From a virus: a stretch of 64,000 bases of DNA. The translations under genes were made by a program, and so were the position numbers. The stretch is taken from the IMG/VR virus record IMGVR_UViG_3300029957_000006, positions 32,001 to 96,000 of that record. The stretch is one strand, 5' to 3'. Under the pieces are notes generated by a model. That model saw only the letters and a program-made list of their open reading frames with translations. It ran no database searches and was not told the origin of the DNA. Shown piece after piece: positions 1-64,000 of this stretch (positions are counted from its first letter, which is position 1; the number at the start of each line of letters is the position of its first letter).

Positions 1-191
1 TTATTTGGATTAGCTTTTTTATATGCTAAAATATCTTTAAAATTTTCAATCTGACGATTAGGACTATGACCTTGATCATGGGTATCAAAATAATCACCAA
101 TGAAGATTACCTTATCGGCATCATCTTCTTTAGCAGTTATTTCTTTCCATTTATTTCTTCCGTGGGTATCTCCAAGAGCAATTATTTTCAT
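1..191 (-). CDS. metallophosphoesterase, N-terminal part (runs off window edge)
   Basis: Translated by hand from ATG at 191: MKIIALGDTHG...VIFIGDYFD (DxH and GDxxD motifs); ATGA overlap with upstream stop; absent from ORF track. Confidence 0.8.
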   Translation of the reverse strand, partial: MKIIALGDTHGRNKWKEITAKEDDADKVIFIGDYFDTHDQGHSPNRQIENFKDILAYKKANPN

Positions 192-775
192 TTTTGTTTA
201 TGTTTTAAAATAGCAACAGATAATTTCTTATATTCCATACATTTAGGAATGAACCTACTTATTTTTTTCATAAATAATTCACAATCTTTTCTGTTAACTA
301 ATCGTATTGATTTTCTAGATACTCTAAAAATTATTGAGAATTTCTTTTTGAAATAGTTAATGATAAGTTTTCGTTCATTATCCGTAAAACTATCTACAGA
401 TAATGAAATATGACAATTATTTCCATTATAATATACACTACCATCATCTAAATACCAAAGACAAATTCCTTTATTTGTTAATTTATTTAATATTTCTGTG
501 GTAACAATTTTATTCGGTTTATAAAATTTATCATATATTCTTTTTCGTTTACTTAATGGAATTTTAACAACTATTGTTAAATTTGTATAATATTTTTTAG
601 TTCTAATGTCATATCTTTTTCTATTATACTCTCCATATGGATATCCCAATATATTTGCTTTCCACTTGGCATATTCTTTATTTTTTTGAGAAAAAGAAAA
701 CACATAATCTCCTTTTTCATTCTTAAAAATCCAAGAATCACCTAATAATGTTCCATATATAAGTGAATCTTTCAT
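188..775 (-). CDS. free-standing LAGLIDADG homing endonuclease
   Basis: Two LAGLIDADG-like helices: IYGTLLGDS and LWYLDDGS. Confidence 0.8.
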   Translation of the reverse strand: MKDSLIYGTLLGDSWIFKNEKGDYVFSFSQKNKEYAKWKANILGYPYGEYNRKRYDIRTKKYYTNLTIVVKIPLSKRKRIYDKFYKPNKIVTTEILNKLTNKGICLWYLDDGSVYYNGNNCHISLSVDSFTDNERKLIINYFKKKFSIIFRVSRKSIRLVNRKDCELFMKKISRFIPKCMEYKKLSVAILKHKQK

Positions 776-1434
776 AGAACTACTTCTATTATGATTGGTT
801 TATTTTGCATTACATAATTATGATTCAATACACTAGCATTTACAAATGTACCTCCATCTGGAAAATCAACACGTCCATAACCTTCATGTATATGTCCACA
901 TACATGAAGTTTTAAATTAACCAACTCACTTATCTTTTCCAATAAATAAGGACAACCAGTTATATCACCTTGCATAGTCATATCCAAATATCCCTTAACT
1001 GGTCCGTGTGTGATCAATATATTTGTATCCAAAGGAATGAGGTCCCAATGTTTACAAATCGCAGGGCCTACACGATTAAATGCCCAATTATAAAACCAAG
1101 GTTGAACTGGACTTCCCCATATCTTTATTCCATCAATCTCACATCCTGTATCATTAAGATAAATGATATTTGGATATTTAGCTAATAGTGTTTTAATATC
1201 TTCTGGTTTAGCTTGTTCAAAATAAAAATCATGATTACCAGCTATGAGTATTTTATTCTTAAATGGCAAATCATTATACCATCGTAAAAAAGCGACTACT
1301 TCATCAATATATCCACGACCAGTCATATCACCAGAATGGATGATAGTCTCAATACTTCCATCAGTATTTTCCAAATACTTATTTGGTATTTTATTGTGTT
1401 GATTGTGTGTATCACTAATGCAAATTACTTTCAT
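772..1434 (-). CDS. metallophosphoesterase (calcineurin-like)
   Basis: ISDTH, HSGD, IAGNHD, THGP, CGHIH motifs. Confidence 0.9.
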   Translation of the reverse strand: MKVICISDTHNQHNKIPNKYLENTDGSIETIIHSGDMTGRGYIDEVVAFLRWYNDLPFKNKILIAGNHDFYFEQAKPEDIKTLLAKYPNIIYLNDTGCEIDGIKIWGSPVQPWFYNWAFNRVGPAICKHWDLIPLDTNILITHGPVKGYLDMTMQGDITGCPYLLEKISELVNLKLHVCGHIHEGYGRVDFPDGGTFVNASVLNHNYVMQNKPIIIEVVL

Positions 1435-1438
1435 AATC

Positions 1439-1726
1439 TTAATCAATCATTGTTGTATAATTATCCCACGCTTGTTGTGGTGTCATTTTTTTATCATAAT
1501 AAACTTCTTTCCAGAACTCTATCATCCATTTACTATTTAGTGGATACTGATGTGGTGAGAATTTAAAAGCAATCATTTTTAATTCATCCATCCAATTATT
1601 AAATAGATTGAACTTTAATACCACACCTAGTGTTGGTAGTGGAAAGAAATATAGCCATTTGTTTTTTCTATCCCATAAAAATCCAATCCAAATGTCATAC
1701 CAAGCAAATAAAAATTCCAGTTTCAT
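1439..1726 (-). CDS. hypothetical protein
   Basis: ORF tightly packed in operon. Confidence 0.6.
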   Translation of the reverse strand: MKLEFLFAWYDIWIGFLWDRKNKWLYFFPLPTLGVVLKFNLFNNWMDELKMIAFKFSPHQYPLNSKWMIEFWKEVYYDKKMTPQQAWDNYTTMID

Positions 1727-3028
1727 TTATGAGAAATTTTCGCTATGTGTGTAATCAGTTGAATCTGTTGGAGCAGCATCAAATCCACCAAGACTTGCAT
1801 TACCTTGAACTCCAAGATCAAGTGGTGTATCTACTTGTTGTATGGTTTGTTGATCATCATTGTTTAAAGCATCTCCAATCATTGCACCCATCATATTACC
1901 ACCCATCATGGTTCCCATAAGAGTTGAATTAGTTACATAACCCCAAATCAGTGATTCAATGAATGAATCATCACCATTTGGATACTGTTGTTGAAGTTGT
2001 GAACGTTTTTCATAATATGATGAATCCTTTACTCGTTCAGTTTTAACTTCACGATGATTAAAGTAATCTCTTACATAGGTATCATCCTTTGTTATATGTA
2101 AGCCATTTGAATCTCTTTCAGTTATAGTTTTAACTGTTGGTGTGAATTCTTGAACTCGTTTCAAATACTGACGTTTAGCTATGTCACCATGCCAAATATG
2201 ATACAAGTCACCTTTAGCATATCCAATTTTACCTTTTACTACATTATAAAATTGCTTGGACCAAGCATTGATCTCATCCAGATTTTCAGTAAATGATTTT
2301 TGAATGCAAGAATGATCAAAGTGACCAGCAGCTGCATGTGCAATGACATGATCAGCACCACCAACCAAAGCACGATCATACAATGGAACAGCATCTAAAA
2401 CTTCACGTCTTGCACCCCATGCAAATCCGACATGACCATGCTTATCATAATTGGAATTACATGAAAGAATACCATGAGTATCAGCATGATTTGCTGAGAA
2501 GCTTCTCCACATTTTTGGATGTCTTGTTTTTGGATCACTTACATATTCATATTCATGTGTTACATCAAAGTCTGGTTCCATTTGATCTTGATCCAAATGG
2601 ATACAGTATTCAAATGGTTGAACTATGTTGTTTGTCTGTAAGGATTTAACACTATCAACCAACCAATTCTTATTGGTAAAGATGACATCTGCATCAACCC
2701 AGAACACATATTTGTATTTAGGGTCCAATCGTTTAACAATAAGATTCAATAGGGTTTCTTTATGCCAGAGTAAATTTTCTGTTTTTATTGTCGTAATATG
2801 CGGATTCTCAGGCCAATTAGGTAATAATTGTGGTTGAGCACCATCAATCAAGCACTCAATAATCTCATGATTAAGATGCTTGATTGAATCATAAAACTTG
2901 TTGAATGCCTTTAAACGATAAGGATTGTTTTGCGGATTGAAGTAGCAAGAAATGATTATTGCTTCTGAATGCGTTTTGTATTTATTTCCGAATAGGAAAT
3001 TGTTTTTGAAAGCGTCTATAAGTGTCAT
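1727..3028 (-). CDS. glycosyltransferase-like protein (GT-A fold) with low-complexity C-terminus
   Basis: YVFWVDADVIF DxD motif, GGAD, HIWHG. Confidence 0.6.
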   Translation of the reverse strand: MTLIDAFKNNFLFGNKYKTHSEAIIISCYFNPQNNPYRLKAFNKFYDSIKHLNHEIIECLIDGAQPQLLPNWPENPHITTIKTENLLWHKETLLNLIVKRLDPKYKYVFWVDADVIFTNKNWLVDSVKSLQTNNIVQPFEYCIHLDQDQMEPDFDVTHEYEYVSDPKTRHPKMWRSFSANHADTHGILSCNSNYDKHGHVGFAWGARREVLDAVPLYDRALVGGADHVIAHAAAGHFDHSCIQKSFTENLDEINAWSKQFYNVVKGKIGYAKGDLYHIWHGDIAKRQYLKRVQEFTPTVKTITERDSNGLHITKDDTYVRDYFNHREVKTERVKDSSYYEKRSQLQQQYPNGDDSFIESLIWGYVTNSTLMGTMMGGNMMGAMIGDALNNDDQQTIQQVDTPLDLGVQGNASLGGFDAAPTDSTDYTHSENFS

Positions 3029-3042
3029 TTGATTATTTTTTA

Positions 3043-3074
3043 CAAAGGTACAACATTAATGTGATCCATACAAG
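3043..3074 (-). promoter_or_regulatory. Bacteroidota-type promoter
   Basis: TACCTTTG at 3043-3050, TTG box 20 nt upstream. Confidence 0.7.
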
Positions 3075-3080
3075 ATATTT

Positions 3081-3512
3081 TTAACTATATCCCATCATTT
3101 TTTCTGAAGCTTCAATTACTTTATCATCATACCATTGATTAAAAAGTTTATTCAAAGCTGATTTATGCTTCAATATTTCATCATTTTCCACAATATAATT
3201 AGCTAAAAAATTGGGATTTATTTTTCCATAAACAACATGATTTACACTCCAATTTGTTTGTCCAAGTTGTACACTACATTTAGATAAAAAATCACTAAAA
3301 TTAGCTGCAAAAACTTTAACTCCATTTGCAAACCAATCATCATAAACCTTATTTAAACATGGTAAATGTCCAAATATAATTCTAAGATTAACTTTTAATA
3401 AGTTAAAATCCAATTTTGAATTATAAATAACATCAATGATTATAATATCATCAGCTAATGTGACTTTATAATTTCTGTTTAAAAAGTTACTAACTAATAA
3501 TTCATCACTCAT
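3081..3512 (-). CDS. hypothetical protein
   Basis: ORF in operon. Confidence 0.6.
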   Translation of the reverse strand: MSDELLVSNFLNRNYKVTLADDIIIIDVIYNSKLDFNLLKVNLRIIFGHLPCLNKVYDDWFANGVKVFAANFSDFLSKCSVQLGQTNWSVNHVVYGKINPNFLANYIVENDEILKHKSALNKLFNQWYDDKVIEASEKMMGYS

Positions 3513-3513
3513 C

Positions 3514-5130
3514 TTACTTTTTGTCTTTAGACCATGAATCCTTAAGTGTAACAGTCCGATTGAAAATCAATTTATTTGGACCTGATTCCTTATCAGCACA
3601 GAAATATCCCAAGCGAATAAATTGAAACTTATCACCAGCATTTGCATTAATCAAATCTGGTTCACCATAAGCTGTGTCGATTATCTTTAAACTATTTGGG
3701 TTAATATCTGCAAGTCCTTCTGGTTCTTCTACATTAAATAATCGATCATATAAATTTACTTGCACAGGAATTGCATGCTCAGCACTAACAAAATGAATAG
3801 TACCTTTTGCCTTAATACCACTTACATCATTTCCACTTTTACTATCAGGATAATATGTGCAATGAACTTCTGTTACATTTCCATTATCATCCTTCAAGAA
3901 GGATTCACATTTTACAATATAAGCACTTTTCAATCGTACATTTAATCCAACAGCAAGACGAAAAAAACCTTTGATTGGTTCTTCCATAAAGTCATCTCGT
4001 TCAATCCATAATTCTCGACCAAATGGAATATTTCGTTCTCCACTACCTTCCAATTCTGGATTATTTTCACTAGATAAATTTTCTGTTTTTCCTTCTTCGT
4101 AATTATCAATGATTAACTTCAAAGGATTAACAACAACCATTCTACGTGTAGCAGTTTTGTTTAATTCTTCACGAATACAAAATTCCAAAAGACTCACATC
4201 AATGATATTTTCTCTTCGAGCAACACCAACTAGATCACAGAATTTACGAATGCTATCTGATGTATATCCACGTCTCCTTAACCCACTGATTGTTGGCATA
4301 CGAGGATCATCCCATCCATTAACATGTTTATCATTAACCAATTCAAGTAGTTTACGCTTACTCATTATGGTATAGTTCATATTCAAACGAGCAAACTCAT
4401 ATTGAGTTGATGGATAGATTTCCAGCTTATCAATAAACCAATCATAAAGAGGTCTGTGTGGTTCAAACTCTAGTGTGCAAATTGAATGTGTAATTTTTTC
4501 AATTGAATCACTTTGTCCATGAGCAAAATCATACATTGGATAAATGCACCAACGATCACCTGTACGATAATGATTTATGTGTTTGATTCGATAAAGCAAT
4601 GGATCACGCATTAGCATATTTGGTGATGCCATATCAATTCTAGCTCGGAGAGTTTTTTCACCATCACCAAATTCTCTGTTTTTCATTCGAAAGAACAAGT
4701 CTAAATTTTCTGATATAGTACGATTTCTATATGGAGAATCAATACCAGCACTTGTAGGTGTTCCTTTCATTGCTGCTATTTCTTCAGCACTGGAATCATC
4801 AACATAAGCTAACCCATTAAAAATTAATTTTAATGCGTATCTAAATAAATGATCAAAATAATCACTAGTGTATGTTTCTTTGTTCCATTTAAATCCTAAC
4901 CAAGTAATATCTTCTTTGATACTATTTACATAGGTTAAATCTTCAGTCGTTGGATTTGTATCATCAAAACGAAGATTTGTTTTTCCACCAAATTTTTCAG
5001 CCAAGCCAAAATTAAGTACAATGCTTTTAGCATGTCCTATGTGTAGATAGCCATTTGGTTCTGGTGGAAATCTTGTGATTAATCCTTCACCTATATTTTC
5101 TTCTGTTATGATTTCTTCTAAAAAATTCAT
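3514..5130 (-). CDS. glnS: glutaminyl-tRNA synthetase
   Basis: TRFPPEPNGYLHIGH, RFDDTNP, MSKRKL, WDDPRMPT, FQFIRLGYF. Confidence 0.97.
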   Translation of the reverse strand: MNFLEEIITEENIGEGLITRFPPEPNGYLHIGHAKSIVLNFGLAEKFGGKTNLRFDDTNPTTEDLTYVNSIKEDITWLGFKWNKETYTSDYFDHLFRYALKLIFNGLAYVDDSSAEEIAAMKGTPTSAGIDSPYRNRTISENLDLFFRMKNREFGDGEKTLRARIDMASPNMLMRDPLLYRIKHINHYRTGDRWCIYPMYDFAHGQSDSIEKITHSICTLEFEPHRPLYDWFIDKLEIYPSTQYEFARLNMNYTIMSKRKLLELVNDKHVNGWDDPRMPTISGLRRRGYTSDSIRKFCDLVGVARRENIIDVSLLEFCIREELNKTATRRMVVVNPLKLIIDNYEEGKTENLSSENNPELEGSGERNIPFGRELWIERDDFMEEPIKGFFRLAVGLNVRLKSAYIVKCESFLKDDNGNVTEVHCTYYPDSKSGNDVSGIKAKGTIHFVSAEHAIPVQVNLYDRLFNVEEPEGLADINPNSLKIIDTAYGEPDLINANAGDKFQFIRLGYFCADKESGPNKLIFNRTVTLKDSWSKDKK

Positions 5131-5135
5131 AAATA

Positions 5136-5594
5136 TTATTTTAAGTCACAGTTAATTAATGTTTGTTCGTGAAATTCTTCTGGTGTGTATTTCACATAAC
5201 CTTCTGATTGATATAACCACATATATTTAAGTCCAGCAGCTAGAATAAGCTTAGAACACTGCCAACAACTAGGTTTCTCACTTGTAACCGCTTTCCCATC
5301 AACAACCTTTACATGAAGCATTTCACATTCACCAATACCTCCAGCTGCTTCTATAATAAAAGGAACCATTGGTAATTTCATCAGAGCTGATTGTTCAGCA
5401 TGTACAGCAGTTTTAGCACAATTAGCTCTACATTTTTCACTACCATCACAAACATGTGGTAATGGTGGTGCATTCCAACCATAACTAACCAATCCTACTT
5501 TACGATTCCAAATAACTACACCACGCTGGCTTTTACATTTAGAGTTATTGGCTGAATCAACTGCCATTTTTAATGCCCATTGTTCATCAAACAT
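5136..5594 (-). CDS. zinc-dependent cytidine/deoxycytidylate deaminase family protein (divergent)
   Basis: HAE and PSCWQC zinc motifs. Confidence 0.8.
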   Translation of the reverse strand: MFDEQWALKMAVDSANNSKCKSQRGVVIWNRKVGLVSYGWNAPPLPHVCDGSEKCRANCAKTAVHAEQSALMKLPMVPFIIEAAGGIGECEMLHVKVVDGKAVTSEKPSCWQCSKLILAAGLKYMWLYQSEGYVKYTPEEFHEQTLINCDLK

Positions 5595-5596
5595 AA

Positions 5597-7543
5597 TTAT
5601 AGTCTTATAAGTGTTAAATTAATATTCTTTCTTTCAACATCAACTGATTTAACTACGATCATTACTTCATCACCAAGTCTAATACGTTCACCTGTATTAA
5701 TTCCTTTCACACAATAGTTACTTGTATCAGCTGTGAAGGTATCACCACCAATTTCTGATAATCTCACAAGCCCTTCGCATTTGTTTTCTAGGATTTCAAC
5801 AAAGACACCATAATCAGCTACTGATGTAATGATTCCTTTGTAAACTTTTCCTACACGTTCTGACATGTAAATACACTGCATGTATTTGATTGATTCACGT
5901 TCAGCTTTTTGTGCTTTCTTTTCTCTTTCAGACAAGTATAAACATCTTCCTTCAAGTCGTTCCAATTTAGGTGTTGGTTTATTATCAAGATATCTTCCTA
6001 ATAATCTATGAACCATTACATCTGGATAACGTCTGATAGGACTTGTGAAGTGTGTGTAGTCTTTAAATCCAAGACCATAATGACCAATATTTGCTGTTCG
6101 ATAATCAGCTTTTTGCATTGTACGAACAACCAAGTTACTAATGATATCTTCTTCTGACGTTCCTTTAACATCAGTAAGAAGCTTATTAAGTGTAGTTGTA
6201 ATTTCAACTGGGTCTTGTGTTTTGATATCGTAACCAAATTGCTTAATGAAGTCTTTAAGGTTTTCCAATTTTTCTTCATTAGGTTTATCATGGGCACGAT
6301 TAACCATTGGCAATTTCTTGTCATTGATGAACTTTGCAACACGTCTATTTGCCAACAACATGTATTCTTCAATCAACTTGTTTGAATCTTTTCCAACCTT
6401 GAAAATAATTCCTGTTGGTTTATTGTTCTCATCCAATTTGAAACGAACTTCTTGTTTATCAAAAGAAATAGAACCCTTAGCTAATCGAGCTTTACGCATT
6501 CTCTTAGCTATTTGATCTAGGGTGATAATTGCATTTTTCAAATCAATTTCTTCTGCCAATGAAAAGAATGATTTTTTCACAAGTTCAGCTTCAATTATTT
6601 CTTGAGCTTCTTCATACGAATATCTATGATTTGAATTGATAACTGTTCTTCCAAACCATTCTTCAAGTACATGACCATTTTCATTAAGCTTAAATATTGC
6701 TGAGAAGCATAATTTATCTTCATGTGGTCTTAGACTACACAATCCATTTGAAAGTCGCTCTGGAAGCATAGGAACACATCTATCAACAAGATAAACGCTG
6801 GTTCCTCTCATGTATGCTTCTTTATCTAATGCAGTATCTGGACGCAAATAATGGCTTACATCGGCAATGTGAACACCAACAATATAAACTCGTTCCATTG
6901 TCTCACCATCAATAATGCTTTCAAACGATAACGCATCATCAAAGTCTTTTGCATCAACTGGATCAATGGTAAAGGTTAATACATCACGCATATCTCTACG
7001 CTTATCAATCTCTGATTGAGGGATGATATCTGAAATAGCTTCTGCTTCTGCAATCACATCACCATCAAAATCATAAGGAAGACCATATTCTTCTAGGATG
7101 CTATGTATTTCTGTTTCATGTTCACCAGCATCACCGATTACTCGAATGATCTCACCATTAGGATTTTTAGCATCATCTTTCCATTCAGTTAAACGAGCAA
7201 TAACCTTTTGTCCATCCTTAGCACCAAGTATCTTGGTGATTGGAATGAAGAAATCTATTGGTAATTTATTGCTATCTGGAACAAAGAAAGCATAACGTGG
7301 TGATACTTGTATCACACCAACAAATTCTGTCCTAAATCGTTCAAGTATTACTAATACTTCACCTTCAAGTGCTCGTCCATTACCTGGTATAACCTTGATC
7401 CTAACTGTATCTAAATGTAATGCTTTATTCGTATTGTTTTTGTGGATATAAATATCCTTTGGTAAATCATTACTTACCAAGTATGCTGAGCCACTAGCAT
7501 TCATTGCTATCTTCCCCTCTAAAATGTCTCCTATATTAATCAT
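5597..7543 (-). CDS. rnr: ribonuclease R
   Basis: TIDPVDAKDFDDA, HFTSPIRRYPD, C-terminal S1 domain. Confidence 0.95.
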   Translation of the reverse strand: MINIGDILEGKIAMNASGSAYLVSNDLPKDIYIHKNNTNKALHLDTVRIKVIPGNGRALEGEVLVILERFRTEFVGVIQVSPRYAFFVPDSNKLPIDFFIPITKILGAKDGQKVIARLTEWKDDAKNPNGEIIRVIGDAGEHETEIHSILEEYGLPYDFDGDVIAEAEAISDIIPQSEIDKRRDMRDVLTFTIDPVDAKDFDDALSFESIIDGETMERVYIVGVHIADVSHYLRPDTALDKEAYMRGTSVYLVDRCVPMLPERLSNGLCSLRPHEDKLCFSAIFKLNENGHVLEEWFGRTVINSNHRYSYEEAQEIIEAELVKKSFFSLAEEIDLKNAIITLDQIAKRMRKARLAKGSISFDKQEVRFKLDENNKPTGIIFKVGKDSNKLIEEYMLLANRRVAKFINDKKLPMVNRAHDKPNEEKLENLKDFIKQFGYDIKTQDPVEITTTLNKLLTDVKGTSEEDIISNLVVRTMQKADYRTANIGHYGLGFKDYTHFTSPIRRYPDVMVHRLLGRYLDNKPTPKLERLEGRCLYLSEREKKAQKAERESIKYMQCIYMSERVGKVYKGIITSVADYGVFVEILENKCEGLVRLSEIGGDTFTADTSNYCVKGINTGERIRLGDEVMIVVKSVDVERKNINLTLIRL

Positions 7544-7561
7544 ATTTTTGTTTTTATTTTA

Positions 7562-8527
7562 TTAAATTTCTTTCATTATAACGTAATCATCTCCATCTTC
7601 AAAATCATCTCCATCAATATTTTTCAATCCATTTGATTTACAGTATTCAGATACTGTTCCAATAATTGTAAACCCTTCTCTTTTGTAAAAAGATAATGGA
7701 GCACCACCTTTATCAACATAAGATAATATTTTACTACAACCAAAATCTTTAGCTTTTTCATATAAATGCATCATGATTTGCTTGCCAAATCCCATATTTC
7801 TTAATTCTGGTATTACACCAAGCCATCCAAGCCAAAGTTCATTTGTATCTTTAGCTTCATTCAGTGTATATAATCCACAAATACCAATTGGTTTATTACC
7901 TAATTTCACCAGCCATACTTCCCATAGTCTATCTGTTTTGCCATGAGTAGAAGGAATTACTTTACACCATACCAATGATGTTTGATAAAATACTAAATCG
8001 AAATCTTCAACTAAAGGTTTTAATATGGGACCAAACTCATAAATGTTTCGTGTTTGATTGAATGAGAGCTTATCATCAAGTATTAATTGCATGATAGTAA
8101 ATTCTTCATCTTCATAGATTAGATGTTTGACAATCTTCCAACCATATTTATCATGATATTTTGCAGCATCCAATGTATCCAGATAAATTATTTGATATCC
8201 TTTGGATAAGGCCCAATCAAATCTTAATTTTGACATTATTCTTCCATATCCATTACCACGATATTCTGGTTCTATCCATAATAATGTATTATATGGTGAA
8301 ATATCCATTCCATCTTCATCTCTTACTGTGTCAAATACCCCAGTACCAATTGGTTTATCACCATCTAATGCTATAAAACAAATAGAGTCTTTATCATGAA
8401 TCAACCATCTGTCAAATTCTGAATTTGCTTCTTCCAATGATATACCCCATCTTTTTAAAATGATAGATATAACATATCCTCGATAAAATTCAATTGCTTG
8501 TATTGTTTTGAAATTTGAATTGATCAT
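7562..8527 (-). CDS. tandem GNAT acetyltransferase
   Basis: Two acetyl-CoA motifs: PEYRGNGYG and PELRNMGFG. Confidence 0.8.
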   Translation of the reverse strand: MINSNFKTIQAIEFYRGYVISIILKRWGISLEEANSEFDRWLIHDKDSICFIALDGDKPIGTGVFDTVRDEDGMDISPYNTLLWIEPEYRGNGYGRIMSKLRFDWALSKGYQIIYLDTLDAAKYHDKYGWKIVKHLIYEDEEFTIMQLILDDKLSFNQTRNIYEFGPILKPLVEDFDLVFYQTSLVWCKVIPSTHGKTDRLWEVWLVKLGNKPIGICGLYTLNEAKDTNELWLGWLGVIPELRNMGFGKQIMMHLYEKAKDFGCSKILSYVDKGGAPLSFYKREGFTIIGTVSEYCKSNGLKNIDGDDFEDGDDYVIMKEI

Positions 8528-8528
8528 A

Positions 8529-8912
8529 TTAACACATATTTTCTATTTCATCTTCAAATAAGAAGACTTGTTCTTTGAACCACATAATATTTTTCCAATT
8601 ATTACCTCTATTAGTGGTAAAATTTTCAATTAATTTATAAACTCGTTGTCTTTGATAAAAACCAGAATTTGCAACTCCATCTGGATAGCCTAAAGCAATC
8701 TCTTCTTCTGTCCAAGACTCACTCATATTAGGTTCTTCTTGTTTAGTATTGAAGATATCTGGATGCCAATAATCCATATAACATGTTGCATAATCAATCT
8801 CACGAAGCATTCGATTATTCAAATCTTCAACGTTATCTGGTAAATGCTTATAGATTTCTGGATCATCTAGATCAACTTTTTCCCTACTAAAGCTTTCAGT
8901 GTGTTCTCTCAT
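8529..8912 (-). CDS. hypothetical protein
   Basis: ORF in operon. Confidence 0.6.
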   Translation of the reverse strand: MREHTESFSREKVDLDDPEIYKHLPDNVEDLNNRMLREIDYATCYMDYWHPDIFNTKQEEPNMSESWTEEEIALGYPDGVANSGFYQRQRVYKLIENFTTNRGNNWKNIMWFKEQVFLFEDEIENMC

Positions 8913-9665
8913 TTATTTTAATGTATTTGGGTATTCCATTTTCAGTGCTTCTAATTTTGCAACTAGAATTTTTGCAATCCAAAAATCTCTATACCATTTA
9001 TTATCAGCTGGAACAACATTCCATTTTATCTTTGATTCATTGAAAATTCTCTCGTAGACTTTCATGTAATCATCCCAAAGCTTCGATTCAATCAAGTCAT
9101 TGGCATTATACTTCCATTTCTTCTCAAGTGATGTTGCACGTTCTTTAAATCTAGCTACTTGTTCCTTCTTGGAAATATGGAGATAAAATTTGATAACATG
9201 TGTATTGTTATCTTCAAGCATTTCTTCAAAATTATTGATATGTTTATAACGTTTTTCAATAACTTTCTCTGGGAAGGTTTTATGAACACTAGGATAAAGA
9301 ATATCTTCGTAATGTGATCTATTGAATATTTCAATATTACCCTTTGAAGGCATGAGATTATGAATACGCCATAAGTAATCTTTTGATGCTTCAAAATCAT
9401 TTGGAGCCTTGAATGAATGGACATTTACTGCCATTGGATATAACCCATGATAAAGCTTATCAACTGTACTATCTTTACCAGCTGCATCAACACCTTGTAA
9501 CACAATTAGAATTGAATGTTTAGATTCAGCTCTCATTGTTTTATGAAGTTGTTCCAGCTTGATGTAAAGCTTTGCTGTCTCAGCCTTAATAGTTTCTTTA
9601 TCAAGTGCTTTTGGTGCTTTTGTGGAAATCTTATTTAGCATTTTATAATTTTTTATACCCATCAT
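8913..9665 (-). CDS. ppk2: polyphosphate kinase 2 family protein
   Basis: QGVDAAGKDS P-loop, FNRSHYE, VPADNKWYR. Confidence 0.92.
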   Translation of the reverse strand: MMGIKNYKMLNKISTKAPKALDKETIKAETAKLYIKLEQLHKTMRAESKHSILIVLQGVDAAGKDSTVDKLYHGLYPMAVNVHSFKAPNDFEASKDYLWRIHNLMPSKGNIEIFNRSHYEDILYPSVHKTFPEKVIEKRYKHINNFEEMLEDNNTHVIKFYLHISKKEQVARFKERATSLEKKWKYNANDLIESKLWDDYMKVYERIFNESKIKWNVVPADNKWYRDFWIAKILVAKLEALKMEYPNTLK

Positions 9666-10131
9666 TAAATAAATTGATAGCCAGTTCAGTTGTTAATTCA
9701 ATAGTAATCATTTTAATTTGGGATTCAAATTCTGGTACTGGTTCATATTCTTTTATTTCAATGTATGATTTATATATAAGTTTTAATTTAGGGTTAGCCT
9801 TATCTGTCATTACAAATAAATGAACAATAATATTATCTGGTTTTACATGGTTAGATTCATTTGGTGAATTCCCAAAAAGACCATTTAATTGATTATAAGA
9901 GTGAATGCTTGTTGATCCACTCATGAATGACATTTTATTATTATCTCTATCACCTTTGGATGCATTTACTACTTTATCCCAAACTTGTCCATCAAACAAT
10001 TCCATTGCAATCATCATAGCATCTAATTCAGTATAGCTTGCTAATTTGAAATAATCAAATGCTTCCCAAAAACAAGAGAATTTCCTACGTTCATGAATTG
10101 CTAATATCGTTTCGTTAACTTTTTTGGTCAT
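9643..10131 (-). CDS. hypothetical protein
   Basis: ORF in operon. Confidence 0.6.
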   Translation of the reverse strand: MTKKVNETILAIHERRKFSCFWEAFDYFKLASYTELDAMMIAMELFDGQVWDKVVNASKGDRDNNKMSFMSGSTSIHSYNQLNGLFGNSPNESNHVKPDNIIVHLFVMTDKANPKLKLIYKSYIEIKEYEPVPEFESQIKMITIELTTELAINLFNDGYKKL

Positions 10132-10646
10132 ACTAAAAAACTCTCCAATAAATTTTTGTAATTTTCTTCATCATTTTTTATCACACCAAATAAACGAGCA
10201 GCTATTGGTCTATAATTGTTTCGTTTATCCTCTTTAAATAATTCTTGGGTCCATATTGATGGAAATGTTTCTTTATTAAACCATAAATAAAGCAATGACG
10301 CATATCTATCAGCTATTATTTCTTCGCCAACGACATGCTCAAAAAAGGTTTCAAAATTTTCAGCTGATAATGCTTTGATTAAAGCTTCTTTACCCATCTT
10401 CTGTATGCGTTTATAATGGGCAATCTCGTGTAAAATAACATAGAATATTATACTATCATTATAGCGATTCAATTCCTCAGAATTAATGAATAGACCATAC
10501 ATTGTTGCAACACCAAGAGTATTGAATTTAATCTTTCTGTCTTTAAAATCAATCCCTGAAGCTTCCATAAATTCAAGTAACTTCTTGAAATTATGCCTTC
10601 CATTCTTTTTTGTCAATGCTATTTTCAAGGATTTATCAATCATCAT
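10128..10646 (-). CDS. putative zinc metallopeptidase-like protein
   Basis: ILHEIAH and downstream E-x-x-AD; start set just after promoter at 10648. Confidence 0.55.
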   Translation of the reverse strand: MMIDKSLKIALTKKNGRHNFKKLLEFMEASGIDFKDRKIKFNTLGVATMYGLFINSEELNRYNDSIIFYVILHEIAHYKRIQKMGKEALIKALSAENFETFFEHVVGEEIIADRYASLLYLWFNKETFPSIWTQELFKEDKRNNYRPIAARLFGVIKNDEENYKNLLESFLV

Positions 10647-10647
10647 A

Positions 10648-10679
10648 CAAAGGTACAAATAAAAAAGCAATTATCCAAA
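10648..10679 (-). promoter_or_regulatory. Bacteroidota-type promoter
   Basis: TTTG-N20-TACCTTTG directly before ATG. Confidence 0.75.
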
Positions 10680-10714
10680 TGTAATCCTTTGATGAAATTA
10701 AAGAATAACCACGG

Positions 10715-11260
10715 TTATTTGCCGTGGTTATCACTTAGTACAAAATTGATTTTAAAATCAGTGAGTCTCCCACTTAGACATTTCTCTTTGCCCCAAGCTT
10801 CAAACACTGGGATATGTTCTAAACGATCATCCCACATTTCAACACTAGTAACTGATTGATGTTCGTCCAATAGCTTGTTAAGTGTTTTAACCTTAGCTAT
10901 TTCAGTTGCACCACCTTTGTTAAAATGATGACCATCAAAGGTCAAGCCTTTAATTTCAAGGATATCCCTAACATGATCAGCCAAGTGTTGTAGACGACCA
11001 GTCAACATAATAACACCTGTTTCAGGTAATGCTCGTTCTTTCTCGTAATCTGCAATGACAAGTGGATTGGATGGCATATCAAAGATTCTATGATCAAGTG
11101 ATTCCTCTCGACCCCACCAACCTTTATGTGGCCATTCTTTGCCAGTCTTTTTCTGAAAGTGCAGCTTTCCCGTCTCAGGCAATGGTGTATTAATAAGCGT
11201 TCCATCAAAGTCGAAGATGGCCAATTTAGTTATTTTTCTTGTATTTCCAAAGGTATCCAT
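10715..11260 (-). CDS. HAD-family phosphatase (RNA-repair-like HAD)
   Basis: FDFDGTL, MLTGR, K, WDDR motifs I-IV. Confidence 0.85.
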   Translation of the reverse strand: MDTFGNTRKITKLAIFDFDGTLINTPLPETGKLHFQKKTGKEWPHKGWWGREESLDHRIFDMPSNPLVIADYEKERALPETGVIMLTGRLQHLADHVRDILEIKGLTFDGHHFNKGGATEIAKVKTLNKLLDEHQSVTSVEMWDDRLEHIPVFEAWGKEKCLSGRLTDFKINFVLSDNHGK

Positions 11261-11918
11261 AAGCTGTTTTTGATTTTTTTGTTAAATTCATACTAATATT
11301 TTTTCTAGAAAAACCTAATTCTTCCTCCACATCTTTAGCACTTTTCCATTCTTTAATTTGTTCACCATCTAAATTATATTGAATTATGGGTTTTTTAATA
11401 CTTTCAGCGTTATTACTAATCCAAATTTCATTTTTTATTATTTTTCTTCCTTTAGATTTTTCACAAGCTAATTTATGTGCTGATGTGCTACCTGTTTTTT
11501 TTCTAGTTTCTGAAATTAATTTTTTTGTTTCTTCAGTGTGTTTTTTATAAACCTTTGTTTTATTATAAGCTATTATTTTCTTACGATGTTCATCACTTAT
11601 TTTTCTACCAAATCCACCATCACCACCTAAAGTTAAATTAATACCATTTTCATTACTCCCATGAAATGAATTGAAAAATCCAATATAAAAAATTTCTAAC
11701 TCATTTAATTCGATTAATGTATTTTCGCCTTCATATATTATTTCAAATGTATGACCACTAAAACCATGCTTTGATAATGAATTAAATAAAAGTGGTTGTT
11801 TTTTACATTTTAATCGTCTATAATAATCAATCCTAAGAGTTAAGTTAGTTGTTTTTCCAATATAAATTCGACCAGTTGGTGATGTTATTTTGTAAATGTA
11901 TCCATATTTCTTTTCCAT
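11226..11918 (-). CDS. GIY-YIG homing endonuclease with NUMOD3/NUMOD1-like C-terminus
   Basis: GYIYKITSPTGRIYIGKT, NLTLGGDG, KHTEETKKLISE, QYNLDGEQIKEW; likely start ATG 11918. Confidence 0.9.
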   Translation of the reverse strand: MEKKYGYIYKITSPTGRIYIGKTTNLTLRIDYYRRLKCKKQPLLFNSLSKHGFSGHTFEIIYEGENTLIELNELEIFYIGFFNSFHGSNENGINLTLGGDGGFGRKISDEHRKKIIAYNKTKVYKKHTEETKKLISETRKKTGSTSAHKLACEKSKGRKIIKNEIWISNNAESIKKPIIQYNLDGEQIKEWKSAKDVEEELGFSRKNISMNLTKKSKTAYGYLWKYKKNN

Positions 11919-11956
11919 AAACGAGTTTATTATAAATATCTCGTTTTTTATCAAAA

Positions 11957-12010
11957 TCAAAATAATGTGCCATCAAAATCAAATATCGCTAGTTTTGTAA
12001 AGGTTGTCAT
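11957..12010 (-). pseudogene. orphaned original 5' end of the HAD gene (MTTFTKLAIFDFDGTLF*)
   Basis: 12 aa identical to HAD motif I at 11195-11230; ATGA-coupled to upstream gene stop. Confidence 0.85.
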
Positions 12011-12333
12011 TTTATATGTAATTTTTTTAATATTCTTTGCATTAATGTTAATGGTGGTGGTTCCAATAAAGAACCATATATACGCTTTGTTGCACTTCCT
12101 ATGAGGATTTTAGTTATTGGACCATGAGCATTTATTGCATTCTTTAATGCACCATTAATCTTTGTTGTTGTTACTACTTTTATCTTTTTTAACTGTTCAA
12201 TGGTAGCTAAATTATCTTTCTCATATTCATCAACAAACATCAGTATTGCTTCAATATCAGTTGAACTAACCTTATTTTTTAAAGCTTGTTCCAGTTTATT
12301 TTGTAATTTGCCACGTCTTGTTTTAAATTTCAT
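12007..12333 (-). CDS. hypothetical basic protein
   Basis: ORF with ATG 6 nt after promoter box at 12340-12347. Confidence 0.65.
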   Translation of the reverse strand: MKFKTRRGKLQNKLEQALKNKVSSTDIEAILMFVDEYEKDNLATIEQLKKIKVVTTTKINGALKNAINAHGPITKILIGSATKRIYGSLLEPPPLTLMQRILKKLHIK

Positions 12334-12374
12334 CTTTGACAAAGGTAGTGATTTATTTTCATTTTTCCAAATTT

Positions 12375-12872
12375 TTAATATAAACGATTAAACCAAGATT
12401 GTCTTGATCTTTCTTCATTTATTTGATGTATTTCTCGTTGAATTCTGTCTTCCTGTTCCTCATGTAATCTTCTGATCATGTCATTTCTATTTGGTGAAGG
12501 ATTTCCAGAATATATATAATCCATGTAAACAAGTTGACCTGTTGGACCATCCATTGGTTGAACTGAAATTAAATCATTTGAAAATGTATTAGGAACAAAA
12601 TTTGAAATTAATGGAAAAAAGGCTTCAATGGTTTTCCAATAAAATTCAAGATCGATATCTCCTTTTATCCAAACAGCCCAATCATTTATTATTTTCTTGA
12701 CGATTTCAGCATCAAGAAAAAATATTATAGAAAGTTCATTAACTAATCTTTCTGCATATATTGGTGCTTTATGTCTTCTGGTATCACTTAATTCATAGAT
12801 ACCATCATTTCCTATGTCACTAATTCCAACATAGTAGTGTCTGGTGAGGTATGATCGTACAAGGTTTTCCAT
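12375..12872 (-). CDS. hypothetical protein with short major-capsid-like motif
   Basis: DLISVQPMDGPTGQLVYMDY resembles gp23 VQPMxGPTG motif. Confidence 0.55.
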   Translation of the reverse strand: MENLVRSYLTRHYYVGISDIGNDGIYELSDTRRHKAPIYAERLVNELSIIFFLDAEIVKKIINDWAVWIKGDIDLEFYWKTIEAFFPLISNFVPNTFSNDLISVQPMDGPTGQLVYMDYIYSGNPSPNRNDMIRRLHEEQEDRIQREIHQINEERSRQSWFNRLY

Positions 12873-12908
12873 GTACAATCATAGCGATTTTCAATAAATA
12901 TGTAAAGT

Positions 12909-13403
12909 TTATTTGTTACTTTTAGGCTTAAGAGTAACAAACATTTTTTTACCTTCCATTGAAGGCATTGCTTCTGGAACACCATACTCTTCTACTGATA
13001 CGATAACCTTTAATAAAAGAGCTTTACCATTATCAATATAAGACATTTCACGTCCTTTGAATTGCATGCTAATCTTTACCTTATGACCTTTTTGAAGGAA
13101 TTCTATCATGTGTTTGAGACGATAACTCAAATCATTTTCAGAAGTATTTGGACCAAGTTTTATCTCTTTCATTTCAAGAGTTTTATTCTTTGGCTTTTTA
13201 CCCAATTCATAAATGAATTTTTCATAATTCATAATCTTACAAACTGGTGGTACAGAATGTTCATTGATTAAAACCAAATCCATTTCTTTTGATTCAGCTA
13301 ATGCAATTGCAGAATCCAAGGACATGATTCCACCTTCTGTTACTCGTACTTCATTTGCTCTGATTTCTCTATTAAGCAAATGTTGTTTTTTCTTTTTGTT
13401 CAT
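12909..13403 (-). CDS. infC: translation initiation factor IF-3
   Basis: NREIRANEVRV, DLVLI..PPVCKIMNY, KEIKL, KVKISMQFKGRE. Confidence 0.95.
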   Translation of the reverse strand: MNKKKKQHLLNREIRANEVRVTEGGIMSLDSAIALAESKEMDLVLINEHSVPPVCKIMNYEKFIYELGKKPKNKTLEMKEIKLGPNTSENDLSYRLKHMIEFLQKGHKVKISMQFKGREMSYIDNGKALLLKVIVSVEEYGVPEAMPSMEGKKMFVTLKPKSNK

Positions 13404-13877
13404 TTATTTCACTTTGTTTTTTAAGTATTCAACTAATTCATCGTAAGTCTTAACTTGATCAACACCATATTTCTTACAAACGATATCAACGTTTCCTTTT
13501 CTCCAAAATCCTTCTGGACAAAGAACAACCATCTTTTTAGTTCTAGCATATAATCCTAATTCCAATAATGAAATAGGTGATTCGGTTTCTGGATCAAAAT
13601 ACATAACAACAATGTCACACATTTCAAGTCCATCCAATTCCCATGTTACTTGTCCATTAAAGTTTTTGTCTGTGATCTTTTGTTTCCAGCTAGAATCCCA
13701 ATCTTTTCGTCTTGGATTTAAGAAAACAAATGGTTTACTCTGCAATTCTTTTATTATTTTTTTCTGCCAGTTTTCAGCTAGGCCCATTTCAATGGAACCA
13801 GCTAGGAATACAGATGTGAATCCTTTTTCTACTTTCACCTCATTAGGTGGTTGTATTTCTATTGCTTTACTCATCAA
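13404..13877 (-). CDS. nucleoside 2-deoxyribosyltransferase-like protein
   Basis: VFLAGSI, NPRR, QVTWE, SPISLLELG. Confidence 0.85.
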   Translation of the reverse strand: MMSKAIEIQPPNEVKVEKGFTSVFLAGSIEMGLAENWQKKIIKELQSKPFVFLNPRRKDWDSSWKQKITDKNFNGQVTWELDGLEMCDIVVMYFDPETESPISLLELGLYARTKKMVVLCPEGFWRKGNVDIVCKKYGVDQVKTYDELVEYLKNKVK

Positions 13878-14049
13878 TTTAAATTTGGATTGATATCGTT
13901 ATTATTTTCTTCTTCATTAATTATTTCAATATGCTCCACTTCATCGTGAAGCTCATCCAACACAGATACTTTTAAATATCCATTACCATTATCATTGTAT
14001 GTTATACGAATGATATATTCACCCAAATCAATTTCTTTTTTTACCTTCA

Positions 14050-14259
14050 TTAAATTAATGGTAATGCAGCAGCAAACATTATTTCATTCATGATAGTTGC
14101 TTCATAAGCATCTTCCAATTCAACTTGAAAATCTTGATCATAAATTTCTTTATCAAAACCATTTTTGGAATAGAACCATTTGATAAAGTGAACATCACCC
14201 ATCATCTCCACATCTCTACGATATGTCTTTCCATTGTAAACAAAATACATTTCTTTCAT
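14050..14259 (-). CDS. hypothetical protein
   Basis: ORF in operon. Confidence 0.55.
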   Translation of the reverse strand: MKEMYFVYNGKTYRRDVEMMGDVHFIKWFYSKNGFDKEIYDQDFQVELEDAYEATIMNEIMFAAALPLI

Positions 14260-14261
14260 AA

Positions 14262-14729
14262 TTATTTGGTTGGTATTGTTAAGAAGTCAGTTTCAATTAT
14301 TTCTTGAAGTAATGCTACATTTTCATAAAGATCATCACCATCTTTATCAGTGGCATTTGCCATTAAGAAAGCATGAATTTCTTCATCAGTTGGCTCTTTA
14401 TGGTGATTAATAAAATAAGTATAATGATCACCACTTTCACTTGTTGTATTCAAAAGGAATTTTTTCATCTTCACTTTTGTTGCATCAAGATGAGCAGCAA
14501 GTAAAGCAGCTGCTTTGATTATGTTTTCTCTTCGACTACGTTTGAATCGTTTTTCCTTCCATTCAATATCCCAACCATTTGGAAAATAATGAACATCACC
14601 AGTTAATAAAAACATGGCATATTCTTCCAATTCATTATTTTTATAAGCTAAATCATGTTTTTCACTAAATCCTTCTTTTTCTATTTGACGATTTCGTTCT
14701 TCAGCTATTAAATCAATTCCTGTTTTCAT
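14262..14729 (-). CDS. hypothetical phage protein
   Basis: IAEERNRQIEKEG...KAAALLAA pattern seen in small phage proteins. Confidence 0.6.
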   Translation of the reverse strand: MKTGIDLIAEERNRQIEKEGFSEKHDLAYKNNELEEYAMFLLTGDVHYFPNGWDIEWKEKRFKRSRRENIIKAAALLAAHLDATKVKMKKFLLNTTSESGDHYTYFINHHKEPTDEEIHAFLMANATDKDGDDLYENVALLQEIIETDFLTIPTK

Positions 14730-14961
14730 TTATCAATTTTAATTTTTGCACTCTTGTTAGTTGTTTTATTCGATATTCTTCTTTACTAGCTTTGCTTCTA
14801 TTTTCAGCTTCAAATTCTGCTACTAGAATCACTGGTCTTCTAGTACGAGTATATTTGGCACCTTTACCATCATTATGTGCTTTAACTCTTTTATTTACAT
14901 CTGTTGTTATTCCAGTGTAAAGAGTCTCATCAATACATCTTACAATATAAACATACCACAT
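14713..14961 (-). CDS. small GIY-YIG nuclease (UPF0213/YhbQ-like)
   Basis: YVYIVRC..LYTGITTD..R..HN.GKGAKYTR. Confidence 0.9.
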   Translation of the reverse strand: MWYVYIVRCIDETLYTGITTDVNKRVKAHNDGKGAKYTRTRRPVILVAEFEAENRSKASKEEYRIKQLTRVQKLKLINENRN

Positions 14962-15185
14962 TATACAAGATTAATCATTACTTGTCCATTAGGTGAAAAC
15001 TCATCAGAAACATCAAAGCCATATTCAGCAACTACATTTTTTACTATTTGTTTCATTGTTGAACTATTACCAGTTACAACTTGAATGTAGGTTGATTTCT
15101 TTTGCATGTGTTCCCAAATAAATGCATCCATCAATCTAGGAACATCTTCATGCTTGATTCCGTGTAAGTCCAGCTTCATAATCAA
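14961..15185 (-). CDS. stand-alone Smr domain protein
   Basis: LDLHG and VVTGNS motifs. Confidence 0.75.
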   Translation of the reverse strand: MIMKLDLHGIKHEDVPRLMDAFIWEHMQKKSTYIQVVTGNSSTMKQIVKNVVAEYGFDVSDEFSPNGQVMINLV

Positions 15186-15651
15186 TTTTTGATGCTATTA
15201 TCTTTTCAATAAAAGGTAAACAAGCTGCTTGTGTTTCATGTACAAGAGGTTTAGCTTCTTCAAGACTTACCCATTTATAATCATCCATTTCTGGAAAACC
15301 ACCACGTTCAACTGGAACATTTGAATTACACTTGATCTCAAGATTATCCCAATCCATTTCAGTTAAATCATGCTCGATATAAATAAAAGGATAAATCATC
15401 TTTTTATTATGACCATAATTAACTGGTTCTAGGTAATGAACATTGAAAGATGCAACAGCCATTTGATGATTCAAATCAATGTTACTTTCTTCGAATGTTT
15501 CACGAATAGCTGCATCCATTATTCCTTCACCTTCTTCTACCTTCCCTTTAGGGATGGACCAAAAGTCTGGCTTATGATTTGTTGGATGACAAATCAATAG
15601 TTTCCTATCTCGTCTTATAATAAAAATTCCAGCTGCGATTGTCTTTGCCAT
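15148..15651 (-). CDS. NUDIX hydrolase
   Basis: PKGKVEEGE...AAIRETFEE Nudix box, FPEMD. Confidence 0.9.
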   Translation of the reverse strand: MAKTIAAGIFIIRRDRKLLICHPTNHKPDFWSIPKGKVEEGEGIMDAAIRETFEESNIDLNHQMAVASFNVHYLEPVNYGHNKKMIYPFIYIEHDLTEMDWDNLEIKCNSNVPVERGGFPEMDDYKWVSLEEAKPLVHETQAACLPFIEKIIASKIDYEAGLTRNQA

Positions 15652-15652
15652 A

Positions 15653-16030
15653 TTATATTACTTCTATTTTACAAGGGATTAGTATATCTTCATTATAACG
15701 ATACACAGCACATAGTCTGTGATAACCATCAGCAATGATTACTTTACCATTGACTGAATCAACAACTAATAGTATTGGTGAAAGTTTTTCTCCTTTATCA
15801 ATCTTCTTGCAATTCTTTTTAACATGTGAATTGCTAACACCCAATAAAGATAAACCAGATGCTCTGAAAACGTCTTTAGCCTTAAATGTGGACATTGGAG
15901 CCTTCTTAAGTCTAGCTATGATTCCATCAACTCTAGATGGATGAATAACCAACCTTAAATATGATTTAGCAGCTGGGTAATCATGCTCTTCTGGTTTAAC
16001 AAACCATTTTATCTTAACCTTCTTGTCCAT
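15653..16030 (-). CDS. ParB/Srx-like domain protein
   Basis: PILLV...IADGYHRL. Confidence 0.65.
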   Translation of the reverse strand: MDKKVKIKWFVKPEEHDYPAAKSYLRLVIHPSRVDGIIARLKKAPMSTFKAKDVFRASGLSLLGVSNSHVKKNCKKIDKGEKLSPILLVVDSVNGKVIIADGYHRLCAVYRYNEDILIPCKIEVI

Positions 16031-16383
16031 TAGATTAATTGTGTTCCAACAGAATAATCTTCGAATTGATCCTTACCATCAAGTGATTTACCAACCATTA
16101 TCATAACTTCACTTTTAACACCTTTGATTTCTGTTGGTGTTAAATTGGTAATGAATGGAACTTTAAGTGTAATTAAATTCTCTGGTTCATATTGTTTACC
16201 AAGATTGGTAAACGCTGTTTTTTCATCTTCTTGGTTTGGTCCAAAGATAACAGTCAATTTGATTCCATAACTCTTAGGAACACGTTCAGCTGCTATGATT
16301 TGACCAATACGAATTTCCAACTTGGATTCAATAGCCAAGAACTCATCAAATGATATTTGTGGTTTAGTCGATGTAGTATTCAT
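16030..16383 (-). CDS. tRNA-binding OB-fold protein (Trbp111/CsaA-like)
   Basis: ISFDEF..LEIRIGQI, NL.P.EIKGVKSEVMI. Confidence 0.85.
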   Translation of the reverse strand: MNTTSTKPQISFDEFLAIESKLEIRIGQIIAAERVPKSYGIKLTVIFGPNQEDEKTAFTNLGKQYEPENLITLKVPFITNLTPTEIKGVKSEVMIMVGKSLDGKDQFEDYSVGTQLI

Positions 16384-16550
16384 TCTTCAAAAGATTAATT
16401 TGTTTTGTGTTTTTGACAATTTGATTTTGAATTGTTTTATCTGTAACAATTACAGGTTTTCCCCCCATTTTAGAAACACGTATTTTTGCCAATAAATTAT
16501 TACTAGCTTCTAATTGTGATTTTAAAGACTTTAAGTCTTGTGTTCTTACT

Positions 16551-17018
16551 TTATACATTTTCGTCTGGATTAAATTTTTTCCCTTTTACTTTTGAAAAAT
16601 CAATATCTTTTACTTCTATTTCTGGCTTCCAAGCAATTAAACCTAAATCCAGCATCAGTATACTCTCAACTCTAGCCCAATCAACAAATGGTCGATCAGA
16701 TAAGGTTGAATCTACTTTTAATGGACATCCCAATGCTGCATCATCAATGATTAATTGACCGTAAGCTTTAGGACTTTTAGTCCAATATGATTGAGTTGGA
16801 TTCGATTGAATACCAAATAATGTTATATCATTTATCTTAAACCAATTAACAGCTTCATCTAAAGTATTACCTTTAAAATTACTTCTCATAGTAAATAAGA
16901 TAAGCCTATGACCATTTTCCACAAGCTTTTTCAAAACTGGAATAGCACCAATATCTTTTCCTATACGTGGAAAATCATGTGTAGTGACAGTTCCATCAAA
17001 ATCAATAACAATATCCAT
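16551..17018 (-). CDS. HAD-superfamily hydrolase
   Basis: IDFDGT, LFTMR, IIDD. Confidence 0.85.
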   Translation of the reverse strand: MDIVIDFDGTVTTHDFPRIGKDIGAIPVLKKLVENGHRLILFTMRSNFKGNTLDEAVNWFKINDITLFGIQSNPTQSYWTKSPKAYGQLIIDDAALGCPLKVDSTLSDRPFVDWARVESILMLDLGLIAWKPEIEVKDIDFSKVKGKKFNPDENV

Positions 17019-17494
17019 TACTTTTTAAACTTCAAATTTTTCTTAGCAAGTGCAATATTAGAGAACTTGCTGATTCCTGTTATTTCTTGACCAAGCCATT
17101 TAGGTTTGATCCATTTCTTCATATCTTTTATGGACTTGAATTCCACTTCGATAACAACCATCCCATTTGGATAAGTATCAATATCGTAGTGTTCTTTTCC
17201 AATACTAAAACTAAGTCGTTTCTTTTCTAGAGTCCATTTGCATTTTTTGTATAAATCCTTAGCCTCTTTAAGCTCAGTAACTCTGAATTCAAATTCATCA
17301 CGAACCAGTTTAGCTGTATATTTTATACATACATTGGCAAATTCCTTATCATGCCATTTGGTTAATCTAATTCGAACTTGCTTGCCCTTCTCAACGTGAA
17401 TATACCCTTGTTTGATACGCATTTTTTCATGTGCATCAGGTATTGGTATTGGGGAATTCCCCATTAAAAATCTACGTTCTATTTCTTTTCCCAT
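17018..17494 (-). CDS. CYTH domain protein
   Basis: EIERRFL, QGY, VRIR, RDEFE, IEVEF. Confidence 0.9.
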   Translation of the reverse strand: MGKEIERRFLMGNSPIPIPDAHEKMRIKQGYIHVEKGKQVRIRLTKWHDKEFANVCIKYTAKLVRDEFEFRVTELKEAKDLYKKCKWTLEKKRLSFSIGKEHYDIDTYPNGMVVIEVEFKSIKDMKKWIKPKWLGQEITGISKFSNIALAKKNLKFKK

Positions 17495-17534
17495 TTTACA
17501 AAGGTACAGCTTTTTTCTTAAATTAACAACTTAT

Positions 17535-18029
17535 TTAATAAATTTCACGAGTCACTTTAACAAGAGATGGGTCTGAAAAATCATCATATGCTATCATTTC
17601 AAGTATTTCAACTTTGCTAGGTAAAGGTAAATTAATTGGTAACATTAATTTATTACCTTCATATATTCCATCAAAAAAATTTTCAACTTTAATATTTTTT
17701 GTTACATCATCATAAGATGACATATTTCTAAATATGTTTTGCACTTCATCTTCAGTAAATATTTTATTTCCATATTCATACGGTTCTTCGAATTTTTCTA
17801 AGTATGTTATAAATAGTTGATTACACGCTCTTTTATATGCCTCAACTGCTGTAAAGTATTTCATTTCTGTATAATCAGAAGCTGAATTATTATACCATTT
17901 AATTAATTCTTCTTTATTTTTGAAAGTTTTAGCATAGAAAACAACATCATTATGTTTTTCAACATATACTATTCTATTTCCTAAAATAGCTTCAGTTATC
18001 ATTTTCTCATAATTAATTTTAGTTGTCAT
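17535..18029 (-). CDS. hypothetical protein
   Basis: ORF in operon. Confidence 0.6.
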   Translation of the reverse strand: MTTKINYEKMITEAILGNRIVYVEKHNDVVFYAKTFKNKEELIKWYNNSASDYTEMKYFTAVEAYKRACNQLFITYLEKFEEPYEYGNKIFTEDEVQNIFRNMSSYDDVTKNIKVENFFDGIYEGNKLMLPINLPLPSKVEILEMIAYDDFSDPSLVKVTREIY

Positions 18030-18039
18030 TTCTTTTATA

Positions 18040-19626
18040 TTATTTAAATGTAGTAAATTCTCCGTTTATGAAGTTGATGTGTTGTGCTCTACCATCTTCA
18101 TGGATAATGATGTGCGATTGTAACCATGAACTAGGTCCAAGATTGTAACCAACACGCATTGTTGTAGAAGTTCCGACAGCTAAGGCTCCATCCTTACGAC
18201 CTGGTGTGTGATAATGGCCAACAACTATCTTGGTATTAAGTCTTCTGAATTGAAGCAATGAACCTCTACTTCCATTAGAACCAATATCACCATGCTGTCC
18301 TAATTCCCATCCACCTTTAACTTTATATGATGAACTTCGATCTAGTGTAATAAACTTCGGATAACGTTGTTTAATCAACGCTGGAATTACGCCAGCAACT
18401 CTATGTGTATCTTTACTATATTGTTCCAATAACGTGTCAGAGAGCTGCATATAAAGCCTAGAATTCTTGTATGTTGGTTGTTTCTTCCAATCTTCATTGA
18501 TAAGCCATCTATCTAGGAAATCATCATGATTGCTTCTTACTATAACAACATTTTTGAATTTCTCAAATGCTTTTAATCCACCCATCATCACATCAAGTTC
18601 CTTCCCTAAATCATTGGTACCAGCGATCTCTTTACCATATTGAATGAATGGATTTTTCATTTCATGGTGTGAAATGGAATTACCATCAAACACATCGTGT
18701 AATACAACATGATTTGGTTTTATCTTTTCAAGCATCTTCATTGTAGAAGATAATACTTTTTCATCATGATGACCATAGTGAATATCACCAAAGATAACTG
18801 CTTCAATACTTTCAATCTTATTTACTTTTCCATCTTCTACACGATAATAAAGATCACTGAAATTTCCTGTTTTATCATCAGCTGTTACTTGACGAACAAA
18901 GAATACTTCATTGTCTTTAATTTCAATAATACAAAAACCAAGTGTATGGTGGAATTCACCTTTTTTACCAGACTTTGAATCACTGTAATTTAAAACGGTA
19001 ACAGCTCCTGTTGATAACATCATCTTTGGCTTATTACCATCAAGTACTGGAATCATTTCCAATTGAACCTTAGGACTACCAAAGATACATGAATTAATTC
19101 CACTCATACCTTGCATACCACTCATAGGATTGGTTGCAGTTGGTTGAATCTTGATATCTGACATGATAGAACAATACTTGTGAATATTGTGTCTGCTAGC
19201 ATCAGAATATTTAAGTACTTCTTCAACCCAATAATCTTCACCATTACCAGCTTCTTCTACTGTTGTTGGATTTCGATATCGGCCCAATACAATATGAATA
19301 TCAGCATCTATCTTTTTAGCATAGGCTTCCATATTGTTATAGAATTTCTTGTGAACCTTTGTTTTATTTTGTCCCCAAGTTATAATAAATCTATTTTTTG
19401 TTTTATCGAACTTACGTTGTTTTGCTTGTTCGTATTGTTCTGGTTCAACATCCACTTTCTCTTTCAATCCAAGTTTTTTAGAACACCAGTTTCTAATCGT
19501 TCTTTCACTTACTCCGAATTTTTCTCCCAACATGAAAGCTTTTTTTTCCCAAGATATATCGGTTATTTCTTGGTATACTTTTTTAATATACTCTTTTTGC
19601 TCTTCTGATAAATTTTTAAAGGTCAT
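18040..19626 (-). CDS. N-terminal HTH plus C-terminal metallophosphoesterase protein
   Basis: FGVSERTIRNW helix-turn-helix; GDIH, HDVFD, SNHD, HGD, GHYH. Confidence 0.75.
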   Translation of the reverse strand: MTFKNLSEEQKEYIKKVYQEITDISWEKKAFMLGEKFGVSERTIRNWCSKKLGLKEKVDVEPEQYEQAKQRKFDKTKNRFIITWGQNKTKVHKKFYNNMEAYAKKIDADIHIVLGRYRNPTTVEEAGNGEDYWVEEVLKYSDASRHNIHKYCSIMSDIKIQPTATNPMSGMQGMSGINSCIFGSPKVQLEMIPVLDGNKPKMMLSTGAVTVLNYSDSKSGKKGEFHHTLGFCIIEIKDNEVFFVRQVTADDKTGNFSDLYYRVEDGKVNKIESIEAVIFGDIHYGHHDEKVLSSTMKMLEKIKPNHVVLHDVFDGNSISHHEMKNPFIQYGKEIAGTNDLGKELDVMMGGLKAFEKFKNVVIVRSNHDDFLDRWLINEDWKKQPTYKNSRLYMQLSDTLLEQYSKDTHRVAGVIPALIKQRYPKFITLDRSSSYKVKGGWELGQHGDIGSNGSRGSLLQFRRLNTKIVVGHYHTPGRKDGALAVGTSTTMRVGYNLGPSSWLQSHIIIHEDGRAQHINFINGEFTTFK

Positions 19627-19699
19627 CTGTTAAGTTTAAATCCCTGTTATTTTTACAAATTTACGAATTAATACTCTAGGATGCAAGTAAAAATCCCAA

Positions 19700-20512
19700 C
19701 TATTTGATAGTCGGGATTAGATTGTAAAGATATTCTTTTTCTTTTGTAAATATCGGAGAATTATAATCTGGTAACCATTTGGCTCGTTGTACTGGAATGC
19801 CATTTTCACCATCTAATGTTACAATATTTCGTTTGATGATCGTTCCACGTTTATACTTCGTCTTATAGTCATTCCAATTGATACCCTTTTGAGAAAATAA
19901 CATCTCTTGCTTTTGACTACTTGATTTTCCTTCAAGTTGCTTGTGTGGGAAATATGCATCACTAGCCATGCTTACACTATTACGTGTACAGTCTTGTTGT
20001 CTCCAGATAAAATAATTGGATACTTCACGGAAGTCTGGGATGATATAAACACGTGAATCAAATACAGCATCAATCTCAGCAAAATCACCACTAATAAGCT
20101 TGCTTGCAAGTTCTTCTTTGCTATATTTAAACATAGCCATTAATTGAAGCATTTTCTTATTGAAAGCAGCTGTTACTTTTGATGCTGAAATACTACATAG
20201 CTTTTGAATCTTACCATCAAAGATAAGCTCTGATTCAATGTTTTCAATATCTGTAAACATCAAGCTGATTTCATCAGATTGAGTATAAGCAAACTTAGGA
20301 TTTAAGTATTTACATAATTCGATTGTAGCAAAATCCATTACATTTGATAAATTATCATCAAATGGTTTATTGAACATCTGTGTGTATTTGCTAAATCCTT
20401 TACCATCAAGTCTCATTATGACATAAGTTCTAGCTGGTACCTTTATATCATAACATGCTTCATACGCTCTCATGCGTGAAGACAAGTCAGTTTTATTTGT
20501 TTTCTTTTTCAT
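19700..20512 (-). CDS. Thg1-like 3'-5' polymerase / tRNA(His) guanylyltransferase
   Basis: RLDGKGFSKYT, YTQSDEIS, FDSR, WRQQDC.RN. Confidence 0.92.
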   Translation of the reverse strand: MKKKTNKTDLSSRMRAYEACYDIKVPARTYVIMRLDGKGFSKYTQMFNKPFDDNLSNVMDFATIELCKYLNPKFAYTQSDEISLMFTDIENIESELIFDGKIQKLCSISASKVTAAFNKKMLQLMAMFKYSKEELASKLISGDFAEIDAVFDSRVYIIPDFREVSNYFIWRQQDCTRNSVSMASDAYFPHKQLEGKSSSQKQEMLFSQKGINWNDYKTKYKRGTIIKRNIVTLDGENGIPVQRAKWLPDYNSPIFTKEKEYLYNLIPTIK

Positions 20513-20903
20513 TTTGAATATTTAACCAAGTTATAAATCTTTGCATCCCTGCCCATATTTCTGCTTCATGATGGAATGGTTCTTCAGCATCAGGTAATTC
20601 TTCTGATTTGAATTTATCTATCAAAGTTTTTATATGTAGTGTTGGATGTGATTCCTTTTTTACCTTTTCATTCATTGCATCAGCAATGAATTTACCAAGA
20701 TCATCTTGAAATTTCTCCGCTTTTTCGAAATCAATTTCTCCTTTTGAATTCTTGAATAGATTTTGAATGGCACCCCATGCTCTTACATCAGCTAACATTT
20801 GGTGATCACCTTTTTTATCAATACCCCAAATATATCCTGATCCATGTTCATCAAACTTTGTTGTTCCGATGAATTCAATTAGTGTTGGTATTTTAGATTC
20901 CAT
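20493..20903 (-). CDS. hypothetical protein
   Basis: ORF in operon. Confidence 0.6.
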   Translation of the reverse strand: MESKIPTLIEFIGTTKFDEHGSGYIWGIDKKGDHQMLADVRAWGAIQNLFKNSKGEIDFEKAEKFQDDLGKFIADAMNEKVKKESHPTLHIKTLIDKFKSEELPDAEEPFHHEAEIWAGMQRFITWLNIQNEKENK

Positions 20904-21293
20904 TGTTATTCCTTTGTTTAGTTTATTTAACCGCCTCTACACTCTTATTTTCATTTTCATGCTTCTCAAATTTATCCCATACTTCAACTTCTGTTTCTCC
21001 GTATTCATTTTCAAACCATTCCCAAAAATCATCATACCTCGCTAATCTGTATTTCAGTTCATCTCGCTCCTCTCTCAAATGAGAAGCTATATCTAATTGT
21101 TCACTTTTAATTCCTTCCAACATCTTTATCAATTTATGCCATCGCTGACGGTTAATTACAGTGTTATTATTAAAGCAAACATTAACCAACCCCAACCATC
21201 CATGTTATTGGAAGCCAGAATGATTATCCCCACAATTAAAGAGAATTGAATGAATCTTAATCCTCGTGTGTTATCAAAAAAATCTTTCATAGT

Positions 21294-22346
21294 TTATTTG
21301 TTGTGAGACCTTAATGCCTCGTAACTTAAATTGTTATTTAATGCTGCCATTGCAAATCCAATTTGTTTAGCAACACTTATCACTCTAATCTTATCACAGC
21401 CTTTTTTAATACTTATACAAGCTGATTCATTATAATTACGTCCACATAATTGAAGATAATTTGGCTTAATCAATGAATCACTGATTATTAATTCAGTTAA
21501 TACTGACTCACCAATATTTTCAAAAGCATGACCAGATAACACACCATGACTGATAATTGCTCTTACACTTGTTGCACCAGCAGTCATAAGAACTTCAGCT
21601 GCTTTACACAATGTTCCTCCAGTATCAACCATATCATCAAGAATGATTACATCTTTACCAGTTACATCACCAATGATGATCATCTCATCAATTACATTTG
21701 CTGCTTTTCTTGTCTTATCCAACATGACATAATTGAATGCAAGATTATGATATTTCATCATTTGATCTTTCATACGTTTAACACGTTTTCCAGAACCAGC
21801 ATCTGGTCCACAGAAAACAAAGTTATGGGTTTCACCAGTAACTAGTGATTCAATATAGTCATCAAAAACAGTTTTTCCTTCAATATGTGTTACTGGAATA
21901 TTGAAGAATCCTTGAATTTGATCAGCATGCAAATCATACGTAATCACAGAAGTTGCACCACGTTGTTCAAGCATTTCAGCCATCACCTTAGCACCAATAG
22001 GACCACGTGATTGATCTTTCTTATCTTGACGTGCATAAGGAAAGTAAGGAAGGATTGGAATGATTTCTTTTGCAGCTGCACGTTTAGCAGCATCAATAGC
22101 CAATAATAGCTTCATGATTTCATCAGAAGTATTAGGACTTGATAAAATGTAAACACGTTTACCACGAACTGAATCAGTGAAATCAACACAAAGCTCTCCA
22201 TCAGAGAATTTTTGTGAATTCAAAATACCAAGTTCTACTCGTCCTTCTTTAGTAGGAGATTCTGGTTGACAAAATTGATTAGTATTATTGACAATTTCAT
22301 TTGCCAAATCAATTCTACCGTCTAATGAAAACAATAAAGAGTCCAT
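21294..22346 (-). CDS. prs: ribose-phosphate pyrophosphokinase family (Prs/Adps-like)
   Basis: FSDGE, PYFPYARQD, DLHADQIQGFF, PDAG, ILDDMVDTGGTL. Confidence 0.92.
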   Translation of the reverse strand: MDSLLFSLDGRIDLANEIVNNTNQFCQPESPTKEGRVELGILNSQKFSDGELCVDFTDSVRGKRVYILSSPNTSDEIMKLLLAIDAAKRAAAKEIIPILPYFPYARQDKKDQSRGPIGAKVMAEMLEQRGATSVITYDLHADQIQGFFNIPVTHIEGKTVFDDYIESLVTGETHNFVFCGPDAGSGKRVKRMKDQMMKYHNLAFNYVMLDKTRKAANVIDEMIIIGDVTGKDVIILDDMVDTGGTLCKAAEVLMTAGATSVRAIISHGVLSGHAFENIGESVLTELIISDSLIKPNYLQLCGRNYNESACISIKKGCDKIRVISVAKQIGFAMAALNNNLSYEALRSHNK

Positions 22347-22573
22347 GTTTTAGTTTTTATATGCGATTACTTTGTAAATTCCACATCCGAAAATTTTTCT
22401 CCAAAGAGATGTTTCAAATTTTATTGTAAAACCATTCTTTTCATAATTTGAAATAGTATTTAAGAAAAGTTCAGTAGTTGCACCCCACCCACCATTTGAT
22501 TCACCAGACTCCATTTGTTTTCTGGTATAATCCGATCTTCCTATTAAAAATCCTTTAGTAGTATTTTCCATTA

Positions 22574-22993
22574 CTATTTTAATTTGTTTTCTAGTGTTTT
22601 TAATATAATAGAAACACCTAGTAATCCAATTGTTATGATTAAGCTTGAAAATAAATAACCAATTCCGACCAATACACCAACACTAGCTATAAACCAAATA
22701 AAAGCTGCTGATGTTACTCCAACAACCTTATCTTCATGTTTAAAAATAACTCCACCACCAAGAAATCCAATTCCTGTAATTATTTGACCAATAACTCGTG
22801 TCGGATCAACATTGTGATTGACTAAGATAAAACTTGTAGTGGTAAATAAACAAGACCCTACACAGACTAATACATGTGTTCTTATACCAGCAACCTTATT
22901 CTTCATTTCTCGTTCCCAACCAATAATAATTCCACATAAGGTGGCTACTATTAGTTTTGGAAATAAATATAAGATCAATTCTATTTCAGTCAT
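22574..22993 (-). CDS. MgtC/SapB family membrane protein
   Basis: IGWERE, AGIRTH, DPTRVIGQIITGIGFLGGG. Confidence 0.92.
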   Translation of the reverse strand: MTEIELILYLFPKLIVATLCGIIIGWEREMKNKVAGIRTHVLVCVGSCLFTTTSFILVNHNVDPTRVIGQIITGIGFLGGGVIFKHEDKVVGVTSAAFIWFIASVGVLVGIGYLFSSLIITIGLLGVSIILKTLENKLK

Positions 22994-23030
22994 CGACACA
23001 AAGGTATGAATAATTTATCGAAATAACAAA

Positions 23031-23471
23031 TTATTCAATCAAATAATCTTTATATGTCTCATTACCATATTTCACGAAACTTCTAACCAGACTACTTGAA
23101 ATATGTGGTAAAAGCCTATCAGTAAAGATACTAACCATTTGAATATCTGGCATGAGGTCTTGAAGAATATAATAATAATTGATCTCTGCTTGAAGATCAT
23201 GAGTATTTCTAAGGCCACGAATCAATGTGACTTTATTTTCACCATCACCTTGTAATTTCTTAACAACATCTGTAATCAATTCTAACTCAGTTAAAATGAT
23301 TACTTCTCTGTTCATTAAGGTTTTAGGTAGGACCCAAGAACTAGCAGCTTTATCTGGATTAACACCTCGTACTATGATGACCTTATCAAAGATTTTTTCA
23401 GCCTTTAATAATATATCGTAGTGTCCTTTATGAAAAGGATTAAAGCTTCCAGCATATATGCCTATTGTCAT
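23031..23471 (-). CDS. coaD: phosphopantetheine adenylyltransferase-like nucleotidyltransferase
   Basis: YAGSFNPFHKGH, RGLR, ISSSLVR. Confidence 0.8.
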   Translation of the reverse strand: MTIGIYAGSFNPFHKGHYDILLKAEKIFDKVIIVRGVNPDKAASSWVLPKTLMNREVIILTELELITDVVKKLQGDGENKVTLIRGLRNTHDLQAEINYYYILQDLMPDIQMVSIFTDRLLPHISSSLVRSFVKYGNETYKDYLIE

Positions 23472-23645
23472 TTTCTTATGAATTTAAAGTAGAGATAAAT
23501 AAGTCCAGTGATAAGTCCAGCGATAAACGCAAGCTTCAACCAAAAGAAGAAGAACATGAATCCTAATATCATTCCTTTGATCATGAATACTACCAGTAAT
23601 ACTAGTAAAAATATTCCAATAATTTTAATTGTTTTCATAGTTAGT

Positions 23646-24011
23646 TTATTGTTTAAGTTTTTTCCAAATTCTATCATGATACTTTGTCTTGAACTTACCT
23701 AATTCAAAACTTCCATTAAATAATATTACTTCCAAAGCTATTGGTAATTCGTTATAAAGCTTATCCCATTCTGATTTTTGTTCATCTGAATAAATTTTAA
23801 TCTCACTAGTATTCAATGGGTCAAAATCAGCTGGCTGTCCATTAAGAATAAGGTCCATAGCATCATAGATATTATTTTCACCAAATGGTGGCGCAATATC
23901 ATCACCATCATCAGCAACTCCGCTAATGATCTTTTCCTTATTCATACTCCAACGTAAGTATTTTAAAAGCTTTACGTGTTGTTCTGTTAGTTCAAATATA
24001 ATTACACTCAT
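23646..24011 (-). CDS. hypothetical protein
   Basis: ORF in operon. Confidence 0.6.
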   Translation of the reverse strand: MSVIIFELTEQHVKLLKYLRWSMNKEKIISGVADDGDDIAPPFGENNIYDAMDLILNGQPADFDPLNTSEIKIYSDEQKSEWDKLYNELPIALEVILFNGSFELGKFKTKYHDRIWKKLKQ

Positions 24012-24304
24012 TTTTGTGGATCGTATAATGTGTAGCTGGCTGTTATTTCTTCACCAGCTTTTATTTCTCTTAATGAAATCAATCTAATAAAATCACCTTC
24101 TATTTCAACATAACAGTTTGGTTCAGTTGAATGATTGAAGAAGCCACCTAATGGTGTTCTGATATAACCATCTTGAAATCTATCATCACGAACATGTGTT
24201 ATCCCCAATAGATGTTGTGCATCTATATTATCATTTGTGAATAACCCTAGTCCATCAATTTTAGATGGTTTAATTGTCAGATATGTTGGTAATGGCTTAT
24301 ACAT
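24008..24304 (-). CDS. SET domain protein
   Basis: GLGLF, FNHSTEPNC, IKAGEEITASY. Confidence 0.9.
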   Translation of the reverse strand: MYKPLPTYLTIKPSKIDGLGLFTNDNIDAQHLLGITHVRDDRFQDGYIRTPLGGFFNHSTEPNCYVEIEGDFIRLISLREIKAGEEITASYTLYDPQK

Positions 24305-24305
24305 T

Positions 24306-25049
24306 TTAATTAGTGATTGATTCTCTGCTCATTATTTCTTTTACTACTTCAGCAACACCTTCAACTGCTTTTTTATTCACATATTGTACTTTGATCCCAT
24401 AATTATCCAAGTATTTCATTGGCGATGGATCAATGTAATAAACCTCACATTGTTCTGGAACACGTTTTACGTTATTCAGCATTGGAAGTGTATAACCAAT
24501 TTGTAGACTGGTTCCAATAATAAGTAAGATATCAGCATCAAGTATTGCTCGTGTTGCTTCAGATACACCAAATGGATATTCACCAAACCATACAATATGT
24601 GGACGTAATTGTGAACCTGTCGTAGGACACTTATCACCTAGATTGATATCATTGTAACCAATATCAATGATCGTGTCAGCTGGGCTAGATTTATGTGCAT
24701 ATAAACAACCTCTAGCCTTGGTTAGATCACCATGCAAATGAATTATGTTTGTTGATCCAGCTCGTTCATGAAGGTTATCAACATTCTGTGTTATGATTGT
24801 TACATCATAATTCTTTTCCAATTCAACAAGTGATATGTGTGCTAGGTTAGGTTCAACATCTGGTAATTGCTTTCTACGTTCATTGTAGAAATTCAACACC
24901 ATTTCACGATTCTTCTTCCAACCTTCTGGTGTTGCGACATCTTCAATTCTATAGTTATTCCATAGACCATCCTTAACATCTCTAAATGTAAGGATACCGC
25001 TTTCTGCTGAAATTCCAGCACCAGTAAAAATTGCTATTTTCTTTTTCAT
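24306..25049 (-). CDS. cobB: Sir2/CobB-family NAD-dependent deacylase
   Basis: GAGISAESG..TFR, TQNVDNLHERAG, HLHG, RPHIVWFGE, GTS. Confidence 0.93.
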   Translation of the reverse strand: MKKKIAIFTGAGISAESGILTFRDVKDGLWNNYRIEDVATPEGWKKNREMVLNFYNERRKQLPDVEPNLAHISLVELEKNYDVTIITQNVDNLHERAGSTNIIHLHGDLTKARGCLYAHKSSPADTIIDIGYNDINLGDKCPTTGSQLRPHIVWFGEYPFGVSEATRAILDADILLIIGTSLQIGYTLPMLNNVKRVPEQCEVYYIDPSPMKYLDNYGIKVQYVNKKAVEGVAEVVKEIMSRESITN

Positions 25050-25474
25050 AATTTCGTTGTTTCGTCTCCACTTTTCTTTTCAAGGACCTTTCGGCCCCAA
25101 CCATACTTTACCCAAGTTTTTGTATCTGCAAAATATTCCCACCAGTGTGGTATCCATTTACCAAAGAAAACAATAGTCCAAGTACTAGGATCAGCTTTTA
25201 GTATTCTATGACAGTAATTCTTTGGTAGATATCTAGGCTTAAGCCATTGATGAACTACCTTGAATTTTATCTGACCATCTTCAATTACTTCTTCTGTGTA
25301 TTTTCCGTTTAAAAGAAACGCTATACTACTAAATGCGTGTGTATGAAATCTGTTTTGTTTAATGGTTTTCCAATTATACAACCAAATACCACCTAGATAC
25401 TTGCTTTCAAATATTGTATATTGAATGATATGACCATCGCCTAACTCAACTCGTTTCTTTTTAAAGAAGATCAT
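25046..25474 (-). CDS. cupin-like hypothetical protein
   Basis: FHTH...G.Y.E...HRI pattern. Confidence 0.5.
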   Translation of the reverse strand: MIFFKKKRVELGDGHIIQYTIFESKYLGGIWLYNWKTIKQNRFHTHAFSSIAFLLNGKYTEEVIEDGQIKFKVVHQWLKPRYLPKNYCHRILKADPSTWTIVFFGKWIPHWWEYFADTKTWVKYGWGRKVLEKKSGDETTKL

Positions 25475-25770
25475 TATTTCTTGCTTCCTTTTATAATAAG
25501 ATTAAGCATTCTTAATAAGAACCAAAGACCACCAACGAATCCGAAGTTATACCAACCTCCATTATTATTCACAGCATAGACAGCAATATCATCACTGAAT
25601 AAGCTACCAATAAATGAGAATTGACAAATCATTCCATGCCATACACCACCCCAGAATCCATAAGTATGTTCAGATGCTAATAAGCAAGGTTGAATATGTG
25701 ATACGTCAGCACAGCCAGTTGCAAGTGCGATAACTAGCAATGCTAGTCCTAATAGTGTTAAATTTTTCAT
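25474..25770 (-). CDS. putative membrane lipoprotein
   Basis: Signal peptide ending LATGC; GFWGGVWHG; hydrophobic C-terminus. Confidence 0.6.
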   Translation of the reverse strand: MKNLTLLGLALLVIALATGCADVSHIQPCLLASEHTYGFWGGVWHGMICQFSFIGSLFSDDIAVYAVNNNGGWYNFGFVGGLWFLLRMLNLIIKGSKK

Positions 25771-25898
25771 GTTTTTTTATTTATTTTTTATTTGTTATTC
25801 TAAATCCAGCAATCCATAAGTCTATTCTAAAAAACCATGAGCCATTATGTTTACCAAATCCTATTCGAAGCATTCGGTTATCTTTATCTAATGGTATT

Positions 25899-26339
25899 TT
25901 ATTGATTACCATATTTAGTTTTCATAAACTCCAAAACCTCAAGCCATTCAGTTTCTGGATCGAAACCAGCCTTGTCTTCAAATAAGACATTCATGTAAGG
26001 TTTTTTATCATAGCATCCATAACCATTGGGTTGTGTTTCAACTTCTGGATTCTCATTAATGAATTTGAATTTAATATCAAATTGTTTAAATAATTCAACA
26101 TATTGTTGAATTTCATGTGGATGAGAACAAGTATAAATTACCATTTCAACATCAGGTAATTTGGTCAAAAATTGAAGACACTCAATAGCATAAGGATAAA
26201 AATCCTTTGGTGTATTACCATATTCATAATTTGGTTTAAGTATGGTTCCATGTATGTCAAAGAACCAATAAGTTTTATCCCAATTACGTTTTTCTTTATA
26301 TTCGAAGTGATTAACTTCTATTGCCTTGATGATTCCCAT
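25899..26339 (-). CDS. HAD-like protein
   Basis: FDIHGT, YTCS, KPY...EDKAGF. Confidence 0.65.
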   Translation of the reverse strand: MGIIKAIEVNHFEYKEKRNWDKTYWFFDIHGTILKPNYEYGNTPKDFYPYAIECLQFLTKLPDVEMVIYTCSHPHEIQQYVELFKQFDIKFKFINENPEVETQPNGYGCYDKKPYMNVLFEDKAGFDPETEWLEVLEFMKTKYGNQ

Positions 26340-26525
26340 GTTATTTTATTTCAAAAAATTTTACAAAATCAGTTCTTTTCATTGATACAAATGTCGTATC
26401 ATTTCTGAAAAAGACAGTATCACCAAATGCATTTACTTCTTTTGGGACCCATGCCTTTACAACATCAATATCCAAATTTAATTCTCCTTCGTTGGCAATA
26501 CCAACACTTACAGTTTCTTTTGTCA

Positions 26526-26966
26526 TTAGTCAATTAGAATTACTTCTACATTAGATTCTTCCAGCATTTGAAGAGCTGCTCGAAAATGCTCTCCCCATGT
26601 TTCATGTTCAACATCTGGTGTTGGTGAATAAAGTTTAATTATACCAGATTGAATAATACCTCTAGCACAATCGCTACAAGGGAACATTGTTACATACATG
26701 CTACAACCTTTTAGTGTAACACCATGTCTTGCAGCATGAAATATAGCATTTCGTTCTGCATGTTCGGTAAATAAGTATTTATGGGGTTTCACATAACGAG
26801 ATTCAACTGAATCATCACAACCTCTTGGGAAGCCATTATATCCAACTGAAATTACTATATGATCTGGATCAACAATTACAGCACCATTCTTGCGATTGGT
26901 ATCTTTACTCCATTGAGCAATATGTTTAGATAATTCAATAAATTTTAAATCCCAATGGTTTGTCAT
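26526..26966 (-). CDS. dCMP deaminase
   Basis: GYNGFPRG, HAERNAI, PCSDCARGIIQSGI. Confidence 0.92.
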   Translation of the reverse strand: MTNHWDLKFIELSKHIAQWSKDTNRKNGAVIVDPDHIVISVGYNGFPRGCDDSVESRYVKPHKYLFTEHAERNAIFHAARHGVTLKGCSMYVTMFPCSDCARGIIQSGIIKLYSPTPDVEHETWGEHFRAALQMLEESNVEVILID

Positions 26967-26997
26967 CTGTACAAAGGTACTAAAAATTTTCGAATAA

Positions 26998-27453
26998 TCA
27001 AATGTTTTTTTCGTAATTTACGATAGTAACATATTCACCAGCAAATTCTTCTTGAAGGATACGTTCAATAACAGTCCAATCACCTCCAGCTAATCCAGCA
27101 CCAAGCTTGGGTAGTGCAAAACGTTTACCAGTGAATTTCTGCTTCATTAAACGAAGTCCAGATCGCAATGCATTATAGTCTAGGTCCATTTCATTACGTC
27201 TACGTCCAGTATAATCATATTGGCCATAAATATTAACAATGATTGGAGTAGTGTTTTCAGTATAGGTAATGGTTCCAAGCTTTGATTTATCTCCTTTTAC
27301 CGTAGCATTATCTACAGCATAAGCTTCTGGAAATTTAGCTTTTATTTGTGGGGCAATGCCAGAACCCATCGTATTAAAGCAATTGCAACAGTGACCTATT
27401 ACGTCAAATTGTTCGGCATCTCTTACAAGATCACCAGTTATGTATGTTATCAT
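26998..27453 (-). CDS. macrodomain protein (ADP-ribose processing)
   Basis: GDL, HCCNCFNTMGSGIA, PKLGAGLAGGDW. Confidence 0.9.
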   Translation of the reverse strand: MITYITGDLVRDAEQFDVIGHCCNCFNTMGSGIAPQIKAKFPEAYAVDNATVKGDKSKLGTITYTENTTPIIVNIYGQYDYTGRRRNEMDLDYNALRSGLRLMKQKFTGKRFALPKLGAGLAGGDWTVIERILQEEFAGEYVTIVNYEKNI

Positions 27454-27643
27454 AAATCTTAATTATCAAAGGCTTTTAATTGTCGTTTAATTTCATCTAT
27501 TTTAGCATTCGTAACTAGAATTAAATCACCAATATTATTTGTATCATATTGTGCTCTTGCTTCAATTAATCGATTTAATACTGCTGTTTCAATATTTAAT
27601 TGAGACTTCAAGATAATTTCTAATACGTCTTTTTGTAATCCTG

Positions 27644-28141
27644 TCATAATAATTTTTTAATTAAAATTTCTTGTTTTATTTTCTCTCTGACTTGCATGAT
27701 TGCTTCGCCAAGCCAATTAGTTCCTTGCCATTTAGATTTATCTAAAATATCTGGATGATTTTCGTCCATACCAATTCCCCAAATACGATCTTCAGGACTA
27801 GCTTCAACGATTTCTCTATCATCGCTTTTTAATAATTCAAGTTTCATTTTTGGGTTTTGAATAAACTTAGCAAGATTTGCATCATAAACAATCTTACGAC
27901 ATACTCGATTCCAAATATCAGCATTAAAGCCTTTTATTTGACGACCATAAGCTTTTTGTTCATTTGGCTGATCAGTATTCATTATGTTGTTCAAAGCTTC
28001 ATAATCACCGAAGACTAGAGCTTTTTTAGCCATCATGTACTGTTCAGTACAATTGTATTCCACACCATCTATTGTAAATGGCGAAGGGCACCATTGACTA
28101 AAGGTGCCTCCCCAAAAGAATATGAATTTTTCTGTTGTCAT
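27644..28141 (-). CDS. NADAR family protein
   Basis: FSQW, EQYMMAKKA..FGD, EASPEDRIWGIG, GTNWLG. Confidence 0.92.
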   Translation of the reverse strand: MTTEKFIFFWGGTFSQWCPSPFTIDGVEYNCTEQYMMAKKALVFGDYEALNNIMNTDQPNEQKAYGRQIKGFNADIWNRVCRKIVYDANLAKFIQNPKMKLELLKSDDREIVEASPEDRIWGIGMDENHPDILDKSKWQGTNWLGEAIMQVREKIKQEILIKKLL

Positions 28142-28142
28142 T

Positions 28143-28658
28143 TTATTTACGTCTTAAATTAGCTTTTCTTATTGATGCTGATATCGTTTCTTCCATTGTA
28201 GAAAAGATATATGGAATGTAATTATTTCCATTTTTTTCTATTGATACCGCTTTCCACATGATATCTAAATAACCAATACGATAAGCATCATCTGGTCGGC
28301 CATAGATCATTTTTTCTGGTTCTCTACCTTGCCAAAAACCAAATTCCATATTGGTTGTTAATGCAATAAGCTCTCGTGTTCGTGGAATCCAGAACATTAT
28401 ACAATCAGCTTTTTTCAAGCCATTAAATTCCCATAATGGAATCCATGCCTTATTTTTATCCGATTCTGTTTTGCTGGTAAATTCTGGAACAATCAAGTCA
28501 CCAGTAAAACCTTGCTTTTCAAATTCTTCAATAGCTGCAAATCTCCAAGAAGTTAAATGTGGTTGATGACCTCTAACTGTTGGACCAGCAAGAAAAATTG
28601 ATGGTTTTGAAATAGTATTTATTTCAGTTTCTGATTCTTCGTATCTATGAACCTTCAT
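28143..28658 (-). CDS. nucleoside 2-deoxyribosyltransferase-like protein
   Basis: IFLAGPT, WE, FWIPR, TTNMEFG. Confidence 0.8.
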   Translation of the reverse strand: MKVHRYEESETEINTISKPSIFLAGPTVRGHQPHLTSWRFAAIEEFEKQGFTGDLIVPEFTSKTESDKNKAWIPLWEFNGLKKADCIMFWIPRTRELIALTTNMEFGFWQGREPEKMIYGRPDDAYRIGYLDIMWKAVSIEKNGNNYIPYIFSTMEETISASIRKANLRRK

Positions 28659-28663
28659 ACAAA

Positions 28664-30325
28664 TTATTGTTTTGCTGGTGCATACTCAATCAACAATGCT
28701 TGTTTAGTTGACATGATTTCAGCACTTGCTGGATAATTGTGATTTTCTGTTGTTCCAAGACTCAAAGGCATACTTGCCATTTGAGATTTAATATTTGCTT
28801 TGATAATCAAGAAGTCATCATCTTGTCCTTCACCAAATGGTTTATAAATGTTGGTACCATCGAAATAAGTAACCATTGCATCTTCACCTGATTCATGTTC
28901 AAAACAAATGGTTTTCTTAGCTCCCAATGCTTCTTTACTTCTGAGCAATTTGAAAGGACCTGGTAATGTTCCTTTACCAATTGTTTCGCTGAATTTCACA
29001 ACTGGACGATCTTCAGAACCAACAGATGATAAAGCATATTTTGCTGATAAGTTATCACGTTTCAAATTATTACGCAACCCACCACCTTGTCCGAATAATC
29101 CCCAAGTGTAGAATGCATATCCTTTTGCAATGAGTGCATCGATTTCTTCAAGAATATCTTCGCAAGATTTTCCATCACCGTCCAAGAAGTGAAATAATGT
29201 ACCACATTTCCAAGAACCAGTCTTGGTTGTCATTTCTGTGAACAGACCATTTGCAACTGAAAGATCGCAAATTTCAATGATTTGATCAAGTGTTGTATAT
29301 CCTTCTTTTGAAGAATCAGGACGAGCAACAACTACTTTACCATTACCTTCTTTGAGACTTCTCAAAGCTAGTGGCAATAACATATTTTTTACGGAGTTTT
29401 TAGCATCATAACAATCATCAACCATTGATACAATTTCATGGTTCTTACATGAGTTATAGATCGCTTCGTAACAATCATTTTCTTTTGTATATGATTGTAC
29501 GTTTCTGTGAGCAAGAGCATTTACACTTGAGAAGATGCCAATTGCTTCACCAGAATTTTTCCATGCTTGGTAAGCACCAGAAAACGTATCTGTACCACCA
29601 AAGGTGTATAAGTGAACCATTCCAAGTTCTTCTGATTCTTCAAGTGTCATACCAGCTCTGTCACCAAAGTCAGTAATCGTAATGCTGGCCCAGAAATTAA
29701 GCATTTCTTCTGACATATCTGGATCAACTTTAAGAATGCGTTCTTTGATACGCAATAAGAAGTGTTCATCTTGTGTAACACGTTCAGTAGTACTCCAAGT
29801 TTGGAGAATTTTAGATTCAAACCAAGCACCCAACACACCAAGTCCATCAACATCAGAGATGATTTCAATAGCTGGTTCATTTGGATAAATGACGCTTCCT
29901 TCACGCACAGCACGAATTTTAATTGGGGGACGGCCACCGAATTCATCAACAACTCTGCGCCAGATTTCTTCTGGGAATTCATATTCTTTGAATCCTTCCA
30001 TTGTAACCTTAGCATGAGCTAGGAAACGGATTGTTTCATCGATCTCAGCGTGTGTGATTGGTTCGTAGAATAATTTTTCAAGAATACGTTGGAGACCAAT
30101 AAAGATGATACGATTGTCAGCTTTACTGTAAATATGAGGATTAATCGTATTGAGATTTTTTCTGAATGTTACATAATAAACCGATTTTTCTTTAGCCTCT
30201 GGGCTTTCGAATTTATTAGAACCAATGGTATAAGCATCACCAAGCAATAGACGTGGTGTTTTATAAACTTTACGTTTTGGCAATACAACCGTTTTAACTT
30301 GTTCTGTTGTTGAGACTTCGTTCAT
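28664..30325 (-). CDS. nicotinamide phosphoribosyltransferase family (Nampt/Namat-like)
   Basis: DAY, DFGDR, GTDT, D.YD, ARPDS, FGQGGGL...RD. Confidence 0.85.
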   Translation of the reverse strand: MNEVSTTEQVKTVVLPKRKVYKTPRLLLGDAYTIGSNKFESPEAKEKSVYYVTFRKNLNTINPHIYSKADNRIIFIGLQRILEKLFYEPITHAEIDETIRFLAHAKVTMEGFKEYEFPEEIWRRVVDEFGGRPPIKIRAVREGSVIYPNEPAIEIISDVDGLGVLGAWFESKILQTWSTTERVTQDEHFLLRIKERILKVDPDMSEEMLNFWASITITDFGDRAGMTLEESEELGMVHLYTFGGTDTFSGAYQAWKNSGEAIGIFSSVNALAHRNVQSYTKENDCYEAIYNSCKNHEIVSMVDDCYDAKNSVKNMLLPLALRSLKEGNGKVVVARPDSSKEGYTTLDQIIEICDLSVANGLFTEMTTKTGSWKCGTLFHFLDGDGKSCEDILEEIDALIAKGYAFYTWGLFGQGGGLRNNLKRDNLSAKYALSSVGSEDRPVVKFSETIGKGTLPGPFKLLRSKEALGAKKTICFEHESGEDAMVTYFDGTNIYKPFGEGQDDDFLIIKANIKSQMASMPLSLGTTENHNYPASAEIMSTKQALLIEYAPAKQ

Positions 30326-30327
30326 GG

Positions 30328-30660
30328 TTATTGATTTTTAAAATTAATATACGTGATTTTGATATTGTGTTCTTGTGCAAATTTAATTTCTTCTTGTACC
30401 CCAAGTGATCCTTCCCAACCATCAACCATTAAGACATGCATTTCATTACATAGTATAAGTAAGTCAAAACTTAATTTACACCAGAAATTAAAGTCACTTG
30501 GAAGTTCAGCATGTTGAAGGATTGTTACACCACTAGTTACTGGTGATATACAACTGATACCATCTTTTAAAAGCTTAGCTGAGTATTGAGATATAGATTT
30601 GACTCTGTATTCAATTACAGCCTTGTTTTTATCAGAATATGGTATTGATAGAAATATCAT
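30328..30660 (-). CDS. DUF1937/NDT-fold small protein
   Basis: FLSIPYS, SPV, GWEGSLGVQEEI. Confidence 0.7.
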   Translation of the reverse strand: MIFLSIPYSDKNKAVIEYRVKSISQYSAKLLKDGISCISPVTSGVTILQHAELPSDFNFWCKLSFDLLILCNEMHVLMVDGWEGSLGVQEEIKFAQEHNIKITYINFKNQ

Positions 30661-30903
30661 TTATACTTAATTACGACACAAAGGTACTAAATAAATTTTA
30701 ATTAAACAAGTTTAGTTTAACTTTTCTGTTTTGATCCTCTATTGTTATAATATACCACCCTTAATTCTTCTATTTTTTCTATAACTTCCGTTAACTTTTC
30801 CTTTTCATTTTTTGATAAAAGACTTGATTTACTTAATTTAATAAGATTGCCTTTTGTACCATTAATGGAAGCATAAATATGTTTTCGATGATCTGTATAT
30901 GTT

Positions 30904-31362
30904 TTATTCATATGCGTTTACCATTCTTTTATTCTGTGATTCAGCATATTGGATGCAATTCTTGGTTCCACCACTACTCCCATCAAACATTGCCAGTAAA
31001 ATATCACAATTATCAACCATCCAAATATTTCTTTTTTGCATGTATTCTACACTATAATCATCCATACCAGACACATTAACAACCTCTTGTGCCTTATCTA
31101 AAAGGTATTGATTATAAGCTTTGCTTTTATCGCTCCAAACCTTAGCTTGATCAGTGAATGGAATTGCTGCAATGAGGGGGATTTCTAAATTGATAGCTGC
31201 TTGAGCTAGTGCTTGATCCCAACCTAAAGCCATCCCTGAGATAACCTTACTGGCTTTGAGACCCTTTAACCATTTCTCGGCTATTGTGACTAAGCGATCA
31301 AAATTGGCTTCAGTATAACCACCCAATTTATCAGGTCTATGTCCAGTGCCAGCTATTATCAT
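30904..31362 (-). CDS. SLOG family protein (YspA-like)
   Basis: TGHRP, SGMALGWD, RNIWMVD, GGTKNC. Confidence 0.88.
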   Translation of the reverse strand: MIIAGTGHRPDKLGGYTEANFDRLVTIAEKWLKGLKASKVISGMALGWDQALAQAAINLEIPLIAAIPFTDQAKVWSDKSKAYNQYLLDKAQEVVNVSGMDDYSVEYMQKRNIWMVDNCDILLAMFDGSSGGTKNCIQYAESQNKRMVNAYE

Positions 31363-31561
31363 TCCTCACTTGAATTATATTTGAGAGAATTCTTTTCTAA
31401 CAACTCAGTCATGTCACATAATTCATTTTGAATACTAGCTCTAATCGTTCCTAATTGAAGATATTCATCCTTAGACAACTTATCAATTCCTTTTAATTCA
31501 TCTCTATTTGTATGAGCAATTGCAAGACATAATTTTAAAAATGATTTTGTTGTTTTTGGTT

Positions 31562-31933
31562 TCATCTTAACTTCTCTATTTTACTCAAAAATTTTTCATT
31601 GGAATACAATTGTCCCTCAAACCATTTAATATTTCTATGATTTGGTGTATGTTCTTTCATATATTCAATTTTCTTATTTAAATGAAGAACATTACCTTCT
31701 ATATCTGTTTTAAGTTGATCAATTAAATTTTGTTTTGAATACCAATGATTAAAATCATCTTCAGTAGGGACACTGTTTTCAAAAAATTTTTCGAAAGAAT
31801 CTTTCAAAATTAATGGTATTATCTTTTCTTCTATTTTTAATTTTTGTTCTGTTATATCAGAATTAAAATTTGATATTATTGGCTCACCTACTTTTTTTAA
31901 GTAATGAACAATATATCCTACTGAGTTTTCCAT
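31562..31933 (-). CDS. hypothetical protein
   Basis: ORF in operon. Confidence 0.55.
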   Translation of the reverse strand: MENSVGYIVHYLKKVGEPIISNFNSDITEQKLKIEEKIIPLILKDSFEKFFENSVPTEDDFNHWYSKQNLIDQLKTDIEGNVLHLNKKIEYMKEHTPNHRNIKWFEGQLYSNEKFLSKIEKLR

Positions 31934-32236
31934 ATTTATGCAATTCTAATTAAGTCCAACAATAAAGTGGTTATGTAATTTACAGCTTTTGATGTTCCCA
32001 AGTGATTCAAAACAAGAAATAAGCATTGAATTAAATTCACGTCCTTCAAGTGTCTCTATTCTGAGCATTGTTGGGTCATCAAATGGTTGCCATTCAGGTC
32101 GTTTTTTCTTTTTTATTCGTTTCATTTTTATAATTATCAAAGAATCTAAATTATTTTACCCAAGCTAAGTCTTTTTCACATCTAACAGATATTTATATAC
32201 AAAGAAACTAAATAAATCTGAATAAAACAACTAATA

Positions 32237-32866
32237 ATGAATATTTTAATCTACAAGCTAATTGATCCAAGGACAAATGAAATTAGATATGTTGGAAAAA
32301 CTAAAAAATCTTTAACCAAAAGATTATATGAACATTTAACTAAACGTAATTTAACACCAAAAACCCATAAAAATCATTGGATTAAACAATTATTAAACGA
32401 AAAACTTAAACCTAAAATTGAATTGATTGAAATTACTGATCAAAACAATTGGATTGAAAGAGAAATCTTTCATATTAAAAAATTGCGAAGTGAAGGTACT
32501 TACTTGACTAACTTAACTGATGGTGGTGATGGTGCATTAGGTAGTAAACAAAGCAAAGAATCAATACAGAAAAGAATTGACACAATAAAGGAAAGATATG
32601 GTAATTTAGCTTTTAAACTATCTGATGAAACCAAAAATAATATAAGAATAGCTCATTTAGGTAAAAAACAATCACAAGAACGAAAAGATAAAACTAGCAT
32701 AAACTTACGAAAAACTCTATTCCAATATGATTTAAATAATAATTTAATTAAGGAATGGCATGGAGTTAGAAAGTGTGCTAAAACTCTTAATATAGATTAC
32801 ACAACACTAAGAGTTTATATTAAATCCCAAAAACCATTAAATGGTTTTATTTGGAAATATCAATAA
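32237..32866 (+). CDS. GIY-YIG homing endonuclease with NUMOD domains
   Basis: ATG AAT ATT TTA at 32237 and TAA at 32864-32866 read on the PLUS strand (ORF track labels it minus); IYKL..YVGKT, NLTDGGDG, QYDLNNNLIKEW. Confidence 0.9.
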   Translation: MNILIYKLIDPRTNEIRYVGKTKKSLTKRLYEHLTKRNLTPKTHKNHWIKQLLNEKLKPKIELIEITDQNNWIEREIFHIKKLRSEGTYLTNLTDGGDGALGSKQSKESIQKRIDTIKERYGNLAFKLSDETKNNIRIAHLGKKQSQERKDKTSINLRKTLFQYDLNNNLIKEWHGVRKCAKTLNIDYTTLRVYIKSQKPLNGFIWKYQ

Positions 32867-33803
32867 CTTTATTTTTAAGTTTATCAATCAATTGTTTCAT
32901 TAATGAAACATGTTCTACCATAACTAATTGCTCTATTTTTTGATGTGTGTCAAAATCTTCAATTGCTTTCCATTCTAACATTGCAATATCATCAGATGGT
33001 TGAATGCGACCCATGATGAATTTACCAATGAAAAGAGTTGTCATGATACCATGTTCAGTACCAGCATAACGCCAGTCGTTGATTTGTTCACTGGCAACAT
33101 AACGCAATCCATCAATTTCACATCCACCAGTTTCTTCAGAAAATTCACGTTTAGCAGCATCTTCCCAACGTCCATCCTTACGATCAACGAATCCACCAAT
33201 GAATCGATAAAGGTCTTCATTTGGCTTTTTACCCAATAGGATTTGACCTTTTTCATTATAAGCAACCACATCAACAGTTGGATATGTTACTGCCCATTGT
33301 GCAAACGTAGCATGAATAACACCAGCCCTGAAATCACTTGAGTTTAGAATTTCTTTTGAAACTTGATTACGGACTTCAGTTCCAGAATAATACACATCAG
33401 TGATTAATTCTACAACTGGGAATTTTCCTTTGTAATGTGGGATAAATGAATCACGACTACCATATAATAGTGCTGTGATTTTTGAACCGAATGGAATTCG
33501 GATTTCAGAATCAAGATTGTCTGACCATCGTTGATCAGATCGTTGATCCTTATGAGGAAGGATAATTACATCTGGGTAACTTTGTTGGATCATTGCTTTG
33601 CGAGTGGCAAAATCCAATGGATTTGCTTTAGTTCCACCAACTTGTGGTATACCTAAAAATACAATAACTTTTTTGTGGTTTTCACATACTTGGTCAAGAA
33701 ATTTAATATGACCTTCATGCAATTTATGTACTTGAAAACGTGCTATGATTACACCAATTTCATAATCAGAAGGATTGAGTGCGCTTGATTTGATTTCCAT
33801 CAT
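32847..33803 (-). CDS. nadM: bifunctional NMN adenylyltransferase / Nudix ADP-ribose pyrophosphatase
   Basis: ARFQVHKLHEGH, NPLDF, SGTEVR, GGFVD...AAKREFSEETG, SDDI. Confidence 0.9.
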   Translation of the reverse strand: MMEIKSSALNPSDYEIGVIIARFQVHKLHEGHIKFLDQVCENHKKVIVFLGIPQVGGTKANPLDFATRKAMIQQSYPDVIILPHKDQRSDQRWSDNLDSEIRIPFGSKITALLYGSRDSFIPHYKGKFPVVELITDVYYSGTEVRNQVSKEILNSSDFRAGVIHATFAQWAVTYPTVDVVAYNEKGQILLGKKPNEDLYRFIGGFVDRKDGRWEDAAKREFSEETGGCEIDGLRYVASEQINDWRYAGTEHGIMTTLFIGKFIMGRIQPSDDIAMLEWKAIEDFDTHQKIEQLVMVEHVSLMKQLIDKLKNKVIDISK

Positions 33804-33861
33804 TTTAATATAGATTAGATTGCAAAGGTATGAATAATATTTGGAAGAACCAAATTTAATC

Positions 33862-34179
33862 TTATCGATTTGATAACATCGTAAATAATCCAGTCATTGT
33901 AAATCCAATTCCAATAACAAACATAGCATTTCTAGGTGTTTGTTTCCAAAATGGTGGTCTAACAATTGGAGCATTATAGATATTCATTGGGCTTGAATAG
34001 GTCCAATAAACATTTCGTTCAAGCAAAGCAGCACCTGTAAAGGCAATACCAGCAATTGTAAATGTTAAACCAGTTCTAGTGTTATCATCACTGGAATAAT
34101 AACGAGGTGATCGTTTAAATGATTGAGAAAATGATGTCAGCGTTGACAACATAAAGATTAATAATAGGAATTTTTTCAT
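33862..34179 (-). CDS. secreted/membrane hypothetical protein
   Basis: MKKFLLLIFML..SFSQ signal peptide; two hydrophobic segments. Confidence 0.6.
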   Translation of the reverse strand: MKKFLLLIFMLSTLTSFSQSFKRSPRYYSSDDNTRTGLTFTIAGIAFTGAALLERNVYWTYSSPMNIYNAPIVRPPFWKQTPRNAMFVIGIGFTMTGLFTMLSNR

Positions 34180-34243
34180 TTGATCATATTTTAAAACAAA
34201 GGTACAAAAAATTCCCCAATAAAACAAATTATTGGGGATATTT

Positions 34244-35530
34244 TTAATGTTTGGTTTGGAAACCCATTGATTGATTTTCTTTTTCTAGTTGACTTGAATA
34301 GAAACCTCTATACGATTCTTCAATAAGACTTACAGTGTCATTAACTGTCCAATCATCTTCATCTTCTGACATTTCTTTTATGTTGTCGGCTAAATTAGCA
34401 ATAAATGAACCAGTAACCTTTGCTTTCTTTCCATTTATTCTGCCATTTAATGCATCATAAACTTCTTTAATTTGCCATTTTTCTGGTAAGTGAATATTAC
34501 AAACTTGAACAATTTGATCTTCATCTAAAAAGCTATAATCTAATGTGAAATTAAATCTACCTGGTCTTTCGGCAGCTTTATCCACCAAACCTTTATCATT
34601 AGTAGAAGCCAATAAGCTTATCTTACGTTTCTTAACACCATCAAAGAATGATAAGAATTGACCAAGTAATTGTGTGTAACTTCCGTTATCACGTGATCCT
34701 AGATATAAATCAATATCATCCATAATGATGACACCTTGATCAAATATTTCGCATGCTTCTAATATTGAAGTTAGATCATCGGATGTCGAGAAATCTGGAA
34801 TAATGAATGTGACATGTGGAATAAGTCTTCTTGCTATTTCACGAATGCATTCTGTTTTACCAGTTCCTGGTTCTCCATTCAACAAATATCTAGCATTACC
34901 ACCTCTACCAACACGTTTTATAAAATGCTCAATATATCTTTTTTGAATCGCATTAAGAATTAATACATTGCTTGCAATTCCAAGATCAATTATTTCAATA
35001 CCCTTGAAGCTACTCTCATGTAATTTTACCTTAATGCATTTACCTTTATATTCTGAATTATTAAAGGCAAATCCTATTAGCTTCTTATAATACTCTTCGA
35101 ATTTTGTATTTAGAATACTTTTTTTAACTGATGTATTAAGTTGAATGACTAACTCATTTCGACTATCAACATACATCTTTGTTTGGAAGATAAAGTCATT
35201 ATCCACACCTTCCATTCTACCAGCAAACCAAAATGAACTGGTTATTTCAAAAGGACCACCATAGTTAACTCGTCCCAATGAATCTACTTGTCCATAAGAA
35301 GTAACTACAACATCTTTTGTCTTTCCACGAAATGATTTATATAAATAAGCATTTAAAAAAGCAAATTCAATAAAACTAATATTTTTGGATAATGATTGGG
35401 CATCATATTCCTCTGAATCATCAAGTTCATCTGGTGGAACTTCCATGTCTTCTGTTATCTCTTTAAGTAATTCTTCCTCTTGTGAATCAAATTCCTCAGA
35501 TTTCTTGTTTTCAAGTTTTTTATTTCCCAT
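34244..35530 (-). CDS. AAA+ ATPase
   Basis: GEPGTGKT, IIMDDID, STN, AERPGRF. Confidence 0.9.
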   Translation of the reverse strand: MGNKKLENKKSEEFDSQEEELLKEITEDMEVPPDELDDSEEYDAQSLSKNISFIEFAFLNAYLYKSFRGKTKDVVVTSYGQVDSLGRVNYGGPFEITSSFWFAGRMEGVDNDFIFQTKMYVDSRNELVIQLNTSVKKSILNTKFEEYYKKLIGFAFNNSEYKGKCIKVKLHESSFKGIEIIDLGIASNVLILNAIQKRYIEHFIKRVGRGGNARYLLNGEPGTGKTECIREIARRLIPHVTFIIPDFSTSDDLTSILEACEIFDQGVIIMDDIDLYLGSRDNGSYTQLLGQFLSFFDGVKKRKISLLASTNDKGLVDKAAERPGRFNFTLDYSFLDEDQIVQVCNIHLPEKWQIKEVYDALNGRINGKKAKVTGSFIANLADNIKEMSEDEDDWTVNDTVSLIEESYRGFYSSQLEKENQSMGFQTKH

Positions 35531-35555
35531 AATTCTATTTCTCTTTTAACTCTAA

Positions 35556-36188
35556 TTAATGATGATTATTTGACGCTTTAAAGTCAATATCTTCTTTTAA
35601 TTTTATTATGTCCAAATAAGAAATTGGCGCATAGTTAAATCCCATACAACCCACATCAATTATTCGATTTTGCTTATGAAATTCACCTTCACTTAAACTT
35701 AAATGACAATGACCATGTACATGATAACTACCATGATGTTTCTTATTCCAAGAGTATATTGGATAATGCATGCAACAAAATAATACTTCTTCATCAATAG
35801 AAGAACCATCTGGCAATACTTTTTTAAATCTTATAAATAAATCCAAATAGTCATCAACACTGACGAATTTTTTATACTTTTTTATATCATCATATTTATC
35901 ATGATTACCAATGATATAATGAATTGTTCCATTTAGATTATTAACAAGCTTCTCAACAGTAATTTTATCTTCACGTCTAGCAAAGCTGAGATCACCTAGA
36001 TAAATAACAATATCTTCTGGTTTAACAACATCATTCCAAGCCTTTTCAATTTCCAAATGCATTTCATTAACATCAGTAAATGGCCTATTATCAAAGCGCA
36101 ATACATTGTGGTGAAACAAGTGAAAATCAGAAGTAAAATATATATTCTTCTGAATCTTTCCTTGTGTTAAATCAATATTTAATCTCAT
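35556..36188 (-). CDS. metallophosphoesterase
   Basis: TSDFH, LGD, GNHD, HYP, HGHCH. Confidence 0.9.
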   Translation of the reverse strand: MRLNIDLTQGKIQKNIYFTSDFHLFHHNVLRFDNRPFTDVNEMHLEIEKAWNDVVKPEDIVIYLGDLSFARREDKITVEKLVNNLNGTIHYIIGNHDKYDDIKKYKKFVSVDDYLDLFIRFKKVLPDGSSIDEEVLFCCMHYPIYSWNKKHHGSYHVHGHCHLSLSEGEFHKQNRIIDVGCMGFNYAPISYLDIIKLKEDIDFKASNNHH

Positions 36189-36724
36189 TTATTTAATTTT
36201 ATTTTAACGTCCTTAAAAATAGTTTCTAATGAATCTGGGCCAATCCCAGTAATGGTTTCATAAGAAATATTATTTTCTGACAAGAATCCTTTCAAATCTT
36301 CATCAACTTGTTTAGCACCATCTAGGTCTTGATATCTGCCTACTGTTTCATATGGAACATTTAAATCTCGTTCTATGAAATATAGAAGATTATCATATTG
36401 ATTATATTCCTTTAAAACCAAAGCTTTTAAATGAGGACACTTTGTTTTATCATAAGATGGAAATAACAATAAAGGTGCATCAGTAACAATTACATCAACT
36501 TCACCAGTTAAGCTGAATAAGATAAAATGCTGTTCTGCAAAAAGCTTAACTTGACAAGTGATCTCTTTCATTGCTTTTCGCATCAATAACTCCTTGATAT
36601 ATTCTGGAGCCACACTACAGGTAACACCATTTTTTTTCAATTTTGAAAATATATCAGCAGCTAGAATTGTCTTACCGATACCTGGTCCTCCAATAAGATT
36701 GATGACTATTTGTTTAGTTTCCAT
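36185..36724 (-). CDS. P-loop kinase (NadR/AAA_28-like)
   Basis: GGPGIGKT, IVTDAP, GRYQ. Confidence 0.75.
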   Translation of the reverse strand: METKQIVINLIGGPGIGKTILAADIFSKLKKNGVTCSVAPEYIKELLMRKAMKEITCQVKLFAEQHFILFSLTGEVDVIVTDAPLLLFPSYDKTKCPHLKALVLKEYNQYDNLLYFIERDLNVPYETVGRYQDLDGAKQVDEDLKGFLSENNISYETITGIGPDSLETIFKDVKIKLNK

Positions 36725-37307
36725 CCGAATCCATTTGTTTCTTTAACTTTGATAATACATCACTGGCATCTCCAAGTGTAAATGTTGTTACTGGATTCTT
36801 TTTTTTCATATTAACGATCTTGTTCTGAACATCAATGTCTTCAATATTTTCAGCTCGTTCAATAAATGATGTTCGTTTAATAGAACCTAATAACCAATTA
36901 ATATGTTTATCACCCTTAAGTGATTTTGTGATAACCCAATTATAAAACTCCTGAAATGCTGGATAAGACATAAATGTAGTGGTATCTTTTCCAGTAACAC
37001 CCATTTTCTTATCACCAATGAGCTTAGTTACTGGTGATGTCTTGTCAGCATTTTCATCAAACATGGTCTTCAAGCTCTTCATGAAGTTATCCTTGAATTC
37101 TTCTGTTTGAATTCCTTCAAAGATATCTTGTACTGAAAATAACGAATCTTTCGTAATAACACATTTAAAATCACCCTTTGGTTTATCCATAACCTTTTCA
37201 ACTTTTGAAATTGGCATATATGCTCTAACAAGATGGTTGATGAACGTTTTAGATTTTGGGTTCTCAAGCATCTTATCTAAGCTTGAATGGATTTCTTCTT
37301 GGGTCAT
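36714..37307 (-). CDS. hypothetical protein
   Basis: ORF in operon. Confidence 0.65.
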   Translation of the reverse strand: MTQEEIHSSLDKMLENPKSKTFINHLVRAYMPISKVEKVMDKPKGDFKCVITKDSLFSVQDIFEGIQTEEFKDNFMKSLKTMFDENADKTSPVTKLIGDKKMGVTGKDTTTFMSYPAFQEFYNWVITKSLKGDKHINWLLGSIKRTSFIERAENIEDIDVQNKIVNMKKKNPVTTFTLGDASDVLSKLKKQMDSDGN

Positions 37308-37309
37308 TC

Positions 37310-37696
37310 TTAATTTTGTTTAATGAAAATGTAATATGCTGAAAGTAATTGTATGTAGTGTAATACTTGATCAAAACCAACTACAACAAATCCCCAATGA
37401 TAATCGTTCTTACCAAAGTATTTGCTGCTTAATCTGCTAGTACAGTAATCAGTAATCCAGTGTGTTATAAATACAAAAGCAGCAAACTCTAAATACTGGC
37501 TAGCCATGTATTCATATGATGGTTGGAAGAAGCAAAACATCCAAGCTAAGAACGTTACTGTAGAATAAACAGCAACATGAATTGTTAACCAATAATTGCT
37601 CTTACTTTTATTTACAGCCATCTCATCTGATTGGCACATGAAGTCAGCGAAAAAATGTATCGCTATTATCAATAAGGCTACAGGTATACTTATCAT
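37310..37696 (-). CDS. DUF3307-like membrane protein
   Basis: HFFADF..Q, H..VY, HWITD, DQVLH. Confidence 0.8.
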   Translation of the reverse strand: MISIPVALLIIAIHFFADFMCQSDEMAVNKSKSNYWLTIHVAVYSTVTFLAWMFCFFQPSYEYMASQYLEFAAFVFITHWITDYCTSRLSSKYFGKNDYHWGFVVVGFDQVLHYIQLLSAYYIFIKQN

Positions 37697-37697
37697 A

Positions 37698-38138
37698 CTA
37701 TTTGTTTAATATTTCTTCTTGAATAACTTTAGTAACAACTTTGTTGTCAAAAGCTTTTCCTTTATTTTGTCTATTGAATGTTCCTGTAAGGAAGCCAACA
37801 TTTAAAGCAATCGTTTCAGATGTATTTAACATGTTCTTGACTAAAATACGAATTTCATCTTCAGTCATTAATGTTGGTTGATATGGCTTGATGTAAGATA
37901 ATTCCAATTCTTGTTCTGAAACATCTAACTTCATTGTCTTGCGACCTTCAATGTTTTCTAGAATTCCTTTTTCAAAGGATTTAATCACCTTCAAAACATT
38001 TTCATCGGTAGATGGAATCAATTGGCCTTCTTGAGTTTGTATAGCACCTTTTAAAACGCTTAAGAAATTTTTCTTTAACATGTCTTTAGCTTTGTAAGCT
38101 TCCATGAAATCAGCGTTTATTTGTTCTTTTATTGACAT
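37698..38138 (-). CDS. GatB/YqeY domain protein
   Basis: MSIKEQINADFMEAYKAKD, E...I.PYQP..MTEDEI. Confidence 0.85.
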   Translation of the reverse strand: MSIKEQINADFMEAYKAKDMLKKNFLSVLKGAIQTQEGQLIPSTDENVLKVIKSFEKGILENIEGRKTMKLDVSEQELELSYIKPYQPTLMTEDEIRILVKNMLNTSETIALNVGFLTGTFNRQNKGKAFDNKVVTKVIQEEILNK

Positions 38139-38377
38139 TTGTTTTATTTTTTTACAACTAAATAATGGTGATAATTTTTATTACCATCAGAAGCAAAATA
38201 GCCCCATTTCAATTCACCCCTTTGTACTCGTTCACCTATTAATCTGAATTCATCTTGTGGAGCATCAGATGCTATTCGTATGTATTTCGATGGCTTTATT
38301 TCTTCTTTTTCTTCTTTCTTTTTAGCCATTGTGATTCATATAACAAAGGTACTATATTTATTTTATAAATACAAGTA

Positions 38378-38761
38378 TTATTTTTTAGGTTTTCTCCAAT
38401 GATTATTAATCATAATATTAAGATTTGTAAAAGGAATATATCGGCCACCTTTCATTCCTTTTCCAGTTCTAAAATATACATGAATACCAAAAATAGTAAA
38501 CCAAGTTCCACCTATGTGTTTCCAATCACCTTTTTGAAAGGGTTTCCAACAATCAAGATTATCTGATCTTTCCTTATAGTATTCATTCATAAATCTGATC
38601 ATGCTCCAAAATTGCTTCTCAGCTTCTTCTTTTGTCTTTCCATCACCATAACTTGAAAAACCTAGAATTTTTTCAGCTTCTTCTGTTGTTGAAATAAAAA
38701 CTGTTTCACCCTCTTGAATCAATTCAACTGGTATGCTTATATTAATAGTTTCTGAAGTCAT
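38378..38761 (-). CDS. hypothetical protein
   Basis: ORF in operon. Confidence 0.55.
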   Translation of the reverse strand: MTSETINISIPVELIQEGETVFISTTEEAEKILGFSSYGDGKTKEEAEKQFWSMIRFMNEYYKERSDNLDCWKPFQKGDWKHIGGTWFTIFGIHVYFRTGKGMKGGRYIPFTNLNIMINNHWRKPKK

Positions 38762-39476
38762 ATTAGTATTTTTTTACTGTTCCTTGATCAGTTATTGAAA
38801 CAAGAGTGTCTTTGCCATATGGCATTCCAGTTCCGTTGAAAACAACTGAGCGATTTTGATCGATCCAACGCTTGAAAATTAATTGGCCTTTAGCATTGTA
38901 AAGGTAGAGTTCTTTACCTACGATTACTTTATTAAATGTTCCTTGTAACATAAAACTTTATTTATTTTTAATAGAATACTCTTTTCGTTCCAATAGTAAA
39001 GTCAAATCAGTATATGCAATCCAATCACTGAACTTATCAATGAATAAATCAATGTATCTGGATGCACCTTTGGTGTGTTCCAGATTTACGCATGAATTAA
39101 TAACAGCTTCTGCTTTCTCAAATGCGATTTCTTTTGGACTTAGTTGATTATTCATTTACCGAATAGGTTAATAGTTGTTTACATTTGTCACAGTATATTG
39201 GAGGTGCCTTTCCTAACATTGATTCAGAAATATACGGTCCTTCATTATTGCCATTGATATCTTCAACAATATAATTTTCACCTTCTTTGCTTGATACAAA
39301 ACACATTATGATGTAACATCGATTACATAAAGCAACTGGGTTACCACCATTAAATTTTATTATTGGAGTTAGCTTTTTCATTACAAAGGTACAAATTTAT
39401 ATTCATTTAACCAAATTTTATTTTAGTAGAAACAACTCTTATATAAATATTCCCTATTGCAACAATAAATTAAAAA

Positions 39477-39764
39477 TTACTTTTCTTCCTCCTTAACAGA
39501 TTCATTATCAACCTCATCTTTTGGTTTTAACAAATCAGTTAAATTCTTGATGGCTTCTGTCACCATTACTTCTCTTTTGGAATAGCCATTTTGATCAGCT
39601 AAATCAATTAAAGCACATAATGCTTCACAAACACAAACTACGTCTGTATTAACTAATAATTGAGCTTCTTCGAAATTGGTTGGTGGTTTAATCTCATTTG
39701 GTTTCCCAAGAATGACCTTTTGTGGACGATCACTATCAATGTCTATTAATAATAAAGTTTTCAT
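39477..39764 (-). CDS. hypothetical protein
   Basis: ORF after TATATTTG promoter box at 39782. Confidence 0.6.
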   Translation of the reverse strand: MKTLLLIDIDSDRPQKVILGKPNEIKPPTNFEEAQLLVNTDVVCVCEALCALIDLADQNGYSKREVMVTEAIKNLTDLLKPKDEVDNESVKEEEK

Positions 39765-39838
39765 AATATCTAGCTTTTAGGCAAATATACTATTTTTTTC
39801 GTATCAGTGCAACTATTTATATGCAAATTAAACCAATC

Positions 39839-39985
39839 ATGGCAAAACAATTGAAAACAGGTAATACCTCAACTAGAATAACCAATGCTAAAAAAAGCAG
39901 AAAAGGAATTCATGCTAAAAGCAAAGCATCAAGATCAAAAAAAGCTAAAAATTACTTTAAACGAAATGTAGGTCAAGGTAAATAA
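39839..39985 (+). CDS. 48-aa very basic small protein
   Basis: MAKQLKTGNTSTRITNAKKSRKGIHAKSKASRSKKAKNYFKRNVGQGK*, read by hand; TATTTATA motif upstream; below ORF-track cutoff. Confidence 0.7.
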   Translation: MAKQLKTGNTSTRITNAKKSRKGIHAKSKASRSKKAKNYFKRNVGQGK

Positions 39986-40007
39986 AAAGGGTTTTAAAAT
40001 AATTTTA

Positions 40008-40565
40008 TTATTTTAATTTGTAATTCTTTTTTGTTCCATCTGCCTTTGAGTAAACAAATTTACTTGGTTTAATTTCAATGTCAACCATCTCTTTTAATTT
40101 TTTGATGTACTTATCTGCCATCTTAGGTTTAAGATACGCTATTGTACAGTGAGGATGATATTTTGGATGATCATTCGTATATGGAAAATTATCTGTAAAT
40201 TTTTTGTTTGCTTTATGTAAATCTTCACTTTCAACATCAAATTTCAATACATCAAATTTTGGATTTGCAAAAGAAGAAATTCCTTTAAATGCCATTTTAG
40301 GTGTCTTAAGACTATCAATTTCTTCTTCAATATCTTTATCTAAAATATTATTGTGAAGTCCAAATAAGATTGTTACATGTGGTTCAGTTTCTCTACCAAA
40401 TCCAGTATCATCCTTGGGATCATATAAATCATCTTCATCGATCATATCTTGCATTTCATTCCAGCGTTTTTGATCTGCATCTAAAAACACCATTACACAA
40501 CCATATTCATTTTTGTGAGCACCTTCATTTAATAAAGCCATTCTAAGTCGTTTTCTAATATCCAT
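40008..40565 (-). CDS. 2H phosphoesterase (Acb1 / T4 gp57B-like)
   Basis: Two HxT motifs: PHVTILFG and YHPHCTIAY. Confidence 0.8.
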   Translation of the reverse strand: MDIRKRLRMALLNEGAHKNEYGCVMVFLDADQKRWNEMQDMIDEDDLYDPKDDTGFGRETEPHVTILFGLHNNILDKDIEEEIDSLKTPKMAFKGISSFANPKFDVLKFDVESEDLHKANKKFTDNFPYTNDHPKYHPHCTIAYLKPKMADKYIKKLKEMVDIEIKPSKFVYSKADGTKKNYKLK

Positions 40566-40605
40566 ATTATCCTGATTTTAATATAAATATCGTTATGAAA
40601 CGACA

Positions 40606-40640
40606 AAAATAAAGAAAACCCATACAATTTGTATGGGTTT
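40606..40640 (-). terminator. intrinsic terminator after mnmA
   Basis: Inverted repeat AAACCCATAC/GTATGGGTTT followed by T-rich tract. Confidence 0.7.
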
Positions 40641-40646
40641 CTTGAA

Positions 40647-41774
40647 TCATAATACTTCATGGATATGACCACCGCCTATTACATCCGATGGGTTATTTGG
40701 GTCGTAAAAGACCGTTGATTGGCCAGCTGTTATTGTTCGAACTTGGTGAGCAAAATCCACTCGCACCATATCATTGCCTAAGCAAGTTAAGGTAGCTAGT
40801 GTTGTCTTACCACGATATCTTACATTAGCAAGGACTTCCATTCCATCCAATGCATCATAATCAACCTTGATAGTATTTATCTTCTTGACAATCATGTGTT
40901 GTCTCATAAGGTCCTTTTCAAGTCCTAGAGTCACTTCATTTGTCTTTGGGTTGATATCCGTTACATAAAATGGTTCAGTGCTAGGAAGATCACCAACACC
41001 CAATCCACGTCTTTGTCCAACAGTGAAATATGGGAATCCATCATGAGTTCCAATTATCTTACCATCCGTATCAATAAAATTACCCTTGTTGATTTCTCTC
41101 TTTCTAGAAAGAAATGCTCGGTAGTTATTATCTGGGATGAAACAGATTTCGTAGCTTTCTCCCTTCTTGGATAATGCTTCATAACCTCTATCAGCAGCCA
41201 TCTTTCTTATGTCAGTCTTTTCATAACCTCCAACTGGAAAGATGGTTCTTGCAAGAACTTCTTGAGTAAGTCCCCACAATACATAAGATTGATCCTTTGT
41301 TACATCAACACCACTAGACAACATGTAACGACCATTTTCATTTCTGATAATAGCATAGTGTCCTGTTGCGATATAATCACAATTCAATTGATCAGCAATC
41401 TTTAATAATGCACCCCACTTGATGTGAGTATTACATAGGATACATGGATTAGGTGTTCTACCTTCCATATATTCATCAATGAAATTGTTGATAACAGAAT
41501 CATTGAAGCTGTTACGGATATCATAGATTGTATGTGGGATATCATTCTTAACACAAATTTCTCTTGCATCATTAATATCATCCAATGAGCAACATCCTGT
41601 ACTCTTGTTGTGTGCAATGTCAACACCAGAACTAGCATAATCCCATGTCTTCATGGTGATCCCAATTACGTCAACTTGATCTTCTTTGAGTAAGACAGCT
41701 GATATAGTAGAATCAATACCTCCACTCATAGCACATAACACCCTCTTTCCTTTTAAATGACTATATACACCCAT
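40647..41774 (-). CDS. mnmA: tRNA 2-thiouridylase MnmA
   Basis: MSGGIDS, TPNPCILCN, ATGHYA, KDQSYVL, ICF, TVGQRRGLG. Confidence 0.97.
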   Translation of the reverse strand: MGVYSHLKGKRVLCAMSGGIDSTISAVLLKEDQVDVIGITMKTWDYASSGVDIAHNKSTGCCSLDDINDAREICVKNDIPHTIYDIRNSFNDSVINNFIDEYMEGRTPNPCILCNTHIKWGALLKIADQLNCDYIATGHYAIIRNENGRYMLSSGVDVTKDQSYVLWGLTQEVLARTIFPVGGYEKTDIRKMAADRGYEALSKKGESYEICFIPDNNYRAFLSRKREINKGNFIDTDGKIIGTHDGFPYFTVGQRRGLGVGDLPSTEPFYVTDINPKTNEVTLGLEKDLMRQHMIVKKINTIKVDYDALDGMEVLANVRYRGKTTLATLTCLGNDMVRVDFAHQVRTITAGQSTVFYDPNNPSDVIGGGHIHEVL

Positions 41775-41861
41775 GTTTTTATATTTTATTGTACTTCTTT
41801 TTACACCAAATAAATCAGCAACGTTTTGTAATGTTAATTTTTATTACATTAACACCATTTT

Positions 41862-41893
41862 AAATAAAATGGGTCTTCATTACAAAGACCCAT
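41862..41893 (-). terminator. intrinsic terminator downstream of DGR locus
   Basis: ATGGGTCTT-N7-AAGACCCAT then TTTATTT. Confidence 0.7.
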
Positions 41894-41918
41894 ATCATTA
41901 TCATAAAAGGACCAATAA

Positions 41919-42359
41919 CTAATCCTCAAGAATATAATCTTTAAACAAGTCCAAAAATGTAATTCCTAAAAACTTAGCTTGATCTTCACTTTCTACATAA
42001 AGGGCCGATGGAACATCCGTATCAGTATTATTATAATAAGTATCATAAGACGAAAAACCTTGCTCCAAATCAAACCAAACTCTATATTTACGTTGATTGG
42101 TGTTAGACCAAACTGGTTTCCAATTAGTAAATGATCGGATTGCCTTAACAATTATTTTAAGTTTTCTAAGTGCAATCTCATTCTTATCTAAACCATCAAG
42201 TTTAGAGTTGAATTGGCTTACATTGATGTTTTGTTGTTCGCAAGCCTTATCAAAGGATGTAATATCCTTGTAAGATTTAATTTTACTAGTCTGTCTAGCT
42301 ATTTCAGCTAATTGTTCATCAGTTAAGGTGATTGAAACACCATTGATATCTATTTTCAT
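41919..42359 (-). CDS. DGR target protein 1
   Basis: Contains VR1 (GFSSYDTYYNNTDTDVPSA); paralogue of 43566 and 44175 ORFs (SFxxAC, KLKII.KA, W.P.W). Confidence 0.9.
   Translation of the reverse strand: MKIDINGVSITLTDEQLAEIARQTSKIKSYKDITSFDKACEQQNINVSQFNSKLDGLDKNEIALRKLKIIVKAIRSFTNWKPVWSNTNQRKYRVWFDLEQGFSSYDTYYNNTDTDVPSALYVESEDQAKFLGITFLDLFKDYILED
42003..42059 (-). repeat. DGR variable repeat VR1 (57 bp)
   Basis: 6 mismatches to TR, all at TR adenines. Confidence 0.93.
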
Positions 42360-42412
42360 GTTGAGTTTTGTTTAGGACACAAAGGTATGAAAAAAAATTG
42401 AAACAACCAAAT

Positions 42413-43381
42413 TTAATTCAACATTGTTTTATTACTTAATAGTTTCTTCATTAAATGTCTTGCATTACAATGCATTGACCAACCACTATATGCTGAAAAT
42501 GATCTTATCTTTCTTCGTTTATACATCATTCTAGCAAAGCTCTTTTTGATTGATTTTCTAAGCAATACATGAGTATGAAAGAATACATAACCAACAAAAT
42601 CTATTCCTCTGATTTCAACCATAAAGACTTGATAGTTGTCTTTTATAGTCAATTTTAATTTGCTTCCAAGATACTCTCTCATTTCAGCTAACAAAGCATG
42701 CAAATAGGCTTTACTACCAGATAATATGACAATATCATCAGCATATCTAAAACAATATTTTACACCTTTAACCTCTTTCAACCAATGATCAAAATAAGTT
42801 AGATATAAATTAGCAAAGTATTGACTTAAATAATTACCAATTGGAATACCATCAGCACTATCAATAATCTCATCTAACAACCATAACAAATCTTTATCCT
42901 TGATTTTTCGTCTAATGATTTGTTTTAATATCTCATGATCAATACTTGGATAGAATTGTTTGATATCAATCTTCAGACAATAAGTTGTATTAGGAACATC
43001 CTTGAGTGCTTTTTTAAGGGCATTAGCTGCCCCATGAATGCCTCTTCCTTTAATACAGCTATAAGTATTGGAAGTAAACAAAGATGTGAAGATAGGTTCT
43101 AATTTGTTCATTATTGCATGATGAACAATCCTATCTGGATAATAAGGTAAGCTGGAAATTATTCGTTCCTTACCTTCGAAGATTTTAAACGTTTTATATG
43201 TTGAAGTTCTAAAAGTTTTATTTAATAGTGCTTCATTTAATTTTAAAATATTTAAATCTTTTTCTTTGTCATGTAAAACAACATCATATCTATTACGTTT
43301 ACTCTTCCTAGCTTTTAAATCAGCCAGTTCCAAGTTTTCAATATCACAAATGTCATTGTAAAGATTTCCTACTCTCTTCAT
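42413..43381 (-). CDS. DGR reverse transcriptase
   Basis: PDRIVHHAI, LKIDIKQFYPSIDH, GIPIGNYLSQYFAN (DGR SQ motif), RYADD, GIDFVGY; 322 aa, no maturase/En domain. Confidence 0.95.
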   Translation of the reverse strand: MKRVGNLYNDICDIENLELADLKARKSKRNRYDVVLHDKEKDLNILKLNEALLNKTFRTSTYKTFKIFEGKERIISSLPYYPDRIVHHAIMNKLEPIFTSLFTSNTYSCIKGRGIHGAANALKKALKDVPNTTYCLKIDIKQFYPSIDHEILKQIIRRKIKDKDLLWLLDEIIDSADGIPIGNYLSQYFANLYLTYFDHWLKEVKGVKYCFRYADDIVILSGSKAYLHALLAEMREYLGSKLKLTIKDNYQVFMVEIRGIDFVGYVFFHTHVLLRKSIKKSFARMMYKRRKIRSFSAYSGWSMHCNARHLMKKLLSNKTMLN

Positions 43382-43484
43382 CCTTTGCTTTAATAGGAGC
43401 GTTTTCCGCAGATACTAACACCTAACTAAATTATGTAATTTTTTACCATGTTGGTAAGGTCTGTGCCGTTATGTTTAAGCAAGT

Positions 43485-43543
43485 TGCTGATGGAACATTC
43501 GTATTAGTATTATTATAATTAGTATCATAATACGAAAAACCGC
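43485..43543 (-). repeat. DGR template repeat TR
   Basis: Intergenic GCGGTTTTTCGTATTATGATACTAATTATAATAATACTAATACGAATGTTCCATCAGCA; AAT-rich, aligns to three VRs. Confidence 0.93.
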
Positions 43544-43565
43544 ATCCGTTTGGCACACAACCCTT

Positions 43566-44120
43566 TTATGAGTAGTATTCTTTATATTCTTCTAACGCAA
43601 TTTCAATGACATATTTTGCAAGTTCTTGGCTTCTAAGACAAAGGGCCGATGGAACAGCCGTATAAGTACTAGTAAAATGATAAGAAGCATCATAAAACGA
43701 AAAACCGCCCTTCATTCTAAAGTAATTATACCATTTCGCTTCATTTTCGTCTTTCCAGTTTGGATACCAACCTTCATTTAGGGCTTTGATAATTACCTTA
43801 AGCTTCTTAAATGCAACTTCATCAGGTGTATCATTGGAATGATAAACTTCTTTTGGGTTGAGATCGAGAACCTTGCAAGCATCCAAAAACGATTTTACTC
43901 GATCTCTAATATTTTTTGGTATTGAGAAAAATTTCTTCAAAACATTAGTTTGCTTCTCATCAGATGCTTTAAACATCTCATCAACTTCAGATTGTGTAAA
44001 AGAAATTTCATTTTCAAATGGATTTCTTTTAGCATAATCTTCAATCTTGGTTTTCCAACCAGAACAAGCAATGTTATAAATTTCTTTAAGGTTGTCTCTA
44101 CTAATTGTTTGATTTTTCAT
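43566..44120 (-). CDS. DGR target protein 2
   Basis: Contains VR2 (GFSFYDASYHFTSTYTAVPSA). Confidence 0.9.
   Translation of the reverse strand: MKNQTISRDNLKEIYNIACSGWKTKIEDYAKRNPFENEISFTQSEVDEMFKASDEKQTNVLKKFFSIPKNIRDRVKSFLDACKVLDLNPKEVYHSNDTPDEVAFKKLKVIIKALNEGWYPNWKDENEAKWYNYFRMKGGFSFYDASYHFTSTYTAVPSALCLRSQELAKYVIEIALEEYKEYYS
43644..43706 (-). repeat. DGR variable repeat VR2 (63 bp)
   Basis: Adenine-only substitutions plus in-frame 6-nt insertion relative to TR. Confidence 0.9.
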
Positions 44121-44174
44121 ATTTTTCTTTTAGATGATTACAAAGGTACATAAAAAATTTCAATCTACCAAATT

Positions 44175-44690
44175 TTATTGATAATAATCTTTATATAAAT
44201 GAATAAATTTTTTGCCACAGAATACAGCCAATTTTTCAGATTTTAAATAAAGGGCCGATGGAACAGCCGTAACAGTATGACCACAATGAGTATCATAATA
44301 CGAAAAACCGCCTTTGAGGTTAAAATATGGAAAGTATTTGTTTTCATTACCATCCTCCCAATTAGGATACCAACCTTCATTTAATACTTTGATAATGATT
44401 GTTAATTGATATTCAGCTAAAAATTTCTTACCATTAAAACAATCAAAATTAGGAAGTATTTTTGAAATACCTAATTTATCACAAGCATCTTCAAATGAAC
44501 TAATACCAATTGATTGACCAAAGGCTTCAATTGAAGCTTCTGCAATTTTAGCTTTTTCGGTATTAGATGTTATACCAAGTATTGTTGCAACGTCATCAGC
44601 TCGACCAAGAAATTCAATATCATTATACTTAGTTGATATGATCTTGGTCCAGTTTTTAACTGTATGTGATTTAGCAAATAGTTTCAACAT
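44175..44690 (-). CDS. DGR target protein 3
   Basis: Contains VR3 (GFSYYDTHCGHTVTAVPSA); likely start ATG 44690. Confidence 0.9.
   Translation of the reverse strand: MLKLFAKSHTVKNWTKIISTKYNDIEFLGRADDVATILGITSNTEKAKIAEASIEAFGQSIGISSFEDACDKLGISKILPNFDCFNGKKFLAEYQLTIIIKVLNEGWYPNWEDGNENKYFPYFNLKGGFSYYDTHCGHTVTAVPSALYLKSEKLAVFCGKKFIHLYKDYYQ
44253..44309 (-). repeat. DGR variable repeat VR3 (57 bp)
   Basis: All mismatches to TR at adenines (AAT>CAT, TAT>TGT, AAT>GGT, AAT>CAT, AAT>GTT, AAT>GCT, TCA>TCG, GCA>GCC). Confidence 0.93.
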
Positions 44691-44691
44691 T

Positions 44692-45159
44692 TTATTTTGG
44701 ATTAGTTTCAAGATATGTACCAGATAAACCATATTTGTTTAAAACGGCAAATCTAGCACCTAAAACTTTTATTGGTTTATTGGTTAAATTTTTACATACA
44801 AAAGAATCATAGTTGTATGGATTATATGTTATGATAGCTGGTAATTGTTCATTTCGTGATTCACATTCTTCAGCTGTTGTGGCCATGCCACCTTGTTTGG
44901 TTATAATGCCTTTAGCAAATGCATGTACATTCTTTTCTTTCGTTTGTCTGACACGTTTATTTCCAACTTTAGATACTACAAATTTTACATCACGTAGCAT
45001 GATACAATCAGTATGTCCAACTACTACAGAATTCTGTAATATAGAATAAACAACACCTTTTCGTGTTAGACATCGATAAACACAAACTGGCTTATCCAAG
45101 TTTATTTCTCTATCCTTATAGGGAGTAATTCGATTACCCAAGCCATAGTTTCTCATCAA
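44692..45159 (-). CDS. conserved hypothetical phage protein
   Basis: F.VSK.G..RV....KNVHAF..G, ITYNPY pattern. Confidence 0.65.
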   Translation of the reverse strand: MMRNYGLGNRITPYKDREINLDKPVCVYRCLTRKGVVYSILQNSVVVGHTDCIMLRDVKFVVSKVGNKRVRQTKEKNVHAFAKGIITKQGGMATTAEECESRNEQLPAIITYNPYNYDSFVCKNLTNKPIKVLGARFAVLNKYGLSGTYLETNPK

Positions 45160-45422
45160 TTGATTTTGTTAATTAACAAAGGTAATGAATTTTTTTCATA
45201 TAACCAAATTATTAATTTCTAAAACTAACTTTACAATTTTTACAAGACATAAATTCAAATAAGATAGATGTTCCTTTAACAGTATTCCAATGATTACACT
45301 GGGCACAATAAATATCACAACCCATTCGATCACCAGAATAAGTTAAGTCTTCACTCCATGTACCAATGAATTCACGATACTGACCTTTAGCACCATGTAT
45401 TGGTTTAGGTTCTGTTATATTT

Positions 45423-45929
45423 TCAAAGTACTCCATCTTGTTCAATGCTATTTAAATTTGACAATAGATTCTCTTTTATCATTATATGAAGATGAGGGTT
45501 ATCAATTATTTCTTTTCTTAATTGATCAGGATTTGATCTTCTGGTTTTAATATCAAATACAGGTTGATCACCATAATGAAAATCTACAATATTGCCATTT
45601 TCCCATTCTACACGAACATCACCCCATCTATAATCCAATTCAATAGGATCATAATAAGTATGATAACTAAGATACATTTCATGTACTTTACGAGTTTTTA
45701 TATCACAGTATGTAGAAACTCGTCTATCAATCTTATATAGTTGTTTAACCTTATATTGCATATTACGAATCAAGTGTATATATTGAGAATCAATACACTG
45801 AATTCCATATGCCGTATAAGCAGAACTTATCCTACGATCAGCAACATCAGTTATGAAAATAGATTGATCGATATAAATCTTATCAAAATCTATTCCTTCT
45901 TCAAATTCTAATTCATATTGCATATCCAT
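45423..45929 (-). CDS. hypothetical protein
   Basis: ORF after TAGGTTTG promoter box at 45951. Confidence 0.6.
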   Translation of the reverse strand: MDMQYELEFEEGIDFDKIYIDQSIFITDVADRRISSAYTAYGIQCIDSQYIHLIRNMQYKVKQLYKIDRRVSTYCDIKTRKVHEMYLSYHTYYDPIELDYRWGDVRVEWENGNIVDFHYGDQPVFDIKTRRSNPDQLRKEIIDNPHLHIMIKENLLSNLNSIEQDGVL

Positions 45930-46049
45930 GAGTTAATGTATTTGTGTTGACAAACCTAATACAACCAAAAAAAGAAATATTAGATACCAAAAGAAAAATT
46001 TATCTCCATCAAACTTTCTTTTTATTTTTTTAAAATAAACCATTTATTT

Positions 46050-47183
46050 TTATGAATTAATTTCATTAATTATCACATGTGCTTCATCTAACAATGGTGG
46101 TTCTAGTTTTGTAATCATCTTTTCAATTGCAACCAAAGGAACCATTGCTTCTCGATTTCTATTTTGACTCACTAGTGTTTTATAAGGAACCTCAATATAG
46201 ATGATCTTTACTCGTCCACCATATGATCTGAATAAGTCAATTAATTGACCTCTCATGTCTTTTGTTATATTTGTTGCGTTCCAAACGAAGTTTTGTTTTT
46301 TACGCATGAATTCTTTTGCTCGTTCTTTTGCAATTTGAATTACAGTACCATTTGCTTTCTTATCTGTTGGTTTAACCTTAAGCTCAACCCTGATACCATC
46401 AAGACTTACAATTCCATATCCATCAAGATGCTTACCAATATAAGTATCCTTTCCAGAACCTGGCAAGGCTGACATCATCACAACTTCAAACTTAGTTTCA
46501 TCAAATGGTTCATAATTCAAATAACCACCTTCTGATAAATAAGTGAATCTACTTAATTCACTGGTAAACTTTCTTGGACCATACAAACACTCTAAATCAG
46601 CTGCATACAATTTGAAGTATTCAATCTTTTCCAATTGCTCAGCTTCATCATTACATATCCGACCAAGAATATCAGCCTTAGATAACATAGCTAACCAATG
46701 TATTGGTAATTGCATTGAAATACTAACTATGCTTCTTTCCACTCCAGAATCAGTAAGACTGTATAGAGGCTTGCCATGCCATCTAACCATCTTGCAAATA
46801 ATTTCTCTCGTTTCAAAAGGACACTCATATTCTTTGTACAAAAGAATTCTAGCTGTGAATTCTCCACGCTTTGCATGTCTTGGTGCTGTGATACATATTC
46901 GTCCATCACGTTCTTCTTCCATCGTTGTTGAACGCTTTTCGATATCATGCATCAATGCACTCGTGAATACAATGTGCTTACTAGCTTCATTCAGTTCAAT
47001 AAACTCTGGTAGCTTAATGAGTGCTTCACATACCATCTTGGTATGAATTTGAACATCACCTTCAGCATGCCAGATAGCATCTTGTGGAATAGCTTTCATA
47101 TCACGAAACCACTCACAGTTCTTCTCTATGGCTTCCCAATTGGGTCCAGTATTTACATCGTAATATTTAAATTTCCAACTCAT
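46050..47183 (-). CDS. HD-domain / P-loop polynucleotide-kinase-like fusion
   Basis: WHAEGDV..HT, LMHDIEK, ALPGSGKDT, VWNATN. Confidence 0.85.
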   Translation of the reverse strand: MSWKFKYYDVNTGPNWEAIEKNCEWFRDMKAIPQDAIWHAEGDVQIHTKMVCEALIKLPEFIELNEASKHIVFTSALMHDIEKRSTTMEEERDGRICITAPRHAKRGEFTARILLYKEYECPFETREIICKMVRWHGKPLYSLTDSGVERSIVSISMQLPIHWLAMLSKADILGRICNDEAEQLEKIEYFKLYAADLECLYGPRKFTSELSRFTYLSEGGYLNYEPFDETKFEVVMMSALPGSGKDTYIGKHLDGYGIVSLDGIRVELKVKPTDKKANGTVIQIAKERAKEFMRKKQNFVWNATNITKDMRGQLIDLFRSYGGRVKIIYIEVPYKTLVSQNRNREAMVPLVAIEKMITKLEPPLLDEAHVIINEINS

Positions 47184-47413
47184 AAATTATGTATATAATG
47201 CACCATAATCTTTAACTTCAACTACAATGAAATCATATTTCTTTTTAACCCAGTTAATTACTTGTTTCTTTGTTAATCGTTTGTAATTTGGATCAACACC
47301 ATCATATACTAATTCATTATCTTTCCATACTCGATAACAAACAGCACTACCATATCTAGCTGGTACATGATATGGTATTCTCCATTTTTTTACTATTTTA
47401 GCAACAGCTATAT

Positions 47414-47740
47414 TCATAATTCATTACTTTTTTCAAATGCTAATTCTTTTGAACTTTCAATCATTTTATAAAGATCATCTGGATGTAAACCTTCATTCCA
47501 TTCTAATCCACCACTAATATGAAACCGTTCACACTTCATGTGACATTCATCTTTACAAAGCGTAATACCATTTTCCTTTACATATCCACCATTTGGCATT
47601 TCACTCCGATCTGTAATATGATGAGCATCCAATTCTTCAGTATCTGTATGTTTCTTTTTACAGACCTGACAAATATTTTTATCTCTTTTAAAAACAGCTG
47701 TTCTAAACTGCTCTCTTATTTGTTTCTTATTAGTCATCAT
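47414..47740 (-). CDS. HNH endonuclease
   Basis: RD..ICQVC, DAHHI, NGITLC..CH. Confidence 0.8.
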   Translation of the reverse strand: MMTNKKQIREQFRTAVFKRDKNICQVCKKKHTDTEELDAHHITDRSEMPNGGYVKENGITLCKDECHMKCERFHISGGLEWNEGLHPDDLYKMIESSKELAFEKSNEL

Positions 47741-48231
47741 CCGAATTCAATCATTCCATTTGGATACTCATTCCAAAATTTAGTTAGTGCTTGTATTGTG
47801 TCTTCTTCTGACATATGAAATGCTAAAGCATTTTTATTATCCGATATATACTTTAGTGTTTGATCTAATGAAAATAATTGTACTTCAGTATATTTACTTC
47901 TAAAAATATCATGAGGTAATTTACCATTATCAGCAAATAATCCTTTACCAACTACATAACGATATAAAATATTTTCATCATCTGGTTGTTTATTAAACAC
48001 AGCTTGCATACAGAAGCCATTTTCAACAAGTCTCAATTGTCTTTTTCTAACTTCTAGATGATAATCACAATATTCTTGTGACCAATTGTATGTAACTCTT
48101 GCATGATCATTTGGATTATCACAAATCTCTTTCCATTTATCCATCCATTTTTTATGATCATTAATCCAAATTTTTCGTGCTTCTTCAGCTGTACGTTCTA
48201 TTTTAGTAAAGAACCAAGTATGACATCCCAT
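47737..48231 (-). CDS. hypothetical protein
   Basis: ORF in operon. Confidence 0.6.
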   Translation of the reverse strand: MGCHTWFFTKIERTAEEARKIWINDHKKWMDKWKEICDNPNDHARVTYNWSQEYCDYHLEVRKRQLRLVENGFCMQAVFNKQPDDENILYRYVVGKGLFADNGKLPHDIFRSKYTEVQLFSLDQTLKYISDNKNALAFHMSEEDTIQALTKFWNEYPNGMIEFG

Positions 48232-48232
48232 A

Positions 48233-48946
48233 TTATTTATTTTTTGCTTCCAATTCGTGTTTAAGAACTGCTCGTGTTATTGTTTTGCTCCAATGCACAT
48301 CTGTTTGTACATGATTTTTTCGTACATATTTAAATACATTCTTAGCAAACGCATCAACATCATATTCTTCAATGTTTCTACTTACAATTCCTTCACGTGT
48401 ACAATCCATTGGTGGATTGGTATTATTTTGAATTGATCCAAATACACTTGGCTTGCTAGCTAAATCCAATACCGTTTGTTTAATAAGATCAGTATCTTGA
48501 GTACCTTGAATTAATAACTCTGGAACAACTGGCAAGTCAAACATGGTAGCATACCATTTTGTTTCTTCCCATGATAACCATTTATCTAGTATCCTAACTC
48601 CAAAGACATAAAAGTGTTCTTCTAATCGTGGATAAATAATTGAATGAATAGCATATAAGTTTTCACCAAATATTTCAAGATTATTTTCTTTCAAATCAGT
48701 TGCCATAACACTTTGTTTTATCTTTAGGTGATTGGCCCAAGGATGAAGTGTTGGTGCAGCATGTGATCGAGCAAATACACCTAATGGTGATAAACAAGTG
48801 TTTTCACCATCCATCTTTTCAGTATGAAGTATGGTCTTAAATGATTTCACTTCTTCACGCCAATTACGATTTATCCGATCATCGGAGGTCGTACCAGGAC
48901 TGAAGTCATAGTGATAGGTTCTTCCATATTTTGTTGATATACTCAT
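48233..48946 (-). CDS. ATP-dependent RNA ligase family protein
   Basis: KYGRTYH, TEKMDGEN (KxDG), FGEN, EGIV, KYVR. Confidence 0.88.
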   Translation of the reverse strand: MSISTKYGRTYHYDFSPGTTSDDRINRNWREEVKSFKTILHTEKMDGENTCLSPLGVFARSHAAPTLHPWANHLKIKQSVMATDLKENNLEIFGENLYAIHSIIYPRLEEHFYVFGVRILDKWLSWEETKWYATMFDLPVVPELLIQGTQDTDLIKQTVLDLASKPSVFGSIQNNTNPPMDCTREGIVSRNIEEYDVDAFAKNVFKYVRKNHVQTDVHWSKTITRAVLKHELEAKNK

Positions 48947-49293
48947 ATTTGTCTTCCTAATGCTGATGGGTTAGGAACATACTCATCAGCGTTTTCATTA
49001 TTCATTTCCCAATAAAAAATCTCCCAGTATCCAGACAAAGAGTAACCCATGTCACGATACATTTGTCGCATAACTTCTGAGTTCTTAGTATAACCCATTG
49101 CATTAAACAATATCCAAATATCGTTTAAATTAAGTTTGCCACCAATTAAATCCCTAACAGTTGGATTAGCTTTCCAACGATAAGTACCATGTTCGTCTTC
49201 AATTATTTCGTGTTTATGATGCTTTTCTTTTTTAAGCATTTCACGATAATCTTTGCTGGCTTTACCAACTTCTGTTCTAGTTAATGTTTTCAT
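48943..49293 (-). CDS. hypothetical protein
   Basis: ORF in operon. Confidence 0.6.
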   Translation of the reverse strand: MKTLTRTEVGKASKDYREMLKKEKHHKHEIIEDEHGTYRWKANPTVRDLIGGKLNLNDIWILFNAMGYTKNSEVMRQMYRDMGYSLSGYWEIFYWEMNNENADEYVPNPSALGRQI

Positions 49294-49606
49294 TTTTGTG
49301 TTTTAAGATTACATCATCTGATATCTTGTAAGCAAGTATTGCCAATTGATTGTAATAAGTCATAGTTAAATCAATGATCTTATCAATATCACTCTTGGTG
49401 CAATAAATGCGTACTGGAATCATTCGTTCAGCATGAAGTTCACCTATTGGTGAAATCCATTGTCCCTTTGCTGGAGTAAGTATTGTCAAGCCATTGGCTA
49501 ATGCTCTTACCTTAGCATCCCATACTCTGTGATATCGGGTTCTATAAGGCTTACCTTCATTAGATATGGTTGGGACAAGAATTTCCCAGAGACTCTTTGG
49601 TTCCAT
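49277..49606 (-). CDS. hypothetical protein
   Basis: ATG 4 nt after promoter box at 49611. Confidence 0.65.
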   Translation of the reverse strand: MEPKSLWEILVPTISNEGKPYRTRYHRVWDAKVRALANGLTILTPAKGQWISPIGELHAERMIPVRIYCTKSDIDKIIDLTMTYYNQLAILAYKISDDVILKHKNENIN

Positions 49607-49651
49607 AGAACAAAGGTACTAAAAAAAATCTGAATAAACAAATTGGATTTG

Positions 49652-49724
49652 AGCTCCCACCCAAATTCGAATTGGGGCTTCTACCTTACCAAGGTAGTGT
49701 ACTAACCGACTATACTACAGGAGC
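49652..49724 (-). tRNA. tRNA-Thr(GGT)
   Basis: Cloverleaf; anticodon arm CTACC-TTGGTAA-GGTAG; TTCGAAT T-loop. Confidence 0.9.
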
Positions 49725-50197
49725 ATTTTTAAAAGACTTGTTGGATCAGCCAAGTTAACTGGTTGGGATTCACCTAATGACCATAAGGCCCAATCACCTT
49801 CATATTTATTATAGAGTTCCAAGTGAAGCATACTAGTTGATGGGACCTTGCCTTTGTCTTTTAAAAGAACTGGGACCACCTTACCTAATAAATATCCTTC
49901 ATTTACTATATCACCAACCTTCAGTGTTTCGTTGGCAATAACTTCACCATAGTTGATCGTTCCAGACCTACTTTTGATTGCAATTGCTTGTGTATTATTC
50001 CACCAAGGCATTTGAACCTTTTCACCAGTAAACCATTCAATTGCTACAACTTCACCATCTTCTATTGCGAAAACTTCATCACCTTCATTGCAATAAAGAT
50101 CAACACCAGTATGTATATCGTGTTTACGAGTAACACCAAAGGCACCTAATTCATTCCCAATTGGAATTTCGTATTTATAGTTCTTAAGCGGAAACAT
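49715..50197 (-). CDS. M23 family peptidase
   Basis: HTGVD and HLE zinc motifs. Confidence 0.85.
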   Translation of the reverse strand: MFPLKNYKYEIPIGNELGAFGVTRKHDIHTGVDLYCNEGDEVFAIEDGEVVAIEWFTGEKVQMPWWNNTQAIAIKSRSGTINYGEVIANETLKVGDIVNEGYLLGKVVPVLLKDKGKVPSTSMLHLELYNKYEGDWALWSLGESQPVNLADPTSLLKMLL

Positions 50198-50852
50198 TGT
50201 AACCTTTTACTGATTCAAGCAAATCTCTTTCTTCTTTCAATTTGATCTTTTTATTCTCATGCTTACGATACCATTTAGGATAATTATTTCCAGTCCAAGG
50301 ATGACCATTAGCAACTTGATAAAGCATCTTTTCATTCTCAGCATCCATTTGATAAAGAACACCATCATGTTCTCTTCTATGTGTGATAAATGATTTAGTT
50401 ATCTTCACAACCAATTCATATGATAAGGTACAGATATATGATTTGTCAGTATAACCATATCTCCAGTATCTTCTTTCTTTAGATGTATCCTCGTAGAAGA
50501 ACTTCTTAGCTGTTGCTGAAAGATTATCATAAGTCATCTTATTGATCTTCTTCAATTTTGGCTTAATGATTTCCCAACGCTTGGTTTTACGATTCTTGTA
50601 TTTGAAGTCTGGGTTCTTGGACCAGATTCTATCGTTACAAGTATTTAAAGCCTCTTTATACGCAGCTGAATCATCACGTCTTAAGATATCATCACGAAGG
50701 GTCCATTCAGCATTATAGCCATGATGAATAGGTTCTTCCAATTCAACCCAACCTTGATTGCGGATAGAATCACGGATTTGATCGGCATTCATTTTAAGAC
50801 GAATGATCTCTTTTTCCTTGAAGAAGAATTTATTGCGTTTTTTTCTACTCAT
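50184..50852 (-). CDS. hypothetical basic protein
   Basis: ORF in operon. Confidence 0.6.
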   Translation of the reverse strand: MSRKKRNKFFFKEKEIIRLKMNADQIRDSIRNQGWVELEEPIHHGYNAEWTLRDDILRRDDSAAYKEALNTCNDRIWSKNPDFKYKNRKTKRWEIIKPKLKKINKMTYDNLSATAKKFFYEDTSKERRYWRYGYTDKSYICTLSYELVVKITKSFITHRREHDGVLYQMDAENEKMLYQVANGHPWTGNNYPKWYRKHENKKIKLKEERDLLESVKGYNVSA

Positions 50853-50883
50853 TTAAATAAATATACTACAATATGTTTAAAAA

Positions 50884-51195
50884 TCAATATTTAATTTTAC
50901 TTAAATCTATCCAACCGATAACCTTAAAATCTGGTTCTTTAACTTGTGGTTTAAATGTTATTTGTTGTTTTTTTAATTTTTCTCGATCCTTCTCTTTTAT
51001 TTCTTTTCCATTTCGCCCTAAATGGTATTTATGACAAACCTTACATCGATATGGAACAACTTTATTGATTCTATGATCTAAACTGTTTAAGGCTTTTGCT
51101 GCTTCAATAGCTTCATCTTGAGTATTAAAAACCTTTTTTGGTTTCCATACCTTACGTCCATCAGGCTCTATTCTAACTAATGTGTTACAATCCAT
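50884..51195 (-). CDS. hypothetical protein with Y.C..C..YH zinc-binding motif
   Basis: PYRCKVCHKYHLG; ATG 4 nt after promoter box at 51200. Confidence 0.65.
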   Translation of the reverse strand: MDCNTLVRIEPDGRKVWKPKKVFNTQDEAIEAAKALNSLDHRINKVVPYRCKVCHKYHLGRNGKEIKEKDREKLKKQQITFKPQVKEPDFKVIGWIDLSKIKY

Positions 51196-51233
51196 ATCGC
51201 AAAGGTAATGAAAAAAATTATTAATTCAAACAA

Positions 51234-51629
51234 TTACATGTTAAATTTCATTATAGATACATATCCATCATCCTCAATAACTAGTTCTTGTCTTAGTTTT
51301 AATCTTTCCCAAAGAGCTTTACTAAACTTATTCATTGATATGTTGGAACAAGAAATAGCTTTAGTATGCTTGTTTTCAATTAGAAAAGAAAGAGCTTCAA
51401 TAAGAAAATCTTCACCAAGATTTTTACCAATGAAATCTTTTGTTAGACCATAACCCATGATTGATGAAATCCCATCTGAATCGTTTGGATTTGAATAAAA
51501 GAATCCTATTTTTTCACCAGTAATTCTATTTGAGAATTCTAGGATATAAACATCAAACCAATCACCCATTTTTAAGAATGATAATGATGATCTACATTCT
51601 CCAATAGAAATGTCAAACAAATTATTCAT
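51234..51629 (-). CDS. putative GNAT-fold protein
   Basis: FIGKNLG, S.ALWERL. Confidence 0.45.
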   Translation of the reverse strand: MNNLFDISIGECRSSLSFLKMGDWFDVYILEFSNRITGEKIGFFYSNPNDSDGISSIMGYGLTKDFIGKNLGEDFLIEALSFLIENKHTKAISCSNISMNKFSKALWERLKLRQELVIEDDGYVSIMKFNM

Positions 51630-51754
51630 GAGCTGCTCACAGGATTCGAACCTGTACTACTTCACCTAACGCCAGTTGCAGCTGACTCGGTTCTCTTTCC
51701 GCTGGGATTTGCGGTGTTCTAGCCAATCGCACTAACCAACTGTGCTACCTCCCC
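51630..51754 (-). other. chimeric or degenerate tRNA-like element
   Basis: D-arm GCAC-AGTTGGTTA-GTGC and T-arm ACAGG-TTCGAAT-CCTGT present; acceptor halves do not pair; enlarged middle. Confidence 0.5.
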
Positions 51755-51876
51755 AATTTAGTTGTGAGATTAATCCAGAATCACTGGTCACAACCACCAT
51801 TTCCGCTGTAATGCACCCCAAGGTCTTATTCCAAAGACAAACACAAGTGTTCGGGCCAATACGGTTGAATTTCCAG

Positions 51877-51949
51877 TGGTAACGGCTAGAATCGAACTAG
51901 CGACACATAGATTTTCAGTCTATTGCTCTACCAACTGAGCTACATCACC
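51877..51949 (-). tRNA. tRNA-Phe(GAA)
   Basis: Canonical cloverleaf; ATAGA-CTGAAAA-TCTAT. Confidence 0.95.
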
Positions 51950-51952
51950 ATT

Positions 51953-52870
51953 TGCTGACCATTTACATCAGCCCCAGAAGTCTCTGTTTTTTTAGTTTAT
52001 TGCTACTAATGGGATGGCTACCTCCACCATAAACTATTCCAAGATGTATCTTAGAACGTATCACCGCTGAAACAATACGAGGGCCATGGACAGCCCGAAT
52101 ACACTAGGTTTACTATACTCTCTCATCTTTTTTCTACTCTTGAGAGTTCCATTCCGCTAAGACTGGATTTGTTTCATATCACTCCGTAAAAGCTACGTGA
52201 ATACTACTATTATTATAAACCTTGTTTTTTTTGATTGCAGATGCTCCGAACATCTTTACGTCTCATTGCTGAGTTAACGTTTGTTTTACAATCGTAGTTG
52301 GCTAATCGGTGTATTTCCCCGAAAATTTAAAGAGTGTGAAAACTTACAATCACTCTGCCAATTTTAAAACAGATTCATGGTGGCTTATGAGCAGTCGCAT
52401 TGCTTTTCGTGGAGTATTTGAAGTCTTGCCTCATAACTTTGTTCCACAGTAGTTATACACCATGTCTCCCCTTACGTTATCCTTTCGTGCTATCACGCAC
52501 AGCCAACTTAACGGCAAGTTCCCTTATCAGTTTGTTTTATTTCAGATTCATGTTCATATTGATGTGGACTAAACATCCAAGAACAGATTGTGGCCTCCGT
52601 ACAACGTATTTTTTAGGGCCGAGAGTCTACCTCGTTTGACCAACCCCTTAGCTTCCGCTAATATTTTACGCCACTGGGAACGCATGATATTCGTGCTTAT
52701 TGCTAAGCTTTACCTACCTCAGTACTCAGAATATGAATTAACATATCCCTGTCTGATAATCATGCTGTCGCTATTCGAATTACCGAGAGATCGCTACCTT
52801 AGGACCGTTATAGTTTCTAATTGCAGAAATGAATCTTTATTATTTTTAATTGCTAAAATGTCAATGAACT
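51953..52870 (-). ncRNA. candidate large structured ncRNA (~900 nt) in tRNA array
   Basis: No minus-strand ORF, visibly more GC-rich, many hairpins with GNRA loops, bounded by tRNA-like elements; ends approximate. Confidence 0.7.
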
Positions 52871-52872
52871 AG

Positions 52873-52942
52873 TGGGGGATGATGGGTTCTAACCACCGAC
52901 CTGTATTACTACTGCTCTAACCAAATTCTGAGCTAATCCCCC
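52873..52942 (-). other. tRNA-like element lacking an anticodon
   Basis: Acceptor GGGGGAT/ATCCCCC-A, D-arm GCTC/GAGC, T-arm; anticodon arm reduced to GTA-GTAA-TAC. Confidence 0.7.
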
Positions 52943-52954
52943 ATATTTACTTTG

Positions 52955-52986
52955 CAAAGTTACTAACTAAATTACGCTTTGTCAAG
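52955..52986 (-). promoter_or_regulatory. Bacteroidota-type promoter upstream of tRNA-like/ncRNA unit
   Basis: TTG-N20-TAACTTTG. Confidence 0.7.
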
Positions 52987-53260
52987 TATTATTTTTTAAT
53001 ATTTTTGAGGAACCAAATGCTCCTCTAACAGAGCACAAAGGTACAAAAGATTTTTGAATCTACCAAATTTATTTTTAATCCAAATAGATTTCAAAATAAC
53101 TGATACAAAAATCATTAAACCAAACACCTCTATCGTAATAAAAAGCTAGAAGTTCTGGATCGGTGGCTTCTTCCACTCGTTTCACCATCTTATTGGCGAT
53201 CTTTTGAAGGATTTTCTTTTTCATGAAACAAAGGTACTAAATAATTTTCGAATAAACAAA

Positions 53261-55582
53261 TTAATATCGTATAAGCTTCTTGATCCTATTAACTTGTTCA
53301 AAAAGCTTATGATTGGTAAAATAACTCGGTATATCCTTGATAGGTATATAACCCTCACGTGATTCACCGTGTTGTTTATCTGTGAATTTAATAAAAACCT
53401 TACCATCTAATTGAAATTTCTTTCTATCAATTTCAATTATCGCTATTTCGTTTTCAATTCTACTACTGGTTGGGTCTTGACCCAATCGTTTTAATGTATC
53501 ATTTAATAAAAGAATTATTTGACTCTTTAATTTAACCAACTTAGTTTCTTCTTCTGAATCACCATCATTCGTTTCATCACTTGAATCATCATCTGAAGAT
53601 AATTCTTCGAGTGCATTATCTACCTCTTTTTCAATTGAATTATAAATGGAGTCATTATCGATTTCCATGTTATTATTCCCAGTTTCACTTATTTCTTCCC
53701 ACACACTTTCATAATTTGTTGGAACATCATAACCTTCAAGTATTTCATCTGCTAGTGAAATAAGGTTATCAATAAATAATTGCTTATCAGTACTAAAGAT
53801 ATTTTCTTTAGTTAATGCCATGATAAATGGACCTATTCTTAGATTTAAATCAGTATCATCATTATCCAAATACATGATCGCTTTTATGCTATTACGAATT
53901 TTATCCCAAGCTTTTTCCTCTCCTTCATCTTTAGCTTCAGAATATTTAGAATCTATTTCACCTTTAATTTCATCAACTTTTTTATAACTTTCCAATAAAT
54001 CCTTAAGACTTTCTTTATCCCATCCTAAACCATATGCTTTAAATTGATCCGCAAATTCATTATGATTAGTTATAAATGTTTCAAGATAATATTCATAATC
54101 TTCATCTAATCTATCACTATCACCATCATAATAACTATAATTATATCCATTGCTATTCCAAGTATCATAATCTAATTTTTCCAATAATTCATATACTGAT
54201 GAATCCATATGTTTTTTCAAATAACTACCATAACTTGATGTATCAAAAGTTATATAACCATTATAAAATGTCACATCAACATCTTCTGGTATCATTGATT
54301 TTATTTTCTCATACGCTTCTTCATTACCATTATTAGCTAGTTTCAATAAATTTCCTATTGATTTATGTTCTTCTGTGAATTTATTTGGTAAGTGTTTTTG
54401 CAAAAATTCAAGCTTGTCTTCACCAAAGGTATGAACAAAGGCATTTATTTCTTTTTGATCTAGACTCTCTAAATATGATCTAATATCTTCATCAGATAAA
54501 ATTATCAATTCAGTAAAATTCATCTTAAGTTGTCTTCTCTCTCTACCATCTCTTTTAAGATACTCTTCCAATTTCTTTTTACTGATTTGCGTATAGCGTT
54601 TTAAGATATCTTTTTTAGGTTTAATAAATTCAAATTGTTTATCATCCAATCCAATACCAAAAGAAACATATAAGTTTAATAAATCATCTGGTAAATTAGT
54701 CAATTGACGAAAAGTAATTGGTCTTGCAATTGTAGGATAGATATCTAAGTAGCTTCGTTTATCTTCATAACTAAGCTTCGCAAATTCTTGATCACTAATA
54801 CCATTTTTAAATCTTTCATTCTTTTCTCTTTCTTCTGGTGTAAATGGTTTAGGTACCAACACATCTCTAATAACTTTAAGCTTAGGGTTTATTCCTAGAA
54901 TCTCATTCCAGCTTAATTGCTTATCACCATCATTATTTGCCGATGTAACAAAATATTGTTGTGTTTCTAAATCATCCATCTTTGCATTCTTTGGAACTTG
55001 AATAACGAAAAAGTGATATGGATATTTGAATTGACCTTTAAATACATTCTTAGTCATATTCCAAACACCAAATTCTTTCTCAGCAAGCTTTAAATTCTTG
55101 ACAAAATAAAACGCTGGTTCATATGGCTTGAATCTGTATGTATAAAACATATTGGATGAATCTGATCTAGCTACACACCAAGAATAAGGAAATTTACCCT
55201 TATATTTTATACAAGCTCTTGGTGTATCAGCATAATACACTTCAAAATTTTCATCTTTATAAACTGGCTTGGCATCAATTTCTATTTGTTCATTTCCACT
55301 ACCAAAGGTTGATACACCTTGTCTACGTCCACCAACATAATCAACTAATTGTTCTAGATCATGAAAATCTGTGTAAGAATCGATATTGTTTCTTTTATCT
55401 GGAGCAACAGAAATATCTAAATCTGTATCAAACATTTCTTTGAACTTCTTATCTCTGATATGCTTAAACTTGTCAACGTAATTTTTAACCACTTCTGGAT
55501 CGATACCTTGTTTTATAAACTTGGCACTTTGTGATTTAAAATCCTCATTAAGTATTTCTTGAAATATGTGGCTAATCTTCAT
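53261..55582 (-). CDS. large acidic protein, probably virion-associated
   Basis: Likely start MKISHIFQEILNE after GATATTTATA motif; C-terminal EQVNRIKKLI; function is inference. Confidence 0.65.
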   Translation of the reverse strand: MKISHIFQEILNEDFKSQSAKFIKQGIDPEVVKNYVDKFKHIRDKKFKEMFDTDLDISVAPDKRNNIDSYTDFHDLEQLVDYVGGRRQGVSTFGSGNEQIEIDAKPVYKDENFEVYYADTPRACIKYKGKFPYSWCVARSDSSNMFYTYRFKPYEPAFYFVKNLKLAEKEFGVWNMTKNVFKGQFKYPYHFFVIQVPKNAKMDDLETQQYFVTSANNDGDKQLSWNEILGINPKLKVIRDVLVPKPFTPEEREKNERFKNGISDQEFAKLSYEDKRSYLDIYPTIARPITFRQLTNLPDDLLNLYVSFGIGLDDKQFEFIKPKKDILKRYTQISKKKLEEYLKRDGRERRQLKMNFTELIILSDEDIRSYLESLDQKEINAFVHTFGEDKLEFLQKHLPNKFTEEHKSIGNLLKLANNGNEEAYEKIKSMIPEDVDVTFYNGYITFDTSSYGSYLKKHMDSSVYELLEKLDYDTWNSNGYNYSYYDGDSDRLDEDYEYYLETFITNHNEFADQFKAYGLGWDKESLKDLLESYKKVDEIKGEIDSKYSEAKDEGEEKAWDKIRNSIKAIMYLDNDDTDLNLRIGPFIMALTKENIFSTDKQLFIDNLISLADEILEGYDVPTNYESVWEEISETGNNNMEIDNDSIYNSIEKEVDNALEELSSDDDSSDETNDGDSEEETKLVKLKSQIILLLNDTLKRLGQDPTSSRIENEIAIIEIDRKKFQLDGKVFIKFTDKQHGESREGYIPIKDIPSYFTNHKLFEQVNRIKKLIRY

Positions 55583-55625
55583 TTTAAATGGTATTTCACT
55601 ATAAATATCACTTAAAAGGTTAAAA

Positions 55626-55913
55626 TTACCAAGATTTTGAACCCAATTTCCGATAAATTCTATTATTAAAATCATTTAATAATGATTCTGGTATGATTAT
55701 ACCGTTTTTTGAAAATTCTTCAAGAATTTCTCTTTTACTGAATGAACCTTCAACAATTCCATCACTCCATTCATTTACCCAAAGACCCCAAGATTTTTTA
55801 CCAATTATAACACTTCTAACTATGTTAGGGTGTCTGGTTTTAATAACGATATTGTCTTTGTAATTTCCATTGTCGTATTTTCTGAATACGTTTTTACCTT
55901 CAATTTCATTCAC
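55626..55913 (-). CDS. hypothetical protein
   Basis: ORF on coding strand; start uncertain. Confidence 0.4.
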   Translation of the reverse strand: MNEIEGKNVFRKYDNGNYKDNIVIKTRHPNIVRSVIIGKKSWGLWVNEWSDGIVEGSFSKREILEEFSKNGIIIPESLLNDFNNRIYRKLGSKSW

Positions 55914-56312
55914 ATCAAATTGAATTGGATTTATATCACTACCACAAAAAGTAAGAATACCTTTTCGATGTGATTGTATAAAGAAGATGAAGATTTGATT
56001 AAATCCTTGTGAGTATTTTTGAAGCTTTCTTTCATGCTTCGATCCTATTTGTAGCTTACGTAATTCTATACGTTGCTGCTTGGTGCGTCCAAGCTGTTGC
56101 CCCCTTGACTTATCATTTTAATAGAGTTAATTCTTTTCGTAATTCACTTATCTTTCTTTGTGTTCCAGCAACATCAATTTCCTTAGTAGTGGAAGTCTTT
56201 TTAGTTAGAGCTGAAATCATTTCATTTTCTAAATATTGGATTCTTTCTTGAAGCTTGGCTTTCTTTTTTTCTAACTTTCCCATTACTAGGTATTTTAATC
56301 ATGTGTTATTTG

Positions 56313-56424
56313 CAGTGGTGCTAGGAATCGAACCTAGAATTCTGGCGTGAGAGGCTAGTTTAATTGCTGAACGTAATCTTAACAGATTAGCTTTTACATT
56401 GTGATACCATTTCACTACACCACT
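56313..56424 (-). tRNA. tRNA-Glu(CTC)-like with 41-nt insertion
   Basis: Perfect acceptor, D and T arms; insert between D-arm and anticodon stem. Confidence 0.6.
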
Positions 56425-56426
56425 AG

Positions 56427-56499
56427 TTGAGAGAGCGAGTTTCGAACTCGACTTTTCCACCCGTCTAGGTGGCGTACTAACCAATTATACTATCTCCCA
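56427..56499 (-). tRNA. tRNA-like gene, undetermined anticodon (6-nt loop)
   Basis: Cloverleaf with CCACC-TAGACG-GGTGG. Confidence 0.5.
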
Positions 56500-56604
56500 A
56501 TTTTGCAGTCATAGTTGGATTCGAACCCAACCTAGAGGAAGAATCGAACTTCCATCTCACTTAGTTCCTACTACCATTCGGAAACTTTTGTATTTGTTAA
56601 TTTG

Positions 56605-56677
56605 CGGATGTGACGAGAGTTGAACTCGCTCCATACTGCGTGACAAGCAGACATCTTAACCGTTTGACCTCACATCC
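56605..56677 (-). tRNA. tRNA-Asp(GTC)
   Basis: CTGC-TTGTCAC-GCAG; G73. Confidence 0.9.
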
Positions 56678-56739
56678 ATTTTAATAACAAGAACCACTCA
56701 TTGACTAGACGAGTGTTTGGTTGTCAACCATCCTTTTAG

Positions 56740-56814
56740 TGGAGCGTAAGGGAATTGAACCCTGTTTTTCAGAATATCTTGCAAGGATATTTGGCTGCGC
56801 CTGTGCAACACCCC
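56740..56814 (-). tRNA. tRNA-Ala(TGC), atypical D-arm
   Basis: G3:U70 pair, A73, ATATC-CTTGCAA-GATAT. Confidence 0.7.
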
Positions 56815-56824
56815 ATTTTAATTT

Positions 56825-56903
56825 TGGCGGTTCTAGAGGGAGTTGAACCCTCATTCTTCCTAGATCGACAATCTAGTTCCCAACCCAGTGGGCTCATAGA
56901 ACC
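56825..56903 (-). tRNA. tRNA-Asp(GTC), atypical D-arm, encoded CCA
   Basis: CTAGA-TTGTCGA-TCTAG; GGTTCTA/TAGAACC-GCCA. Confidence 0.8.
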
Positions 56904-56906
56904 AAG

Positions 56907-56980
56907 CGGAGAGTACGGGATTCGAACCCGTGGCCTTTTGCGTGACAGGCAAATATTGTAACCAGCTCTACTAACTCTCC
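56907..56980 (-). tRNA. tRNA-Asp(GTC)
   Basis: TTTGC-CTGTCAC-GCAAA; canonical T-arm. Confidence 0.93.
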
Positions 56981-57037
56981 ATTTAATCCGATTACGTTGA
57001 TTTTTTACTGCTCGGATTGACACAACAAAAACACTTG

Positions 57038-57109
57038 TAAGATGTACGAGACTCGAACTCGTGTTTGCCCCTTCAACGGGGCTGTCCTAGGCCACTAGAC
57101 GAACATCTC
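57038..57109 (-). tRNA. Glu/Gln-type tRNA body with 6-nt anticodon loop
   Basis: GCCCC-GTTGAA-GGGGC; other arms canonical. Confidence 0.6.
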
Positions 57110-57178
57110 TGACCACTAGAACATCTACAAATGCTTTTCATGGCCTCTACTTTGATCATTGTAGTGATCTCCATATAG

Positions 57179-57263
57179 TACTGCGTATGGGATTCGAACC
57201 CATGATACTCTTACGAGTTCCACCTTGAAAGGATGGCGACCTAGACCGCTAGTCAAACGCAGC
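57179..57263 (-). tRNA. tRNA-Glu(TTC) with long variable arm
   Basis: CCATC-CTTTCAA-GGTGG; V-arm ACTC-GTAA-GAGT. Confidence 0.85.
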
Positions 57264-57467
57264 ATTTTTAATTATTGCAAGTATTTCTCTTGGTGTTATT
57301 ACTTCACACTTAGATTGTATCTCAACAATTCTTTTCTTTGGTATATCATAGTGATCTTTATGAAACCAACATTTTTTTATTCCTAATTCCTTAGCCATTT
57401 CATGTAAGTTCTCGATTGAATACGGAACACATACTAGATGGCGTTTATTATCACATTTGTATTTCAT
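57249..57467 (-). CDS. small hypothetical protein (DUF4031-like)
   Basis: LHEMAKELGIKKCWF..DHYDI; start ATG 57467. Confidence 0.6.
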   Translation of the reverse strand: MKYKCDNKRHLVCVPYSIENLHEMAKELGIKKCWFHKDHYDIPKKRIVEIQSKCEVITPREILAIIKNAAFD

Positions 57468-57482
57468 AATTATAAATACTTG

Positions 57483-57554
57483 TACTCCCAAGGAGAATTG
57501 AACTCCTGTTTTTTGGTTGAAAACCAAACGAACTAACCACTATTCGATGGGAGC
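57483..57554 (-). tRNA. tRNA-Glu(TTC)
   Basis: TTTGG-TTTTCAA-CCAAA. Confidence 0.9.
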
Positions 57555-57810
57555 ATTTAATAGTCTTTCCTATTAGTCTTTAAATGGGTTATGAATATAT
57601 TCATTAGGAAATTCCTTGATAAATAACTTCCTCAATTTAGAATATCTTAAATTACCTAATTCCTTTAGATTATATTGAGGTAAATTTTCTAATTCTTGTA
57701 TCCAATGTATTCTAACAAGAAGTATATGAAATCTAATATGTCTACGTTTAACAATCCATCTTGAATATTTCCATTTCAATAATATTAAAAATTTCTTCAT
57801 AATTCTTTAG

Positions 57811-58452
57811 TTATTTTCTTCCTTTAATCCATCCTTGTTCTATAAACGAATTAATATATTCTTTTTTTATTTTTTTATGTTCACCTTCTTTCGTAATCCA
57901 ACAGGTATCATATTGAGAATTTTTATTTCCATTATGTTTACCTTTATGTGATTCAGACATCAATTCAATTGTTTCAATACTATGATTTTTCCCTGTCATG
58001 GTATCATACTTAATTTTACCATTTTTATGAGCAATTTTCACATTCTCCAACAAAGTTTTTTTTATTCTATTTCCAAATAATTTATCCTTTTTAAATCTTA
58101 TAGCGAAATTTTTAGGACCATCTGATGTAATAAATTTATGTTTATGTTCTTCATTAACAAATCCACCATCTCCACCTTCCTTCAAATTCATACATAAATC
58201 TTCACCAATCAACTCTTTTGTCACTAATTCCTTCTCTCTGTTTTTCAATAATTCTCTTGTTGGTAACCACTCAAGTATTTCCTTAGTATGATTCTTTTTA
58301 CCATGATAGTTAATACTAAACCAAAGTCGTTTTCCACTACCAAAATAACCATCATTCAAGTTATCTGTTGAGTGCATTCCTATGTAATATCTATTTGTTA
58401 CATTACATGTAATTTTATAGATGTAATGATATTTTCTTTCTTGTCTTGCCAT
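57811..58452 (-). CDS. Seg-like GIY-YIG homing endonuclease in tRNA array
   Basis: YIYKITCNVTNRYYIGMHST, YFGSG, NLKEGGDGG, NUMOD3 HSIETIELMS. Confidence 0.88.
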   Translation of the reverse strand: MARQERKYHYIYKITCNVTNRYYIGMHSTDNLNDGYFGSGKRLWFSINYHGKKNHTKEILEWLPTRELLKNREKELVTKELIGEDLCMNLKEGGDGGFVNEEHKHKFITSDGPKNFAIRFKKDKLFGNRIKKTLLENVKIAHKNGKIKYDTMTGKNHSIETIELMSESHKGKHNGNKNSQYDTCWITKEGEHKKIKKEYINSFIEQGWIKGRK

Positions 58453-58488
58453 ATACTAAATATACGGCAAGGTACAAAAAAGTCAAGG

Positions 58489-58561
58489 TCATCCCTACGG
58501 AATTTGAATCCGTGTTACCGCCTTGAAAGGGCAGTGTCCTAGACCACTAGACGAAAGGATG
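58489..58561 (-). tRNA. tRNA-Glu(TTC)
   Basis: CTGCC-CTTTCAA-GGCGG. Confidence 0.9.
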
Positions 58562-58566
58562 ATTAG

Positions 58567-58640
58567 TGGAACTTCCAGTTATCGAAGCTGGGACGCAGAC
58601 CCTAACTGGGTCTCGCTCTACCATTCTGAGCTAAAGTTCC
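58567..58640 (-). tRNA. atypical tRNA, nominal anticodon GTT (Asn)
   Basis: AGACC-CAGTTAG-GGTCT; A33 instead of U33, T-stem mismatch, A73. Confidence 0.55.
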
Positions 58641-58670
58641 TTAAATCCAATATGTCAAATAACGTTGTTG

Positions 58671-58743
58671 TGGACCTTCCCAGTTTCGAACTGGGCTCTC
58701 ATGTTCTTCAGACATGCGCTTTCACCAGATTAGCTTAAAGTCC
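58671..58743 (-). tRNA. tRNA-Phe(GAA)
   Basis: CATGT-CTGAAGA-ACATG. Confidence 0.88.
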
Positions 58744-59133
58744 ATTTATTTCTTTTTCAATTAAATCATTACTATGTCCATTGTTATACAAATCAATTAT
58801 TATTTGTATCATTTCCTTTGTAATATGACCTCTTGATTGATTTTTCATGTTTTCTAGATGTGTTACCCATCTTAAATTTTCAATTCTATTATCATTTTTT
58901 ACCCTATTAATATGATCAATAAATGGTTTATTATCTGGATTTTCAATAAACGCTTCACCTATCAATCTATGAAGAATACAAGTTTTTCGTTTTCCATTGA
59001 AGTACAAACCAACTATTTTATATCCTTTACTATCATTATGTATTTTAACTAATTTTCCTGTTTTAATGTTTTTAAGATTACCAAGAGTTGAAACCTCGTA
59101 ATTACCTTCTTTTATTTTTTTCCATTTTTCCAT
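58735..59133 (-). CDS. NUMOD4-HNH homing endonuclease
   Basis: MEKWKKI...YEVSTLG, HRLIGEAFI, DHINRVKNDNRIENLRW. Confidence 0.9.
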   Translation of the reverse strand: MEKWKKIKEGNYEVSTLGNLKNIKTGKLVKIHNDSKGYKIVGLYFNGKRKTCILHRLIGEAFIENPDNKPFIDHINRVKNDNRIENLRWVTHLENMKNQSRGHITKEMIQIIIDLYNNGHSNDLIEKEINGL

Positions 59134-59145
59134 TGCAATATATGT

Positions 59146-59176
59146 AAAAAAAAAAGGTTGACTTCGGCCAACCTTT
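59146..59176 (-). terminator. intrinsic terminator
   Basis: AAAGGTTGGC-CGAA-GTCAACCTTT followed by T run. Confidence 0.8.
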
Positions 59177-59406
59177 CTTATCAAATTAATTATAACGTTT
59201 TCGTTAACTTTTGACAATAGTTGACCTTCCTTGGCTTTTATCGGCCTCGGCTGCAAAAAATGCAAAATCAAATATGTTGTTAACTGTTTTCATTGTTTTT
59301 AGTCTTGTGGGTTTCCCCTTGTCTTAATAAATATGTCGTTTCTTTTAAATGTTACACAAAGGTACTAACTATTTTATTAAAAAGCAAGTCTTTTGGCAAT
59401 TTTTTT

Positions 59407-59634
59407 TTAGTTAGAAGAATAAGTCTTGATCAAAGAAGTAAATTCTGTGTAAGTTTCTCTACTAACATTTTTGTTTTTGTAGTTAGCTTTAACTCTTGCT
59501 TTGATGTCAGAAACATAATTTCTTCCGAAGTTAGCTTTTCTTGAAGCTTCTGATAATGAGATTTTTTGTTTAATGGCAGTCTTGATGATTTTGATACCAT
59601 TTTTAACACTGGTTTCTGTTTTGGTGTTTGTCAT
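59407..59634 (-). CDS. small basic hypothetical protein
   Basis: ORF after TATATTTG promoter box at 59665. Confidence 0.55.
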   Translation of the reverse strand: MTNTKTETSVKNGIKIIKTAIKQKISLSEASRKANFGRNYVSDIKARVKANYKNKNVSRETYTEFTSLIKTYSSN

Positions 59635-59704
59635 AAATTTTGGTTTTTGTTTTTTGTTATATTGCAAATATACTAAATTATTTTATATCTAGCAAGCTTT
59701 TTAT

Positions 59705-60586
59705 TTAATTAGTCTTAACATAGAGTCTCAGCTTATCTTGATTCAAGAGTCCTTTCATACCATATCCTTCATCATAAGAAGCAAAGATATCTGAAAAATT
59801 ATCAGCTGAGAATTTTCTAAACCATCCACCAGTTAAATTTGTTGAGACTCTTACCAACGCATACTTGAAAGCATCTTTATGTGTAAAGGCTGGAATATTT
59901 GACTCTCCTTTAATAAGAGGATAAAGACATCTTTCCAAAGCAATTACATAACACTCTTCAAGAACTTGTTTAATCTTGTCCTCATGAGATAGAGATTCAA
60001 AAAGAGACTTATGACATTCAACTGTTTCGTCAATCTTTGTTCTCAAATACATTGGTTTATCATAATGAGCCATTATCTCATGAATTGAGTCATGTTCATA
60101 ATAATATTTAACCTTATCAGTGAAAAATACCGTACTATCTTTACCTTTTAATTTAGGTAAATGAAGTCGTTTAAGTTCAGCTTCGTTAAAGGATAGAATA
60201 AATTCTTCTCCCCAACTTTTTGATAGCTCAGTAAGTTCTGGTGTTAATTTAGTGATCTTAAGTAGCTCTGAATAATCCATCAAGTGTTTAAATGATTTTC
60301 TAAACTTGCCTCGATAAATATACTTGTGACTATTCTTGATACTTAAAACAACATCTAATGGTGCAACTACCTCAGAGGTAGTTGCATTACAATAGTTTAA
60401 ATAACGTTCTCCAGTTGAATTGGGATGAGCGACAAATATATCAGTTCTTTTTCCATCTTTTATAACTGAATAAAATCTATCAGTTGCCTCAACACCTGTT
60501 AATTTAGATGTTTCAAATGGAGTAGCGATGACATCTAAGTCTTCTGGCTCTCTTAACTTACTTGCTGTTGATCCTATTATTAGCAA
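59705..60586 (-). CDS. conserved phage protein with nucleotidyltransferase-like N-terminus
   Basis: IIGS...DLDVI, HDSIH, EECYVIALER. Confidence 0.6.
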   Translation of the reverse strand: MLIIGSTASKLREPEDLDVIATPFETSKLTGVEATDRFYSVIKDGKRTDIFVAHPNSTGERYLNYCNATTSEVVAPLDVVLSIKNSHKYIYRGKFRKSFKHLMDYSELLKITKLTPELTELSKSWGEEFILSFNEAELKRLHLPKLKGKDSTVFFTDKVKYYYEHDSIHEIMAHYDKPMYLRTKIDETVECHKSLFESLSHEDKIKQVLEECYVIALERCLYPLIKGESNIPAFTHKDAFKYALVRVSTNLTGGWFRKFSADNFSDIFASYDEGYGMKGLLNQDKLRLYVKTN

Positions 60587-60807
60587 TTTGAGTTTTCGTC
60601 AAAGTTAGCATATTCATCAGTCATTGCTTCGATGATACAAACTGATGCTTTTGTATTCAAGTTTTCGAATTCACCATTAAGTGATTCAATTGCATTTTCT
60701 CCAGCACGTGCTGTCAATTCGCCATCTTGTACTTTTACAAGGATTTCATTTAAGCGAACATAGTATTTCTTTTGTTCTGCTTTCTTTTCTTCTGCTGTCA
60801 TTTTCAT
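60580..60807 (-). CDS. hypothetical protein
   Basis: ORF after promoter box at 60842. Confidence 0.55.
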   Translation of the reverse strand: MKMTAEEKKAEQKKYYVRLNEILVKVQDGELTARAGENAIESLNGEFENLNTKASVCIIEAMTDEYANFDENSNC

Positions 60808-60875
60808 TTTTGTGAATTTTAAGTGTTAATTTTTATTTTTACAAAACTACACCTAATTTTTGAAACCTACAAGTT

Positions 60876-61193
60876 TTATTTTTGATTATTTCTAAAATGT
60901 TCTTTAAGTTTCTTTTGTCCAAGTAATTCCAACAACACATCACCATGACAGGGTTCTGGTTTACAAAAACAACCAAGTACCTTTCCTTCAAGCTCATCTA
61001 ATGCTTCCATTAATTCTGGACTAGCAAGGATGTGTTCTTTATACTTAGCAAGAGCTTCTTCTTTTGATCCAACTACTTCTTTAGCTAGTGTTGGCCGATC
61101 TTTAATTATTGTAAAAGGACAACCCCATTTACTACCTCTGCCAATATACACATCATATGGATCATGTTTAAGATTTACCAGTTTAGTTACCAT
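60876..61193 (-). CDS. DUF4326 family protein
   Basis: DVYIGRGSKWGCPF, LGCFCKPEPCHGDVL. Confidence 0.9.
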   Translation of the reverse strand: MVTKLVNLKHDPYDVYIGRGSKWGCPFTIIKDRPTLAKEVVGSKEEALAKYKEHILASPELMEALDELEGKVLGCFCKPEPCHGDVLLELLGQKKLKEHFRNNQK

Positions 61194-61677
61194 ACTTCAA
61201 TTTCCAATATCCTTGTTTATTTAATCTGAAAAATGTTACATATTCCTTAGGTACATCAATGAATTCTTCTTTATAAATATCAGCATCATATAATTCAAAT
61301 GCTTCAGTGCAATACACACTAACTGGTTTATCTGTAAATTTACTGATATCAGACATCTTAATCAAACCAACTTCAGTATAGTCAAGACCCCAAACGAAAT
61401 AATAATCACATTGTGAATTCCTTTTCCTTATTGGAATATGAACAGTTGAGTAGATATCTCGAATTTTTTTAAAATTACCCCGATATTCATTTTCAACACT
61501 TATTACTTCACCTTTATCATTCTTGAATATTAAATCATATTTTTTGAAGTGTTCTTTTTCAACATCACCTATTAATTCGTAGCCTCTATTTTTCATAAGT
61601 GATATAGCAGCTTTTTTTGCACTCATATCACACTGTCTATATATATGAATATCAAATTCTCTTTTTGCTTCACTCAT
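61183..61677 (-). CDS. hypothetical protein, possible PD-(D/E)xK nuclease fold
   Basis: YDLIF...SVENE. Confidence 0.45.
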   Translation of the reverse strand: MSEAKREFDIHIYRQCDMSAKKAAISLMKNRGYELIGDVEKEHFKKYDLIFKNDKGEVISVENEYRGNFKKIRDIYSTVHIPIRKRNSQCDYYFVWGLDYTEVGLIKMSDISKFTDKPVSVYCTEAFELYDADIYKEEFIDVPKEYVTFFRLNKQGYWKLKYGN

Positions 61678-61963
61678 ATCAATTAAAAACGAATAATTTC
61701 TTTATCATATTAATTAACAGTAATGGTTATTCCTAATGACATACCTAACCATAGAAGACTTAAATTATATGACATTGGTCCAAAATGTCTAAATTCTTTT
61801 TTATGACCAAATCTACTAGGTATTAATGTTGGTATAAGTGCTAGTTCACTATTATATTTAGTAAAAGATACTGAATATTTTTTTGTTAATGTTAATGTTG
61901 TTCTCATATTACAAATATACATAAAAAAAGCCGAACAATCAAGTTCAGCTTTTAGATAAAAAT

Positions 61964-62401
61964 TTAGGTAGTTTTCTTCTTTCTGAAAGTTGGAGTTTGG
62001 CTATGACAATTAGGGCAAAGAATTCTAAGGTTTTCTAATCTATTGTCATTACTATCACCATTGATATGATCCAATTCAAGTGTCATTGGTTTACCATTCC
62101 ACTCACCAGTATTACCACAACTTAAACATTTATTCTCTAATAATCCAGTAAATATTAATCGTCTTTTTAGATGAGGTGAATCAAATGTTACTTTATTAGC
62201 TAAGATATCCTCCATCTTAACCTTACTCTTAAGTATTCCCTTACCAGACATATTCCCAACATAAATAATATCCATTTTTTTTAAGTAGATATTAAGTGTA
62301 TCTTGTTTACATCCAAGTTCTTTTGATATGAAAGATTTAGGTTTATTTTCTGAAATCCAAATTAAAATTTCGTCTTTTCGTTTAATTATATCTTTTCTCA
62401 T
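61964..62401 (-). CDS. HNH endonuclease in tRNA array
   Basis: CLSCG, LELDHINGDSNDNRLENLRILCPNCHSQT. Confidence 0.92.
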   Translation of the reverse strand: MRKDIIKRKDEILIWISENKPKSFISKELGCKQDTLNIYLKKMDIIYVGNMSGKGILKSKVKMEDILANKVTFDSPHLKRRLIFTGLLENKCLSCGNTGEWNGKPMTLELDHINGDSNDNRLENLRILCPNCHSQTPTFRKKKTT

Positions 62402-62457
62402 ATATTAAATATATGGTAGACATGTGAAAAGTACACAATACGTGTTAAAACATTTTG

Positions 62458-62531
62458 TAGCCCTCGTGAGATTCGAACTCACACTGGATGGCTTCTTAGA
62501 CCATTGCCTCTACCAATTGGGCTAGAGGGCC
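62458..62531 (-). tRNA. tRNA-Leu(AAG), short variable region
   Basis: ATGGT-CTAAGAA-GCCAT; A73. Confidence 0.85.
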
Positions 62532-62537
62532 AAGTTC

Positions 62538-62615
62538 AAGATGGTTGTATGGAATTGAACCACTGATTTATTTTTGAGATAAATTTTTAACCTGTTACTT
62601 TGCTGTAACCATCTT
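62538..62615 (-). other. degenerate tRNA-like element (nominal CAA loop)
   Basis: 9-bp closing stem AAGATGGTT/AACCATCTT, ATTTAT-CTCAAAA-ATAAAT, short TGG-TTCAATT-CCA; no D-stem. Confidence 0.5.
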
Positions 62616-62618
62616 TTG

Positions 62619-62700
62619 TGAGAGTGGTGGGACTCGAACCCACAAGCCTTTCGGCCTCCGTTTCTAAGACGGAGCTGTATGCCAATTCCAGCACACTCCC
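62619..62700 (-). tRNA. tRNA-Leu(TAG)
   Basis: TCCGT-CTTAGAA-ACGGA; long V-arm. Confidence 0.92.
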
Positions 62701-62857
62701 ATAAATACTAATAGCTGAATGTATCCCAGTTTACCATTGACTTACTTTGACCAATCCCAATCTTAGTTGTTGTTGGTTTTAAGAGCTTGGACTTATTTCA
62801 TTGCCAAGATAAACACGCAAATATTTCAATTTACGTAGTAAGCACTATTAATATTTG

Positions 62858-62939
62858 TAGCCTAGAACGGACTCGAACCGTTACGTCTTGCGACACCAGA
62901 TTTTGAGTCTGGCGTGTCTACCAATTTCACCACAAGGCC
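62858..62939 (-). tRNA. tRNA-Leu(CAA)
   Basis: CCAGA-CTCAAAA-TCTGG; long V-arm. Confidence 0.93.
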
Positions 62940-62954
62940 ATTGTGATCATGTTG

Positions 62955-63030
62955 TAGCCCAAGTGGGATTCGAACCCACAGTTGTACAGATTTTAAGTCT
63001 GTTGTGTCTAACCAGTTGCACCACTGGGCC
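62955..63030 (-). tRNA. tRNA-Leu(TAA), short variable region
   Basis: ACAGA-CTTAAAA-TCTGT. Confidence 0.9.
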
Positions 63031-63036
63031 ATCTAG

Positions 63037-63118
63037 TAGGGAAAAACGGACTCGAACCGTTACGCCTTACGGCAAGGGATTTTAAGTCCCTCGTGTCTAC
63101 CAATTTCACCATATCCCC
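63037..63118 (-). tRNA. tRNA-Leu(TAA)
   Basis: AGGGA-CTTAAAA-TCCCT; long V-arm. Confidence 0.93.
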
Positions 63119-63366
63119 ATAAGAACATATGTTCTTATTCATTTTCTTTCCATTGAGAATTTCGATATCCTTTCCAAGAGAGGCTGTGATTATCTCTATT
63201 TCTATTACAACCTCTGTTAGGTGGACAAATCGGGCAACCCATGTTTTGTCTTAAAGCCTTGTTATACACTTGGCTATTCATTGTGTGTTTCAGTGTCTTT
63301 TTTTCTCTCATGTTTCACTGTGCTTTATTATGCACTAGGTGAAACCATCCGCTTTTAAATTCATCA

Positions 63367-63621
63367 TTATACTTTTTCTTCTTTAATGGTTGATGACTTG
63401 CAACATTCAAATAATTTAGCTAATTCTGGTTTAATTTTACCTTTCAATCCATTTAAAAGACCAGAATCTTCCCAAGCTTTTGTGACTTTTTTGATCTTAT
63501 CTTCTTCTATTTTTTTCTTAAGATCACTTAAACAAGCTGAGTGAGCAAAGTGTGTTTTATCAACAACAATTGCCATGCAACTAATTGGTTTTTCGCAGTA
63601 TGAGCATGTAAAGTAAATCAT
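63367..63621 (-). CDS. small Cys-rich protein with capsid-N-terminus-like tail
   Basis: CSYC...H..C; KAWEDSGLLNGL; start ATG 63621. Confidence 0.55.
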   Translation of the reverse strand: MIYFTCSYCEKPISCMAIVVDKTHFAHSACLSDLKKKIEEDKIKKVTKAWEDSGLLNGLKGKIKPELAKLFECCKSSTIKEEKV

Positions 63622-63644
63622 GTTATTTTGTATTAAATTTTTAG

Positions 63645-63715
63645 TAGCCCCTGACGGAATCGAACCATCTACGCTTGCATGTAAGGCAAGTACACATCCA
63701 TTGTGAATAAGGGCC
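63645..63715 (-). tRNA. tRNA-Val(TAC)
   Basis: CTTGC-CTTACAT-GCAAG. Confidence 0.8.
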
Positions 63716-63720
63716 ATTTG

Positions 63721-63793
63721 TTGGACTTGAGAATTTTGAAATCTCGACTTCTACCATGTCATAGTAGCACTCTAGCCTCTGAGTTAAAGTCCA
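63721..63793 (-). tRNA. tRNA-Val(GAC)
   Basis: CTACT-ATGACAT-GGTAG; TGGACTT/AAGTCCA. Confidence 0.8.
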
Positions 63794-63805
63794 ATTTTTG
63801 AGTAG

Positions 63806-63933
63806 AGCAAAAGGTAGGGATCGAACCTACATTACAGTCAACCAGACATCCTGATGAGAACCATCAGGTAGAGGATTGATGACTATTCCTCCGTTTAAAA
63901 AGCTAGCGTGTATACCACTTTCACCACCTCTGC
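63806..63933 (-). other. tRNA-like gene with large structured insertion in anticodon region
   Basis: Acceptor, Leu-type D-arm and T-arm intact; 128 nt total with two extra hairpins. Confidence 0.6.
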
Positions 63934-63957
63934 ACTACTCAATATTTTAAAGAACTG

Positions 63958-64000
63958 TGGGAATGACAGGGTTCGAACCTGTGACCCTCTGCTTGTAAGG
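63958..64000 (-). tRNA. tRNA-Val(TAC), 3' half (truncated by window edge)
   Basis: CTTACAA loop, ACAGG-TTCGAAC-CCTGT. Confidence 0.8.

What the first reader, a model, noticed from the sequence alone, without database searches (positions are those of the whole stretch)
10715..12010. Homing endonuclease inserted into HAD motif I, followed by a synonymously recoded replacement 5' end
Seen: upstream of the GIY-YIG gene is a 17-aa ORF MTTFTKLAIFDFDGTLF* (11957-12010), ATGA-coupled to the previous gene. Downstream, the HAD gene restarts from an ATG inside the endonuclease tail and repeats TKLAIFDFDGTL (11195-11230). The two 36-nt copies encode the same 12 residues, yet 9 of 12 codons and 11 nt differ, all silently (ACA AAA CTA GCG ATA TTT GAT TTT GAT GGC ACA TTA vs ACT AAA TTG GCC ATC TTC GAC TTT GAT GGA ACG CTT). 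No intron or intein sequence is visible. Inference: the element targets the conserved DxD-coding DNA and stays harmless without splicing by carrying a cleavage-resistant copy of the gene start.
Basis: partly seen in the sequence, partly recalled or inferred. Interest (0 to 1): 0.75.

Follow-up and report, generated by a model that had tools for sequence, protein, structure and literature searches.

The report
Homing endonuclease with replacement gene start
A selfish DNA-cutting gene in an uncultured large phage sits inside a phosphatase gene without breaking it, because it carries a fresh copy of the gene's first codons, a trick so far described only for the other end of genes in fungi.

Summary
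On the minus strand lie a 17-aa remnant ORF, a 230-aa GIY-YIG endonuclease gene (HEG), and a full HAD phosphatase gene that restarts inside the HEG tail and repeats TKLAIFDFDGTL (12/12 residues, 25/36 nt).

It is not a one-off. Of 17 phage lineages with a HEG at least 53% identical, 15 show remnant, conserved box TTTTGATTTYGA, hairpin, HEG and new gene start in that order. Two show the box alone.

71 HAD loci without this HEG carry no duplication. In four HEG+/HEG- sister comparisons the remnant matches the empty allele (1-3 differences in 24 nt). The functional gene's head is foreign (7-10 in 24), with a sharp return to identity downstream.

HEG and host-gene trees disagree (AU p 1.7e-9 and 2e-33). 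No intron was found, and frames and stops rule out an intein.

Best reading: a mobile, non-splicing homing element that enters the motif I coding DNA, brings a replacement 5' end, and leaves the recipient's own 5' end as a left homology arm. It mirrors yeast WHO elements and fungal mitochondrial mORFs, which replace 3' ends.

Cleavage resistance of the replacement copy has only circumstantial support: the first Asp codon is GAC in 10/11 heads against 2/11 remnants. I found no phage precedent.

The parts
12007..12342 (-). Upstream 111-aa gene of unknown function; left flank of the locus
   Evidence: ORF. No Pfam or PHROG match. A homolog lies directly upstream of the HAD locus in 10 of 21 loci tested. 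It is absent from the L024 (tested as L114), L031 (tested as L109) and L050 lineages, whose endonucleases are among the closest to the window's.
11957..12010 (-). Remnant: displaced original 5' end of the HAD gene (MTTFTKLAIFDFDGTLF*). Its last two codons, TTT TGA, are supplied by the element's left-end box
   Evidence: In sister pairs the equivalent remnant differs from the empty allele at 1-3 of 24 nt, while the functional head differs at 7-10 of 24.
11951..11962 (-). Left-end box TTTTGATTTTGA. It looks like the FDFD-coding target and is conserved in all related elements
   Evidence: Alignment A4 of 13 lineages: 9 of the 12 positions are invariant. 0 of 56 loci lacking this HEG contain the box. 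In L040 the box directly follows codons MKRN, which match the start of the downstream gene.
11919..11946 (-). Hairpin (arms AAACGAG / CTCGTTT, loop ATATTTATAATAA) that ends at the endonuclease ATG
   Evidence: A hairpin was predicted in 13 of 13 main-family lineages, with at least 5 different stem sequences and a conserved loop. In several lineages the ATG lies inside the 3' arm. The loop is at 11927-11939.
11226..11918 (-). GIY-YIG homing endonuclease gene, 230 aa
   Evidence: Pfam GIY-YIG in 15 of 15 family members, NUMOD1 in 12, NUMOD3 in 9. PHROG 314 'homing endonuclease', E 9e-28.
11195..11260 (-). Replacement head: a new ATG inside the endonuclease tail (from the AYGY codons read in another frame) followed by MDTFGNTRKI and TKLAIFDFDGTL
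   Evidence: By my reading of the sequences, the same overprinted start occurs in 9 of 11 lineages. The first Asp codon is GAC in 10 of 11 heads.
10715..11260 (-). Functional HAD-family phosphatase gene, 181 aa (host gene)
   Evidence: PF10307, 35.7 bits against a cut-off of 25.6. PHROG 415. The invariant columns D7, D9, T11, T77, G78, R79, K113 and D135 of alignment A3 are all present.

Best explanation
This is a mobile homing-endonuclease cassette that has entered the coding sequence of a phage HAD phosphatase gene, directly after the motif I (DxDGTL) codons. It needs no intron or intein.

The mobile unit, reading 5' to 3', consists of four things:
- a box, TTTTGATTTYGA, that resembles the target;
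- a hairpin abutting or enclosing the endonuclease start codon;
- the GIY-YIG endonuclease gene;
- a replacement gene head, made of a start codon (usually overprinted on the endonuclease's last codons) and a diverged copy of the first 12-25 codons of the HAD gene, including motif I.

Shown by comparison: the short ORF upstream (the remnant) is the recipient genome's own former gene start. The head of the working gene is foreign. The endonuclease has moved between HAD lineages.

Inferred:
- The enzyme cuts endonuclease-free alleles in or next to the FDFD-coding DNA.
- The break is repaired from an occupied allele. The left end pairs with the donor's remnant, or minimally with its box. The right end pairs with the HAD body.
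- Repair therefore copies the endonuclease and the new head, and the recipient's old head stays behind as the new remnant.
- The rebuilt gene escapes re-cutting because its head differs from the target (GAC for GAT at the first Asp, sometimes CTA for TTT).
- The hairpin and the box restrain endonuclease expression, as comparable features do in T4.
For: Architecture:
- The order remnant, box, hairpin, HEG, head was found in the window, in L001 and L003, in L024/25 and in further lineages.
- After merging duplicate contigs, there are 17 lineages with a HEG at least 53% identical to the window's. 14 have a clear DxD-bearing remnant, 1 (L042) has a frameshifted one, and 2 (L039, L040) have the box only.
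- A gene starting with DxDxT follows the HEG in 16 of the 17. The 17th, L041, is cut.

Specificity to this HEG:
- Of 80 HAD loci examined (the best 80 of 402 relatives), 8 carry this HEG. 7 of those show the remnant and 1 is cut.
- 71 have neither the HEG nor any second motif I within 1.3 kb upstream. 1 is cut.
- 0 of 56 loci lacking this HEG hold the box.

The remnant is native and the head is foreign:
- In five comparisons over four sister pairs, the remnant differs from the empty allele at 1, 1, 2, 3 and 3 of 24 nt.
- The head differs from the empty allele at 7, 9, 10, 10 and 7 of 24 nt.
- L001 against L002: the 1229 nt upstream are 100% identical. There are then 8 differences in 26 nt before the second Asp codon, followed by 2 differences in about 120 nt.
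- L037 against L070: 17 differences in 45 nt, then 2 in 150 nt.
- Remnant similarity tracks HAD-body similarity (Spearman 0.49, p 0.002, 36 pairs).

Mobility:
- On a 66-row HAD-body tree the 10 HEG+ rows need 8 changes of state, against a shuffled mean of 9.5.
- HEG identity does not follow HAD identity (rho -0.20).
- AU tests reject congruence both ways (p 1.7e-9 and 2.2e-33).
- The window's HEG is closest to those of L024/25 (75%) and L031 (about 71%). Their HAD bodies are only 42% identical to the window's, and their upstream genes differ.

Target and immunity hint:
- TTYGATTTTGAY is present in 8/11 remnants, 21/54 empty alleles and 1/11 heads.
- The first Asp codon is GAC in 10/11 heads, 18/54 empty alleles and 2/11 remnants (Fisher 6e-4 and 2e-3).

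No splicing element: no Rfam intron match, and the frames and stop codons exclude an intein.

Regulation: hairpins were predicted in 13/13 main-family lineages, with covarying stems. T4 has comparable features: an operator resembling the homing site, and a hairpin that hides the start region (PMC2988022, passages read).
Against: - No cleavage, homing, transcript or protein data exist for any member.
- The cut site, the real start codon of the HAD gene and the immunity of the head are all inferred.
- GAC cannot be the sole immunity determinant. 18 of 54 empty alleles and 2 of 11 remnants already carry it.
- Similarity between heads over the 36 nt does not track HEG similarity (rho -0.04). So 'the head travels with the HEG' rests on the sister pairs, not on that correlation. 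Conversion tracts that end at different points would blur it.
- The CTA-bearing heads are not one clade on the HEG tree.
- The Fisher and Spearman tests ignore relatedness. The AU groups were named after I had seen the trees.
- Trees are unrooted, so gains cannot be told from losses by repeat-mediated deletion.
- The window has no close HEG-free sister. The nearest, L066, is 65% identical in the HAD body.
- RNAalifold found no consensus hairpin on the MAFFT alignment, because the stems are out of register. The hairpin shuffles were mononucleotide shuffles.
- In two lineages the host gene is broken: L049/56 is truncated after about 55 aa, and L042 is frameshifted. Rescue is therefore not always maintained.
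Confidence: 0.85

Rival explanations
1. Incidental duplication with no resistance role. The element is mobile, but the duplicated head is only a by-product of where repair synthesis ends. Its divergence reflects only the donor's divergence. Immunity of occupied alleles comes from something else, for example a target that spans the insertion point or lies elsewhere.
For: Head-to-remnant divergence (58-81% nt identity) is in the range expected between distant HAD alleles. GAC occurs in 18/54 empty alleles and 2/11 remnants. Head similarity does not follow HEG similarity.
Against: Because the head restores an uninterrupted motif I to downstream junction, the target is rebuilt unless its sequence differs. 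Heads are depleted of TTYGATTTTGAY (1/11) relative to remnants (8/11) and empty alleles (21/54). The window's two copies differ more than random synonymous draws would (P = 0.03).
Confidence: 0.2
2. Ancient relic. One old illegitimate insertion with duplication was inherited vertically and lost many times. The endonuclease no longer moves.
For: Trees are unrooted, so the patchy presence could in principle reflect losses by recombination between the two direct repeats.
Against: HEG and HAD-body histories conflict (AU p 1.7e-9 and 2.2e-33; rho -0.20). Remnants are nearly identical to the empty alleles of their own sister lineages, while flanks are 87-93% identical. Related HEGs sit in front of unrelated genes that share only motif I. 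The catalytic-domain columns are invariant in 15 of 15 members.
Confidence: 0.05
3. Splicing or bypass element. A group I or II intron, an intein or translational bypassing joins the 17-aa ORF to the HAD body.
For: The insertion lies inside a coding sequence at a conserved catalytic motif, which is the usual home of introns and inteins.
Against: No Rfam intron match at E <= 10 in 4 kb. Only about 40 nt separate the remnant's stop from the HEG's ATG, and the HEG overlaps the HAD gene. The HEG is in another frame and is bounded by stops, so it is not an intein. The head duplicates everything the remnant encodes, so joining is unnecessary.
Confidence: 0.02
4. Domesticated nuclease or regulator. 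The GIY-YIG protein now serves the phage, for example by excluding co-infecting relatives or repressing the HAD operon through the box, rather than spreading selfishly.
For: A conserved target-like box lies upstream of its own gene. An intron endonuclease that aids phage competition has been reported (PMC11620839, seen only in a search listing with the start of its abstract).
Against: Presence is patchy among close relatives, and the gene transfers horizontally. That fits a selfish element better than a fixed host function. The two roles do not exclude each other.
Confidence: 0.08

Closest known systems
WHO elements of Torulaspora/Lachancea yeasts (Coughlan et al. 2020, eLife, PMC7282813; abstract, results section 10 and discussion read)
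   Same: It is a non-splicing homing element. [quoted passage not shown] The fragment is the recipient's former gene end and serves as the second homology arm. The element carries the replacement end. Resistance is attributed to allelic sequence differences. The host gene evolves as a chimera, with a sharp change in divergence and discordant trees.
   Different: WHO elements replace the 3' end of FBA1. This element replaces the 5' end, so it must also supply a start codon. The WHO protein is intein-derived with a zinc finger, whereas this one is GIY-YIG with NUMOD modules. The host there is a yeast nuclear genome in meiosis, here a phage. WHO cleavage and allele specificity were shown experimentally, here they were not. 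WHO elements form tandem clusters, and none were seen here.
Mobile ORF elements (mORFs) of fungal mitochondria, e.g. Allomyces macrogynus atp6 and Glomus atp6/atp9/cox2/nad3 (Beaudet et al. 2013, PMC3630166; passages read)
   Same: An endonuclease ORF is inserted in a coding gene together with a foreign duplicate of the displaced gene end. The native end is left as a fragment that resembles close relatives more than the inserted copy does. One case there (atp9) is also GIY-YIG.
   Different: Those elements duplicate the carboxy-terminal (3') end, often fused in frame, in mitochondria and mostly with LAGLIDADG enzymes. Here the 5' end is duplicated, in a phage, and the target is a superfamily-wide catalytic motif.
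Free-standing seg/mob endonucleases of T4-like phages, 'intronless homing' (review PMC2988022; passages read)
   Same: A phage GIY-YIG enzyme outside any intron or intein, spread by double-strand-break repair with co-conversion of flanking DNA, and with hairpin control of translation.
   Different: According to the passages read, seg and mob genes lie between genes, with cleavage sites hundreds or thousands of bp from the insertion point. The word stem 'duplicat' does not occur in that review. Here the insertion is inside a coding sequence and depends on a duplicated gene head. A classical intergenic GIY-YIG without duplication does occupy the same inter-gene position in L100.
I-TevI regulation: an operator resembling the homing site plus a hairpin hiding the start region (PMC2988022; passages read)
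   Same: A target-like sequence (the box) lies just upstream of the endonuclease ORF, and a hairpin ends at or encloses the start codon.
   Different: I-TevI is intron-encoded. No binding or expression data exist here. The loop motif is not a general promoter motif of this phage (2 matches against 1.56 expected).
Genes split by endonuclease insertion: Aeh1 nrdA/mobE, and fractured genes with split inteins (PMC3045599 and PMC2677866, seen only in search listings with the start of their abstracts; other details recalled)
   Same: An endonuclease gene lies inside a phage coding region without an intron.
   Different: In those cases the host protein is made as two pieces that reassemble. Here one complete protein is encoded downstream and the upstream piece is redundant.
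Synthetic 'cleave-and-rescue' or 'home-and-rescue' gene drives (recalled; no paper read)
   Same: The logic is the same: a nuclease cuts the wild-type allele of a gene and is linked to a recoded, uncuttable rescue copy.
   Different: Those are engineered Cas9 systems in insects. This is a natural protein-guided element, and only the first few codons are 'rescued'.

Membership tests
GIY-YIG homing endonucleases (I-TevI/Seg-like) | N-terminal GIY-YIG catalytic domain | tested here: met
   PF01541 matched in 15 of 15 family members. The window's protein scores 24.9 bits against a cut-off of 22.6.
GIY-YIG homing endonucleases (I-TevI/Seg-like) | Conserved catalytic-core residues (Tyr of GIY and YIG, Arg, Glu, Asn) | tested here: met
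   Y9, Y19, G21, R29, E75 and N89 are invariant in alignment A5 of 15 sequences. Their equivalence to I-TevI residues is recalled, not aligned. The PDB search found only T4 endonuclease II over about 40 residues.
GIY-YIG homing endonucleases (I-TevI/Seg-like) | C-terminal DNA-binding modules (NUMOD1, NUMOD3) | tested here: inconclusive
   NUMOD1 matched in 12/15 and NUMOD3 in 9/15 members at E <= 0.01. In the window's protein both are below Pfam's cut-off: 19.6 against 22.8, and 17.1 against 20.4.
GIY-YIG homing endonucleases (I-TevI/Seg-like) | Site-specific cleavage of the endonuclease-free allele | not testable with these tools
   Needs an enzyme assay.
GIY-YIG homing endonucleases (I-TevI/Seg-like) | Presence/absence polymorphism at one site among related genomes | tested here: met
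   Sister pairs L001/L002, L037/L070, L114/L126 (also compared with L122) and L109/L103. Presence is patchy on the HAD tree.
End-replacing non-splicing homing elements (WHO / mitochondrial mORF type), as a way of working | [quoted passage not shown] | tested here: met
   Window; 15 of 17 related lineages.
End-replacing non-splicing homing elements (WHO / mitochondrial mORF type), as a way of working | The fragment is the recipient's former end; the working end is foreign | tested here: met
   The remnant differs from the empty allele at 1-3 of 24 nt, the head at 7-10 of 24 nt, in 5 comparisons.
End-replacing non-splicing homing elements (WHO / mitochondrial mORF type), as a way of working | Chimeric host gene and discordant histories of element and host gene | tested here: met
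   Sharp tract boundaries. AU tests give p 1.7e-9 and 2.2e-33.
End-replacing non-splicing homing elements (WHO / mitochondrial mORF type), as a way of working | Allele-specific cleavage: old end sensitive, new end resistant | not testable with these tools
   Only codon-pattern hints are available.
WHO protein family (membership by homology) | Intein-derived endonuclease fused to a zinc finger | tested here: not met
   The protein is GIY-YIG with NUMOD modules. It resembles WHO elements in mechanism only.
Group I/II intron-encoded endonuclease | Ribozyme core flanking the ORF | tested here: not met
   No intron family appears among the 11 sub-threshold Rfam matches in 9500-13500. The non-coding space is about 40 nt.
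Intein | Endonuclease in frame with, and flanked by, host-protein exteins | tested here: not met
   A stop follows the remnant, and the HEG is in a different frame from the HAD gene.
HAD-superfamily phosphatase (host gene) | DxDxT motif I near the N-terminus plus the downstream conserved motifs | tested here: met
   PF10307 matched above threshold. Columns D7, D9, T11, T77-G78-R79, K113 and D135 are invariant in A3. Assigning these columns to HAD motifs II-IV is recalled. The other target genes (L014, L036, L040, L054) share only motif I. Of these only L014 and L040 were scanned, and they have no Pfam match.

The most novel reading that the evidence does not exclude
These are a natural phage 'home-and-rescue' drive class, a third route besides introns and inteins by which homing endonucleases colonise coding sequence. 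The GIY-YIG elements recognise the DNA that encodes the HAD catalytic motif itself. That lets them jump between unrelated genes that share only DxDxT. Each carries a recoded, uncuttable gene head. The conserved TTTTGATTTYGA box, a fossil of the first invaded motif, now serves both as the minimal left homology arm and as an autorepression operator.
Probability: 0.4. Interest if true: 0.85.

Novelty: new variant of a known kind. Interest (0 to 1): 0.72.

Why it matters
- It shows how a homing endonuclease can occupy the most conserved part of a phage gene with no ribozyme or protein splicing. If the target lies within a few codons of the gene's start, the element can simply bring a new start.
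- It extends the end-replacing class of homing elements from eukaryotes to phages, from 3' ends to 5' ends, and to GIY-YIG enzymes. That class covers yeast WHO elements and fungal mitochondrial mORFs.
- It has practical consequences for annotation. It explains orphan mini-ORFs and odd N-terminal extensions in phage genomes. It also warns that the first codons of such genes have a different history from the rest.
- It offers a family of natural enzymes that probably recognise DxDxT-coding DNA.
- It is a natural counterpart of recoded-rescue gene drives.

Tried and rejected
- Nucleotide search of 3 kb against the annotated phage collection gave no match. A protein search with the HEG there gave 50 records, all below 60% identity, with the listed rows at 29-33% and crAss-like and Bacillus phages on top. 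No cultured relative was found.
- The scan of 185,579 prokaryote genomes found only 7 distant GIY-YIG genes at 28-41% identity.
- PDB sequence searches gave only T4 endonuclease II over about 40 residues for the HEG, and nothing for the HAD profile.
- RNAalifold on the MAFFT alignment predicted no pairs. I therefore folded each sequence alone.
- The loop motif is not enriched in the window (2 matches against 1.56 expected). The box with one mismatch occurs 8 times against 4.3 expected, and the hit at 16419 is not in a HAD gene.
- Sequencing runs: no RNA holder was listed. The four runs laid were low-depth contigs with uncovered parts, and none showed a joint that skips the HEG.
- The idea that the 36-nt head co-varies with the HEG was not borne out (rho -0.04).
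- The idea that the CTA (Leu) heads mark one HEG subfamily was not borne out either. They fall in at least two HEG clades.
- The other target genes could not be shown to be HAD-fold. L014 and L040 have no Pfam match, and hhalign aligned them only over 14-18 residues around motif I. L036 and L054 were not scanned.
- Loci L026-L030 (distant HEG hits) were not examined for the architecture. L058-L065 (hits of 29-48% identity, some matching only part of the protein) show no motif I nearby.
- The HAD tree left out L015-L021 (GC-rich distant relatives) and rows without a complete HAD body, such as L034 and L049.
- Literature searches found no phage case of an endonuclease carrying a duplicated gene start. 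Subscription-only papers and supplementary files were not searched.
Full report
**The observation**

All features are on the minus strand.
- The 111-aa gene (12342-12007) ends in a TGA that overlaps the ATG of a 17-codon ORF, MTTFTKLAIFDFDGTLF* (12010-11957).
- About 40 nt further on, a 230-aa ORF begins (11918-11226). Pfam calls it GIY-YIG (24.9 bits against a cut-off of 22.6), with NUMOD1 and NUMOD3 just under threshold. PHROGs calls it a homing endonuclease (E 9e-28).
- 35 nt before its stop, in another frame, an ATG (11260) opens a 181-aa ORF (to 10715). This ORF matches PF10307, a HAD phosphatase domain (35.7 bits against 25.6), and PHROG 415. It begins MDTFGNTRKI and then repeats TKLAIFDFDGTL.
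- The two 36-nt copies share 25 nt, and all 11 differences are silent.

As bare DNA the repeat is no better than many chance repeats nearby. What makes it real is the in-frame identity at the HAD catalytic motif and the evidence from relatives below.

No intron family matched. Stops and frames rule out an intein.

Contigs from two other runs cross both junctions without a difference.

The window is part of a 124-kb virus record judged about 35% complete. Its HAD has only distant relatives among deposited phages, namely uncultured huge phages at 30-39% identity.

**The same architecture recurs**

Searches with the HAD protein and the endonuclease in virus and metagenome contigs gave many loci. 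After merging loci from the same or near-identical contigs, 17 lineages carry an endonuclease at least 53% identical to the window's.
- In 14 lineages, a short ORF or fragment ending in ..[F/W]D[F/L]Dx(T).. lies upstream, followed by the conserved box TTTTGATTTYGA, a hairpin, the endonuclease, and then a gene that starts again with the motif.
- One lineage (L042) has a frameshifted remnant.
- Two lineages (L039, L040/57) have only the box. In L040 the box directly follows codons MKRN, which match the start of the downstream gene.
- The downstream motif-bearing gene is visible in 16 of the 17. L041 is cut.

Most targets are the PF10307-type HAD. L036, L054 and L039/L040 are other genes that share only the DxDxT start. 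L040 has no Pfam match and aligns with the HAD profile over only 14 residues around the motif; L036 and L054 were not scanned.

A much more distant GIY-YIG gene in L014 shows the same layout in front of yet another such gene: remnant MIFAIDFDG*, endonuclease, then head MSGNSNKTITVAVDFDGT. L003 holds the uninterrupted ortholog of that gene.

Of the best 80 of 402 HAD relatives in IMG/VR:
- 8 carry this endonuclease (7 with a visible remnant, 1 cut);
- 71 carry neither the endonuclease nor a second motif I within 1.3 kb upstream;
- 1 is cut.

None of 56 loci lacking this HEG contains the box. The duplication therefore does not occur without the endonuclease.

L100 is instructive. A different GIY-YIG gene sits between the same two genes, in the classical intergenic way, with no duplication.

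**Which copy is native**

Four HEG+/HEG- sister pairs gave five comparisons. The measure is the number of differences from the empty allele over the 24 nt before the second Asp codon.

| Comparison (HEG+ / HEG-) | Remnant | Functional head |
|---|---|---|
| L068 (same contig as L001) / L067 (same contig as L002) | 1 | 7 |
| L037 / L070 | 1 | 9 |
| L114 / L126 | 2 | 10 |
| L114 / L122 | 3 | 10 |
| L109 / L103 | 3 | 7 |

- L001 against L002: the 1229 nt upstream are identical. The head has 8 differences in 26 nt. From the second Asp codon on there are 2 differences in about 120 nt.
- L037 against L070: the foreign tract runs three codons past GTL, and then there are 2 differences in 150 nt.

So the remnant is the recipient's own gene start. 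The head came in with the element, and the right-hand end of the imported tract varies, as co-conversion tracts do.

Remnants also decay. The nearly invariant Gly of motif I is S, A, N or K in four of them, and several have lost the Leu or the ATG. This argues against a function for the peptide.

**Mobility**

- On a tree of 66 HAD bodies the 10 endonuclease-bearing rows need 8 changes of state. Shuffled labels give a mean of 9.5.
- Endonuclease identity does not follow host-gene identity (rho -0.20, 36 pairs).
- The window's enzyme is closest to those of L024/25 (75%) and L031 (about 71%). Their HAD bodies are only 42% identical to the window's, and they lack the 111-aa upstream gene.
- AU tests reject forcing either tree onto the other (p 1.7e-9 and 2.2e-33). 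The caveat is that the groups were chosen after the trees were seen.

Where the upstream genes differ, the only homology to the left of the insertion is the HAD head itself. That is the strongest argument that the remnant, or minimally the box, is the left recombination arm.

**Target and immunity (inference)**

| Feature | Remnants | Empty alleles | Heads |
|---|---|---|---|
| TTYGATTTTGAY present | 8/11 | 21/54 | 1/11 |
| First Asp codon is GAC | 2/11 | 18/54 | 10/11 |

- Fisher tests for GAC give 6e-4 (heads against empty alleles) and 2e-3 (heads against remnants). Neither is corrected for relatedness.
- Four heads also have CTA (Leu) for TTT.
- In the window the head uses rare codons (GCC, GAC, ACG). 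It differs from the remnant more than random synonymous draws would (P = 0.03).

This fits an enzyme that needs the FDFD-coding string together with the sequence downstream of the insertion point. Remnants would lack the downstream half, and heads would have an altered upstream half.

It does not prove that. GAC is common in empty alleles and occurs in two remnants. The CTA heads are not one endonuclease clade. Head similarity does not track endonuclease similarity.

**Regulatory features (inference)**

- In 13 of 13 main-family lineages the 30-40 nt before the endonuclease ATG fold into a hairpin (-5.8 to -21.2 kcal/mol). At most 3.3% of mononucleotide shuffles fold as well.
- There are at least five different stem sequences around a conserved loop, ATATTTATAATAA.
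- In L001, L003, L037 and L031 the ATG is inside the 3' arm.
- RNAalifold missed the hairpin because MAFFT puts the stems out of register.
- The loop is not a general motif of this phage.
- 9 of the 12 box positions are invariant across enzymes that are only 60-75% identical, so the box is under constraint.

T4 offers precedents. I-TevI represses its own promoter through an operator that resembles its homing site. Hairpins hide the start region of I-TevI, segB and mobE until late transcription (PMC2988022, passages read). Whether the box is an operator, a minimal homology arm, a fossil of an earlier invaded motif (as L040 suggests), or all three, is open.

**Comparison with what is known**

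The closest matches in mechanism are two.
- WHO elements of yeasts. The endonuclease gene lies between FBA1 and a fragment of FBA1. The fragment is the recipient's old 3' end and serves as the homology arm. The element brings a resistant 3' end. [quoted passage not shown]
- Mitochondrial mORFs. These carry a foreign carboxy-terminal duplicate into atp6, atp9, cox2 and nad3 (PMC3630166).

This element is their mirror image at the 5' end. It is in a phage, it uses an unrelated (GIY-YIG) enzyme, and it is aimed at a superfamily-wide catalytic motif. It is not a member of the WHO protein family.

It differs from T4 seg/mob 'intronless homing', where genes sit between genes and no duplication is described in the review read.

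Seven full-text searches found no phage case. Subscription journals and supplements were not covered.

**Verdict**

I rate it a new variant of a known kind. It is well documented by comparison, with enzymology still to be done.

Noticed in passing
window 32237-32866 (+): A second GIY-YIG endonuclease gene (209 aa; PHROG 314; 34% identical to the first). It lies alone between genes on the opposite strand, with no duplicated gene end. This is the classical free-standing arrangement.
   Followed up: partly
window 12375-12878 (-): A 167-aa ORF two genes upstream matches only the first ~45 positions of the Gp23 major capsid profile (PF07068, 28.7 bits against a cut-off of 24.4; PHROG 138). A similar, longer ORF lies in L049 (1352-1996). 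Its role is unknown.
   Followed up: no
L002 4787-5008 (+): In the HEG-free sister of L001, a 73-aa ORF with no family match begins with the same four codons (MDKI) as L001's remnant. The HAD gene restarts at an ATG inside its tail. This looks like another insertion at the very start of the HAD gene that brought a new start codon.
   Followed up: partly
L049 and L056, 3141-3362 (+): In this endonuclease-bearing lineage the HAD gene stops after about 55 matching residues (just past GWWG). The rest is not found in the 1.7 kb downstream, so the host gene is broken while the cassette persists.
   Followed up: partly
L014 298-1505 (+); L003 1851-2354 (+): A distant GIY-YIG gene (238 aa) has a 9-aa remnant (MIFAIDFDG*) upstream, and the start of a different DxDxT gene is overprinted on its tail. 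L003 has the uninterrupted ortholog. The same strategy therefore occurs in a second endonuclease clade.
   Followed up: partly
L100 1612-2403 (+): A different GIY-YIG endonuclease (263 aa) occupies the gap between the upstream gene and the HAD gene without any duplication.
   Followed up: no
window 8913-9665 (-), 12909-13403 (-), 13404-13877 (-): The neighbourhood encodes a PPK2 polyphosphate kinase, a full translation initiation factor IF-3 and a nucleoside 2-deoxyribosyltransferase-like protein. This is unusual cargo and fits a very large phage.
   Followed up: no
L014 ~283-299; L031 ~3205-3215: TAnnTTTG-like strings lie just upstream of the remnant in L014 and of the stand-alone replacement HAD start in L031. 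From recall they resemble the Bacteroidota -7 promoter element, which hints at the host phylum. Not tested.
   Followed up: no

Follow-up and report, generated by a model that had tools for sequence, protein, structure and literature searches.

Genomic locus

The DNA analysed here (the window) is a 64,000-nt stretch of a virus record of 124 kb (IMGVR_UViG_3300029957_000006, positions 32,001 to 96,000), which represents an uncultured soil phage. An earlier sequence-only reading had pointed to a GC-richer gap in its gene map as a candidate non-coding RNA of about 900 nt rich in hairpins. The gap was borne out, as no gene-strand ORF exceeds 38 aa at 51949–52870, and so was its composition, with a G+C of 0.37–0.44 over 51550–52899 against 0.25–0.33 in the flanking coding DNA. 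Nineteen tRNA genes were called in the window, and a tRNA-Phe adjoins the RNA. All genes and tRNAs around the RNA lie on its own strand (minus). The features of the locus are as follows.

51950..52845, minus: whole non-coding RNA, about 0.9 kb (5' limit approximate; 3' limit set by the first base of tRNA-Phe)
51876..51949, minus: tRNA-Phe(GAA), 72.3 bits, directly adjoining the RNA 3' end
52870..52941, minus: optional tRNA-like unit whose predicted fold has acceptor, D and T arms, the anticodon arm being replaced by a 3-bp stub capped with GUAA
52955..52963, minus: promoter -7 box GTAACTTTG of the TAnnTTTG type, upstream of the tRNA-like unit, the RNA and tRNA-Phe
53075..53224, minus: 49-aa ORF directly upstream of the RNA promoter, syntenic in 4 loci with 39–47% identity to the window copy

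A promoter had been proposed at 52955, and the GTAACTTTG box is indeed present there. The motif GTACCTTTG occurred 33 times in the window when one mismatch or fewer was allowed (10.7 expected; none of 100 shuffles reached 33), and all 14 exact copies were on the gene strand. The same -7 box lies upstream of the RNA in three related loci (L005, L024, and L011); we take TAnnTTTG to be the Bacteroidota -7 consensus.

The sequence-only reading had also placed tRNA-like elements at both ends of the RNA. The 3' element is a true tRNA-Phe, which directly follows the RNA in L005 and L024 as well, while L038 has a tRNA-like unit in its place, and the RNA adjoins a tRNA or tRNA-like unit in all four loci whose contig includes the RNA 3' end. 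The 5' element did not hold as a part of the RNA: it was called neither by ARAGORN nor by the Rfam tRNA model (E ≤ 10), it is missing from L005 and L024, and a soil contig of run X21 skips exactly 52871–52948, the region of this unit, which marks it as an optional insertion. The 5' unit is likely a handle for tRNA enzymes. It resembles YrlA and Y RNA-like modules in being a tRNA-shaped module that lacks a decoding arm, but YrlA had no match in the region and the unit here lies outside the conserved RNA.

No terminator was found between the RNA and tRNA-Phe; GGGCUGUCCAUGGCCC was considered as one and dropped, since L022 retains the hairpin without a U tail. No RNA dataset was found to contain the stretch. 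The sole RNA-Seq-labelled run (X24) probably consists of DNA, and its contigs, about 90% alike, reached only tRNA-Phe and its surroundings. The folding energy of the RNA gave z = -1.54, with none of 20 shuffles folding equally well, which by itself is weak evidence for a structured RNA.

The 49-aa ORF had no PHROG match; it is a possible partner of the RNA. Five nearby ORFs that were searched gave no informative family match, no ribosome-related gene was seen adjoining the RNA, and it is followed downstream by tRNA-Phe, further RNA, and ORFs that belong to no r-protein family. A neighbouring 804-aa protein has relatives in six loci, with the RNA present in the fetched DNA of L005 only. The tRNA cluster also contains a GIY-YIG/NUMOD3-like ORF (57811–58452), and an AGGUAG repeat, present in four copies on the RNA strand, is enriched.

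Conserved core and accessory domains

Five homologues of the RNA were identified in viral and metagenome contigs (L005, L011, L022, L024, and L038), giving a family of six with a shared 5' core.

52537..52841, minus: conserved 5' core domain of about 300 nt, present in all six members with full-length nhmmer matches
52829..52836, minus: P1 5' strand AGAUUCAU, pairing with 52544–52551
52544..52551, minus: P1 3' strand AUGAAUCU, pairing with 52829–52836
52767..52797, minus: long hairpin GUAGCGA...UAGCGAC around UCGG-UAAU-UCGA (52775–52786), kept in all six members
52682..52765, minus: subdomain closed by GCAUGAU × AUCAUGC, containing three inner helices and a GCAA hairpin

Alignment of the six core sequences revealed a 68-pair structure in which 92.7% of cells were paired and 21 of the 68 pairs showed compensatory changes; neither value was reached in any of 500 shuffles, and slid controls gave 35–48% paired cells and 3–6 compensatory pairs. 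RNAalifold recovered compensatory changes at 19 of 70 and 15 of 64 pairs. The RNA is thus confirmed as a real, conserved, highly structured non-coding RNA, and the covariation in the core and in the middle domain (below) bears out the original call of a hairpin-rich RNA.

The core is closed by P1, whose eight pairs (97.9% of cells paired) are kept in all six members, with an A-U to G-C change in L005. A long-range pairing of the 5' strand with two downstream AUGAAUCU copies had been suggested; the copy at 52544 forms P1, whereas the second (52371–52378) lies inside the helix that closes the middle domain. The closing helix of the subdomain, GCAUGAU × AUCAUGC, has seven pairs, four of them compensatory, and 100% of cells paired. 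The hairpin at 52767–52797 shows a G.U to U.G change and a GAAA loop in L011, and its outer helix would include A.G pairs. Within the core, an 11-nt GNRA-receptor reading of CCUAAG was tried and dropped, as the partner UAUGG is not conserved there.

Six individual stems had been listed from the sequence, and all are present as placed, four with comparative support. GCUUA-GCAA-UAAGC (52695–52708) changes U-A to C-G in L024 and L011. UUAGC-GGAA-GCUAA (52648–52661) becomes UGAC-GAAA-GUCA in L022 and L038, and UUGAC-UUCG-GUCAA in a soil contig that is about 96% alike. AGAGUG/CACUCU (52331–52356) corresponds to AAGGUG/CACCUU in L005, and UUCUAAGA-UACA-UCUUGGAA (52037–52056) to UUGAAC-UACA-GUUCAA in L022. 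For the other two stems, CUCA-GCAA-UGAG and AACUU...AAGUU, no comparative support was found.

Downstream of the core lie two further domains.

52365..52543, minus: middle domain, shared by the window, L022 and L038; in the window the direct repeat AUGAAUCUG flanks it
51950..52364, minus: variable 3' domain, compared between the window and L022 and with runs X23 and X21

The middle domain has 31 pairs, nine of them with compensatory changes, and is absent from L005 and L024. Within the 3' domain, a module (52098–52231) is exactly deleted in one relative, and roughly the same module (52095–52225) is replaced in another. The middle and 3' domains are accessory, differing between phages.

Resemblance to 23S rRNA

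The decisive feature of the RNA, on which the sequence-only reading was silent, as it was on the wider set of phage RNAs described below, is an exact copy of 23S rRNA positions 1912–1936 within the core.

52791..52815, minus: exact copy of 23S rRNA 1912–1936 (helix 69 loop and 3' strand, into helix 70)
52803..52806, minus: Px 5' strand GGUC (23S 1921–1924), pairing with GGCC at 52592–52595
52592..52628, minus: 37-nt block ending in the Px 3' strand GGCC (52592–52595), near-invariant in five of six members, with three bases differing in L038
52689..52696, minus: GCACGAAU, equal to 23S 1964–1971 (8/8; E 0.4 alone), colinear with the 25-mer
52666..52673, minus: UGGCGUAA, equal to 23S 1971–1978 (8/8), in which GCGUA pairs with UACGU at 52604–52608

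The copy showed 25/25 identity to E. coli rrlB (E 5e-9). Short-word BLAST with the whole E. coli 23S rRNA revealed it to be the sole rRNA-like piece in the 124-kb record, with no copy of the GTPase-centre piece (23S 1051–1108), and no continuation of 23S past 1936 was found beside it. The LSU model RF02541 likewise had no match in the record, while it matched 13 of 14 control genomes. In the homologues, the 23S-like strand retains 17–20 identical bases of 18–21 aligned (L005, L024, L011, and L022) or 16 of 18 (L038).

The copy is engaged in pairing. The four Px pairs (G-C, G-C, U.G, C-G), paired in all 24 cells of the alignment, are identical to those given by complementarity within 23S 1906–1924, that is, to the helix 69 stem. 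L038 carries a compensatory double change at Px, C-G to U-A; a rival register, UUCC × GGAG, is also compatible with the G-to-A change in L038. In L005, the Px 3' strand is identical to 23S 1901–1915 at 14 of 15 positions. The run UACGUU-GU-ACGGA-GGCC of the 37-nt block reads like the H67 5' strand, with H68 deleted, followed by the H69 5' strand. GCACGAAU is also present in L022, L024, L005, and L038, and the GCGUA × UACGU helix shows compensatory changes at three pairs; it would occupy the position of H67, and a small hairpin, judged by eye, that of H71. Beyond the 25-mer, the single E values of the 23S-like blocks were 0.4, 0.4, 0.006, 0.027, and 0.1, and the family profile matched 23S rRNA at the 25-mer site only (E 1.2e-4), so that the extended colinearity is weakly supported.

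Comparison with domain IV of 23S rRNA (H67–H71, E. coli about 1829–1978) shows that 1912–1936, 1964–1971, and 1971–1978 are shared in the same order and that the helix 69 stem pairs are rebuilt in the phage RNA. Its strand order, however, is permuted, the 3' strand preceding the 5' strand; H68 and the helix 70 partner strand are absent, large insertions are present, and the tip of the 'helix 69 loop' continues into P1, which would keep the RNA from reproducing the contacts of the real loop tip. Unlike a 23S rRNA gene or pseudogene, the RNA is alike over only 25 + 8 + 8 bases.

Relatives in sequence collections

In INPHARED, the region was matched through tRNA-Phe only, and the exact 25-mer was found only in records with a real 23S rRNA; MZ092003.1 was dropped as a cultured-phage carrier because full 23S and 5S rRNAs are present in it. 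Two pattern scans of prokaryote genomes returned 0 and 12 stretches. The 12 were from Streptomyces, other Actinomycetota, Methylobacterium, and similar high-GC records, and were taken for chance matches on the basis of these taxa and a rough estimate of about 17 chance matches. A metagenome scan returned 13 stretches, two of them true (L022 and L024) and 11 chance matches in DNA of 54–71% G+C. Pattern scans of viral sequences returned none, one (a real 23S rRNA), and one chance match (L012).

Scanning for the shared 18-mer revealed 24 viral loci, two of which are real 23S rRNA and 20 of which are further loci beyond the family and outside real rRNA. As this wider set was selected by the 18-mer, the presence of the 18-mer proves nothing in it, and independent evidence comes solely from P1, Px, and the body helices. 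Nine of the further loci, at 31–60% G+C, share P1 and/or Px (GGUC × G(G/A)CC) with the family despite different P1 sequences; six of the nine have same-strand tRNA genes beside them, and a seventh directly follows a tRNA. The Px variant GACC in L041, L049, and L051 changes U.G to U-A, and three GC-rich loci, L051, L056, and L059, share the layout GGUAGCGA-hairpin-UAGCGA. A scripted scan did not place P1 at its usual position in L045, L055, L059, and L051; P1 was read from the sequence in L059 and L051, and none was found in L045 and L055. A whole-length MAFFT alignment of 13 RNAs was misaligned in the 3' half, so pairings across this superfamily were read per locus, without column counts.

The three group A loci match 1912–1933 at 22/22 and 1975–1987 at 12/13 positions, and two of them also match 1965–1974 at 10/10. 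Their GGCC resembles 23S 1983–1986 as much as 1906–1909, and the permuted reading is therefore not the only one. In 11 of the 24 loci, the 18-mer stands in other settings (L042, L046, L050, and L058; L043, L044, L052, and L054; L047, L048, and L057). From these sequence comparisons, the RNA appears to belong to a wider superfamily of phage RNAs built on the 23S-like strand.

Comparison with known RNA families

The sequence-only reading had left undecided whether the RNA was GOLLD, ROOL or a new class. At E ≤ 10, no Rfam family matched the RNA in the window or in L022, L038, or L024, and a scan of the whole window at gathering score gave no match for it either. This includes the GOLLD and ROOL models in these four members and, within the RNA, the RNase P, tmRNA, group I, and group II models. 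The RNA is therefore not GOLLD, ROOL, RNase P, tmRNA or an intron, and 'new class' stands. No prior description was found in Rfam 15 or in the openly accessible literature searched, chiefly at the level of abstracts, and the family is apparently undescribed.

GOLLD and ROOL are described as RNAs of phages and prophages that often adjoin tRNA islands and whose function is not known, and ribosome binding of GOLLD in pull-downs is reported (10.1101/2024.12.08.627333). The present RNA is like them in being large, intricate, and phage-encoded, in lying in tRNA islands, and in its modular build of a conserved and a variable part. It differs in its helices and in its polarity, being conserved at the 5' side and variable or missing at the 3' side, whereas GOLLD has its conserved part 3' and its variable part 5' (10.1101/2024.12.08.627333). 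The phage RNA also contains an exact rRNA copy, of which no report for GOLLD or ROOL was seen in the passages covered (10.1101/2024.12.08.627333).

The proposed principle is that of the rRNA-mimicking leaders of ribosomal protein operons, non-ribosomal RNAs that reproduce a piece of rRNA and are bound off the ribosome by a ribosome-binding molecule. Such leaders are short and act in cis, each preceding, on the mRNA, the gene whose protein binds it, whereas the phage RNA is stand-alone, tRNA-linked, and 0.45–1 kb long, with no r-protein gene beside it. We know of no protein that binds 23S 1912–1936 alone.

Interpretation

The reading we favour, held tentatively and at a little short of even confidence, is that the RNA represents an undescribed phage RNA family acting as an off-ribosome mimic of the H67–H69–H71 junction. 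The RNA would be transcribed on the gene strand from the Bacteroidota-type promoter, jointly with tRNA-Phe, and tRNA-processing enzymes would probably release it as a stable RNA, with RNase P acting at the 3' end and tRNA 3' processing at the 5' end wherever a tRNA or tRNA-like unit precedes it. Its core of about 300 nt, closed by P1, would be built around the 23S 1912–1936 copy with echoes of 1964–1978, and the GGUC of the copy and the distal GGCC would rebuild the helix 69 stem pairs. Together with the H67-like helix and the H71-like hairpin, the rebuilt stem lets the core be read as a circularly permuted H67–H69–H71 miniature, its ends lying in what would be the 'helix 69 loop'. Given the exact copy of the helix 69 region in the core, the phage seems to produce a stand-alone imitation of a part of the subunit interface. 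Such a mimic would bind or titrate whatever recognises this element, which may be the 30S subunit, a tRNA, or a factor involved in translation or in ribosome maintenance. A broader claim, which we regard as possible and put forward with more reserve, is that phages of many hosts make such permuted miniatures to capture the site's partner, as one branch of a strategy of imitating rRNA centres from tRNA islands. Candidates for this partner would be the 30S subunit, a tRNA, a factor that recycles or splits ribosomes or modifies rRNA, or a defence enzyme directed against the site.

The mimic reading has to be weighed against four others. The RNA could form a self-assembling or scaffolding particle during infection, like the multimeric RNA-only cages of GOLLD or ROOL, with the 23S-like strand a module derived from a captured rRNA fragment that imitates nothing. 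Its genomic habit in phage tRNA islands is that described for GOLLD and ROOL (10.1101/2024.12.08.627333). The large size, the many GNRA-capped hairpins, and the division into conserved and variable domains fit this account too, and no protein partner is evident; however, the GOLLD and ROOL models were unmatched at E ≤ 10, the order of conserved 5' and variable 3' parts is the reverse of that in GOLLD (same source), and the 23S-like bases are among the best conserved of the RNA and recur in very different phages, which exceeds what a neutral relic would show. We consider a scaffold rather unlikely. A ribozyme or RNA-processing cofactor for phage tRNAs (RNase P-like, ligase-like or self-circularising, with P1 joining the ends) appears improbable. 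In size and conservation the RNA is like a typical ribozyme, its ends are paired in P1, and it always adjoins tRNAs or tRNA-like units, which are often aberrant; yet the RNase P, tmRNA, and group I/II models were unmatched in four members at E ≤ 10, the short forms L005 and L024 lack the whole middle domain, and no catalytic motif came to light. By eye, some of the middle domain looks like RNase P RNA; that identity was dropped because no model matched and the short forms L005 and L024 do without the domain.

The locus could also be a relic of mobile rDNA, such as a degenerate rRNA intron with a piece of exon, or a DNA target or decoy of a homing endonuclease, in which case RNA folding would be incidental. 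The 25-mer covers a 23S stretch that we take to be a hot spot of introns and homing endonucleases, a GIY-YIG/NUMOD3-like ORF lies in the tRNA cluster, and some other viral loci hold the 18-mer in contexts that do not look like RNA. Against this, the intron models were unmatched and the 3' exon continuation is absent, the 25-mer segment is engaged in covarying RNA pairings, and about 300 nt are conserved across phages with compensatory changes throughout, unlike a decaying relic; we judge this account very improbable. The last alternative, a protein on the opposite strand or a mere long leader or spacer of the tRNA operon, is scarcely credible. Stop-free antisense stretches of 59–119 aa do occur in all six members, but their frames differ inside conserved DNA because the indels are not multiples of three, and an antisense gene was rejected on this inconsistency among the six. 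The longest stretch in L022, moreover, lies in another domain, the genes and tRNAs here are all on the other strand, and the stem substitutions are compensatory.

Whatever its function, the RNA gives RNA databases a new class of structured RNA with good support, provides what appears to be a natural case of a circularly permuted rRNA sub-domain, and marks a group of large phages, as yet uncultured, from soil and freshwater. If the mimic reading is true, rRNA decoys would join tRNAs and proteins as means by which phages manipulate translation or the defences acting on the ribosome, and the decoy here would copy that part of the subunit interface which is most universally conserved. It would also give the first concrete, testable functional handle on the large 'ornate' phage RNAs, namely a defined rRNA element with known ligands, and would offer a route to whatever recognises helix 69 and its junction in cells.

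Genomic context of the RNA

The virus record is 124,454 bases long, with an estimated completeness of 35%, and the sequencing runs containing this DNA are metagenomes of rhizosphere, soil, and groundwater. The minus strand carries all 19 tRNA genes called in the window and nearly all of its ORFs. The non-coding RNA is co-oriented and contiguous with tRNA-Phe, behind a promoter, in the following arrangement:

51876-51949, minus, tRNA-Phe(GAA), 72.3 bits
51950-52845, minus, the RNA
52955-52963, minus, promoter box GTAACTTTG, belonging to an enriched motif
53075-53224, minus, 49-aa ORF

The sequence-only reading had described a GC-rich non-coding gap with a promoter at 52955, and all of these features were borne out. 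The longest gene-strand ORF between tRNA-Phe and 52870 is at most 38 aa, and G+C is 0.37–0.44 across the RNA region versus 0.25–0.33 in the adjacent genes. The motif GTACCTTTG, with at most one mismatch, occurs 33 times in the window against 10.7 expected (0 of 100 shuffles reached 33), and all 14 exact copies lie on the gene strand, several directly upstream of ORFs. We take the box GTAACTTTG/GTACCTTTG to be the -7 element (TAnnTTTG) typical of Bacteroidota promoters, so the phage host is probably a member of Bacteroidota. No terminator was found between the RNA and tRNA-Phe, and the 3' end of the RNA meets a tRNA or tRNA-like unit in all four loci whose contig includes that end. tRNA-like units had been proposed at both ends: the 3' one is tRNA-Phe itself, whereas the 5' unit is exactly absent from a soil contig about 96% alike, in which 52095-52225 is also replaced. 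A groundwater contig has 52098-52231 exactly deleted.

The 49-aa ORF (MKKKILQKIAN...YLD), directly upstream of the RNA's promoter, shows 39–47% identity among four loci (the window; L005, 8842-8991; L024, 5101-5250; L038, 1665-1814), has no PHROG match, and may encode a partner of the RNA. Downstream of tRNA-Phe, another non-coding stretch of 245 nt (51630-51875) holds a tRNA-shaped unit (51639-51747, minus) with good D and T arms and an insert of ~62 nt replacing the anticodon arm; its Rfam tRNA score of 21.6 bits is under the cut-off. Comparable insert-bearing units lie downstream of the RNAs of L024 and L038. Within the tRNA cluster, ARAGORN gives two-base 'anticodons' at 56426-56499 and 57037-57109, two Rfam tRNA matches, 112 nt (56313-56424) and 128 nt (63806-63933) long, must contain inserts, and a 213-aa ORF (57811-58452, minus) with weak NUMOD3 and GIY-YIG (SegE-like) matches is probably a homing endonuclease.

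Homologues and conserved structure

Five homologous loci on viral and metagenome contigs form a six-member family with the window. L005 came from a neighbour-gene search (the sole locus with the RNA among six examined), L011 from core patterns in viral contigs, L022 and L024 from core patterns in metagenomes (two true matches among 13 stretches), and L038 from a middle-domain pattern. The RNA is modular: the 5' core of ~300 nt (52537-52841) is common to all six members, with a mean column identity of 72% in their alignment (A3), while the middle domain (~52365-52543; 9 of 31 pairs compensated, i.e., changed on both sides) occurs in the window, L022, and L038, and the 3' domain of the window is shared with L022 only. 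In L005 and L024 the RNA is short (~450-650 nt).

RNAalifold predicted 70 pairs, 19 compensated, from five sequences and 64 pairs, 15 compensated, from six. A 68-pair structure, combining these predictions with reading of the alignment, was scored on A3: 92.7% of cells were paired (shuffle mean 84.3%) and 21 pairs were compensated (shuffle mean 10.2), counts that rest on just six related sequences, from which the structure was partly derived; 0 of 500 shuffles reached either value. Sliding the 3' partners by 1-3 columns left 35–48% of cells paired and 3–6 compensated pairs. All stems listed in the sequence-only reading are present at the locus, and the hairpin-rich structured RNA that it proposed is supported by this homologue alignment. 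An independent variant, UUAGC-GGAA-GCUAA to UUGAC-UUCG-GUCAA, occurs in the ~96%-alike soil contig. We are highly confident that the RNA family is real.

Within 0.9 kb, the RNA strand has four copies of the hexamer AGGUAG, compared with 26 on both strands of the 64-kb window; one of the four falls inside the 23S-like segment described below:

52018-52023, minus, AGGUAG
52627-52632, minus, AGGUAG
52714-52719, minus, AGGUAG
52794-52799, minus, AGGUAG

A 23S rRNA copy in a proposed helix 69-like junction

Window positions 52815-52791 (minus) are identical to E. coli 23S rRNA 1912-1936 at 25 of 25 bases. Short-word BLAST with E. coli 16S, 23S, and 5S rRNA and a second 23S rRNA revealed no other rRNA-like piece above chance in the whole phage record, nor did the bacterial LSU rRNA model match it. 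Over 23S 1916-1936, relatives are identical at 17–20 of 18–21 aligned bases; L038 keeps 16 of 18 23S-like bases, and the soil relative keeps 22 consecutive bases of the 25. The family profile matches 23S rRNA at the copied site only (E 1.2e-4).

In 23S rRNA, helix 69 (bridge B2a) spans 1906-1924, after which the chain enters helices 70 and 71. The E. coli sequence of 1906-1924 is compatible with a GGCCG/CGGUC stem. GGUC of the RNA (52803-52806, equal to 23S 1921-1924) likely pairs with an invariant GGCC ~210 nt downstream (52592-52595) in a helix, Px, that has the same pairs (G-C, G-C, U.G, C-G) as the helix 69 stem. Px is paired in 24 of 24 cells, and L038 alters both sides (C-G to U-A); the pairing is likely rather than certain because RNAalifold with six sequences prefers another register, UUCC x GGAG, with which the L038 G-to-A change is also compatible.

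Three further matches, each weak alone, are GCACGAAU (23S 1964-1971), UGGCGUAA (1971-1978, in the order of 23S rRNA), and the L005 Px 3' strand ACGGAGGCCGUAACU (14 of 15 identical to 1901-1915). The GCGUA of UGGCGUAA pairs with UACGU in a helix that carries three compensated pairs. In 23S rRNA, GGCGU 1972-1976 and ACGCC 1829-1833 are exactly complementary and form helix 67. The invariant UACGUU-GU-ACGGA-GGCC resembles the 5' strand of H67, with H68 deleted, followed by the H69 5' strand. From these correspondences, we infer that the core would reproduce the H67-H69-H71 junction in miniature and in circularly permuted form, its opening lying in the helix 69 loop, where helix P1 (52829-52836 x 52544-52551) closes it.

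Related RNAs in other phages

A viral scan with the family's common 18-mer returned 24 loci: two true 23S genes (L003, L053), two known members (L010, the contig of L005, and L011), and 20 new loci, all outside rRNA. Nine of the 20 have a common architecture (L039, L045, L055; L040, L049; L041; L051, L056, L059); since this set was chosen by the 18-mer, the independent evidence consists of shared helices and context only. P1 is present in seven of the nine (five by script, two by reading), its 5' strand ending 17-29 nt upstream of the core, with widely different sequences (UUAAAGGG, UAGAUUGUUUU, AGAUGAAUA, AUCAAUCUCGA, GACCUCGA, ACGAGC); none was found in L045 and L055. All nine have a distal G(G/A)CC with which GGUC could pair; in three it is GACC, turning U.G into U-A. 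L051, L056, and L059 (48–60% G+C) repeat the family's GGUAGCGA-hairpin-UAGCGA layout, and the family's body elements ...CCCUAAAAAAU... and ...CCCAGUG.CGUA... recur in L039 and L041, respectively. Group A matches 22 of 22 bases of 23S 1912-1933 and 12 of 13 of 1975-1987, with L045 and L055 additionally matching 10 of 10 of 1965-1974. Whole-length alignment of the superfamily RNAs failed.

Same-strand tRNA genes surround six of the nine loci; a tRNA immediately precedes P1 in L056 and L040, the L040 RNA directly following it. In L051, from a GC-rich phage, the helix-69-like RNA is preceded, ~500 nt away, by a phage tmRNA (7175-7595, 127 bits). In L041 (2440-3260, on a 391-kb phage contig), ACAGCAA recurs five times: it follows P1 of the helix-69-like RNA, and later copies each lie near a T-arm-like GGUUCGA. 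The motif resembles a signal for processing or assembly that is used repeatedly.

Other contigs carry 23S-like segments in different settings. In L047 (1609-1626), L057, and L048, a 25/26 copy of 23S 1911-1936 begins where a 180-aa ORF reaches its stop codon, and a terminator-like hairpin comes after the copy, a 3' UTR setting unlike that of the tRNA-cluster RNAs. Eight more viral contigs hold a 23S 18- to 22-mer (L043, 2276-2293; L044, L052, L054; L042, L046, L050, L058): in L043 it sits between two opposite-strand genes, in L042 and L058 the surrounding sequence could form a small hairpin closed by CACAC...GUGUG, and the other five were grouped by flanking sequence only. A full 23S rRNA gene and one for 5S rRNA lie within the deposited 'complete genome' of Paenibacillus phage Pd_22F (L060, MZ092003.1, 80647-85671), where they are probably host DNA.

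Possible function and alternative explanations

Rfam 15 at gathering score identified no family except tRNA in the window and covered none of the nine wider-set RNAs. At E<=10, no family, GOLLD, ROOL, RNase P, tmRNA, and introns included, matched inside the RNA in the window, L022, L038, and L024, which supports the new-class option that the sequence-only reading had left open. The finding goes further than that reading, since an rRNA copy forms the basis of the RNA and very different phages carry relatives.

We tentatively favour the RNA being an imitation of the H67-H69-H71 region that binds a ligand of that region. It is rather unlikely that the RNA is an ornate scaffold or cage with the rRNA piece as a building block only; GOLLD and ROOL occupy a similar habitat (10.1101/2024.12.08.627333), but the RNA does not qualify as a member of either family. 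A ribozyme or processing cofactor is improbable, and a mobile-rDNA relic or endonuclease site more so. Stop-free antisense stretches are present, but their frames are not conserved among members, and an antisense gene or mere spacer is scarcely credible. The likeness to ribosomal-protein leaders is limited to the principle of rRNA mimicry, and the openly searchable listings and abstracts contained nothing relevant on RNAs of phages that imitate rRNA or helix 69.

The RNA is probably cut from a tRNA precursor by RNase P together with the enzyme that processes tRNA 3' ends; its ends would be protected within P1, and it would accumulate as a stable species. The core would present the 23S-like strand in a junction imitating the H67-H69-H71 region and would bind whatever normally recognises that region.

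Follow-up and report, generated by a model that had tools for sequence, protein, structure and literature searches.

Phages carry tRNAs, tmRNAs, ribosomal proteins, and large RNAs. Their RNA anti-CRISPRs are noncoding RNAs that imitate CRISPR repeats and sequester the partner of a host RNA. In two-piece tmRNAs and permuted tRNA genes, the order of segments is rotated while the fold is retained. The rRNA-mimicking leaders of host mRNAs are short, autoregulatory cis elements that usually resemble rRNA in shape and not in sequence. In such leaders (see PMC3616713), an extra-ribosomal RNA reproduces local rRNA structure and binds the molecule that binds the rRNA. The H67–H71 region of 23S rRNA is described (bioRxiv 10.1101/2022.08.30.505801) as a unit of the 50S interface bearing bridges B2a, B2b, and B7a. 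In the literature searched, we found no phage RNA built from a piece of rRNA.

The locus examined here lies in a 64,000-nt stretch of viral DNA (hereafter called the window; positions 32,001 to 96,000 of IMG/VR record IMGVR_UViG_3300029957_000006). An earlier note had reported an exact 25-nt copy of 23S rRNA on its minus strand, and this copy is indeed present: the block (AACTATAACGGTCCTAAGGTAGCGA, minus strand, 52791–52815) occurs once in the window and is identical, with 0 mismatches, to a segment of the 23S rRNA of five genomes, of which four are Bacteroidota. One gene carrying the 25-mer (L002) is a bona fide 23S gene (Rfam LSU_rRNA_bacteria, 2213 bits), and the 25-mer is also present in the 23S rRNA of four Bacteroidota genomes (L100–L103). 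The block comprises the H69 loop, the H69 3′ strand, the C(UAA)G mini-hairpin, and GUAGCGA, wherein the H69/H70 assignment was read off the structure line of the Rfam LSU model. We take this interval to correspond approximately to E. coli positions 1912–1936. When the RNA region was compared with the L002 23S gene by BLAST, significance was confined to these 25 nt, and the edges were sharp.

That the source record is a metagenome-assembled virus fragment speaks for an artefact, either a chimeric assembly that took in reads of host rRNA or a random match. This reading is refuted by shuffled sequences, homologues, and independent contigs, and its probability is negligible. None of 100 dinucleotide shuffles contained a match to the 25-mer at three or fewer mismatches, which bears out the earlier judgment that chance is implausible for 25 nt. 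At least half of the words of the stretch were found in each of 19 sequencing runs, and the block and its junctions are crossed by contigs of two other runs, as established with Logan contigs and not raw reads. A contig of run X15 spans 52400–53100 with 0 differences. The other, an 8.7-kb contig (depth 28.8) from the unrelated 2024 soil run X21, belongs to a separate study and represents a diverged variant that covers 52400–52871 with 20 differences and retains the block, but with one extra C after AAC. Contigs of run X1 cover only 3 of 30 bins, and no RNA run was found among the sequencing runs that contain the locus. Homologues from other samples also retain the block: in seven of them, 18 to 25 of its 25 positions are kept whereas identity elsewhere is 61 to 84%.

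The block sits in a conserved core of approximately 300 nt that defines an RNA family without an Rfam match. We count seven close homologues, one near-identical soil variant, and approximately eight distant members, GC-rich ones included. The distant members retain the block, the hairpin that follows it, the GGCC partner described below, and the closing helix. Note that they were retrieved by a block-derived pattern, and therefore their block conservation is by construction; likewise, their partner sites were chosen by context, and MAFFT later placed these sites in one column block. Parsimony suggests that the ancestor of the family would already have carried approximately 21 contiguous rRNA-identical bases. 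Within the block, conservation is lowest at the H69 loop residues and highest in the single-stranded CUAAGGUAG, and all substitutions within GGUYCUAARGUAGYR are transitions. The rRNA-like junction is the sole part common to all subfamilies, from AT-rich to GC-rich, whereas other domains come and go. Members are found in both AT-rich and GC-rich phages, sampled from several environments, so the family is not peculiar to a single genome. At 11 of the 13 loci scanned, tRNA genes lie on the strand of the RNA (2 to 29 per locus), and the same arrangement is found in the window.

Searches with the 4227 models of Rfam 15 (E ≤ 10) over the window region and four homologous loci yielded only tRNAs and sub-threshold chance matches, and the ROOL, GOLLD, and HEARO models gave no match at this threshold in the same regions. 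The LSU model RF02541 matched neither the window at its gathering score nor positions 51700–53300 at E ≤ 10. We regard the RNA as a derivative of a 23S fragment and not as an rRNA gene. No further homologues came from a blastn search of the phage GenBank collection or from a separate search with a pattern from the 3′ domain, and the 15 new loci that a degenerate pattern returned from IMG/VR were all scored as chance. In the prokaryote genome collection, a first pattern gave 0 matches and a second gave 68, none of which resembled the family profile outside the pattern used for searching; those inspected, 12 in number, sit in unrelated sequence.

The alignment points to a closed fold for the core. 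Its proposed pairs are formed in 94.7% of alignment cells, compared with 35 to 46% when the partners are slid, and 13 pairs changed on both sides, a count reached by none of 500 shuffles. The two ends of the core form a helix, P1, that closes the whole structure by pairing AGAUUCAU (minus strand, 52829–52836) with AUGAAUCU (minus strand, 52544–52551), with compensatory variants AGGUUCGU/AUGAACUU in L004, AGAUGAAU/AUUCAUCU in L124, and AGAUGCU/AGCAUCU in L139. Immediately after the block, in the position occupied by H71 in 23S rRNA, stands hairpin Ha (UCGG-UAAU-UCGA; minus strand, 52775–52786), which is kept with different sequences in other members (AACA-GAAA-UGUU in L015, CGU-GAAA-GCG in L011, and CCC-GUGA-GGG in L164). 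The block strand CUAAGGUAG connects the H69-like helix to this hairpin in the same order as in 23S rRNA. The H2 domain (minus strand, 52682–52765), whose helix pairs 52759–52765 with 52682–52688 and has changed on both sides in five of seven pairs, sits where the 23S four-way junction has H67; enclosed within it are a variable insert and the sequence ACGAA, which is invariant. Hairpin H5 (minus strand, 52552–52587), for which stem changes were read by eye, carries the loop UGUCU in most homologues and UUAGUCC in the window. This loop can pair with AGAC/GACU of GAGGUAGACUC (52623–52633), an interaction that is 89% paired with weak covariation.

The correspondence of Ha and H2 to 23S elements was not confirmed at the level of sequence. 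The earlier note had seen a loose echo of rRNA downstream of the block, but when the 36 nt that follow the block were locally aligned to the 45 nt that follow the 25-mer in 23S rRNA, the score was 17 compared with 13.7 ± 2.9 for shuffles (p 0.16), and a profile of the post-block stretch (B1) found nothing in 23S rRNA. The interior of H2 showed similarity to 23S rRNA in tiles, but the profile search lent this no support. The tiles had also hinted that H2 contains the junction a second time in degenerate form (CUGAGGUAGGUAAA, a hairpin, and ACGAAU). The corresponding profile (B2) had no match at the expected place, and therefore this copy was dropped as evidence. Because both profiles were null at the expected 23S places, the equations of Ha with H71 and of H2 with H67 rest on position only, and counterparts of H70/H71 and H67 are recognized by their places in the junction and not by sequence.

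The H69 stem is rebuilt by a long-range helix. Its 3′ strand, the GGUC of the block (minus strand, 52803–52806), pairs with GGCC at 52592–52595 within ACGGAGGCC, approximately 210 nt downstream of the block. The earlier note held that the native 5′ strand of H69 is absent; it is found here, and both strands are present and paired at all four positions, without mismatch, in 15 of 15 sequences. Across these, two positions are G-C throughout, the third is U.G in 14 and U-A in one, and the outer pair is C-G in 11 and U-A in four, such that the helix reproduces the lower four pairs of helix 69, the G.U pair included. For the column that covaries with the block, U179 is a possible alternative partner in seven sequences. 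The hairpin at 52505–52520 (GCCGTTAAGTT), previously put forward as the partner, is not tenable in that role: it lies outside the core, is unconserved in L012 and L010, and falls in a stretch missing from L004. A local hairpin inside the block predicted by RNAalifold was weak and G.U-rich and has been superseded by the long-range helix.

The GGCC strand belongs to a second rRNA-like segment (UUGUACGGAGGCCACAA; minus strand, 52588–52604) that matches GUAAACGGCGGCCGUAA of 23S rRNA, comprising the 3′ end of H68 and the 5′ strand of H69. In six of seven homologues, no other place in the 2486-nt 23S sequence gives a better ungapped match, and the top 23S match is the same in all four of L116, L124, L015, and L004. 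Its register is that predicted by the GGUC/GGCC pairing, and profile tiles are collinear with 23S rRNA at this segment. The GGCC is directly preceded, with no gap, by an arm composed of H3 and H4 (minus strand, 52596–52679) that resembles H68, as judged from covariation, the Rfam structure line, and a profile free of the block. The base of the arm, UCC[CA]GU-GGCGU / ACGUU[GU]AC-GGA, has the layout 3 bp, 2-nt bulge, 2 bp, 2-nt bulge, and 5 bp, which is that of the H68 base in the Rfam consensus structure.

To assess this likeness independently of the block, a profile of nine sequences with the block excluded was searched with nhmmer against four 23S genes (20.8 kb). A single significant match was obtained (E 0.0078), with a weak score of 8.1 bits; in it, profile positions 7–97 fall on H68 and the 5′ strand of H69, and the end lies 3 nt inside the block. 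The best match is to a gammaproteobacterial 23S gene. There, two Bacteroidota 23S genes also gave short matches that are only marginal (E 1.6 and 1.8), and the fourth 23S gene gave none. Reversed 23S sequences produced 0 matches. The 480-kb background used for this profile is an unfair control because its loci were selected for a 16-mer within the profile. Global alignments of the arm with H68 gave p values from 0.0005 to 0.10, and the tip hairpin of the window matches the H68 tip of Chryseobacterium 23S rRNA at 13 of 16 positions in the collinear place. For the whole RNA against 23S rRNA, the number of 13-of-16 diagonals (eight) is close to that of shuffles (6.25).

Taken together, the block, the second segment, and the H68-like arm account for one contiguous stretch of 23S rRNA (approximately 1832–1936) whose pieces are rearranged; relative to 23S rRNA their order is circularly permuted, with the break within the H69 loop. 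That the block might belong to an rRNA-derived module of a large RNA, as the earlier note suggested, is thereby supported, and the extent of the match exceeds what had been proposed. We hold with moderate confidence that the core of this phage noncoding RNA family is a module derived from 23S rRNA, of which the 25-mer is the part kept best. On balance we also favor the reading that this core is a circularly permuted replica of H68–H69 and the domain IV junction strand, probably serving as a mimic or decoy.

A different account of the same anatomy is that the phage RNA is a large ornate RNA resembling ROOL or GOLLD, with a nonribosomal function, in which a 23S fragment captured long ago was exapted as a structural part, so that the likeness is history and no mimicry is involved. 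We consider this rather unlikely, although it shares with our favored reading the structural evidence of core pairing, the arm profile, and the H69-like helix. The sizeable extra domains without rRNA likeness and the variation tolerated at the H69 loop residues agree with such a history, and large phage RNAs beside tRNA genes are a known class (bioRxiv 10.1101/2024.12.08.627333). Speaking against it, the one part shared by every subfamily is the rRNA-like junction, not the domains that come and go, and the invariance of CUAAGGUAG is greatest although this strand is unpaired and is not required for simple helix building.

Mimicry of rRNA, which the earlier note had also raised, fits the anatomy, but its specific form as a mimic of the B2a tip does not fare well, because the bridge B2a loop residues (approximately 1912–1915) are the least conserved. 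If the core is a permuted mimic, the RNA would be produced together with the phage tRNAs and would display a free-standing replica of the H68–H69 ridge of the 50S interface along with the domain IV junction. Such a mimic could then compete with host 50S subunits for a putative ligand that recognizes the ridge. Candidate ligands include the 30S platform and the h44 side (B2b, B7a, and neighbors), a factor or modifying enzyme of the ribosome, or a defense toxin directed at translation. A more specific version, which we regard as speculative and unlikely, is that the RNA miniature docks on the platform/h44 side of the host 30S in place of the 50S, acting as an RNA-only anti-association factor or subunit decoy, or soaks up a defense toxin or factor that targets the ridge. 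As a subunit decoy, it would allow the phage to sequester or reprogram small subunits. On this version the module would have originated in host 23S rRNA, for example when a reverse transcriptase switched templates across the domain base.

The block could also be read at the level of DNA, as a target or homing site of an I-CeuI-type endonuclease or mobile intron, or the footprint of one. The I-CeuI site (PMC2790883) consists of T followed by this 25-mer and is cut to leave a CTAA overhang. The window has A at the first position, and therefore the earlier statement that 25 of 26 bp of the site are matched is correct. The conserved stretch of approximately 20 bp has CTAA at its center, this rDNA site has been invaded in several lineages (PMC2602781), and other phage contigs carry rRNA-identical blocks of 21 to 23 nt in small intergenic gaps without an ornate RNA. 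We nevertheless judge a target site very unlikely. Changes in the block are matched by a partner 100 to 220 nt away in the RNA, which a DNA-reading protein does not explain, and the block lies inside a closed, covarying fold. In the 124-kb fragment, which by estimate is about 35% of the genome, neither a linked endonuclease nor an intron was found: LAGLIDADG_1 and LAGLIDADG_3 had 0 matches, as did Intron_gpI (RF00028; E ≤ 10, 10 candidates scored). Inspection by eye of the sequence after the block revealed no internal guide of a group I intron complementary to CUAAGGU. Retention of a cleavage site would also bring the phage no obvious benefit.

A further reading is that the block pairs with a nucleic acid outside the RNA, either as a guide or by sponging up the complement of 23S positions 1912–1936; the candidates are the rDNA template strand, an antisense RNA, and an intron guide sequence. 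The transitions in GGUYCUAARGUAGYR could be tolerated by wobble, and the isolated blocks between hairpins in other phages resemble exposed seed regions. Yet four bases of the block are used by the internal helix, the block is internal and away from the RNA ends, no nuclease or Cas-like gene was recognized beside it, and pairing with the rDNA template strand is broken by the G-to-A changes. We consequently view outside pairing as highly improbable.

Several other resemblances were considered and set aside. An impression of P4-like and J11/12-like motifs of type A RNase P RNA was dropped because RF00010 had 0 matches in the record, compared with matches in 11 of 14 control genomes. For an 11-nt tetraloop receptor (CCUAAG/UAUGG) and for a group II intron, inspection by eye failed to reveal the matching halves, and these two ideas were likewise abandoned. 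In its long form, the RNA has a 3′ domain (minus strand, 51950–52543) that reaches the tRNA-Phe gene (51876–51949) and is conserved in L012 and in part in L010. This domain shows no similarity to 23S rRNA, its 14-of-16 match to the 2058 region being within chance expectation, and its strand contains no ORF of at least 40 aa. The neighboring 804-aa protein belongs to no Pfam or PHROG family, and neither its best Atlas feature (score 0.86) nor its own structure model (pLDDT 0.53) gave anything usable. PseudoU_synth_2, Ribosomal_S21, and S30AE/HPF had 0 matches in the 124-kb record, but because the record is only about 35% complete, the absence of ribosome-related genes says little.

If the core is indeed a permuted replica, one large phage RNA family gains a testable hypothesis, namely that it binds whatever binds H68–H69. 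It would also mean that an rRNA domain can fold and persist outside the ribosome in permuted form, that host-RNA mimicry at the level of the ribosome joins the phage–host repertoire, and that the stable-RNA operons of large phages are tied to translation control beyond codon supply.

The closest comparison is with domain IV of 23S rRNA itself. The phage RNA shares with it 25 of 25 nt in the block and 11 to 13 of 17 nt in the segment of the H68 3′ end and H69 5′ strand (UGCCCGGUG in L116), the H69 stem pairs including G.U, the bulge layout of the H68 base, the direct succession of the H68-like and H69-like helices with no spacer, and a hairpin that follows the junction strand. It differs in being a free-standing core of approximately 300 nt and not part of a 2.9-kb rRNA, in presenting the 3′ half of H69 first and the 5′ half approximately 210 nt later, in having the H69 loop opened into a three-way junction with P1 and H5, and in its shortened or replaced middle of H68. 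Like ROOL and GOLLD, it is a large, highly structured, noncoding, phage-borne RNA located among tRNA genes, but it matches neither of their Rfam models at E ≤ 10, and we know of no description of an rRNA-derived core for either. Unlike the ribosomal protein leaders, it stands alone with no ribosomal protein gene downstream, has 21 to 25 nt of sequence identity, and probably descends from rRNA. As with RNA anti-CRISPRs, a phage noncoding RNA copies a host RNA element as a putative decoy, although the element copied here is a domain of ribosomal RNA. Finally, whereas permuted tmRNA and tRNA genes are the functional genes themselves, in this family a fragment of rRNA appears to have been permuted on entering a new RNA.

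The 25-nt block on the minus strand at window 52815-52791, AACTATAACGGTCCTAAGGTAGCGA, occurs once in the window and is an exact copy of 23S rRNA, as the earlier note had recognized. No match to it was obtained in 100 dinucleotide shuffles, even when three mismatches were allowed. Within IMG/VR, the exact 25-mer was found on one further contig; this contig bears a genuine 23S rRNA gene, scored at 2213 bits by the Rfam LSU model, that served as our 23S reference for comparisons. Four Bacteroidota genomes (Chryseobacterium, Flavobacterium, Pedobacter, and Marivirga) also have the 25-mer unchanged in their 23S genes. By the Rfam consensus structure, the block comprises the loop and 3′ strand of H69, a C(UAA)G mini-hairpin, and the single-stranded GUAGC that leads to H70/H71. 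These 25 nucleotides alone match when the RNA region is compared with 23S rRNA by BLAST, and the edges of the match are sharp. The block was also correctly equated with 25 of the 26 bp of the I-CeuI site, which is published as T plus the 25-mer (PMC2790883).

The source record, a virus fragment from IMG/VR, is 124 kb long and has an estimated completeness of 35%. In 19 metagenome runs, half or more of the words of this locus are present. Spanning of the block junctions was checked on assembled contigs. A contig from run X15 spans 52400-53100 with 0 differences. An 8.7-kb contig from X21, a soil run of 2024 that is unrelated, shows 20 differences over 52400-52871; the block is retained there with a single inserted C following AAC. 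Both contigs span the block, and the assembly artefact that had been raised as a concern was not borne out: the block is no artefact.

The block resides in an 890-nt stretch between a tRNA-like element and tRNA-Phe that contains no minus-strand ORF of at least 40 aa and matches no Rfam family at E<=10. ARAGORN reported 19 tRNA genes within 16 kb around this stretch, all on the same strand as the RNA. The RNaseP_bact_a and Intron_gpI models found no match in the whole record, and no LAGLIDADG, pseudouridine synthase, S21, or HPF genes are present in its 124 kb (~35% of the genome). The tRNA-like element (52873-52942, minus strand) lacks an anticodon and lies upstream of the RNA; the X21 soil contig skips exactly 52872-52947 and has a single A instead. 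The element is absent from all homologues and is not part of the RNA family. Related phages also carry a tRNA with anticodon UUA (L004, 9894-9985; L006, 11592-11669; L015, 2952-3023), which would read the stop codon UAA and may point to stop-codon suppression or recoding in this phage group.

Homologous loci were reached either through a neighboring 804-aa protein (L004) or with a conserved 18-mer located elsewhere in the RNA, outside the block (L010 and L011 from IMG/VR; L012, L014, and L015 from metagenomes). The resulting seven cores are alignable over ~300 nt, with 61-84% identity outside the block. Matches of the block to 23S rRNA number 25/25 in the window, 22/25 in L014, 21/25 in L004, 20/25 in L015 and L012, and 18/25 in L010 and L011. 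Because the block is conserved in this way, with GGU, CUAA, and GUAG invariant and internal changes restricted to transitions, the prospect that homologous RNAs would lack the segment did not materialize. By parsimony, these counts suggest that the common ancestor of the family had ~21 contiguous rRNA-identical bases.

The 804-aa protein (53261-55675, minus strand) is encoded directly upstream of the RNA in four of six informative loci and has no Pfam, PHROG, or Atlas assignment and no recognizable family. Four other relatives have the protein with no RNA detectable beside it. A 3′ domain of the long form of the RNA (51950-52543, minus strand) includes long invariant stretches common to L012 and L010, such as those around GTGGAACAAAGTTAT and AAATACTCCACGAAA, and matches neither Rfam nor 23S rRNA. 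The leader AAGATTCATTWCWGCAA, which occurs once in the 124-kb record, or a close variant of it also heads other, unrelated-looking small non-coding units, in L010 ~3.6 kb downstream of its RNA and in record 11 of run X17, on window 52809-52847. Stable-RNA genes of these phages may have this leader in common as a start or processing signal.

RNAalifold and pair counting supported a closing helix (P1), a hairpin directly 3′ of the block (Ha), a helix that encloses a variable insert (H2), a long arm (H3/H4), and a further hairpin (H5). In this fold, 94.7% of cells are paired compared to 35-46% with slid partners, and 13 pairs are changed on both sides, which was reached by none of 500 shuffles. 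A scan for conserved helices involving the block revealed that its GGUC can pair with GGCC ~210 nt downstream (52592-52595), which is AGCC in the two sequences that carry GGUU. These are the same four pairs, U.G included, that form the lower H69 stem (GGCC/GGUC). The surrounding segment reads UUGUACGGAGGCCACAA, and for six of the seven homologues the best-matching ungapped segment anywhere in the 2486-nt 23S rRNA is GUAAACGGCGGCCGUAA, where H68 ends and the H69 5′ strand follows, exactly in the register demanded by the GGUC/GGCC pairing; the L004 segment continues as GGCCGUAACU. The native H69 5′ strand, which the earlier note had taken to be absent, is therefore found at 52592-52595.

A scan of IMG/VR for the consensus that the family shows in the block, ATAANGGTYCTAARGTAG, returned 68 loci, many of them plainly AT-rich coding sequence. 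By our estimate, chance alone would give ~23 matches to the degenerate pattern and ~1.4 to the exact rRNA 18-mer, which was found in ~9 independent groups. Several loci are clearly relatives: L116 (the same as L166; nhmmer 3e-22), which carries UGCCCGGUG and ACGGCAGCCGUAA; L124, from a 391-kb contig; the GC-rich L164 (512-kb contig), L108, and L159; and, by shared block, hairpin, partner, and closing helix, L139, L122 (the same as L138), and the L114 group. L147 is a probable member. The distant relatives share the block, then a hairpin, an RRCCRYA partner 100-220 nt downstream of the block, and a closing helix with compensatory changes (GACCUCGA/UCGAGGUC in L164, GGUCCUGA/UCAGGGCC in L108, and AGAUGAAU/AUUCAUCU in L124). 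Because these members were retrieved with the block, conservation of the block among them is true by construction, whereas that of the partner and the other features is not. When 15 sequences were aligned with MAFFT, all of them formed the four H69-like pairs, with 0 mismatches (G-C in 15; G-C in 15; U.G in 14 and U-A in 1; C-G in 11 and U-A in 4). Between 2 and 29 tRNA genes lie on the strand of the RNA in 11 of 13 scanned loci.

Sequences of 21-23 nt identical to the 23S segment copied in the block also occur on other phage contigs, where they lie in small gaps between genes and no ornate RNA accompanies them. The bare block may also have a role at the DNA level or as a small RNA. In L134 (1609-1626; also L161 and L137), the block begins at the stop codon of a 180-aa ORF, and a hairpin and a convergent gene come after it; in L129 (2276-2293; also L130, L149, and L156) it lies between two opposite-strand genes. 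A further group (L162, 12700-12760, with L128, L133, and L140) bears GGTCCTAAGGTAGTGTGTTCT, the AATAAC part of which is paired in a local hairpin, GUUAUUGC-AA-GCAAUAAC, giving an H69-like hairpin in ordinary, non-permuted order. Block-like sequence occurs twice in tandem in L146 (8973-9015; TAGTTTATAATGGTTCTAAGGTA repeated).

The H3/H4 arm (52596-52679) resembles H68. The base of H3 pairs UCC[CA]GU-GGCGU with ACGUU[GU]AC-GGA, and the Rfam consensus for the base of 23S H68 pairs GCC[CG]GU-GCCGG with CCGGU[AA]AC-GGC. Both have three pairs, a 2-nt bulge, two pairs, a 2-nt bulge on the opposite strand, and five pairs, with the same G.U pair, and no spacer precedes the H69-like helix in either RNA. 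For a block-free test, a profile of the arm alone (nine sequences) was searched against both strands of four 23S genes (20.8 kb). One significant match was obtained (E 0.0078, 8.1 bits), in which profile positions 7-97 are collinear with H68 and the H69 5′ strand, and the alignment ends 3 nt inside the block. Two Bacteroidota 23S genes gave two further, weak matches at this position (E 1.6 and 1.8), and reversed 23S sequences gave none. The low score counts against the H68 reading, as does the best 23S being gammaproteobacterial, not Bacteroidota. Global alignments of the arm with H68 gave p 0.0005-0.10 over 21 tests, all above the shuffle mean; the tip hairpin of the window matches the H68 tip of Chryseobacterium at 13/16 positions in the collinear place; and 10 of 54 profile tiles have their top 23S match in 1820-1990, versus 3.7 expected. 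These data lend modest or better support to a probable likeness to H68. Also against the reading, diagonals of 13 of 16 between the RNA and 23S rRNA numbered 8, versus 6.25 in shuffles, and were not above chance. Because neither the post-block stretch, where a loose rRNA echo had been proposed, nor the H2 interior has significant 23S similarity, Ha and H2 are assigned as equivalents of H71 and H67 from position in the four-way junction only.

The core thus holds sequence matching a contiguous 23S piece (~1832-1936) that takes in H68, H69, and the junction strand. Relative to 23S rRNA, these parts are rotated in order, with the H69 loop onward first and H68 plus the H69 5′ strand last. The core ends, at the would-be H69 loop closure, are held by P1 and H5, and H2 closes the junction on the other side. 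Strand lengths equal those of 23S rRNA at three of four junction connections: the 1-2 nt that precede the H68-like arm, the direct join (0 nt) of the H68-like helix to the H69-like one, and the CUAAGGUAG strand from the H69-like helix to the next hairpin. We speculate that a reverse-transcriptase template switch across the domain base would yield this permutation.

An RNA of this form is probably a mimic or decoy, which would compete with 50S subunits for a ligand. The ligand might be the platform side of the 30S subunit, a defence toxin, or some factor or enzyme. The main rival explanation is that the rRNA piece was simply reused as a building block. Published work, consulted mostly at the level of titles and abstracts, yielded no phage RNA that copies an rRNA domain. 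Across the family, the H69 stem is retained together with the 3′ side of its loop, the junction strand, and the bulged base of H68, but loop residues ~1912-1915 are not, and for this reason we favor mimicry of the 23S ridge and junction over mimicry of the H69 tip.
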